NCBI RefSeq assembly: GCF_000020025.1
Contig: NC_010628.1
Span: 2,370,001 to 2,402,000, forward strand
Reading direction: 5' to 3'
Source of the DNA: Nostoc punctiforme PCC 73102
GTDB lineage: Bacteria; Cyanobacteriota; Cyanobacteriia; Cyanobacteriales; Nostocaceae
Length of the DNA stretch: 32,000 nt
Position 1 is the first letter of the stretch. Every line of letters starts with the position of its first letter. The notes beneath the pieces are model-generated. The model was not told the origin of the DNA. It saw nothing but the letters and a program-made list of their open reading frames with translations, and searched no databases. Position numbers and translations under genes: made by a program. Of the stretch, positions 1 to 32,000 are shown piece by piece.

Positions 1-42
1 CGTGCGGTAAGAGATTAGGGACATAAAAACTGAGAATAAATA

Positions 43-1149
43 ATGAAAAGAATTTTTTCCCAATGTGTAAAGGAAATAGCGCAATTTCGGCGCGATCGCT
101 TAACTTTAGGTTTAGCATTTTTATTGCCATTTTTAACTCTATTAATTTTTGGGTTTGCGATTCGTTTAGAAAGTAAGGATATTCCCCTGATTGTGCAGGA
201 TTTTGACCGCACAAACCTGAGTAGCAGCTATATTGAGCGTTTATATGCTACCAATCAATTTACACCTAAACAATGGTCAGGTGGTAATCCGGCACGAGAT
301 GCAATTGACAGGGGTATTGCAAAAGCGGCAGTGGTTATTCCTCCCCAATTTAGCCGAGATATTCAAGCTGGTAGAAATGCCAAGGTGCAAGTATTAATTG
401 ATGCCACAGATGTTAATAATGCTCGTGTAATTAGAGGTAGCATTCAAAGAGTAACTAATTTCTTCATGCGAGACCAAGGATTAATACCAGATACAAATAT
501 TGTTACACCGCGAGTCCGCTTGTGGTTTAACCCTGGTAGATTGGAGTCGTTGTACATTGTGCCGGGAACCTACGGTGTAGTCTTGTGGATTTTTCCTTCA
601 TTGCTAACAGCGATCGCAATGGTACGTGAAAAAGAAAAAGGTACAATTTTACAAGTCTATGCTTCTAGCATTAGTGCAACCGAACTGTTACTTGGCAAAG
701 GACTAGCTTATCTGCTAATTGCGATTACAGAAGCCTTAATAGTCATGGGATTAGGGTCAATAATTTTTCATATCGGCATAATTAGTAACCCGATCACTTT
801 ATTAATAGGAACTCTACTCTTTTTAATAGATAGTGTTTCCTTTGGTTTACTTGTAGGGGTACGTAGCAGTAACCAAAATTCCGCAGTGCAAATTGTTTCT
901 CTTGTCGGTTTTATTACATCTTTATTACTATCTGGTTTTATTTATCCCCTGAGTAATATTCCTTTTCCCCTTTCACTAACACCTAACGTATTTCCTGCGC
1001 GTTATTACATTGATATCACCCGTGACGCTTTTGTGCGTGGTACGGGATGGACAGGAGTTTGGTTTGACTTACTCATGCTTGCAGTTTTGGGATTTGTATT
1101 TTTTAACGTAGCGCGTCGGCTTTTAAGTCGAATGCAAATTAGTCAATAG
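43..1149 (+). CDS. ABC-2 type transporter permease (YbhS/YbhR-like), first of a tandem pair
   Basis: 368-aa ORF. It has one N-terminal TM helix, a large soluble loop and a C-terminal cluster of about 5 TM helices, which is the typical ABC-2 membrane-protein layout. It is paralogous to the next ORF. The ATPase partner is presumably upstream of the window. Confidence 0.85.
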   Translation: MKRIFSQCVKEIAQFRRDRLTLGLAFLLPFLTLLIFGFAIRLESKDIPLIVQDFDRTNLSSSYIERLYATNQFTPKQWSGGNPARDAIDRGIAKAAVVIPPQFSRDIQAGRNAKVQVLIDATDVNNARVIRGSIQRVTNFFMRDQGLIPDTNIVTPRVRLWFNPGRLESLYIVPGTYGVVLWIFPSLLTAIAMVREKEKGTILQVYASSISATELLLGKGLAYLLIAITEALIVMGLGSIIFHIGIISNPITLLIGTLLFLIDSVSFGLLVGVRSSNQNSAVQIVSLVGFITSLLLSGFIYPLSNIPFPLSLTPNVFPARYYIDITRDAFVRGTGWTGVWFDLLMLAVLGFVFFNVARRLLSRMQISQ

Positions 1150-1189
1150 TCAATAGTCATTTGTCATTGGTCATTGGTAGTTAGTTATC
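1141..1189. repeat. STRR-type heptamer tandem repeat (agtcaat/agtcatt/tgtcatt/ggtcatt, TT(G/T)GTCA family), 7 units
   Basis: Direct reading shows 7 consecutive 7-nt units. They span the stop codon of the first permease and the spacer before the second. Confidence 0.75.
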
Positions 1190-1203
1190 AGCCTTAATCA
1201 TAT

Positions 1204-2325
1204 ATGAAATATATTTGGCAATTATTTGATAGTCCATTGTGGTCATTAGTGCGTAAAGAAATTAATCAAATTCTGCGAAACAGGCAATTGATTGTTTTAT
1301 TAATTGTGCCACCAACAGTACAATTATTGCTTTACGGATTTGCACTTAACCCGGATGTACATAATTTACGACTGGGTGTAATTGACTATGCTAATATCTC
1401 CGCCAGTCGAGAACTAGTTTCAGCAATGACATCCAATCACACTTTTAACTTAGAAAGTGTACCAAAAAGTGAAAAAGATTTAAGCCGTCAAGTAGAAGAA
1501 GGTAAGCTAGATGTAGGACTAATAATTCCACCAAATTTCCCCCGCCAACTAGCTAATAAATCAGCAGAAATTCAAGTATTTATCGATGGAGTGAATGCAA
1601 ATACAGCCGGAATTGCTGCTAACTATGTTAATCAAATTATCCAACAATATAATTTCAGTTTGGCACAGGGTCAAATCAGTCCGCCAGTTTCAACCGAAGT
1701 CGTTTTTCTTTACAATCCTGGGCTTACAAGTAGTTGGTTTTTTGTACCGGGAGTTATGGGTTTAGTCCTGACATTAATCGGCACATTAGTATCAGCAGTA
1801 ACCGTTGTGCGCGAGAAAGATACAGGAACTTTAGAGCAATTGTTAATGACTCCCTCTAGCAATTGGGAAATTTTATTAGCTAAAATTATCCCGTTGGCAT
1901 TCCTGCTCATGGGAGATGTGCTACTAGCTTTAACCTTGGGAACAATCGTATTTAGCCTACCCTTCCGTGGAAGCTTTTTGCTCTTTCTTGCTTTATCAAG
2001 TATGTATGTATTTGTAGGAATTAGTTTAGGCATTATGCTGGCAACTATTTGCGGTTCTCAACAACAAGTATTACTCACATCTTTTTTTATAAATTTACCA
2101 ATGATCCAAACTTCTGGAGCAATATCTCCTATTGAATCCATGCCTCCTTTATTTCAATTCCTCTCTCTATTTAATCCACTTCGTCATTACATTACTATTG
2201 TTAGAGGTATTTTACTCAAAGGAGTTGGTTTAGATGTGCTGTGGTTGAATGTTCTAGCTTTGCTTGGTTTTGCTGTTGTTTTATTAACTATTAGTGTTCA
2301 TAAGTTTCGGAGTCAGTTAAGTTAA
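1204..2325 (+). CDS. ABC-2 type transporter permease, second of the pair
   Basis: 373-aa ORF with the same topology as the previous ORF and the same conserved VREKE/VREKD-TGT(L/I) segment after the loop. The 54-nt spacer suggests an operon. Confidence 0.85.
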   Translation: MKYIWQLFDSPLWSLVRKEINQILRNRQLIVLLIVPPTVQLLLYGFALNPDVHNLRLGVIDYANISASRELVSAMTSNHTFNLESVPKSEKDLSRQVEEGKLDVGLIIPPNFPRQLANKSAEIQVFIDGVNANTAGIAANYVNQIIQQYNFSLAQGQISPPVSTEVVFLYNPGLTSSWFFVPGVMGLVLTLIGTLVSAVTVVREKDTGTLEQLLMTPSSNWEILLAKIIPLAFLLMGDVLLALTLGTIVFSLPFRGSFLLFLALSSMYVFVGISLGIMLATICGSQQQVLLTSFFINLPMIQTSGAISPIESMPPLFQFLSLFNPLRHYITIVRGILLKGVGLDVLWLNVLALLGFAVVLLTISVHKFRSQLS

Positions 2326-2331
2326 ACTGTA

Positions 2332-3381
2332 CTATCTCATTAATTCTAACAACATCTGTTCAAGAATATCTTCCATAATTTCTTCGTCTAAGGAGTGTGG
2401 AGTTGGTGGCCCACCGAGAAATTCTTTGATAGTAATCTTCTGCTCTCTAAAGTCCTTGACAAAATCGCGGATTTGAGAAATAACATTCATTTGAGATTCT
2501 ATTGTTTTTAGCATCAAAGATATAGAGTCAATGCCTTTTTTAGCAGCTTTCCGAGAATCACTTACCATAGTTCCTTCTGGAGTATTTTTTGCTAAACGTA
2601 GTTCCCGTTTCAAGTTTTCATATTGAGTGAGGAGAATTTGATTTTGCTGTTCTATAGTTCGACATTTACGAGTTAAATCATCCTCGTTATTAAAATCAAT
2701 AACTTCTCCCACCTGCTGAATTCGCTCAATTTCTAAAAGTCTTGCCAAATCTCCTTCTTGGTAGGCTTTATTGATTGATTTCATGATTTCTGTATGATAT
2801 ATCTGTGTCTCGCTGTCTCTTGTCTTATCAGGGTGAAAGATTTCAGCTAATCTGAGAAATGTTTCCCGAATTTTTCTCTTATCCTCTGTTCTCGCTACAG
2901 AGGGAGATTCTACAGACTGTTGTGCTTGCCAATATTGATGGCTACCTTCAGCCGCTTCGTCTGAAAAATCTGATTCGGATTCGGAATTATTAAATAGTTC
3001 GTTTAACTCTGTATTGAATTGTTTGCGATTTGCATTTGGACTAATAATCCCTGTCAACTGGAGTTCAAGGTAAACTGCCTCTATATTTTTGATGGTTTGT
3101 TTGCCAAACTTCCTAGTGGTAAAAATTTCATCAAATAGAGCATGAATATCTCGGTCTAACTCAGCCATTTTTTGAACGTGGGGACTAGCTTGATGCAATA
3201 TTTCTGTGGCAAAAGTTCGCATTTGCTCGACAAAATTGTTCAATTCCGTTCGCTTTCTCTTAATCTGCTTAAGTAGCGATTTATGTTCTGTTTCTAAAAA
3301 CTCCAAGCGGATATGTAATTGAGAGAGGGCTAATGGAGTTACTTCAGTTGATTGTAATGGAAGTGATTTTTTGCGAGCCAT
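2332..3381 (-). CDS. J-domain (DnaJ-like) protein with coiled-coil regions
   Basis: 349-aa ORF. It carries a J-domain signature with the HPD tripeptide (FLRLAEIFHPDKTRD...INKAYQEGDLARL). The flanking regions are charged and heptad-like. Confidence 0.8.
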   Translation of the reverse strand: MARKKSLPLQSTEVTPLALSQLHIRLEFLETEHKSLLKQIKRKRTELNNFVEQMRTFATEILHQASPHVQKMAELDRDIHALFDEIFTTRKFGKQTIKNIEAVYLELQLTGIISPNANRKQFNTELNELFNNSESESDFSDEAAEGSHQYWQAQQSVESPSVARTEDKRKIRETFLRLAEIFHPDKTRDSETQIYHTEIMKSINKAYQEGDLARLLEIERIQQVGEVIDFNNEDDLTRKCRTIEQQNQILLTQYENLKRELRLAKNTPEGTMVSDSRKAAKKGIDSISLMLKTIESQMNVISQIRDFVKDFREQKITIKEFLGGPPTPHSLDEEIMEDILEQMLLELMR

Positions 3382-3585
3382 GAAACACGTATGTAAGTTT
3401 AAGGTTTAAAATGTAATTGTCAAAGTTGTTTTGTCAATTCGAAAAGAACATATCTAGTGATAATACATGAACGGTGGATACTTTTTTTGTCAAGAATTTC
3501 TGTGATGGGCATAGGTCAGATCATATATATTGTTACTATCGGGAAGCGCACTATGCGAGAAAAATTATAAAATATCACGATAAGA

Positions 3586-4236
3586 ATGACACCACAAGAC
3601 ACACGACAATACGCACCAGCAACTGAGCGCAACCGAGAAGCAATTCTAGAAATACTTTTGCAGGTATTACCCGAAAGTGGCACTATTTTAGAAATAGCAA
3701 GTGGTACTGGTGAACACGCAGTCTTTTTTGCATCCAGATTAAGTCCTCGCCAGTGGCTACCAACAGATGCAAATTTAGAGTTACGAGCCAGCATTAGTGC
3801 ATGGACTGAACACAACGCCTGTGATAACGTTTATCCACCGCTTGAGCTAGATGTTAGAGAGCCAGTTTGGGCTGTGGAGCAAGGGGAAGTAACTCAGTGG
3901 CTTGATAGAGAGCCAATTGTCGCCATTGTCAACATTAATATGATTCACATTTCACCGTGGTCAGCCTGTTTGGGGCTAATGGCAGGGGCAGGCCGTATCC
4001 TAAAAGCAGGAGGTATCCTCTATTTGTATGGCCCCTTCAAACAAGGTGGCGAACATACAGCAGCGAGTAATGCAGCTTTTGACGAATATTTACACGCCCA
4101 AAACCAAGAATGGGGTGTGCGAAACTTGGATGATGTAGTGGTAGCAGCTAGGGCAGAACATTTCATTTTGAAACAGATTTACCAAATGCCAGCCAATAAT
4201 CTTTCAGTCGTGTTTGAACGTTCCGCTAATGAATAA
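3586..4236 (+). CDS. DUF938-family SAM-dependent methyltransferase
   Basis: 216-aa ORF. The N-terminus YAPATERNREAILEIL...ILEIASGTGEHAVFFA matches the DUF938 pattern as I remember it, including the glycine-rich SAM-binding motif. Confidence 0.7.
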   Translation: MTPQDTRQYAPATERNREAILEILLQVLPESGTILEIASGTGEHAVFFASRLSPRQWLPTDANLELRASISAWTEHNACDNVYPPLELDVREPVWAVEQGEVTQWLDREPIVAIVNINMIHISPWSACLGLMAGAGRILKAGGILYLYGPFKQGGEHTAASNAAFDEYLHAQNQEWGVRNLDDVVVAARAEHFILKQIYQMPANNLSVVFERSANE

Positions 4237-4249
4237 TTCCTGGAAATAA

Positions 4250-5253
4250 TAGAGTTGTCGGGAAATAAAAGATAAGTGAGGCAATGCTGGTCTTGTAATT
4301 GGGATTCTCTTAAGCAGCCATCAAGTAGAAGTTCCATAATCCTGCTGCGGTCAGCATCAAATGGTCATCAAAGTTTTCAATCCGATTACGATAAATGACA
4401 CTGGCGGCGTTGTAGCGCTTCACACCAGCAAAGGCATTTTCGCAAACTACACGGGATTGACTCAATTGACGATTCTCCGTTTTTTGAAGGTCACTTAACT
4501 TGCCCCCTTTGGGCTTTTTGTGAGGAAGATGGAGATTGTCATACTGCTTCTGTAATCCCTGAAAGCCCGAGTCTACTTCAATCGGAATTTCATCAGGCAC
4601 ACTACCTGCAATGTCATCTTCGTCATGAAAACGTTTGTCATGCAGTTTGCCTTCTCGTGCTTTGCTTAAGATCAAGACCCGTTTGGTTTCATCAACTGCC
4701 GCCAAGTGTTTACGCGTATGACGTTTCTTTTTACCGGAGTAATTCTGTTGTTGTTGTTCTCTTTCTTGAGGTCGCGCAATTGGGCGTTCTGTCCCATCAA
4801 TCATCACTCGTTGCACTCCTGGAAAGCGTGACAAAAATGCTTCAATGCTTTGGAGATGGCGTTCCGGCAGCGCCATCTTCTGTCCCAAAGCCGCTTCTAA
4901 TATTGGCTGCAATCGATGCATCCACTCATGTGCCTGGGAGCGATGCATATCAAAGAGCAGTCCCGCCACATCAAAGGTCGGATAACATTTGAAATAGAAA
5001 AGGATGAAAAACAATTTGTCTTGGGCTGTAAGTAAGCGGGCTTTGCGTCCTCCACCCAGGCCACGTTGACGAGGCTTGGCCTGTTGAGTATCTAGGTACA
5101 TCGTGGTAAACGTGGGCAAAAGGGCATCAAATGCTTTCCGGTTCAACCCAGTTAATGCCCTCAACAGTCGGTCTTGCTTCAGCGCACCTTCAATATTCAG
5201 CATCATTCTTCCCTACCACTGCTGTCTATTCTCTCTTATTTCCCGACAAGTCT
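4250..5253 (-). mobile_element. Intact IS5-superfamily (DDE_Tnp_4 / Harbinger-like) insertion sequence, about 1.0 kb
   Basis: Imperfect terminal inverted repeats: TAGAgTTGTCGGGAAATAA at 4250-4268 pairs with TTATTTCCCGACAAgTCTA at 5235-5253. They flank a single transposase ORF. Confidence 0.8.
4310..5206 (-). CDS. IS5/Harbinger-type DDE transposase
   Basis: 298-aa ORF. It has an N-terminal HTH region and a DDE triad context (MIDGTE ... EVDSGFQG ... VVCENAFAGVKRY) typical of the DDE_Tnp_4 family. Confidence 0.85.
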   Translation of the reverse strand: MMLNIEGALKQDRLLRALTGLNRKAFDALLPTFTTMYLDTQQAKPRQRGLGGGRKARLLTAQDKLFFILFYFKCYPTFDVAGLLFDMHRSQAHEWMHRLQPILEAALGQKMALPERHLQSIEAFLSRFPGVQRVMIDGTERPIARPQEREQQQQNYSGKKKRHTRKHLAAVDETKRVLILSKAREGKLHDKRFHDEDDIAGSVPDEIPIEVDSGFQGLQKQYDNLHLPHKKPKGGKLSDLQKTENRQLSQSRVVCENAFAGVKRYNAASVIYRNRIENFDDHLMLTAAGLWNFYLMAA

Positions 5254-5762
5254 AATTTCTTAGTGGATATAATTCAATTCAAAATAATTGCAGATATGTA
5301 AATTTTCTGGCTACTTTCTGCTTTGCTACCTCAAGGCTACATATAGGACTCATATTTGATTGCGTGAAAAAACTCCGTACAACTCAAAAAACCTTCTTTC
5401 CTATTGCCTCTTGCCTTCCCACGCAAGTAAGTATGGCTACGCCACGCTGCGCGAACAAAAATAAAAACGGATTCCTATAGCTTGGAAAGCAATTGATGAG
5501 AAAACTATCCAAGCTATTCACAAGTTCCTCTAACTATTTGTCTATAATTCAAGACTCAGGGCATTCCAGAAGCGAACTTGTCTTTTTTGGTGATTGTGCT
5601 GTTACTGGTAATGTTACTGCTCTACACAATCCTTTAGGTAGTGCCGAACCTGTTCTACTTAGAAGGACATGAATTTATCAAGTTTGATTAACTTCACAAG
5701 TTACTCAGATTCTTTATCTAAGTTGAAAGTGAGGCAATCACAAAATAATTTTAGAAGCAATT

Positions 5763-6377
5763 ATGTTGAAAGCATCTGACATTATGACTAGAGATGTTGC
5801 TACGATTCACAGTTCAGCAACAGTGGCTGAAGCAGTTAGACTCTTGAGAGCAAGGGACTGGAAAGCACTGGTTGTAGATCGCCGCCATAAACAGGATGCC
5901 TACGGGATGATTACTGAAAAGGATATTGTATATAAAGTAATTGCTTATGGTAAAGATCCCTTTAGTGTGCGTGTTCATGAAGTGATGACCAAGCCTTGTA
6001 TAGTTGTCAATCCTGAACTTTCTTTAGAATACGTAGCGCGGTTATTTGCCGACCATAATTTGCAGAGAGCGCCCGTTATTCAGGGCGAACTACTGGGTAT
6101 TATTTCCCTGGTTGACATTCTAGCTAATATTAACTTTCTTGAGCAACCCCATACTTTCCAGCTAGAACAACAGCTTCAGGACGAAATTAAAAAAGCTCAT
6201 ATCGTTTGCGATCGCCAAGGCATCTATTCAGAAGAATGTGCTGTTGCTTGGGATGCGATCGAGGAATTACAAGCCGAAATAGCACATCAACGGGCCGAGA
6301 AAGTCGTGAAAACAGCCTTTGAAGAATATTGCGATGAATATCCACAAGCTAAAGAAATTTATGACAATCGGGTCTAG
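5763..6377 (+). CDS. CBS-domain pair fused to a C-terminal CP12 domain (CBS-CP12)
   Basis: 204-aa ORF. The N-terminal tandem CBS motifs begin IMTRDVATI, with the second around VMTKPCIVV. The C-terminus VCDRQGIYSEECAVAWDAIEELQAEIAHQRA...FEEYCDEYPQAKEIYDNRV carries the CP12 core AWDxxEEL. Confidence 0.85.
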   Translation: MLKASDIMTRDVATIHSSATVAEAVRLLRARDWKALVVDRRHKQDAYGMITEKDIVYKVIAYGKDPFSVRVHEVMTKPCIVVNPELSLEYVARLFADHNLQRAPVIQGELLGIISLVDILANINFLEQPHTFQLEQQLQDEIKKAHIVCDRQGIYSEECAVAWDAIEELQAEIAHQRAEKVVKTAFEEYCDEYPQAKEIYDNRV

Positions 6378-6510
6378 TGGTTGACCTGAGATAGTTATGA
6401 AAAAATCTTTCCATAGTTTCACTCAGTGGGGCTGCGACTAATCCAATGCAGACAATCACCCATCCCCACGTAGAATCCTGCATCGCTTGATGCAGAAATT
6501 GACGAAAGGT

Positions 6511-6783
6511 GATCGCCGATATAACTTTTGGACTCGCAAAAGTAACAAATGCGACTGCAAATCTAACTATTGCACTCGCAAAAGTAACAAATGCGATCGC
6601 CGATCTAACTTTTGGACTCGCAAAAGCAACAAATGCGATCGCCGATCTAACTTTTGGACTCGCAAAAGCAACAAATGCGACTACCGATCTAACTTTTGGA
6701 CTCGCAAAAGCAACAAATACGACTACCGATCTAACTATTGCACTTGCAAAAGTAACAAATGCGATCGCCGATCTAACTTTTGC
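6511..6783. repeat. 42-bp tandem repeat, 6.5 copies (consensus gatcgccgatctaacttttggactcgcaaaagcaacaaatgc)
   Basis: Units fall at 6511, 6553, 6595, 6637, 6679, 6721 and 6763 (the last is partial). Units 3 and 4 are identical. Several units contain a HIP1 site. Confidence 0.9.
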
Positions 6784-7120
6784 GTGGGGCGTAGCTGGCT
6801 GTTATTACGTATTTAGTTGCAAGTTCGCCAGCTGCGAGGATTGCTGCTAGCAGTACCTGTAAACGTTTATTTCCCAAACTAGGAAAAGTAAATTTTCTTC
6901 TCCAACCCAATTCTTTTAACCAGTCTTCTACTGTTTCGGGACGGTTGTCGGGTTGTAGTTCCATTGCGTGGAGAATGGCTTGATTAACGCGATCGCTAAT
7001 CCGATCGTTTAATTCCACCGAAGGAATTGAACGCTTATTGCTATCTTGGCGCTCAATAGCACTTTCTGGCAGTTTTCCTGTTAATGAAAAATATAATATG
7101 ACGCGATCGCAAAAGTTGTG
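6773..7120 (-). pseudogene. 5'-truncated remnant of a Ser/Thr protein kinase (C-lobe end plus TM segment)
   Basis: The minus frame is open from 7120. Translation is ...LYFSLTGKLPESAIE...RISDRVNQAILHAMELQPDNRPETVEDWLKELG, then a hydrophobic LQVLLAAILAAG. This resembles kinase subdomains X-XI, and no N-lobe is present upstream. The frame stops at 6773, but a different minus frame stays open through the 42-bp repeats down to about 6340. Confidence 0.5.
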
Positions 7121-7341
7121 TTATAAAAACGGGCAAAGTCTTACCAAAATACGAAAGTCTTTACTATGAAGCTTTTTCGTTAAATACCTCTGAGGATTTC
7201 TGTATTTTTCCCCAATCGCTGACGTATAGTCTAAATTTTTCGTTAAATGCGTAATTCCTACACTAATGGAATCAAATGATACTGTCAGCAATCAACCTTT
7301 AGCGTTTAATCATCAGTAATCTTTAAAAAATCGAAAAAATA

Positions 7342-8661
7342 ATGTTAAGTATCCCTATTAACTTAAATTTACCTCGTATACCCCATTTAATAACTTCCTT
7401 ACCTGGACCTCTTGCTCAAGCAATTGTACAGCGCGATCGCGCCGTAACTTCCCCTTCTTACACCCGTGATTATCCGTTAGTTGTATCTCGCGGACAAGGC
7501 TGTATGGTAGAAGATGTGGATGGCAATGTATTTCTGGATATGACCGCAGGTATTGCTGTTACCGCCACCGGACACGCCCACCCGGAAGTCGTCAAAGCAA
7601 TTCAAGAACAATCCGAACGTCTGCTGCACATGTCAGGGACAGATTTTTATTATGAACCGATGGTGGAACTGGCGGAACAACTAGCGATTCGCGCCCCTTT
7701 TCCTCAACCACAGGGTAACAGTGCATTCCCGGCAAAAGTATTTTTCACCAATTCTGGGGCAGAGTCAAATGAAGGAGCGCTAAAACTAGCTAAATATTAC
7801 ACCAAGCGATCGCTAATTGTGGCTTTCTTAGGCGCATTTCACGGACGCACTTATGGGGCAATGTCTCTCACGGGTTCTAAAGCAGTGCAGCGAGCGAATT
7901 TTGGGCCTTTAGTTCCTGGGGTAACTCATATCCCTTATGGGACTCACGCCAGCTTAGATTACCTGGAACAACAGCTATTTGGGACAATTTTACCACCGCA
8001 AGAAGTAGCCGCGATTGTAGTTGAGCCGATTCAAGGAGAGGGTGGTTATATCGTACCAGAGGATGGTTTTTTAAAACGGATTCGGGATATTTGCGATCGC
8101 CACGGTATTCTGATGGTAGTGGATGAAGTGCAAGCGGGAATGGGGCGGACAGGTCGCTTATTTGCGATCGAGCATTGGGGAGTGATGCCTGATATTATTA
8201 CTACTGCTAAAGGTATCGCCAGTGGTTTGCCATTAGGAGCGATACTTGCAAAACCTGAGTTAATGACTTGGCCTCCTGGTTCTCACGCTACTACATTTGG
8301 CGGAAATCCCGTTGCTTGTGCTGCCGGTATTGCTACACTGCGATTGTTAGAAAGTGGTTTGATGGCAAACGCTACCCAAATGGGAGAACTTTTACAAGCT
8401 AGCCTTAGTGAGTTGCACCAAAGATTTCCGAGAGTATCGCCGCCACGAGGTAAAGGTTTGATGGTTGCAGTGGATTTATTGGATGAACAAGGTAATCTAG
8501 ATCGTGAATTGCGCGATCGCATTATTCAAGAAGCTTTTTTACGCGGTTTATTATTACTAGGTTGCGGTAAAGCAGCAATTCGTTTCTGTCCCCCTCTAGT
8601 TATCGACAGCGACCAAATTCAAATAGCCCTTCAGATTATCAGCAACATTCTAACTTCTTAA
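7342..8661 (+). CDS. Class-III PLP-dependent aminotransferase (GabT/ArgD-like, acetylornithine/4-aminobutyrate aminotransferase family)
   Basis: 439-aa ORF with motifs FTNSGAESNEGALKLA, DEVQAGMGRTG, the PLP-lysine context ITTAKGIASG, and TFGGNP. Confidence 0.85.
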   Translation: MLSIPINLNLPRIPHLITSLPGPLAQAIVQRDRAVTSPSYTRDYPLVVSRGQGCMVEDVDGNVFLDMTAGIAVTATGHAHPEVVKAIQEQSERLLHMSGTDFYYEPMVELAEQLAIRAPFPQPQGNSAFPAKVFFTNSGAESNEGALKLAKYYTKRSLIVAFLGAFHGRTYGAMSLTGSKAVQRANFGPLVPGVTHIPYGTHASLDYLEQQLFGTILPPQEVAAIVVEPIQGEGGYIVPEDGFLKRIRDICDRHGILMVVDEVQAGMGRTGRLFAIEHWGVMPDIITTAKGIASGLPLGAILAKPELMTWPPGSHATTFGGNPVACAAGIATLRLLESGLMANATQMGELLQASLSELHQRFPRVSPPRGKGLMVAVDLLDEQGNLDRELRDRIIQEAFLRGLLLLGCGKAAIRFCPPLVIDSDQIQIALQIISNILTS

Positions 8662-8670
8662 AAGATGATC

Positions 8671-8705
8671 AATAACAAATGACCAATGACCAATGACAAA
8701 TGACA
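8671..8705. repeat. STRR heptamer repeat (aataaca/aatgacc/aatgacc/aatgaca/aatgaca)
   Basis: Five consecutive heptamers make up almost the whole 51-nt spacer between the aminotransferase and the DUF1338 gene. Confidence 0.75.
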
Positions 8706-8712
8706 AATTTAT

Positions 8713-9627
8713 ATGAAACCCGAAATAGCCTTAAATTTATGGCAATTACTTTGGCAAGAATACAGCGCCAGAGTCAATCATGCCCGTACCTACCAGCAAA
8801 TGATAACTACTGCGGGTGGGACTGTTGCCAACGACCACATCGCCTTTCGGTCTTTGCGTTTATTAGTAGATAGTCCACAGGGTGAAGTTAATTTGGGAAT
8901 TGACTATCTCGCACAATTTGCAGAAGCTTTGGGTTACGTGGCGGCTGGAGAGTATAATTTTGCTCAAACTCATCTATATGCCCGTTATTATCGCCATCCG
9001 CAGCAAGAGGAATTTAACTTACCCAAACTCTTTATTAGCGAGTTGATTGTTGATGAACTGCCTGCTAATATTGCTCAACTCATCTCTAAAACAGTATCTG
9101 CAATCCCACACCAACTAGCCTCACCCGTTACTCTTCTCAAAAAAGACGCGGAGATTGAAACCATTGCCAAACAACTTCAGCAAGTCTTCACCCGTCCTTG
9201 GCTACCTCCCAGGCGTTCTGTTGTCGAAGAGGTCAATCAGGTTACTCAGTATGGGGCTTGGGTGTTGCTGCACGGATATGGTGTCAACCATTTTACAGGC
9301 TACGTCAACGGACAGAATACCCCAGAATATCCAGACATTGATACTACCGCTAGTGGTTTGGCTCATCTGGGTGTACCAATGAAAGCAGAGATAGAGGGAA
9401 ATGTTGCCTGTGGTTTGCGGCAAACTGCAACTCAAGCTGTAACAGAAATGGTGACAGTGCTAGATGATAACAGTGGCGTAGAAATTCAGATCCCTTGGAC
9501 TTATGCCTATTATGAAATTGCCCAGCGTTATCCAGTCGAAGTCGAGCCTGGAAAGCAGATACTTTTTGATGCTTTTTTAGGAAGTAATGCCCAGCAATTG
9601 TTTGAAATGACTCGTTTATCTAAATAG
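8713..9627 (+). CDS. DUF1338 / HglS-like Fe(II) 2-oxoadipate dioxygenase-decarboxylase family protein
   Basis: 304-aa ORF. It has the N-terminal ANDHIAFRS motif and the size and layout of the DUF1338 family. This is recognised from memory and not searched. Confidence 0.7.
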   Translation: MKPEIALNLWQLLWQEYSARVNHARTYQQMITTAGGTVANDHIAFRSLRLLVDSPQGEVNLGIDYLAQFAEALGYVAAGEYNFAQTHLYARYYRHPQQEEFNLPKLFISELIVDELPANIAQLISKTVSAIPHQLASPVTLLKKDAEIETIAKQLQQVFTRPWLPPRRSVVEEVNQVTQYGAWVLLHGYGVNHFTGYVNGQNTPEYPDIDTTASGLAHLGVPMKAEIEGNVACGLRQTATQAVTEMVTVLDDNSGVEIQIPWTYAYYEIAQRYPVEVEPGKQILFDAFLGSNAQQLFEMTRLSK

Positions 9628-9746
9628 CTCAGAAGAGGACTTTTCAAACAACCTCTAAACTCGACTTTAGCCATTTTGATCGCTATTGCTGAAACCTTTA
9701 TGGGACAGTAGTTTTACTTTTTTTACTTCATCAAGAATCTATAAAG

Positions 9747-9849
9747 CAATACGGTTCAGTTAAGGGTTATTGGTGTAGATAATTGGTATTTTAAGACGCG
9801 ATTTATCGCGTCTCTACATGAGGGTTTTGGGCTTATCTGAACTGTATTG
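9747..9849. mobile_element. 103-bp MITE-like element with 18-bp terminal inverted repeats and a 10-bp target-site duplication
   Basis: The TIR CAATACGGTTCAGTTAAG (9747-9764) pairs with CTTATCTGAACTGTATTG (9832-9849) at 16/18 positions. A perfect direct repeat ATCTATAAAG lies at 9737-9746 and 9850-9859. An internal 9-bp-arm palindrome agacgcgat-tt-atcgcgtct lies at 9794-9813. Confidence 0.65.
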
Positions 9850-9986
9850 ATCTATAAAGTGGAAAAAGTATTTGCCAAAATAGCTAAGGTTTTGCCGGAT
9901 AAAGAAAACTAAGTTCTTAATTTTGGATAAAGTCGAGCTAAAGCCGTAACAAACTCTACTGGCTTAATTACGAATTACGAATTACT

Positions 9987-12962
9987 TTACCGTGCATCGC
10001 CAATCAGCACAAATGGCGACCAATAAAAAGGATGACGATGGTCTGCAATTAGCTTCAACTTAGCTTTTTGCAAAGCCTCCCCTTTCGTCATACCCAGCTT
10101 GAGATTCTGATAAAAATCAACCATCAATAGCTGAGTTGCTTCATCATCAACCGCCCACAAACTAGCCATCACAGCTTTAGCACCAGCCCGCTCAAATATA
10201 TAAGCAACTCCTGTAATTCCTGCGCCATTAAAATTAGTATCTACAGCAGTTTGACAAGCGCTGAGAGTAATCAATTGTGTGCCTTGTAAACCTAAAAGAG
10301 CAGCATCAGCAATGTCTAGGGATTTATCAGCAAATAGTAACGTATTAGTTTTTAACTTGACTTTTTTGCAATCTTCAGTTTGAAAACAGCCGTGAGTTGC
10401 TAAATGCAAAAAGGAAAAGCGCAATGCTTGAGATTTAAAGTTTTCCAAGCTAGCTTTTTTATTGATATAAACTTCACTGTCTGGCAGTATTTCTTTAATC
10501 TTTGTGACTTCTAACTCTGCACCTGGAAGATTTTGCGGGTCACTGGTTACTGGATTACCAAATGCTAAAACAGCCTGTGATTTGCGGGATATGGCATTTT
10601 GCGTAGCTAGAGATTGTAAGGAATTATTGGAAATACGAGTGAGATAATTGACAGGATATTTCTCGATTAGAAATTGCTTAGTTTTACTGTCGTAAAGACT
10701 CTCAAAAGGTAAATGACGTAGTTTACCAGTAGCAATAATACTCAGTTGTTTAGGTGATAAAGCCTTAATTTTGTCTTCGATAGGACGAATAAGAGTATTA
10801 TAAAGTTCGCTGCCAGTTTCAAGGTAATCAGAATCACTTTCGTCTTGTACCTGGTTTAAGTAATCGCTAATAAGTTTATTAAACTTAGTGGGTTCAATAG
10901 ATTTTTTAATAACACTCAACTCACCTTTGGTAAAGATAAAAAAGGCGACATTATTAGGCATATCTCTCACATCAGTCAGCAAGACGGGTTGGACTATAAC
11001 TGTTCCTGCGGGAATGAAGGATGTCAGGTTTTTAATATCTGCGGGTGTAGTTTCAAATAGTTCTGCTACTTCAGGAAAGCGGCGAGAGATAGTTTCGGCT
11101 TCTGAGTAAACTTGTGCCTCTAATTGTCGAATTTGTTGGGGTAGGCTTTCGGATTGATCGCTTTGCAGTTGTTGTCGCAGTGCTTCCAATTGTTGATTTT
11201 TTTTACTCCAATCGTTAAGGCTCTGCTGTGCTTCTGGGTTGGCAACTTTGGCATTAATCAGGCGAGTATAATCAGCAAGGTCGGCTGTGGTGAATAGGTT
11301 AACCCATTCAAAGGCTTGAGCATATTTCTTTTGATTAATCAGGACATCGACTAAAGCAGTAGAAATTGCACTTCCACCGTTTTGCTGTAAAAACTTTTGG
11401 CGATTTTCTCGTTGCAAACCTCGGCGCATTTCTAAGCTGATTTTGAGAGATTGCTCTAAATTAGTAATGGCTTGGGTTGGTCGATTTGTACTTTGGAAGA
11501 GTACACCAATATTACCTAATGTGATAGCTTCACCTGCGCGATCGCCCACTGCATGAATTAGGGGGAGAGCTTGGTTGTAAAAATCGAGTGCTTTTTGCTT
11601 TTCTCCTAAAGCAAAGTAGACTCGACCGATGTTATTGAGAGTGGTGGCTTCACCTGCGCGATCGCCCACAGCCTGCCAAAGAGGCAGAGCTTGGTTGTAA
11701 AATTCGAGTGCTTTTTGCTTTTCTCCTAAATCGTCGTAGACTCCACCGATGTTATTGAGAGTGGTGGCTTCACCTGCGCGATCGCCCACAGCCTGCCAAA
11801 GAGGCAGAGCTTGGTTGTAAAATTCGAGTGCTTTTTGCTTTTCTCCTAAATCCGAGTAGACTCCACCGATATTATTGAGTGTGCGAGCCTCACCAGTGCG
11901 ATCGCCCACAGCCCGAATTAGGGGCAAAGCTTGGTTGTAAAATTCGAGGGCTTTTTGCTTTTCTCCTAAATCGTCGTAGACTCGACCGATGTTATTGAGA
12001 GTGGTGGCTTCACCTGCGCGATCGCCCACAGCCCGAAATAGGGGCAAAGCTTGGTTGTAAAAATCGAGGGCTTTTTGCTTTTCTCCTAAAGCGGAGTAGA
12101 CTAGACCGATGTTATTGAGAGTGGTGGCTTCACCTGCGCGATCGCCCACAGCCCGAAATAGGGGCAAAGCTTGGTTGTAAAAATCGAGGGCTTTTTGCTT
12201 TTCTCCTAAAGCGGAGTAGACTCGACCGATGTTATTGAGAGTGGTGGCTTCACCTGCGCGATCGCCCACAGCCCGAAATAGGGGCAAAGCTTGGTTGTAA
12301 AAATCGAGGGCTTTTTGCTTTTCTCCTAAAGCGGAGTAGACTCGACCGATGTTATTGAGAGTGGTGGCTTCACCTGCGCGATCGCCCACAGCCCGAAATA
12401 GGGGCAAAGCTTGGTTGTAAAAATCGAGGGCTTTTTGCTTTTCTCCTAAAGCGGAGTAGACTCGACCGATGTTATTGAGAGTGGTGGCTTCACCTGCGCG
12501 ATCGCCCACTGCACGATATAGGGGCAAAGCTTGGTTGTAAAAATCGAGGGCTTTTTGCTTTTCTCCTAAATCGTCGTAGACTGCACCGATGTTATTGAGA
12601 GTGGTGGCTTCACCTGCGCGATCGCCCACTGCACGATATAGGGGCAAAGCTTGGTTGTAAAAATCGAGGGCTTTTTGCTTTTCTCCTAAATCGTCGTAGT
12701 TAAACCCAAGCCAAAGCAGTGTGGTTGCTTCCAGTTTTTGGTCTTTAAGTTCCTGTGCCATAGTTGGAACTGGCTGTAATATTTGTATTGCCTTTTGGTG
12801 TTCCTGTTGCTGTGTCAGTTTTATTCCTTGCTCTAGCAGTTTTTCTGCTTCTTGCGATCGCGAGTTTTGAGTTTGTCCCCAAGTGGGTTGAGCCATCAGC
12901 ATTACTGTTATAGGCGTTAGATAAACGCCCACAGCAAAAAGACTGGTGAAAATTTTTTTCAT
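9987..12962 (-). CDS. Secreted TPR-repeat / CHAT-domain (caspase-like) protease
   Basis: 991-aa ORF. It has an N-terminal signal-like hydrophobic segment and ten 40-aa TPR-type units (LGEKQKALDFYNQALPL.RAVGDRAGEATTLNNIG.VY..). The C-terminal CHAT domain carries His and Cys dyad contexts (FLHLATHG and LITLSACQTA). Confidence 0.9.
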   Translation of the reverse strand: MKKIFTSLFAVGVYLTPITVMLMAQPTWGQTQNSRSQEAEKLLEQGIKLTQQQEHQKAIQILQPVPTMAQELKDQKLEATTLLWLGFNYDDLGEKQKALDFYNQALPLYRAVGDRAGEATTLNNIGAVYDDLGEKQKALDFYNQALPLYRAVGDRAGEATTLNNIGRVYSALGEKQKALDFYNQALPLFRAVGDRAGEATTLNNIGRVYSALGEKQKALDFYNQALPLFRAVGDRAGEATTLNNIGRVYSALGEKQKALDFYNQALPLFRAVGDRAGEATTLNNIGLVYSALGEKQKALDFYNQALPLFRAVGDRAGEATTLNNIGRVYDDLGEKQKALEFYNQALPLIRAVGDRTGEARTLNNIGGVYSDLGEKQKALEFYNQALPLWQAVGDRAGEATTLNNIGGVYDDLGEKQKALEFYNQALPLWQAVGDRAGEATTLNNIGRVYFALGEKQKALDFYNQALPLIHAVGDRAGEAITLGNIGVLFQSTNRPTQAITNLEQSLKISLEMRRGLQRENRQKFLQQNGGSAISTALVDVLINQKKYAQAFEWVNLFTTADLADYTRLINAKVANPEAQQSLNDWSKKNQQLEALRQQLQSDQSESLPQQIRQLEAQVYSEAETISRRFPEVAELFETTPADIKNLTSFIPAGTVIVQPVLLTDVRDMPNNVAFFIFTKGELSVIKKSIEPTKFNKLISDYLNQVQDESDSDYLETGSELYNTLIRPIEDKIKALSPKQLSIIATGKLRHLPFESLYDSKTKQFLIEKYPVNYLTRISNNSLQSLATQNAISRKSQAVLAFGNPVTSDPQNLPGAELEVTKIKEILPDSEVYINKKASLENFKSQALRFSFLHLATHGCFQTEDCKKVKLKTNTLLFADKSLDIADAALLGLQGTQLITLSACQTAVDTNFNGAGITGVAYIFERAGAKAVMASLWAVDDEATQLLMVDFYQNLKLGMTKGEALQKAKLKLIADHRHPFYWSPFVLIGDAR
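11521..12720. repeat. Ten tandem 120-bp units inside the TPR-CHAT gene
   Basis: The period is exactly 120 bp. Units 12121-12240, 12241-12360 and 12361-12480 are identical base for base, and 12001-12120 differs from them by 1 nt. Every unit contains GCGATCGC. Confidence 0.95.
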
Positions 12963-13003
12963 AAAATATTACAGATATAATCAGTTTCCATTGAGCATCA
13001 GCC

Positions 13004-13262
13004 GAAGCCGTTGTTAGGAATATTGAAGCTGTTATAAGATATACTTAAGCTGTTGTTAAAACAACTGAAACGTTTGTTACTAACGCTCCAGTTGCTATAA
13101 GAAATACTTAAGCTGTTGTTAGAACAACTGAAGCGTTTGTTATTAATGCTTCAGTAGCTATAAGAAATGCTTAAGCTGTTGTTAAAACAACTGAAGTGTT
13201 TATTATCAATGCTGAAGCCGTTGTTACTAATGCTGAAGCTGTTGTTACTAACGTTGAAGCGA
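13004..13262. repeat. Non-coding phased 21-bp repeat array (about 12.5 units) with an internal 63-bp higher-order repeat
   Basis: Units start every 21 nt from 13004 (gaagccgttgttaggaatatt, gaagctgttataagatatact, taagctgttgttaaaacaact ...). Units 3, 6 and 9, units 4, 7 and 10, and units 5 and 8 form three subfamilies. All six frames I read carry stops. Confidence 0.9.
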
Positions 13263-13296
13263 ATCGTGAAAAACGGCTTGCTGAAATAATTCACGA

Positions 13297-13929
13297 TTAA
13301 TAAGGTTTTGCCAGAATGGTGATCGTTCTTTGTTGCGAATTGAACTGAATTTCATCTACCACATATTGCCGATTTCTCGCCACTGACTGAATACCCTGCA
13401 ACTGTTCTGTAGAAACTACAGGTGGTTTCAGCTTCACCACCGCTTGACCCTGAGTAGAATTTTTGACAGTAAAAGTATTCAGGGGTATACCACTCCAAGT
13501 TACTAGTTTACCTGTGGGGCGATCGCGCTCACCCCGGATAATTTGCCGCCCATTGCTTCTGTAAACCAATGCCCCATTCTTAAAAACTACTCTTTGAATT
13601 TGGCTCAGAGGAATCGTGGTAGTTTTGTCATTACGCCGAATTGATAGTGCTTGTCCTTGTGCATCAATTCCTATGACTCGACCACTGCTTGACTCACCCC
13701 CTTTGAGCATTACTTCTGCTAACTCTGGTAATGCCACTGCAAGTTCTAATTCATCTGCATTAATTGGTGTCTGTGCCAACAAGAAATTTTCTTTCTTGAC
13801 ATCCTGACCAATTACAGTTTTGATGTTTCCTGCGATCGCTGCTGCTATTACTAAGATTGCTACAACCCATCCCTGGAAAAAAGCTTTCATGGCTTTAACA
13901 GTATATTTGACTATATTTAACTTTCTCAT
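13297..13929 (-). CDS. Hypothetical membrane-anchored or secreted protein
   Basis: 210-aa ORF with an N-terminal hydrophobic helix (WVVAILVIAAAIAG) and a beta-rich-looking remainder. I recognise no family. Confidence 0.6.
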   Translation of the reverse strand: MRKLNIVKYTVKAMKAFFQGWVVAILVIAAAIAGNIKTVIGQDVKKENFLLAQTPINADELELAVALPELAEVMLKGGESSSGRVIGIDAQGQALSIRRNDKTTTIPLSQIQRVVFKNGALVYRSNGRQIIRGERDRPTGKLVTWSGIPLNTFTVKNSTQGQAVVKLKPPVVSTEQLQGIQSVARNRQYVVDEIQFNSQQRTITILAKPY

Positions 13930-14020
13930 TAAACTTCAAAGACATATATATAATTTCCGTAAAATCACTAAAATAAGCTGATTATTTACCTGTAACAGTT
14001 TGCAGTTGAGTGGAATATGA

Positions 14021-14283
14021 CCTAACCCCAACCCCTTCCTACAAGGGAAGGGGAGTAAGATTTAAAGCCTTTTTCCCCAAAAGAGAGGGCGAGTAAAATT
14101 CAAAGCCTCTCGCTTAAGAGGAGCTACTGTGTACACACATCTTTGTACTGAGTGCAAAATCTGGCTTGATCCCCCCTAACCCCCCTTGAAAAGGGGGGAA
14201 CTAGAGTCAAAGTCCCCCTTTTTAAGGGGGATTTAGGGGGATCGAATGACTTGTGTGTACACCGTAGCCTAAGAGGAGAGAGG
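14021..14283. repeat. Cluster of nested palindromic small dispersed repeats (hairpin-forming, MITE-like)
   Basis: ccccttcc-tacaa-ggaagggg lies at about 14031-14052. A 76-bp palindromic element gatcccccctaa...ttagggggatc at 14168-14243 contains two inner G/C hairpins. An outer inverted repeat ctactgtgtacacac (14125-14139) pairs with gtgtgtacaccgtag (14253-14267). A related copy occurs at 22774-22835. Confidence 0.7.
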
Positions 14284-14338
14284 TCAGAGTGTATTATATG
14301 CAAACGAAAAACCCTACATTGTTTCCCCCATCTCCCCT

Positions 14339-15205
14339 ATGACCCAAACCCCCAACCCGGAAACCAATATTTTAGGTAAATTCACCAGTGTACTTGGCTT
14401 GCTGGGTGCGGCGCTTTTCTTTGCAGGCTGGATTTATCGTTGGTCATATTTCTACTTTTTTCAACTAGAACTCAATACCCTCGACTTACCTGCACAGTCT
14501 TTTTTGATAGTTCCCCTGCAAATATTTCTCGGAGATGGCTGGACAATCTGCAAAACTGCGATCGCTTTTTTTATCACTGCGATCGCAATTCAGGCTACAT
14601 TATGGTTAATTAAAATCATCAGTGAAACGGTAGTCTCTGCAAGCCAATTACTACTGAGTCGCATCATCTCTGCAACTCAATACAAACGCTCATGGACAGC
14701 TAAACAGCTTAAATCTTTAGCTGAATTTGGTTTTGGGCAATTGCGCTCAGTTGAATTTCTGCGATCGCTAGTCAATGAGATAGTAATAGTATCCTGGGTA
14801 TTAATAGTGATATTTTGGTTAGCTCGTTGGCAAGGCATTGCAGATGCACGACGAGACGCTGGTCAAAACTCTACTTTGCCTGTTGTAGCCTTAATTACAC
14901 CTGAAGAAAAGTTTGCTGTAGGGCGTAAGCTTGATGATATATTTACCGACCCTTCCTTGAAAGGCTACCGCATAATTGGCGATCGCGGTTTATTTGATGA
15001 CTTGCGAGGCAGGGAAGATAATGATATCAGCAATCTAAAAGAGCCGAGAGTCTGGCGTTTACTCCTAGAACGTGGAGGCTGGATTTATTTGTTTCGAGCA
15101 TTGCCCCCAAATGCAAAGCCTAATGAGCTACCGTCAGTTTTAGCTATTCAAGAAAGTGATAAGGGACATATCATTATTCGCAGTCCAGAAGTTTCTAAAA
15201 ATTGA
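14339..15205 (+). CDS. Hypothetical integral membrane protein
   Basis: 288-aa ORF with several hydrophobic helices in the first ~170 aa and a soluble charged C-terminal ~110 aa. I recognise no family. Confidence 0.6.
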   Translation: MTQTPNPETNILGKFTSVLGLLGAALFFAGWIYRWSYFYFFQLELNTLDLPAQSFLIVPLQIFLGDGWTICKTAIAFFITAIAIQATLWLIKIISETVVSASQLLLSRIISATQYKRSWTAKQLKSLAEFGFGQLRSVEFLRSLVNEIVIVSWVLIVIFWLARWQGIADARRDAGQNSTLPVVALITPEEKFAVGRKLDDIFTDPSLKGYRIIGDRGLFDDLRGREDNDISNLKEPRVWRLLLERGGWIYLFRALPPNAKPNELPSVLAIQESDKGHIIIRSPEVSKN

Positions 15206-15214
15206 GGGCAAGGA

Positions 15215-15251
15215 AAGCTAAAACACGAAATTTTATCTTGTGTTTTAGCTT
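15215..15251. terminator. Hairpin between convergent genes (12-bp perfect stem aagctaaaacac / gtgttttagctt)
   Basis: The stem is at 15215-15226 and 15240-15251 with a 13-nt loop, between the 14339 gene and frmA. It is AT-rich and lacks a clean U-tract, so the terminator role is tentative. Confidence 0.35.
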
Positions 15252-15323
15252 AATTTGACACAACTGACAGATATACTTTCCTACTGCTAATTTGATTTTA
15301 AGAAAAAGCTTTGAATCTAACAG

Positions 15324-16433
15324 CTAAAAAGTCACCACACTCCGAATTGATTCACCTTTGTGCATTAATTCAAAAGCATCATTAATTTGTTCAATCGGCA
15401 TCACATGAGTAATTAAATCATCAATATTTATTTTGCCTTGCATATACCAATCAACAATTTTCGGCACATCTGTACGCCCTCTCGCACCTCCAAATGCTGA
15501 ACCTTTCCAAACGCGCCCAGTTACTAATTGAAAAGGACGAGTGCTGATTTCTTGTCCAGCACCAGCAACCCCAATAATCACGCTGACACCCCAACCTTTG
15601 TGGCAACATTCTAATGCTTGACGCATAATTTTGACATTACCGATACATTCAAAACTGTAATCAGCACCGCCTTTTGTTAAGTCAACCAGATAGGGAACTA
15701 AATCACCTTCTACTTCTTGGGGATTGACAAAGTGCGTCATCCCAAACTTTTCTGCCAAGGCGCGTTTGCTGGGATTAATATCCACCCCGACAATCATATT
15801 TGCCCCTACCATCCGCGCCGCCTGGATGACATTTAAACCAATACCACCCAAGCCAAAAACTACTACATTTGCTCCCGGTTCCACCTTTGCAGTATTGATA
15901 ACTGCACCAATACCAGTAGTAACACCACAGCCAATGTAACAAACCTTTTCAAATGGGGCATCTTCCCGAATTTTTGCCACGGCGATTTCCGGCAGCACCG
16001 TGTAGTTGGCAAAAGTGGATGTACCCATATAATGATGAATCATCTGCCCATCAATGCTAAAGCGACTGGTGCCATCGGGCATGACACCCCGTCCTTGAGT
16101 TAAGCGAATGGCTTGACAAAGATTAGTTTTGAAGCTCAGACAATATTCGCACTGGCGGCATTCGGGAGTATATAGGGGAATCACACGATCTCCTGGTTTC
16201 AGACTGGTGACACCAGCGCCTACTTCCACTACTACACCAGCACCTTCATGCCCCAAAATAGCCGGAAACAAACCTTCGGGATCGTCACCAGATAGGGTAA
16301 AAGCGTCAGTATGGCAAATCCCGCTGGCTTTCACCTCAACCAACACTTCGCCAGCTTGTGGTCCCGATAATTGAACGGTTTCAATCGTTAACGGCTTACC
16401 TGCGCTGTAAGCCACTGCTGCTTTAACTTGCAA
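15324..16433 (-). CDS. frmA: S-(hydroxymethyl)glutathione dehydrogenase / class III alcohol dehydrogenase
   Basis: 369-aa ORF with [31 protein letters not shown], the structural-zinc Cys cluster [15 protein letters not shown], and the GLGGIGL Rossmann motif. It has a TTG start preceded by AGGAGGG. Confidence 0.92.
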
Positions 16434-16510
16434 CCTCAGCCCTCCTATATATAGTTAATAGTTATTTGACATTCTCCACCGTGCTTCAAGACGGGAATTT
16501 TTTTACTTTT

Positions 16511-16670
16511 AGGACTTACACAAAACTACACGCCGTAAGGCAATACCCTGCGGCTACTCCGTTGGAGAATTCGTGTAGTAGCCGCTTCTCTACGAGACGC
16601 TCCGCGAATGCGTCTACATGAATTACCCTACCGGAAAATTAAGGTTTAAGCTATTTTTTGTGTAAGTCCT
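16511..16670. mobile_element. 160-bp MITE-like element with 15-bp perfect terminal inverted repeats (aggacttacacaaaa / ttttgtgtaagtcct)
   Basis: The TIRs are at 16511-16525 and 16656-16670. The interior is packed with short complementary segments (gcggctac/gtagccgc, agacgc/gcgtct). It lies in the frmA-avtA divergent spacer. Confidence 0.6.
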
Positions 16671-16798
16671 GACTTTGTTAAAATATCATTCTCTCGCTAG
16701 ATTGGTTAAGGCGGCGACAGCTGTTTTGGCAACGATGTAAACTAGATGTCAGCAGTAACCCTCAAATAATTTGTCCACCTCTCGATTAATACATTATT

Positions 16799-18094
16799 TT
16801 GTCACAGCTTATGAACCCTGCCCTAACTCAAATTGGCGCTCAAATGTCCAAACTGACTGGCGTAAGAGCAATCATGAAGGATATTATCGAGACATTACGA
16901 GCGGGTGCAGGGCAGCAGTTTATTAATTTGAGTGCTGGTAATCCGTTGATTTTGCCAGAAGTAGAGCAATTATGGCGGGATTGTACTGCACAGCTTTTGG
17001 CTAGTCCAGAATATGGTGAAGTAGTTTGTCGCTACGGCTCAAGTCAGGGCTATACACCATTAGTTGAAGCGATCGCTAACGACTTTAACAAACGCTACGG
17101 GTTAAACTTAAGCGAACGCAATATCCTCATCACCCCCGGTAGTCAAACCCTCTACTTCTACGCTGTGAATAGCTTCGGTGGCTACACCCCTAGCGGCGAG
17201 TTAAAACAAATCGTTTTGCCCCTCAGCCCTGACTACACCGGTTACGGCGGTATCTGCTTAGTTCCAAAAGCCTTAATTGCTTACAAACCGACTCTCGATA
17301 TTGATGAAGCCGCCCACCGATTTAAATATCGCCCCGACTTCAGCCAACTGTCGATTACAGAAGATACGGGTTGTGTCCTCTTCTCTCGCCCTTGTAATCC
17401 CACTGGTAATGTCCTCACTGATGATGAGGTGAAAAAGATTGCTGCCCTAGCTGCGCCTTACAATCTGCCCGTATTAATTGACTCCGCTTATGCGCCTCCC
17501 TTCCCGGCATTGAATTTTACCGAAATGACACCAGTGTTTGGTGATAATATTTTACACTGCATGAGTTTATCAAAAGCTGGATTACCAGGAGAAAGGGTTG
17601 GTATTGCCATTGGGGATGAAAAGTGGATTGAAGTGCTGGAGTGTTTCCAAGCAAATATTGGTCTCCATTCTTCACGTTACGGCCAAGCGATCGCAGCTCT
17701 TGCAATCAATTCTGGCGCTTTAGTAGAAATTTCTCACACTGTCATCCGTCCCTTTTACCAAAATAAGTTTAGCGTTTTAGAAACCAGCTTAGAACAAGCG
17801 ATGCCCAAGGATTTACCTTGGTTCCTCCATCGCGGTGAAGGAGCAATTTTTGCTTGGTTGTGGTTAGAGGATTTACCCATCAGTGATTGGGAATTTTACC
17901 AGCAATTAAAGCAAGTAGGTGTGATTATTGTCCCTGGAAGCACCTTCTTCCCCGGTTTAGAGGAAGAGTGGGCGCACAAGCACCAATGTTTCCGCATCAG
18001 CCTCACAGGTACAGATGAAGAGATAGCCACTGCTATGCAACGTTTAGCAAAAGTGGCTGAAGAAGCTTATAAAGGTGCGGCGGTGACTGCCTAG
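16799..18094 (+). CDS. avtA: Valine--pyruvate aminotransferase-like class I/II PLP aminotransferase
   Basis: 431-aa ORF from TTG at 16799; the ATG at 16811 (MNPALTQ...) is the more likely start. AvtA-like motifs are GVRAIMKDI, LSAGNP, ITPGSQ and the PLP-lysine context MSLSKAGLPGERVG. Confidence 0.8.
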   Translation: MSQLMNPALTQIGAQMSKLTGVRAIMKDIIETLRAGAGQQFINLSAGNPLILPEVEQLWRDCTAQLLASPEYGEVVCRYGSSQGYTPLVEAIANDFNKRYGLNLSERNILITPGSQTLYFYAVNSFGGYTPSGELKQIVLPLSPDYTGYGGICLVPKALIAYKPTLDIDEAAHRFKYRPDFSQLSITEDTGCVLFSRPCNPTGNVLTDDEVKKIAALAAPYNLPVLIDSAYAPPFPALNFTEMTPVFGDNILHCMSLSKAGLPGERVGIAIGDEKWIEVLECFQANIGLHSSRYGQAIAALAINSGALVEISHTVIRPFYQNKFSVLETSLEQAMPKDLPWFLHRGEGAIFAWLWLEDLPISDWEFYQQLKQVGVIIVPGSTFFPGLEEEWAHKHQCFRISLTGTDEEIATAMQRLAKVAEEAYKGAAVTA

Positions 18095-18202
18095 TACCGT
18101 AAGGCGGAATTAAAAATTAAAAATTAAAAATGAATACAGCGTAAGCATTTCATTGATTTAGAAGAGGTGGTTTATTTCCGCTGTGTTGTACTAGTAGGAA
18201 AA

Positions 18203-18916
18203 ATGGAAATGAAACACGAAGAAGCTAATAAAGAGATCGGAGGCAGAGGGGCAGAGGGGCAGAGGAGCAAGAGAGTAGGAGGAAATTCAAAAATTCAAAA
18301 TATTCAATCTCCAGCCCCTAATCCCCAACCCATAGTTCCCAATACCCAATCCCCAGTCCCTAATCTCGATAACTGGTTAGAAATTGGTAAAATTGTTTCC
18401 CCTCAAGGATTGTCTGGAGAATTAAAGGTTTATCCTGTATCTGACTTTCCCGAAAGATTTGAGGTGCCGGGAAAACGTTGGTTGTTGCATTTAGATGGCA
18501 CAGAACCACAACCAATCCAATTATTAACAGGACGTTATATCAGTAACAAAAACTTGTATGTGATCAAATTAGCTGGTGTGGAAAATTGCGATCAGGCGGA
18601 GGCATTGCGCGGTTGTAAGTTAATGGTGCCAGCAAGCGATCGCCCCCAATTAGCCGAAGATGAATATCATGTCCTCGATTTGATTGGCTTGGAAGTCTTC
18701 ATGCAAGCATCTGGCGAACTCGTTGGTACAGTGGTAGACATCATCCCCGCCGGCAATGATTTGTTAGAAGTAAAATTACACCCATCTTTCACCACTGACA
18801 AAAAACAAAAGACGGTTTTGATTCCATTTGTGGAAGCGATCGCACCAGTAGTAGACTTGAAATCCAATCGCATTGAAATTACGCCGCCGCCTGGGTTGTT
18901 GGAAATAAATAATTAG
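18203..18916 (+). CDS. rimM: 16S rRNA processing protein RimM with a low-complexity N-terminal extension
   Basis: The core is [29 protein letters not shown]... plus a PRC-barrel C-terminus. I chose the ATG at 18203, which is preceded by AGGA; the ORF track starts at GTG 18167. Confidence 0.85.
18241..18363. repeat. Three adjoining microsatellite-type repeats inside the rimM 5' region: (ggcagagg)x3, (aaattcaa)-like x3, and STRR1-like CCCCA(A/G)T heptamers x7
   Basis: The heptamers cccctaa tccccaa cccatag ttcccaa tacccaa tccccag tccctaa lie at 18315-18363. The octamer run lies at 18242-18265. Confidence 0.75.
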
Positions 18917-19036
18917 ATCGTTAATTGATCTGCCTCTAGCTATTTTTGCTGTACTGGATACTTCAAGGGAAGGCAAAGCTTGAAGCATGAGAAAATTAGA
19001 GCACATACTCTATCTATTAATCTAGGAAATGTGGCA

Positions 19037-19291
19037 ATGCCCGAAAAACCAACAACAACTATTCACAGCCAACTACTGGAAATATTGTCCCAATTGCCCT
19101 TATCTTTTCAAGAAGAAGTATTAAATTTTGCTATTTCTCTCCAGAAAAAAAAACTAACTCAGCATTGGGATGCTATTTCTGATGTCGAGGCTGCTGCATT
19201 GAAAACTGAGTTTGCTGATGAAGATTTAGATTTTGCAGAATCCGTTTTAACTGATTATTTCTCCCAGCTTCAGCAAGAGGACGCAGTTTAA
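19037..19291 (+). CDS. Putative antitoxin of the MazF pair (DUF2281-like N-terminus)
   Basis: 84 aa from the ATG at 19037, with AGGA 9 nt upstream; the ORF track's TTG start is at 18980. The segment LSQLPLSFQEEVLNFAISLQKKK resembles DUF2281-type antitoxins. Its stop overlaps the toxin start (TAATG). Confidence 0.6.
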   Translation: MPEKPTTTIHSQLLEILSQLPLSFQEEVLNFAISLQKKKLTQHWDAISDVEAAALKTEFADEDLDFAESVLTDYFSQLQQEDAV

Positions 19292-19650
19292 TGCGAGGAG
19301 ATGTTTATTTAGCTGATTTAAATCCGAGCCGAGGTTCAGAGCAAGCAGGTATCCGACCAGTTATTATTGTTCAGCGAGATCGACTAGCTCAGTTTACAAC
19401 AACATCTGTAGTAGTTCCTTTAACCACTAATCTGCGACGCGCTATTATACCAGGGACAATTGTTATACCTTCAGGTGAAGGCGGTTTAACGCAAGATTCA
19501 GTGGTACTTTCTTATCAAATAGTTGTTATCGATAGGCAGCGATTAATCCGAAAATTAGGAACTCTTTCTCCTAATTATTTATTAATGCTAAAAGTGGCAT
19601 TAGATTACACTTTACAACTAAATAATTCTGACGAAGAAAATGCCGATTGA
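19291..19650 (+). CDS. mazF: Type II toxin-antitoxin system PemK/MazF family endoribonuclease toxin
   Basis: 119-aa ORF with RGDVYLADLNPSRGSEQAGIRPVIIVQ...VVPLTT...SVVLSYQIVVIDRQRL, a classic MazF/PemK pattern. Confidence 0.9.
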   Translation: MRGDVYLADLNPSRGSEQAGIRPVIIVQRDRLAQFTTTSVVVPLTTNLRRAIIPGTIVIPSGEGGLTQDSVVLSYQIVVIDRQRLIRKLGTLSPNYLLMLKVALDYTLQLNNSDEENAD

Positions 19651-19836
19651 TAGTATTAATTAATAGCCGCAGCTACGCCCGTTGTAGACATAGCTTTCCA
19701 TGCTGTGCCCAAAACAAAGAAATTTAGTCACAAAGGCTGAGAAAATTTGTCATGGGTTAGATGGCCATCATCTTGAAAATAAGTAGAATTACATACTGGT
19801 GAATCCTTCAAAATCCTTTTGTAATGGAGTGTCGAA

Positions 19837-22218
19837 ATGACATTAGCCAGTCCTCTACAAACAAAGCCTTTAACAGATGAAGAATTACGCAAGATAAACG
19901 CTTACTGGCGTGCAGCTAACTATCTTTCAGTTGGACAGATATATCTACTCGACAATCCACTACTGAGAGAACCGCTAAAGCTTGAACACGTCAAACCCAG
20001 GCTCTTGGGTCACTGGGGAACAACACCAGGGCTGAACTTTATCTATGCTCACTTGAATCGGGTCATCAAAAAATATGACCTAAACACGATCTATATTGCT
20101 GGCCCTGGTCATGGTGGCCCTGGACTAGTAGCCAACACCTACCTAGAAGGCACTTACACCAAGTATTATCACAACATCTCCCAGGATGCTGAAGGAATTC
20201 AGAAACTCTTCAAGCAATTTTCTTTTCCTGGTGGTATTCCCAGCCACGTTGCACCAGAAACCCCTGGTTCGATCCATGAAGGCGGGGAACTAGGTTATGC
20301 CCTTGTCCACGCTTTCGGTGCTGCCTTTGATAACCCTGACTTGATCGTTGCTGCTGTTGTGGGTGACGGCGAAGCTGAAACAGGTGCTTTAGCAACTAGC
20401 TGGCATTCCAACAAGTTTCTTAACCCCGTGCATGATGGGGCTGTACTGCCGATCCTGCACTTGAATGGGTATAAAATTGCTAATCCAACAGTACTGGCAC
20501 GGATCAGCCATGAGGAATTAGAAAGCTTATTTGTCGGCTACGGCTACAAGCCCTACTTTGTCGAAGGTGACGATCCCGCAGATGTACATCAGCAGATGGC
20601 GGCGACTCTAGATATAGCGATCGCCGAAATTCAAAGTATCCAAAGAGAAGCCCGCGTACATGGTTACACTGAACGTCCTCAGTGGCCGATGATTGTCATG
20701 AAAACCCCCAAAGGTTGGACAGGGCCAAAGGAAGTTGATGGTAAAAAAACTGAAGGTTCTTGGCGATCGCACCAAGTTCCCTTTGGGAATATCGCCAAAC
20801 AGCCAGAACATCTGAAACTCCTAGAAGATTGGATGAAGAGTTACAAACCAGAAGAACTCTTCGACGCTAACGGCACACTAATCCCAGAACTAGCAGAATT
20901 GGCTCCCAAAGGCCATCGACGCATGGGTGACAATCCCCACGCTAACGGCGGTCTTTTGCTGCGCGACCTGAAGATGCCCGACTTCCAAAAGTATGCTGTA
21001 GATGTTCTCAAACCAGGGCAAGCGATCGCTGAAGCTACCCAAGTTGCAGGAATTTTCCTCCGGGATATTATGCAACTTAACCAAGAAAGCCGCAACTTCC
21101 GCATCGTCGGCCCCGATGAAACGGTATCAAATCGCTTAGGCGCTGTGCTAGAAGTTACAGATCGGGATTGGGCAGCCCAGATACTCCCCGAAGATGACCA
21201 CCTTTCCCCCGATGGTCGGGTGATGGAAATTCTCAGCGAAACTAATTGTCAAGGATGGTTAGAAGGCTACCTCCTCACAGGACGACACGGGTTTTTCTCT
21301 TGCTACGAGGCGTTTATCCACATCGTGGACTCGATGTTCAATCAGCACGCCAAATGGCTGAAAACGACTAGACATATTCCTTGGCGTAAACCAATTGCTT
21401 CCCTTAATTATCTACTTACCTCTCACGTTTGGCGGCAAGACCATAACGGTTTTTCCCACCAAGACCCTGGTTTTATTGACCATGTAGTTAATAAGAAAGC
21501 AGAGATCGTTCGCGTGTATTTGCCCCCCGATGCCAACACTCTGCTATCGGTAACTGACCATTGTTTAAGAAGCCGCAACTATGTCAACGTCATCGTTGCC
21601 GGAAAGCAACCAGCATTGCAATACCTAAATATGGATGCTGCTATCAAGCACTGCACCAAAGGCATCGGTATTTGGGAATGGGCAAGCAACGATAAAGACG
21701 GCGAACCAGATGTAGTAATGGCTTGTGCTGGGGATATCCCCACCTTAGAAACTTTAGCGGCTGTGGACATTCTGCGCCAGCACTTCCCTGAGTTAAAGGT
21801 GCGGGTAGTGAACGTAGTCGATTTGATGACACTACAGCCAAAAAGTGAACACCCGCACGGTTTGAGCGAAAAAGACTTTGACACGATTTTCACCACCGAT
21901 AAACACATTATCTTTGCCTTTCATGGCTATCCTTGGCTGATTCATCGCTTAACCTATCGCCACACCAATCACGAGCAGTTGCATGTGCGTGGCTACAAGG
22001 AAGAAGGAACCACCACCACTCCCTTTGATATGGTTGTGCTTAACGAGCTAGATCGCTTCCATCTAGTGATGGATGTAATCGATCGCGTACCAAAGCTAGG
22101 ATATAGGGCAGCTTATGTCAAACAGCAGTTGCAAGATAAACTGATCGAACACAAACATTACATTGAGAAGTACGGCGACGATATGCCGGAAATTCGTGAC
22201 TGGAAGTGGCCCTATTAA
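19837..22218 (+). CDS. xfp: Xylulose-5-phosphate / fructose-6-phosphate phosphoketolase
   Basis: 793-aa ORF with [32 protein letters not shown] and the overall length characteristic of phosphoketolases. Confidence 0.95.
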
Positions 22219-22761
22219 GAGGAGATAAGTGAAAAGAGGCAGAGGGGAAAATCTTCTCCCTGCTTCTCGCTTTTTTAGCTCTTTAATATCCCCTCTTAAC
22301 CCTACTGGATAGTACCAATCACTGATACCCCTTTGGCGAGAGGTGGTTTTTGGAAACTTTCGTTGGGGGTTTCCACGATAGCATAAGGATTTCCAGCACT
22401 GCGATCGCAGATCGATTTGGGTGCAGGTAAAATCGGGAGGAAAACGGTGCAAATAAGTTCTCTTACGGTTGTTAACCAGTTTCATCCAAGAGAAGCTTTA
22501 TTGCGATCGCATACAGAAAATTTTTAACTGAGGAGCGCACTATACCATACTTTAATAAAAGAAGCAATACCTTACAGTAAGTACTATTTTTAACAAAACA
22601 TTTGTAACTACCCTTGCAGTTTATTTACCCACCGACTGCTATTCTTATAGTTACTTCGGTCTGTCATAGCAGATAGATTATCCTCAATAATGTTTTAATT
22701 TATTAGCGCTCATATACCATCCTGGTACTGTGGGTGCTTTTACTATATGCTTGATAGCAGC

Positions 22762-22796
22762 AAAAAATCTAGTCCCCTTCCCGACGCGGGAAGGGG
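22762..22796 (-). terminator. Candidate intrinsic terminator of uppS
   Basis: On the minus strand the hairpin ccccttcccg-cgt-cgggaagggg (22774-22796) is followed, after 6 nt, by TTTTTT (22762-22767). It sits about 50 nt downstream of the uppS stop and also belongs to the dispersed palindromic repeat family. Confidence 0.45.
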
Positions 22797-22844
22797 GGAA
22801 ATTTAAAATATCTCTCATTTTAAGAGAGAGGTTTTCCAAATAGC

Positions 22845-23603
22845 CTAAGCTGAGAGTGAAGCTTTGACTTGACCAAAACGGCGATCGCGACTTTGATAGC
22901 TCAACAAAGCCTGATGAAATGCTTCTCGATTAAAATCTGGCCAAAGAATATCGGTGAAATACATCTCTGTATACGCCATTTGCCACAAAAGAAAATTACT
23001 TAATCGCATCTCACCGCTAGTACGAATCAGCAAATCGGGTTCTGGAGTATCTGCCGTATAGAGATGTTGTTCTACAAGACTTTCATTTACTTGTTCCGCA
23101 CTGAGTTCGCCCTGTTCCACAAGTTGAGCTACTTGACGACAAACTCTGGTAATTTCATTGCGGCTACCGTAGTTGACTGCAACAGTAAAGTGGATTGCTT
23201 GATTGTTCAACGTCTCTGTCATTGAACGTTCCATTTCCATCTGTAGAGACTTAGGTAAAGCTGATAAATCTCCAATAAAGGAGATTCGTACACCTTCTTG
23301 ATGCATTTGGGCCAACTCGCGATGTAGTAATCGTTCAAACAAATGCATCAGAAAATCCACTTCTTCAATGGGACGCTGCCAATTTTCTGTTGAAAAAGCG
23401 TAGGCTGTCAAGGCTTTGATTCCCCAATCCTTACAGCAACGCAATAGTTCTTTGAGCGTACTTGCTCCTTGGCGATGTCCAGCAATGCGCGGTAATCCTC
23501 GACTAGTTGCCCATCTTCCATTACCATCCATAATGACGGCGATATGTTGGGGCATTGTTTGGGGATTTAAATCGCTGGGTAATTTTGATTTGTTATTTGT
23601 CAT
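22845..23603 (-). CDS. uppS: Isoprenyl transferase (undecaprenyl-diphosphate synthase)
   Basis: 252-aa ORF with [22 protein letters not shown] and [21 protein letters not shown]. Confidence 0.95.
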
Positions 23604-23617
23604 TTGTCATTTGTTAT
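23583..23617. repeat. STRR heptamer repeat (ttttgat ttgttat ttgtcat ttgtcat ttgttat)
   Basis: Five heptamers bridge the stop of the ferritin-like gene and the first codons of uppS. Confidence 0.7.
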
Positions 23618-24558
23618 TACTGATGAGTAGTTTCAAATAAATCTTGCAAATACTCTGGTGTGAGGCTATTGTTCCAACTCCACAGACGACGCATTGTATA
23701 GGTGAAGGTGAAGAGGAGAGTTGCTTTGTTAGTCAATGACCAAGCATTCCAGTTAAGAGTACCCATCATCCGGTGGAGAGTACGCATGAGGTTGTTACGT
23801 TGATAATTTTGCGCTCGCGTTTCGATGAGTGTGCGTCCAATTCGCATCAAGCCAGTATCAGGGAAAGTCCAGGCCCCAAACCCCCAAAATTTGGTTGTAT
23901 GGTTGATTTCATCCTGTGCTAATTCCTCTAGAACATCCTGGAGTGCGCCAGTAGTGTGAGCCATCAACCAAATATAAAGACAGGTTGCACCGTATTCTGT
24001 GGCAATACGGTGTAAACCGTGGCGATATAAGTCTTCGTGAGCGTCATCTGTGGGAAGATAGTTTCTAACAGTACGAAATTTTGGGGTAATTTTCTCGCCT
24101 GTTAATTGGGTGTAGATTTTGATTAATGCAGGTGTGTGCTGACGTTCTTCCTTTTCCCACAAACCAAGTTCTAGAAGTTCGCCATCTTCACGGACAGTTC
24201 CACCAACAAACCGAGCCATCTGAGGATGCAATTTTTCTAAATACTGCCGACTGGTTTGGGTATAGCCGCGAATGGGAGCTTCTGTGTCCATTGCACCTAT
24301 TAATATAGATAGAAATACCTCTGTGTCTAAGCCGATAATTTGATTGCGGTTAATTGTTTGCCAGTCAATGGGTTTCCAGGCACGTGGTTGAGGATTGGCA
24401 AACTGTATCGGTAAATCTTGCAGGCGGTCGTGTAATTGTTCGACTGCAATATATCTGTCTATGAGGGAACGAATGCGGCGCTGTGTTTGCAAGTAATGAG
24501 GGCTGGGATAGCTTTGGCCTGCTAAGTCTTCTGTGATTGGACTGAGAGCATTAAGCAT
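23617..24558 (-). CDS. Ferritin-like di-iron carboxylate protein (acyl-ACP-desaturase-like fold)
   Basis: 313-aa ORF with two ExxH motifs in helical contexts (WEKEERQHTPAL and AQDEINHTTKFW), reminiscent of soluble desaturase or di-iron oxygenases. It lies 13 nt upstream of uppS. Confidence 0.65.
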   Translation of the reverse strand: MLNALSPITEDLAGQSYPSPHYLQTQRRIRSLIDRYIAVEQLHDRLQDLPIQFANPQPRAWKPIDWQTINRNQIIGLDTEVFLSILIGAMDTEAPIRGYTQTSRQYLEKLHPQMARFVGGTVREDGELLELGLWEKEERQHTPALIKIYTQLTGEKITPKFRTVRNYLPTDDAHEDLYRHGLHRIATEYGATCLYIWLMAHTTGALQDVLEELAQDEINHTTKFWGFGAWTFPDTGLMRIGRTLIETRAQNYQRNNLMRTLHRMMGTLNWNAWSLTNKATLLFTFTYTMRRLWSWNNSLTPEYLQDLFETTHQ

Positions 24559-24789
24559 ATTTTTATACTTAGATTTTTATCTCTATGCCCAATAGCCTAA
24601 GCGATCGCACTTCGTTTTGTCAGTCGGCTCAAGTCGGCAGTTTTATGCGATCGGGTTGCAAAAGTCGGGGAAAAAGTTGGTTAGAGAAAATTTGGGTTTA
24701 GAATCTCACCCTTCTAAGACGACTTTACAAGTTTTTCCCCCAGCAAAGAGCCCCATCTTTTGACGTGACTTTTTCCGCCTTGGAAGGTG

Positions 24790-25698
24790 TTAATAGGTTA
24801 GTTGTAAACTACTTAGAAGATATTCTCCCGCAAGAATGGGAGGATAGATAGGTGATTGCCTCTGGGAGCAACTTTCTAGACAAGCAATTTCTGTATCATC
24901 ATTAGGATGACAGAAAAAAGCAATAGAATACCTTGACTTCTTTACTCTCTCATCATTGGGAATCATAACCCGATGCTTAGTCGAGCAAAATATATGATTC
25001 GTCCATCTCTGCATTAAATCACCAGTATTTACTAGTACCATCCCAGGAATCAATGGTGCGGCAATCCACTCTTTCCTAGTTGTCTGCACTTCCAAACCTC
25101 CTACTGCATGTTGGAACAGTAAAGTAAGACTGCCATAATCGGAATGTTCACCAGCACGTACTTGTCCAGGTTTGGGCGATGTCTGTAGTGGCGGGTAATG
25201 TAATAGTCGCAAGGTATGATTTTTTTGATTATGTCTAGTCGTAAAAAAATATTCAGGCAATTCTAATGCCAAAGCAAAAGCTTGCAGTACAGTATTAGCT
25301 AATTCTGTACAAGCATTGTAAAAAGTAGATATGACAGGATTGTTTGTAAGTAAGATAGGAGATGAAAAATTATTAATTATTATGTCATTTTTTATATTAA
25401 AAGCCTCTTTTAAATCTCCTGGTTGATTAGGATTGAGGTGTTCTCTTTCCAAGCCAACATAACCTGTATTAATAAATTCATTGTTCCAGGCTAACTGTTC
25501 CTTGACTGCCAATGGTGAGTCAAAAAAAGATTTACTTGCAGAAAAAACTTGCTCTAATAAATCCGGTGATATGCCGGAATTTTGGATGTACATAAATCCA
25601 ATTTCATGACAGGCTTGATAAATATTTTTAACTACATTTTGTCGCCTTACTTGGTTGCTAATTTGGAACTGTGATAAATCAATTATTGGAATTGACAT
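24790..25698 (-). CDS. 2-oxoglutarate/Fe(II)-dependent oxygenase (isopenicillin-N-synthase family)
   Basis: It begins MSIPIIDLS from the ATG at 25698; the ORF track's GTG start is at 25713. The HxD...H facial triad is seen as GEHSDYGSLTLLFQ and STKHRV, followed by RYSIAFF. Confidence 0.85.
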   Translation of the reverse strand: MSIPIIDLSQFQISNQVRRQNVVKNIYQACHEIGFMYIQNSGISPDLLEQVFSASKSFFDSPLAVKEQLAWNNEFINTGYVGLEREHLNPNQPGDLKEAFNIKNDIIINNFSSPILLTNNPVISTFYNACTELANTVLQAFALALELPEYFFTTRHNQKNHTLRLLHYPPLQTSPKPGQVRAGEHSDYGSLTLLFQHAVGGLEVQTTRKEWIAAPLIPGMVLVNTGDLMQRWTNHIFCSTKHRVMIPNDERVKKSRYSIAFFCHPNDDTEIACLESCSQRQSPIYPPILAGEYLLSSLQLTY

Positions 25699-25850
25699 AA
25701 AATTACACCGCACTTTGCCAGTAAATTAAGTACACATTTAATATGATAAATTTTCTGGGCTGGGGCAAGATGCACACCCTATACCTTAGATCGATCGGGT
25801 GTGGCTAGGTAATGCAATTGCCTCGACATTCGCAGAGGTTTTATCGGCAA

Positions 25851-26294
25851 TTAATTTTTCTTATTCTTCTTGTACTGATTGAGTAAGTATTGTGGATTGC
25901 TGATATACATCTCTGTATAACCGCACTGACCACAAATATATGCTGTTAATGTCCCAGTGTGAGTTCCTTTAAATATGAGCGCTTTTGGATTCTCGTAAAT
26001 TTCTACTTGCAGATCCTTTTTAAACTCTTCTATGTGGGTGACAATACGAACGTTTGGAATGATATTTTCAGAGCCACATTTAACACACACCAAAAGTTCA
26101 ACTTTTTGTTGGTCTGGATACTCGGCTAGCCCTGTTGATGTTACTAAGACTGGCTGACCTTTAATGCTAGAAGGAGCAATTTCGTCAACTCCCTGGAATG
26201 ACTTGTCCTCGATTCCATCGTTTGAGGTACCACAACTCCAGCAGAAAGAGAAAGTCTCTTCATTCTGCTCATGGCACTTGCAACATTCCCACAT
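25851..26294 (-). CDS. Hypothetical double zinc-ribbon protein
   Basis: 147 aa from the ATG at 26294, with GAGGT 7 nt upstream; the GTG alternative is at 26357. It has CxxC pairs CCKC...CWSCG and CVKCG...CGQCG. Confidence 0.6.
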   Translation of the reverse strand: MWECCKCHEQNEETFSFCWSCGTSNDGIEDKSFQGVDEIAPSSIKGQPVLVTSTGLAEYPDQQKVELLVCVKCGSENIIPNVRIVTHIEEFKKDLQVEIYENPKALIFKGTHTGTLTAYICGQCGYTEMYISNPQYLLNQYKKNKKN

Positions 26295-26451
26295 CTGTAT
26301 TACCTCTGCAAAACAGTTGACGTTAGACAAGTTTAAACCAATAACAATTTTACTCACATTAGGCGAAGCAAAAAGGTTAGAAAAATTGTTATTCGAGAGT
26401 TAATCCGCTATTTACCGACTGAAGAGACTACAGGTCACTTGAATATTTCGA

Positions 26452-26635
26452 CTTAACCCTGTTTTCTCCCTTTGAGAGAATGCAATAACCAAAAGAGTTG
26501 TGAAGCTTTGGTTTCCAGTTCTTGTCTATAAATTTTAGTTTCTATTAGAAAATAAAACTTTAAGTCTTGATAAAATCAAAGTTTGAGACTTTGGCTTCGA
26601 TTATTGCTTTTCAAGAGTGACAAAACAGGGCTAAG
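26452..26635. repeat. About 184-bp element with long imperfect inverted-repeat arms (MITE or structured RNA candidate)
   Basis: The left arm is cttaaccctgttttctccctttgagagaatgcaataa. The right arm is ttattgcttttcaagagtgacaaaacagggctaag. The outer 14 nt match 13/14 and gcaataa pairs with ttattgc. The centre is AT-rich. Confidence 0.5.
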
Positions 26636-26796
26636 TACCACTACATTACAGACGGCATACGCAACTTTGGCTATTTAAGCGGGTCGTGTCCCCAATCTTT
26701 TAAAGAGTACCGCAAGGCACTATGTTCGCTCTGCGCCTGAAGGTTTTTATTGATAATTCATGCTGGGTGACTAAATTACGAGTTTTCAATGACAGA

Positions 26797-27216
26797 TTAT
26801 CTTCTTCTGCGTCTGTTATCTAATAAATTAACAGCAGCACCAGCAGCAGCACCATTGACACCATTTTTCCAGGTAGTTCTACAACCACCAGAAATTGCAC
26901 CTGCCAATACACCAGCACCAGCACCTACACCGATATCTTGAACAGGTAAACGTCCGTTTCTTCTTCTGGCTCTGGTGCTTCTTGCACCATTGGCAGCATT
27001 AACAGCAGCACCAGCAGCAGCACCTTTAAAAGCATTGTCTAATAGGGAACCACAATTTGTTAAAACCCCACTTAATACACCTGCCCCGGCTCCAATGGCT
27101 GCATTATTAACAACTCGGTCATCAGCAGAAGCAGGTTGAACCGGGATTAAGCTAGTACCAGCTAAAGTAGCAGCCATCAAACCAGGTAAGAATGCGCGTT
27201 TTAGTATGTTTTGCAT
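26797..27216 (-). CDS. Secreted glycine-zipper protein with an internal duplication and Arg-rich tails
   Basis: 139 aa from the ATG at 27216; the ORF track start is at 27273. The signal peptide is MQNILKRAFLPGLMAATLAGTSLIPVQPASA. Two units of IG(V)GAGAGVL.G....C....GAAAGAAVN follow, each ending in an RRR(R) tract. Confidence 0.65.
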   Translation of the reverse strand: MQNILKRAFLPGLMAATLAGTSLIPVQPASADDRVVNNAAIGAGAGVLSGVLTNCGSLLDNAFKGAAAGAAVNAANGARSTRARRRNGRLPVQDIGVGAGAGVLAGAISGGCRTTWKNGVNGAAAGAAVNLLDNRRRRR

Positions 27217-28038
27217 GGTAGTACCCTCTGAAAATCTTACGATTGGTGAACAACCAAATTTCAGTGCGCTCACTAATCCTCGTATTTCTAATTTTAGACA
27301 ATAGCAATATTATCTAGAATAAGGATATTTGGATAATTACACGCACTAAAACGTAATTTTAGCCCAAAGCTTGTTGTATTTACTGAGTGGACAATAATTA
27401 AACTGACACATTAACTAAAAAACAGTAAACCAAAAAGTTTTTCCTCAAAGAGCGATCGCTTCGCTAGATGGAGGCTAGTCCATCTTCTCCCCAATCTATT
27501 CTCTCTCTTATTGCCGAAAGCCTTTCTGATGTGGGCTATTGGGGTAGCTAGCTATTTCCAATCGCAGGCGTGCCAGGACAATATTTCATACTAAGTCGCC
27601 CCTTGGGTTTAAGAAAGAAAGGGCTTTTTCGTTATATTTATCAAGTTAAGCAACAAATAAAACCTAACAGTTTGAAATTTTCACTAATACCTTCAAAGTT
27701 ACCTTAAATCAATTAGCTGTGGCAGTGCAACAAAGGCGTTTCAGGCGCTTCGAAGGAGGCTTACGTACAGTTCAAGGAATTTACTAAACAATAATAGACG
27801 GCGTTGCAGCACTTCTAGAACTTACTCTTGGTACGTACTCAAGGTTTTTTTTCAAAAAAATACTAGTATTATTTTTACTAGCGTCCTGCGGTTATTACTG
27901 CCTTGTTTCAGTGTTGATGAGCGATTAAAAAAATTAAATTATACAATTAACGTCCGGAAAACAAAGGTGAAGTTAGGAAAAATAGTGAACATATGATTGT
28001 AACTTTCTTTGATTGAGTTCATATAAAAGGCTTTCACA

Positions 28039-29028
28039 ATGGTTACTACTCCTGTATATTATTTGCAAATTCTGGACAATCCGAATATTGAAATTTCTCA
28101 AGATGAGTTGCGATCGCTTTTAGGAGAAATAGAAGTACAACTGCATCGTAGCCGAGTTTATCGACGGGTTTTAGGGATTGTGCAGAAGTTAATAGGTGAA
28201 CAAACAGATCAGGCTCAAGATTTATTAAAAGCCGTAGGTAGAGAAGCGATCGGGTTAGCATTTCAACAATTTGCCCAACAATCTCAAAAAGTTGAAACAG
28301 TTACAGATACCAAGCAAGCCACAGAAATAGTCAATTCTTCACCAGAGATACAGCAGGAGCATTGCGCTCTCCAGGAGGAACCCTCTAAAAATACAGCAGA
28401 AAATTCGCTGTGGAAAAAACCACTACAATTGCTAAATCATCAGAGAATTTCTCAAACTGAACTTGTAGAACAAGCTGAACTTGCAGCCCAACAACGCATG
28501 GTGTGCCTACGTCAAATCGGGCAACAACTCCAAAAAACCCGTCAGTCCAAAGGGCTTTCTTTGGATCACATCCAGCTTTCTACTCATATCCGAACGGAGC
28601 TGATAGAGGCATTAGAAAACGGCAACTGGAAAGAATTATCAGATGACATTTTTGTACGTGGATTTATACGACGTTATGGAGATGCTTTAGGACTTAATGG
28701 TGTTGCTTTAGCTGCCTCTTTGCCATTCCTAGCAGCTATACCAGCAACTCAGCCCTTTTCGGATCAATCTAAAAAAGGAATGGGATTGGAAATTCGTCCG
28801 ACGCATTTATATGTAGGTTATACAGCTCTTCTTGCTGGTGCAATGGGAGGATTAGCTCTGATGTCCCAGCAACAAGCAAATACCAATATATCAATTGAGC
28901 AAGATAACTCTTCTTCTGTTTTACAATCGTTAAAACAACAATCCCCTACTGTTAAACCAGGGATTAAATCTACTAACACTGGTGTAGCTGTCGGATCTGA
29001 TATTTCCCCACCAGAAGGATTATATTAA
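28039..29028 (+). CDS. RodZ-like helix-turn-helix (HTH_25) membrane protein with a long N-terminal extension
   Basis: 329-aa ORF. The central segment LRQIGQQLQKTRQSKGLSLDHIQLSTHIRTELIEALENGNW...FVRGFIRRYGDALGL is the RodZ-type HTH. It is followed by a single TM helix (LYVGYTALLAGAMGGLALM). Confidence 0.7.
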   Translation: MVTTPVYYLQILDNPNIEISQDELRSLLGEIEVQLHRSRVYRRVLGIVQKLIGEQTDQAQDLLKAVGREAIGLAFQQFAQQSQKVETVTDTKQATEIVNSSPEIQQEHCALQEEPSKNTAENSLWKKPLQLLNHQRISQTELVEQAELAAQQRMVCLRQIGQQLQKTRQSKGLSLDHIQLSTHIRTELIEALENGNWKELSDDIFVRGFIRRYGDALGLNGVALAASLPFLAAIPATQPFSDQSKKGMGLEIRPTHLYVGYTALLAGAMGGLALMSQQQANTNISIEQDNSSSVLQSLKQQSPTVKPGIKSTNTGVAVGSDISPPEGLY

Positions 29029-29606
29029 CGAACTGCACCTGCCTGATAACGGCTCTTCTGTGGGCTACACCGCCAATTTTAACCACATAGGACAGGTGCT
29101 GGATTTGACGTTATTTTCAGCTTACTACCTGTCCCTTTCCTTATCCCGAATTCAGGTTATTTTTAGAAATTAATATTCCAGACAATTTTAATGCTCGATC
29201 GCTCCCAAAGTTTTCAAGATTGCTTTTTGCGCTTGTGTGACTCCTGTAATTCCAGTGATATTCATGCCTTCGTAAGAGCGATCGTGAAAACTGAAAACTG
29301 AATTACCTTCATTATCCTCTTAGAATCTATTCAACATCACCCCAAAGATAGATAGTTAGTTTACTAGTATCTAACTTTAGGGGAATTAAATCTTTAAAAA
29401 AAATATTTATAAGTGAAGTATAAATGGTGTTACATGTCTGTGTCTTTCGTCCATACGTGAATAACATTTATGTATTAATACAGTTCAAAAGGCTTGCTTC
29501 CTCTAACCCCTTTTCTCACAAGTAAGTACTGCAAGGATTTCCTAGCAACGAAAATTACTAACTGAACTGTATCAACTTATGTAGGAAAAAGGTGAGGTAA
29601 ATAATT

Positions 29607-29807
29607 ATGTTAGATCAAGCCATCAAGTCTGATTTGCTTGTGGAATTATCTCCTGAAGAACAGGAGCTTCTAGCAGCTGGTGGAGGAGATTATGGAGGTT
29701 ACGGTGGCTATAAGCACCATTACGGTGGCTATAAGCGCCATTACGGCTATGGTCACTACCATCGTCCTTGGGGTCACTACAAGCATCATGGGTACCATCA
29801 CTGGTAG
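29607..29807 (+). CDS. Small precursor-like peptide: double-glycine-type leader plus a 40-aa Gly/Tyr/His-rich core
   Basis: 66-aa ORF with the SD GGTGAGG 9 nt upstream of the ATG and tandem stops TAG TAA. The leader is MLDQAIKSDLLVELSPEEQELLAAGG. The core is GDYGGYGGYKHHYGGYKRHYGYGHYHRPWGHYKHHGYHHW. Confidence 0.6.
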   Translation: MLDQAIKSDLLVELSPEEQELLAAGGGDYGGYGGYKHHYGGYKRHYGYGHYHRPWGHYKHHGYHHW

Positions 29808-29885
29808 TAAGATAGCGAAGCGCAGAGATTGAATAGTCTCATAGTTGAATGTGACTAAGGAGTTATGTAAAAATAAATTGAACAA

Positions 29886-31117
29886 TTAACTGACTACTTT
29901 GGGTTTGATAATATAGTTCCACTCACCATGAAAAGAATTTCGTTCGATTGCGATAGTATCAAGCTCTTGGTCTGTAACCTTGATTCCCGTTTTGTAGAGA
30001 TTTGGATCTAATCTAGCTTCAACTTCTAATCCTTGTGTGGTGGTAGTATTGCGAATTAGATTAATCACAACTTGCAAGCTAGTTAATGGTCTGCCTCGCC
30101 AGTTTTGGGTAATGTGACAAAACAAGCGATGCTCAATCTTATTCCATTTACTTGTGCCTGGAGGAAAATGACACACATGAATAGTTTTACCAGTATCAGT
30201 TGCTAATTCTTGTAACTTCAATTTCCACAATCGTGAGCGATAACTATTGCTACCACCGCAATCAGCCGTAATCATTATATGCTCACTGCTGGGATAAACT
30301 TGTTTACCCATTGAGTACCACCAATGACGAATAGACTCGACTGCAAACTCTGCGGTATCGTGGTCAATGCCAACATTTACCCATCCTTGATTTGAGGTTA
30401 AGTCATAAATTCCGTAGGGAATTGCCTTGCCCAACTTGGGGTCAACAAAATCATGCATTTTCACCTCAATTGGCTGTTCCTTTTCACACCACTCGGTTCC
30501 AGAATTTTTAAAATCTCCAATTAATTCTTTTTTTTTGTATCAACTGAAATTACGGGTTCGTTCTGGGATTGAAAGTGCAAGACTTGGTTGGAAATATGTA
30601 AAAACTGATCATCTCTATCTGGATGAGATGAGCCATCACGGGTTTTACGATTTGATTGTAAGCTGTAGCCAAGCGATTCAAGTAAGTTATAAACACTTTT
30701 AGGACTAGTCCTATGTCCCCCAATGTTTAATGCCGCAGCCAGTTTCACAACACTTTTAGAAGTCCATTTTAGAGGAGATTCTGGGTCTCCCAGTGTCACT
30801 GGTTCAATCAGCGATTCTAAATCTGATAGCAGCATTGCGTCTTTTTCTTCAAGTAGTTTACGTCCAGCACCTGACGAACGAATTCGATTACTATCATCAT
30901 TCGAGGTTTTTTCCCCCGAAGCGTCTAACAATAACCGTATCCCAGCATGGATTGTAGTCCGGGATAGTCCAGTTGCGAGCGCAACCTGACTCACGCCTCC
31001 CCAGCCCAGGCTTCGGGCTTCAATTGCTGCCCAAATACGCCGTGTTTTCTCATTCAAATAAGGCGATAACGAATCGTACTTGTCTTGAATGCTTTCTACT
31101 ACCTGCTTATCAGACAT
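29886..31117 (-). pseudogene. ISAzo13-family DDE transposase split into two frames at an A9G run (frameshift mutation or programmed -1 slippage)
   Basis: ORF 30521..31117 ends ...ISVDTKKKN*. The -1 frame continues ELIGDFKNSGTEW...KMHDFVDP into ORF 29886..30464, with no stop between. The DDE contexts are SVDTKKK, ITADCGGSN and KWNKIEHRLF. Confidence 0.75.
30527..30536 (-). other. A AAA AAG-type slippery run (A9G) at the junction of the two transposase frames
   Basis: The plus strand reads c-ttttttttt at 30527-30536. In the zero frame the codons are aca aaa aaa aag aat taa. Confidence 0.7.
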
Positions 31118-31564
31118 ATAAGCCTTTAATTCGGTTACATTCTGATCATCTTACCATTCAGCAAATTGTTCAAGTTATTTTTACATGATGCCTAAGAAAA
31201 GGCAGCTATGCTGGAGGGAACGATAGTTGCATAGCTTGAGAAGCTTATATAATAAGGGTTCCAAAGTACAGCATAGCTGCCCTCTGCCTCCTGCCTCATC
31301 ATCCCAACAAACACCATTTTTTAGTGCCATTCGCTACTTGCCCGTCGTGCGGTAGCCGCCCTCTTTCTGCATTCGTTCGACTGCAAGAGCATCAGCAAGC
31401 GGAGTGATGAACGCATCAAATTATTTGATTTTAACTGGAAAGCTTGTTCCGCCTTCGTTAAAAAACAGCGATACGTTTTTATTCTGATTCACAAAATTTT
31501 TAGCGATCGCCATGCTTATTTGCCGACAATCAAGTATATCAGGAAGAAAACATACTAATCGTCT

Positions 31565-31660
31565 TGATAACCTCGATCGGCTAACAGTAAAATCTGCGCT
31601 TTTTTTAAAACACGAGCAGAATTTTTACCTGGAGAATTTCTAAATATCCATTCGTATACC
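31565..31660 (-). pseudogene. Short fragment of an IS630-type transposase N-terminal HTH region
   Basis: The minus-strand translation is VYEWIFRNSPGKNSARVLKKAQILLLADRGYQDD*. It resembles the (G)K(H/N)SARV..RA.ILLLADEG segment of IS630-family transposases. No continuation is present. Confidence 0.4.
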
Positions 31661-31756
31661 TCAATACCTTAGCCAAAATAAGAGGATGAGGAGAGAGGGC
31701 CGATGTAGTAGAGTTATTGTCTCTCACAACGACAACTCAAAAACCACAATCAGCCC

Positions 31757-31817
31757 ATGTCAGATATCTTATCACTGCTACAATGCTTGCTACCGCAGAT
31801 AAACGCTACGACCAGGG
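31757..31817 (+). pseudogene. N-terminal stub of another transposase (MSDILSLLQCLLPQINATT...), apparently cut by the next IS
   Basis: The ATG is at 31757. The sequence resembles the starts of cyanobacterial IS4/IS701-like transposases as I remember them. The reading frame collapses where the ISAs1-type sequence begins. Confidence 0.3.
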
Positions 31818-32000
31818 CTATTTCATTCTAAAAAGCTGCTTGAGTGTGTCTAGTCCAAAAGAACATAAACGTTGAGCTTGTGCCATATTTTCAAACATAT
31901 TACTGCGATATAAATTAAGTGAAAAATTGCGAGCAAGCACAAAAATTTGAGGAAGAGGAGTAGTGCGAATTCTAGATTTATCTTCGCCTTGAGTAACGTC
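31818..32000 (-). CDS. ISAs1-family transposase, C-terminal part (gene continues beyond the window)
   Basis: The minus frame is open from the window edge: DVTQGEDKSRIRTTPLPQIFVLARNFSLNLYRSNMFENMAQAQRLCSFGLDTLKQLFRMK*. This matches the ISAs1 C-terminal pattern DV.F.ED.SR.R...N...LRN.ALNL. Confidence 0.6.
   Translation of the reverse strand, partial: DVTQGEDKSRIRTTPLPQIFVLARNFSLNLYRSNMFENMAQAQRLCSFGLDTLKQLFRMK

Follow-up and report, generated by a model that had tools for sequence, protein, structure and literature searches.

The precursor gene and its signals

In the window, that is, the whole 32,000-nt stretch of Nostoc punctiforme PCC 73102 DNA that was analysed, a precursor peptide gene was located on the forward strand at positions 29607-29807, running from an ATG start and encoding 66 aa. 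The peptide is identical to WP_041565305.1, which is annotated as 'hypothetical protein'. A Shine-Dalgarno sequence, GGTGAGG (29591-29597, forward strand), was read from the sequence 9 nt before the ATG, and the gene ends in TGG TAG TAA with a double stop; the ORF, the ribosome-binding site and the tandem stops were all found on the sequence as given in the preliminary description of this DNA. Moreover, the Shine-Dalgarno region (..AAGTGAGG..) and the ATG aligned column for column with those of the homologous genes described below. Two other ORFs overlap the gene in different frames, at 29670-29885 on the reverse strand and at 29680-29832 on the forward strand.

The first 25 or 26 residues constitute a leader of the double-glycine type (29607-29684, forward strand), which is acidic (pI 4.05). 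Such leaders were taken to be about 15-30 aa long and acidic, to end in GG (or GA/GS/AG) and to carry hydrophobic residues at about -4, -12 and -15. With a cut after G25, L22, L14 and L11 fall at -4, -12 and -15, respectively, and E17/E18 at -9/-8. In the register of the family, ..LLSGG corresponds to residues 21-25, where the window peptide reads LLAAGGG, so cleavage after G25, G26 or G27 is possible. The leader departs from the family in Pro16 (usually Thr/Ala) and in this AAGGG (usually SGG), which makes the cut site ambiguous. Thus, regarding the 26/40 division into leader and core proposed earlier, the double-glycine leader stood, while the exact boundary did not, given the three possible cut sites.

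The core, of 39-41 aa (29685-29804, forward strand), is of low complexity, Gly/Tyr/His-rich and cationic by composition and computed charge, and ends in Trp. Its last 40 residues are exactly 11 Gly, 10 Tyr, 10 His, 3 Lys, 2 Arg, 2 Trp, 1 Asp and 1 Pro, in agreement with the earlier count, with no Cys, Ser or Thr and without any hydrophobic or amphipathic segment. The computed pI of the core was 9.5 and its charge about +4.6 at pH 7 and +8.9 at pH 6, with a GRAVY of about -1.9 (very hydrophilic) and a mass of ~4.9 kDa, the precursor being of 7.7 kDa. Depending on the cut site, monoisotopic masses of 4984.216, 4927.195 or 4870.173 Da are predicted for the core, and its predicted tryptic peptides include HHYGGYK, HYGYGHYHRPWGHYK and HHGYHHW.

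Within the core, a 21-nt tandem duplication encoding YGGYKHH and YGGYKRH was recovered at 29699-29746 of the forward strand (TRF period 21, 2.3 copies, 96%), whose units (29700-29720 and 29721-29741) differ in one base, as had been noted. The core had also been read as five heptads with a heptad period. Identity at lag 7 was indeed in excess (14 matches vs. 6.3 expected, P = 0.001), but it fell to P = 0.09 once one duplicated heptad was removed and to P = 0.23 in the 21-aa C-terminal tail alone. The periodicity was therefore over-read, since its significance requires the duplicated heptad and the signal stems solely from one 7-codon duplication.

Mobile-element flanks and orthologous loci

On the left, a dispersed repeat fragment (29085-29162) marks the edge of a strain-specific segment. 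It matches Nostoc plasmid sequences with 92-99% identity, and one of these matches falls under an annotated IS982 transposase feature. On the right, an insertion sequence of the ISAzo13 family occupies 29865-31186 of the reverse strand, between inverted repeats at 29865-29887 and 31164-31186, and begins 57 nt past the stop codon of the peptide gene, as reported before; it is a neighbour and no functional part of that gene. Two ORFs (29886-30464 and 30521-31117) together make up its split transposase, and both were matched by PF07592 and NF033519. Beyond the element, positions 31187-32000 contain no long ORF and match transposase-associated repeats. Thus, the cassette at 29163-29864 lies between the repeat at its left and ISAzo13 at its right, and the earlier remark on 'IS debris' was a reasonable one. 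A DUF1517 gene on one contig (L006) was considered as the gene lying beyond the insertion sequence and was rejected, given that this contig matches the window only up to position 31196 and then diverges. The Logan contigs of the same strain, from RNA or DNA runs, all end at 29884/5 and have variable starts upstream.

The homology with Nostoc sp. CALU 546 and UIC 10890, which amounts to 94% DNA identity across the RodZ-like gene upstream, stops at 29084. No small gene was called at the matching position in three genomes encoding a 93-95% identical RodZ-like protein, two of which were compared at the DNA level. Orthologs of the peptide gene were found at the same spot in two metagenome contigs (L054 and L055), whose RodZ-like protein is 97% identical and where 572 nt separate the RodZ-like gene from the peptide gene, against 578 nt in the window. 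The L054 ortholog is intact and encodes 63 aa (MLDQVIKSDLLVELSPEEQQLLAAGGGYYGGYGGYKHYYGGYKHYYGYGHYYRPWGHYNRRWY), with an in-frame 12-nt difference near its end, and that of L055 breaks off at codon 52, where the contig ends. Conservation of the reading frame in relatives had been named beforehand as a check, and the frame is intact in both orthologs.

Homologs and curated models

A phmmer search of 1.8 billion representative proteins returned five small homologs (53-65 aa, E-values from 2e-6 to 1e-4), with nearly the same leader as the window peptide and cores of Gly/Tyr/Arg/Pro/His. When these five and the window peptide were combined into a profile, it retrieved 88 proteins, of which the named ones were almost all from Nostocales. 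Overall, the leader was matched in about 100 Nostocales peptides and can be written as MSxQxIxSDLLVELSTEEQQLLSGG, whereas the cores are hypervariable and not alignable with each other. The BLASTP- and HMM-type searches suggested for the peptide and its leader thus led to many small Nostocales relatives sharing the same leader, and the term 'orphan' applied to this peptide holds for its genomic position and not for its relatives. A word-indexed homology search with the single peptide returned only the peptide itself, and a Pfam scan, with a copy of Pfam without PF28158, gave no match.

A leader HMM built from 84 homologs, from which the window peptide was excluded, scored this peptide with 44.0 bits (E = 1.3e-12), the short members (<100 aa) linked to exporter clusters having about 31-65 bits. 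Furthermore, the DNA of the window was 75-82% identical to that of the homologous genes over a stretch that begins ~30 nt before the ATG and includes the leader; in the Nostoc relatives, the match continues ~35 nt into the core (..YGGYGGY..) of the terminal peptides treated below as slot peptides. As this homology spans the Shine-Dalgarno region, the leader and part of the core, the relationship is one of descent and not of convergence, and on these alignments the ORF is more than a chance one and is a genuine small gene.

Among the curated models, NF038167 ('CTB family bacteriocin') matched residues 4-27 of the window peptide with 18.2 bits (E = 2e-3), below its cutoff of 32, and the leader alone with 20.5 bits. 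The same model gives 75.8 bits on its defining proteins of ~106 aa and 22-26 bits on the short peptides. The window core does not align past profile position 23, and the conserved CTB core domain (ADFELSGSNF..GPxGS..NTAAQDxLGLG) is missing from it. Since the model matches the leader only, the peptide was classified as sharing a CTB-type leader and not as a member of NF038167. NCBIfam scans at E-values up to 1 and up to 10 gave nothing besides NF038167, and in particular neither the NHLP (TIGR03793) nor the Nif11 (TIGR03798) model, both presumably included in NCBIfam, so that the suggested affiliation with precursors of these two styles found no support. For genome annotation, homology restricted to a leader thus reveals small ORFs that fall below the cutoffs of curated families.

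Exporter clusters beside the homologs

When the three closest homologs were looked up, each was the last gene of one conserved cluster. Its order is ychF, a 65-aa ORF and yidD (opposite strand), followed by a 234-aa gene, a CTB protein (106-123 aa), HlyD and a C39-peptidase ABC transporter (722 aa), after which come a ~105-aa protein and from one to six leader peptides. The domains of the ABC protein are Peptidase_C39, ABC_membrane and ABC_tran, and it contains ..EEDCGAACL.. and ..HHWVVL.., which we take to be the motifs expected of an active C39 peptidase. Orthologs of HlyD and of the C39-ABC protein (63-99% identical) appeared 1-5 kb upstream of the matched peptide in 29 out of 36 species-representative genome loci, and family peptides lay downstream of this pair in 31 fetched clusters. 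The pattern used to scan the genomes, [VEQ][ED]LS[TA]EEQ[QE], excludes the LSPEEQ of the window peptide, hence N. punctiforme is outside the fetched loci. The central reading of the preliminary description, a double-glycine precursor such as C39-peptidase ABC exporters process, was thus borne out by the homology of the leader and by the linkage of its homologs to exporters in these 31 clusters.

Throughout the 32-kb window, no C39, ABC, HlyD or tailoring gene was found, as had been stated for the surroundings of the peptide gene. The remaining seven of the 36 loci had no exporter in the fetched flanks either, and five of them are all the loci of one subfamily conserved across genera (RRxCPRRxFVPRCG..FDD). 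Given that this conserved subfamily also sits away from the exporter, use of an exporter in trans is plausible, and from such sequence comparisons so is the export of the window peptide in trans.

The three homolog clusters for which gene and Pfam lists were available contained only HlyD, C39-ABC, leader peptides and housekeeping neighbours. No tailoring enzyme was present in them, including the P450 or radical-SAM enzymes that had been suggested to act on the core, and no immunity gene was recognised. The partners of the leader peptides have a conserved home of their own beside ychF/yidD, which makes it unlikely that the original partners of the window gene had been displaced by the insertion sequence, as was supposed. 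The window gene is instead a separate extra copy placed between mobile-element sequences.

These clusters are the 'group III' bacteriocin clusters of Wang et al. 2011, who linked them to a DUF37/YidD gene (PMC3140520). The group III cluster of N. punctiforme, known here from the table of Wang et al., extends over CP001037 7,580,633-7,587,112 (~7.58 Mb) and comprises two precursors, a 4.3-kb gap, a 105-aa and an 80-aa protein, and a terminal peptide of 61 aa with a pI of 12 and a charge of +6 (PMC3140520). This layout is that of the fetched clusters, the 4.3-kb gap being fitting for HlyD and the ABC gene. The window peptide is missing from the supplements of Wang et al., whose search stayed within a distance of 20 kb from each cluster (PMC3140520).

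The upstream module

Upstream of the peptide gene, a module common to genes of CTB-leader peptides was recognised at 29344-29490 (forward strand), being 68-85% identical in 13 homolog loci, in which the matching stretches end 4-94 nt upstream of the leader-peptide genes. In many clusters, a module of ~130 nt precedes such genes. From its sequence and position, the module probably represents the promoter and the beginning of the 5′ UTR, and it contains a -10-like TATAAG at 29408-29413. In the homologs, it ends in a hairpin of the form (A)TAGGT(G)-loop-(C)ACCTA(T), located some 22-26 nt upstream of the ATG. Across 30 sequences, 86.6% of the cells pair, compared to 22-50% when the partner is slid, and 11 double changes were counted, a number reached in none of 500 shuffles; RNAalifold reported no consensus structure for this hairpin. 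The window and its orthologs are without the hairpin and have ~100 extra nt before the Shine-Dalgarno sequence. In particular, a lineage-specific insertion of ~85-100 nt (29491-29573, forward strand) lies between the module and the ribosome-binding site, which is absent from all 14 homolog genes compared, is present in the L054 ortholog and occurs nowhere else in the window or in the fetched loci. A simple sigma-70 promoter scan and a terminator scan gave nothing on the forward strand, nor did an Rfam scan of positions 28900-30000.

A class of Gly/aromatic/basic cores

To delimit the cores resembling that of the window peptide, a class was defined by composition, and not by sequence, as cores with at least 85% of G/Y/W/F/H/R/K/P that follow a CTB-type leader and end in an aromatic residue or Cys. 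It holds 36 out of 196 distinct cores, all of them ending in W, C, Y or F, with examples such as YGRPYY repeats, GWGR repeats, GHHRHG, YGHGGYGHGK and HGYHGHHG. Exactly one such peptide appeared in 21 of the 31 exporter-linked clusters, and in 19 it was the last leader-bearing gene. This position, 1.4-4.6 kb downstream of the C39-ABC gene, is referred to as the terminal slot. The core of the window peptide has 97% of class residues, ends in W and follows a leader of the required type, so it belongs to the class by leader and core, while its gene, a dispersed copy, does not occupy the slot position.

No paper containing any of six representative sequence strings of the family was found in one searchable literature library, and for this reason the slot peptides appear to be undescribed as a class. 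Likewise, literature searches on the family sequences and on WP_041565305 found nothing, and such peptides are not mentioned in the main text of an N. punctiforme exoproteome paper. The gene itself is an unlisted, dispersed member of a kind that was catalogued in 2011, the double-glycine precursors of cyanobacterial C39-ABC exporters, and not a new system.

Divergence of the core

Over codons 1-58, the window gene and the L054 ortholog differ by seven non-synonymous and no synonymous codon changes, with a divergence of 3.3% in the upstream 578 nt and of 1.8% in the RodZ-like gene. Thus, nothing indicates purifying selection on the core sequence. In the leader, the two changes, A5V and E20Q, are both at positions that vary in the family. 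Between L054 and L055, only six differences were found in 2428 aligned bases, five of which are confined to 43 nt of the core; these five are all His/Tyr or Arg/His replacements. By simple arithmetic, the probability of at least five out of six differences falling in the 156-nt ORF segment is about 6e-6 if all sites are equally mutable, and about 1e-3 if a possible conversion between repeats is counted as one event. In L054, the two copies of the 21-nt repeat are identical to each other, which points to such a conversion. A stable leader followed by a fast-changing core fits diversifying selection or repeat instability and is, by itself, no proof of function.

Interpretation of the locus

The preferred reading, with a probability of about 0.6, is that the window harbours a genuine precursor gene with a CTB-type leader, a duplicated copy of a slot gene whose product would be exported in trans as an unmodified cationic peptide. 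According to this proposal, the peptide gene from the terminal slot of a cluster would have been duplicated together with its upstream module, giving the copy between the dispersed repeat and ISAzo13, and transcription would start from the gene's own copy of the family module. The leader would then be recognised by the C39 domain of an ABC exporter partnered with HlyD and encoded elsewhere, presumably in the group III cluster at ~7.58 Mb, and be cut at the Gly-Gly run during the HlyD-assisted export. As a result, an unmodified, disordered peptide of 39-41 aa (~4.9 kDa) would be released outside the cell, where it may act through its bulk composition of Tyr, His, Gly and basic residues and not through a fixed sequence. 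Such a bulk physicochemical function is argued for because the composition and the cluster slot are conserved and none of the three annotated clusters had a recognised immunity gene. As candidate roles, the peptide may adhere to the cell surface or matrix, bind metals or act on the envelopes of other cells. Expression of the window gene, processing of its product in trans, the position of the cut, export and an extracellular role are all inferred from the comparisons made here.

The main rival, considerably less probable than the preferred reading, is that the gene is a stranded duplicate in decay, carried away from its cluster through a rearrangement by insertion sequences, poorly expressed or not at all, or else not recognised by the exporter, and drifting neutrally. 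The mobile-element sequence on both sides of the cassette would agree with it, as would the insertion of ~100 nt that separates the module from the Shine-Dalgarno sequence, the loss of the hairpin of the homologs, the unusual Pro16 and AAGGG of the leader, the fact that all substitutions relative to the ortholog are non-synonymous, and the lack of the gene in the next-closest genomes. However, three lineages have kept the ORF intact at ~3% of flanking divergence, with its sole indel in frame, and no conserved position of the leader has changed, its two substitutions being at family-variable sites. Moreover, the core has changed between L054 and L055 faster than the neutral drift of the flanks, and its composition and aromatic C-terminus, together with the Shine-Dalgarno sequence and the ATG, have all been kept.

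It is much less probable that the peptide is a RiPP precursor whose aromatic core is cross-linked or otherwise modified by a P450, a radical-SAM enzyme or a 2OG oxygenase before or after export. A core rich in Tyr, His and Trp is chemically suited to cross-linking, and a gene for a 2OG-Fe(II) oxygenase does occur ~4 kb upstream, at 24790-25713. However, three other genes separate it from the peptide gene, the three Pfam-annotated homolog clusters have no tailoring enzyme, and the peptide matched neither NHLP nor Nif11. Furthermore, the oxygenase gene is no conserved neighbour of the RodZ-like gene, given that the three relatives without the peptide have different flanks there, and for this lack of conserved linkage it was rejected as a tailoring enzyme. 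Finally, an intracellular small protein in which GG is no processing site, or a chance ORF of low-complexity DNA, of which the overlapping ORFs in other frames show that it can yield such frames, is hardly credible for a sequence whose leader, Shine-Dalgarno sequence and ATG are homologous to those of ~100 genes beside a peptidase-exporter and whose frame is conserved in orthologs.

Beyond the single gene, a more general and tentative proposal, which is rather doubtful at present, is that the group III clusters keep one slot peptide that is free in sequence and conserved in composition, that such peptides form self-contained mobile cassettes using the exporter in trans, and that the peptide of N. 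punctiforme would be one such copy that was mobilised and undergoes diversifying change. A cassette would then consist of the module, the Shine-Dalgarno sequence, the leader and the core, and could be copied to other sites. If this were true, the slot peptides would be a bacterial counterpart of the Gly/Tyr/His-rich adhesive, coacervating or antimicrobial peptides of eukaryotes.

Comparison with known systems

Class II microcins and bacteriocins have a double-glycine leader that is removed during export, and their mature peptide is unmodified and often rich in Gly. The window peptide shares the type of leader with them, but no immunity gene was recognised in the three annotated homolog clusters and the core has no hydrophobic or amphipathic segment. 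As to the shepherins, the GGY-rich NLPs of nematodes and the GHGxY proteins of squid beak, to which the core had been likened, we know of a resemblance in composition only and of no homology; within the family, one member (L049, YGHGGYGHGKYGHG..) has a GHG-Y-like repeat. Modified RiPPs (lanthipeptides, cyanobactins, and P450 or radical-SAM products) are accompanied by a co-located tailoring gene, which was found neither in the window nor in the annotated clusters.

With the CTB family (NF038167, 'cyan_ocin_like'; PF28158, 'CTB', a name taken from precomputed annotations), the window peptide has in common the N-terminal leader, at profile positions 1-23. In contrast, the CTB family proper consists of ~106-aa proteins encoded upstream of HlyD, with a core (ADFELSGSNF..NTAAQDFLGLG) to which that of the window peptide is unrelated. 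The leaders of the peptides from the group III clusters are homologous to the window leader (Wang et al. 2011, PMC3140520). These clusters combine HlyD, C39-ABC and arrays of precursors beside DUF37/YidD, whereas the window gene is a dispersed extra copy away from the cluster.

Cyanobacterial double-glycine peptides are abundant and almost none has a known role, the sole characterised case being EbfG/PteB, which builds biofilm matrix. EbfG1-4 of Synechococcus elongatus PCC 7942 are small GG-motif proteins encoded beside a C39-ABC protein (PteB) and HlyD, and are secreted components of the biofilm matrix and not antibiotics (Parnasa et al. 2016, PMC4997328). In Anabaena, the group III ABC protein is Alr5147, with 54% identity to PteB, and a biofilm role has only been proposed for the Nostocales peptides (PMC12267927). 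As far as reported, the EbfG cores are not of Gly/Tyr/His low complexity. The likeness described in the literature is at the level of the exporter. Because EbfG/PteB makes matrix and the Anabaena exporter has this identity to PteB, association with the surface, sheath or matrix through Tyr/His/Arg contacts is ranked, by inference, as the first role for the window peptide, followed by antimicrobial action and metal binding.

Next to the EbfG proteins, the slot peptides would offer a defined and testable subclass of short, unmodified, composition-conserved Gly/aromatic/basic peptides, found in roughly two-thirds of the Nostocales clusters that were examined. In N. punctiforme, which is genetically tractable, a stray copy occurs in addition to a cluster copy, so that export in trans and the tolerance of the exporter towards the AAGGG and Pro16 of the leader can be tested directly. 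The same strain suits the questions of how these peptides act on sheath or matrix, metals and neighbouring cells.

Upstream module and hairpin of the leader-peptide genes

Among the clusters examined (loci L011-L049, fetched around homologous leader-peptide genes), a conserved upstream module recurred individually in front of most leader-peptide genes, as found at L014:8989-9039 and L024:6727-6777, the counterpart in the window being located at 29344-29490. The module comprised a TTATAA(A/T) box followed ~8 nt on by a hairpin of the form (A)TAGGT(G)-loop-(C)ACCTA(T), the end of which lay ~22-26 nt 5′ of the leader-peptide ATG. Pairing was present in 86.6% of cells, with compensatory and G-U variants, and the covariation score of the hairpin was matched by none of the shuffles (0/500). 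The hairpin could function as an operator or, at the 5′ terminus, as a stem-loop with a stabilising effect. In the window, the module lacked the hairpin, and a scan of window positions 28900-30000 gave no Rfam match.

Protein encoded after the exporter gene, and a subfamily with no exporter in the fetched flanks

A conserved gene for a protein of ~105 aa (L012:8423-8740 and orthologs) was found 3′ of the ABC exporter gene. Moreover, a leader-like N-terminal stretch (..FRYLSEKEQESLTAGQ..) was also present in this protein, where the residues preceding the Q varied between genomes, being either GG or AG, a variation suggesting that the exporter of these Nostocales clusters (group III) tolerates AG at its cleavage motif. 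Furthermore, one subfamily of leader peptides shared the conserved core RR(G)xRRCPRRxFVPRCG(P/A)YF..G-rich..FDDxF, its members appearing in Nodularia, Trichormus, a Nostocales LEGE strain and uncultured genomes (at about 10001 in L038, L040, L046 and L050, and at 3734 in L041). In all five of these loci, no exporter gene was present in the fetched flanks (≤10 kb).

Insertion element and genomic surroundings of the 66-aa peptide gene

The transposase of the ISAzo13 element was distributed over two ORFs of the minus strand, at window positions 29886-30464 and 30521-31117, corresponding to positions 2-178 and 201-387 of model NF033519, respectively. The split reflects either a frameshifted or inactive copy or programmed frameshifting. 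Beyond the element, a dispersed repeat of ~150 nt (31662-31812), common to many Nostoc plasmids at 86-98%, was directly followed by a fragment of an ISAs1-family transposase gene (31812-32000, 84% identity), and no intact ORF was found in either. One Logan contig from the window's own strain (L006, SRR14512087) agreed with the window across the element as far as 31196, past which the contig (1743-2966) ran into a DUF1517 gene and differed from window 31197-32000. This divergence reflects either an assembly jump via another copy of the element or a real rearrangement in the SRR14512087 culture.

Elsewhere in the window, a PemK/MazF-type toxin gene (19291-19650) abutted an upstream 103-aa ORF, likely its antitoxin (pair within 18980-19650, plus strand), and a 991-aa TPR-CHAT protein was encoded at 9987-12962 (minus strand); both loci are unconnected with the 66-aa peptide.

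The RodZ-like HTH_25 gene (27778-29084) showed 94% DNA identity to its counterparts in two relatives (L052 and L053). In each of the three relatives compared (L052, L053 and L056), it was flanked on either side by wholly different genes, so the gene lies in a rearrangement-prone region. In Nostoc sp. UIC 10630, the RodZ-like gene was preceded, at a distance of 6-10 kb, by another, different C39-ABC/HlyD-type pair (L056:1-3891). Three very small ORFs (39-41 aa) separated the two genes of this pair, and fatty-acyl-AMP ligase, thioesterase and PPTase genes adjoined it.
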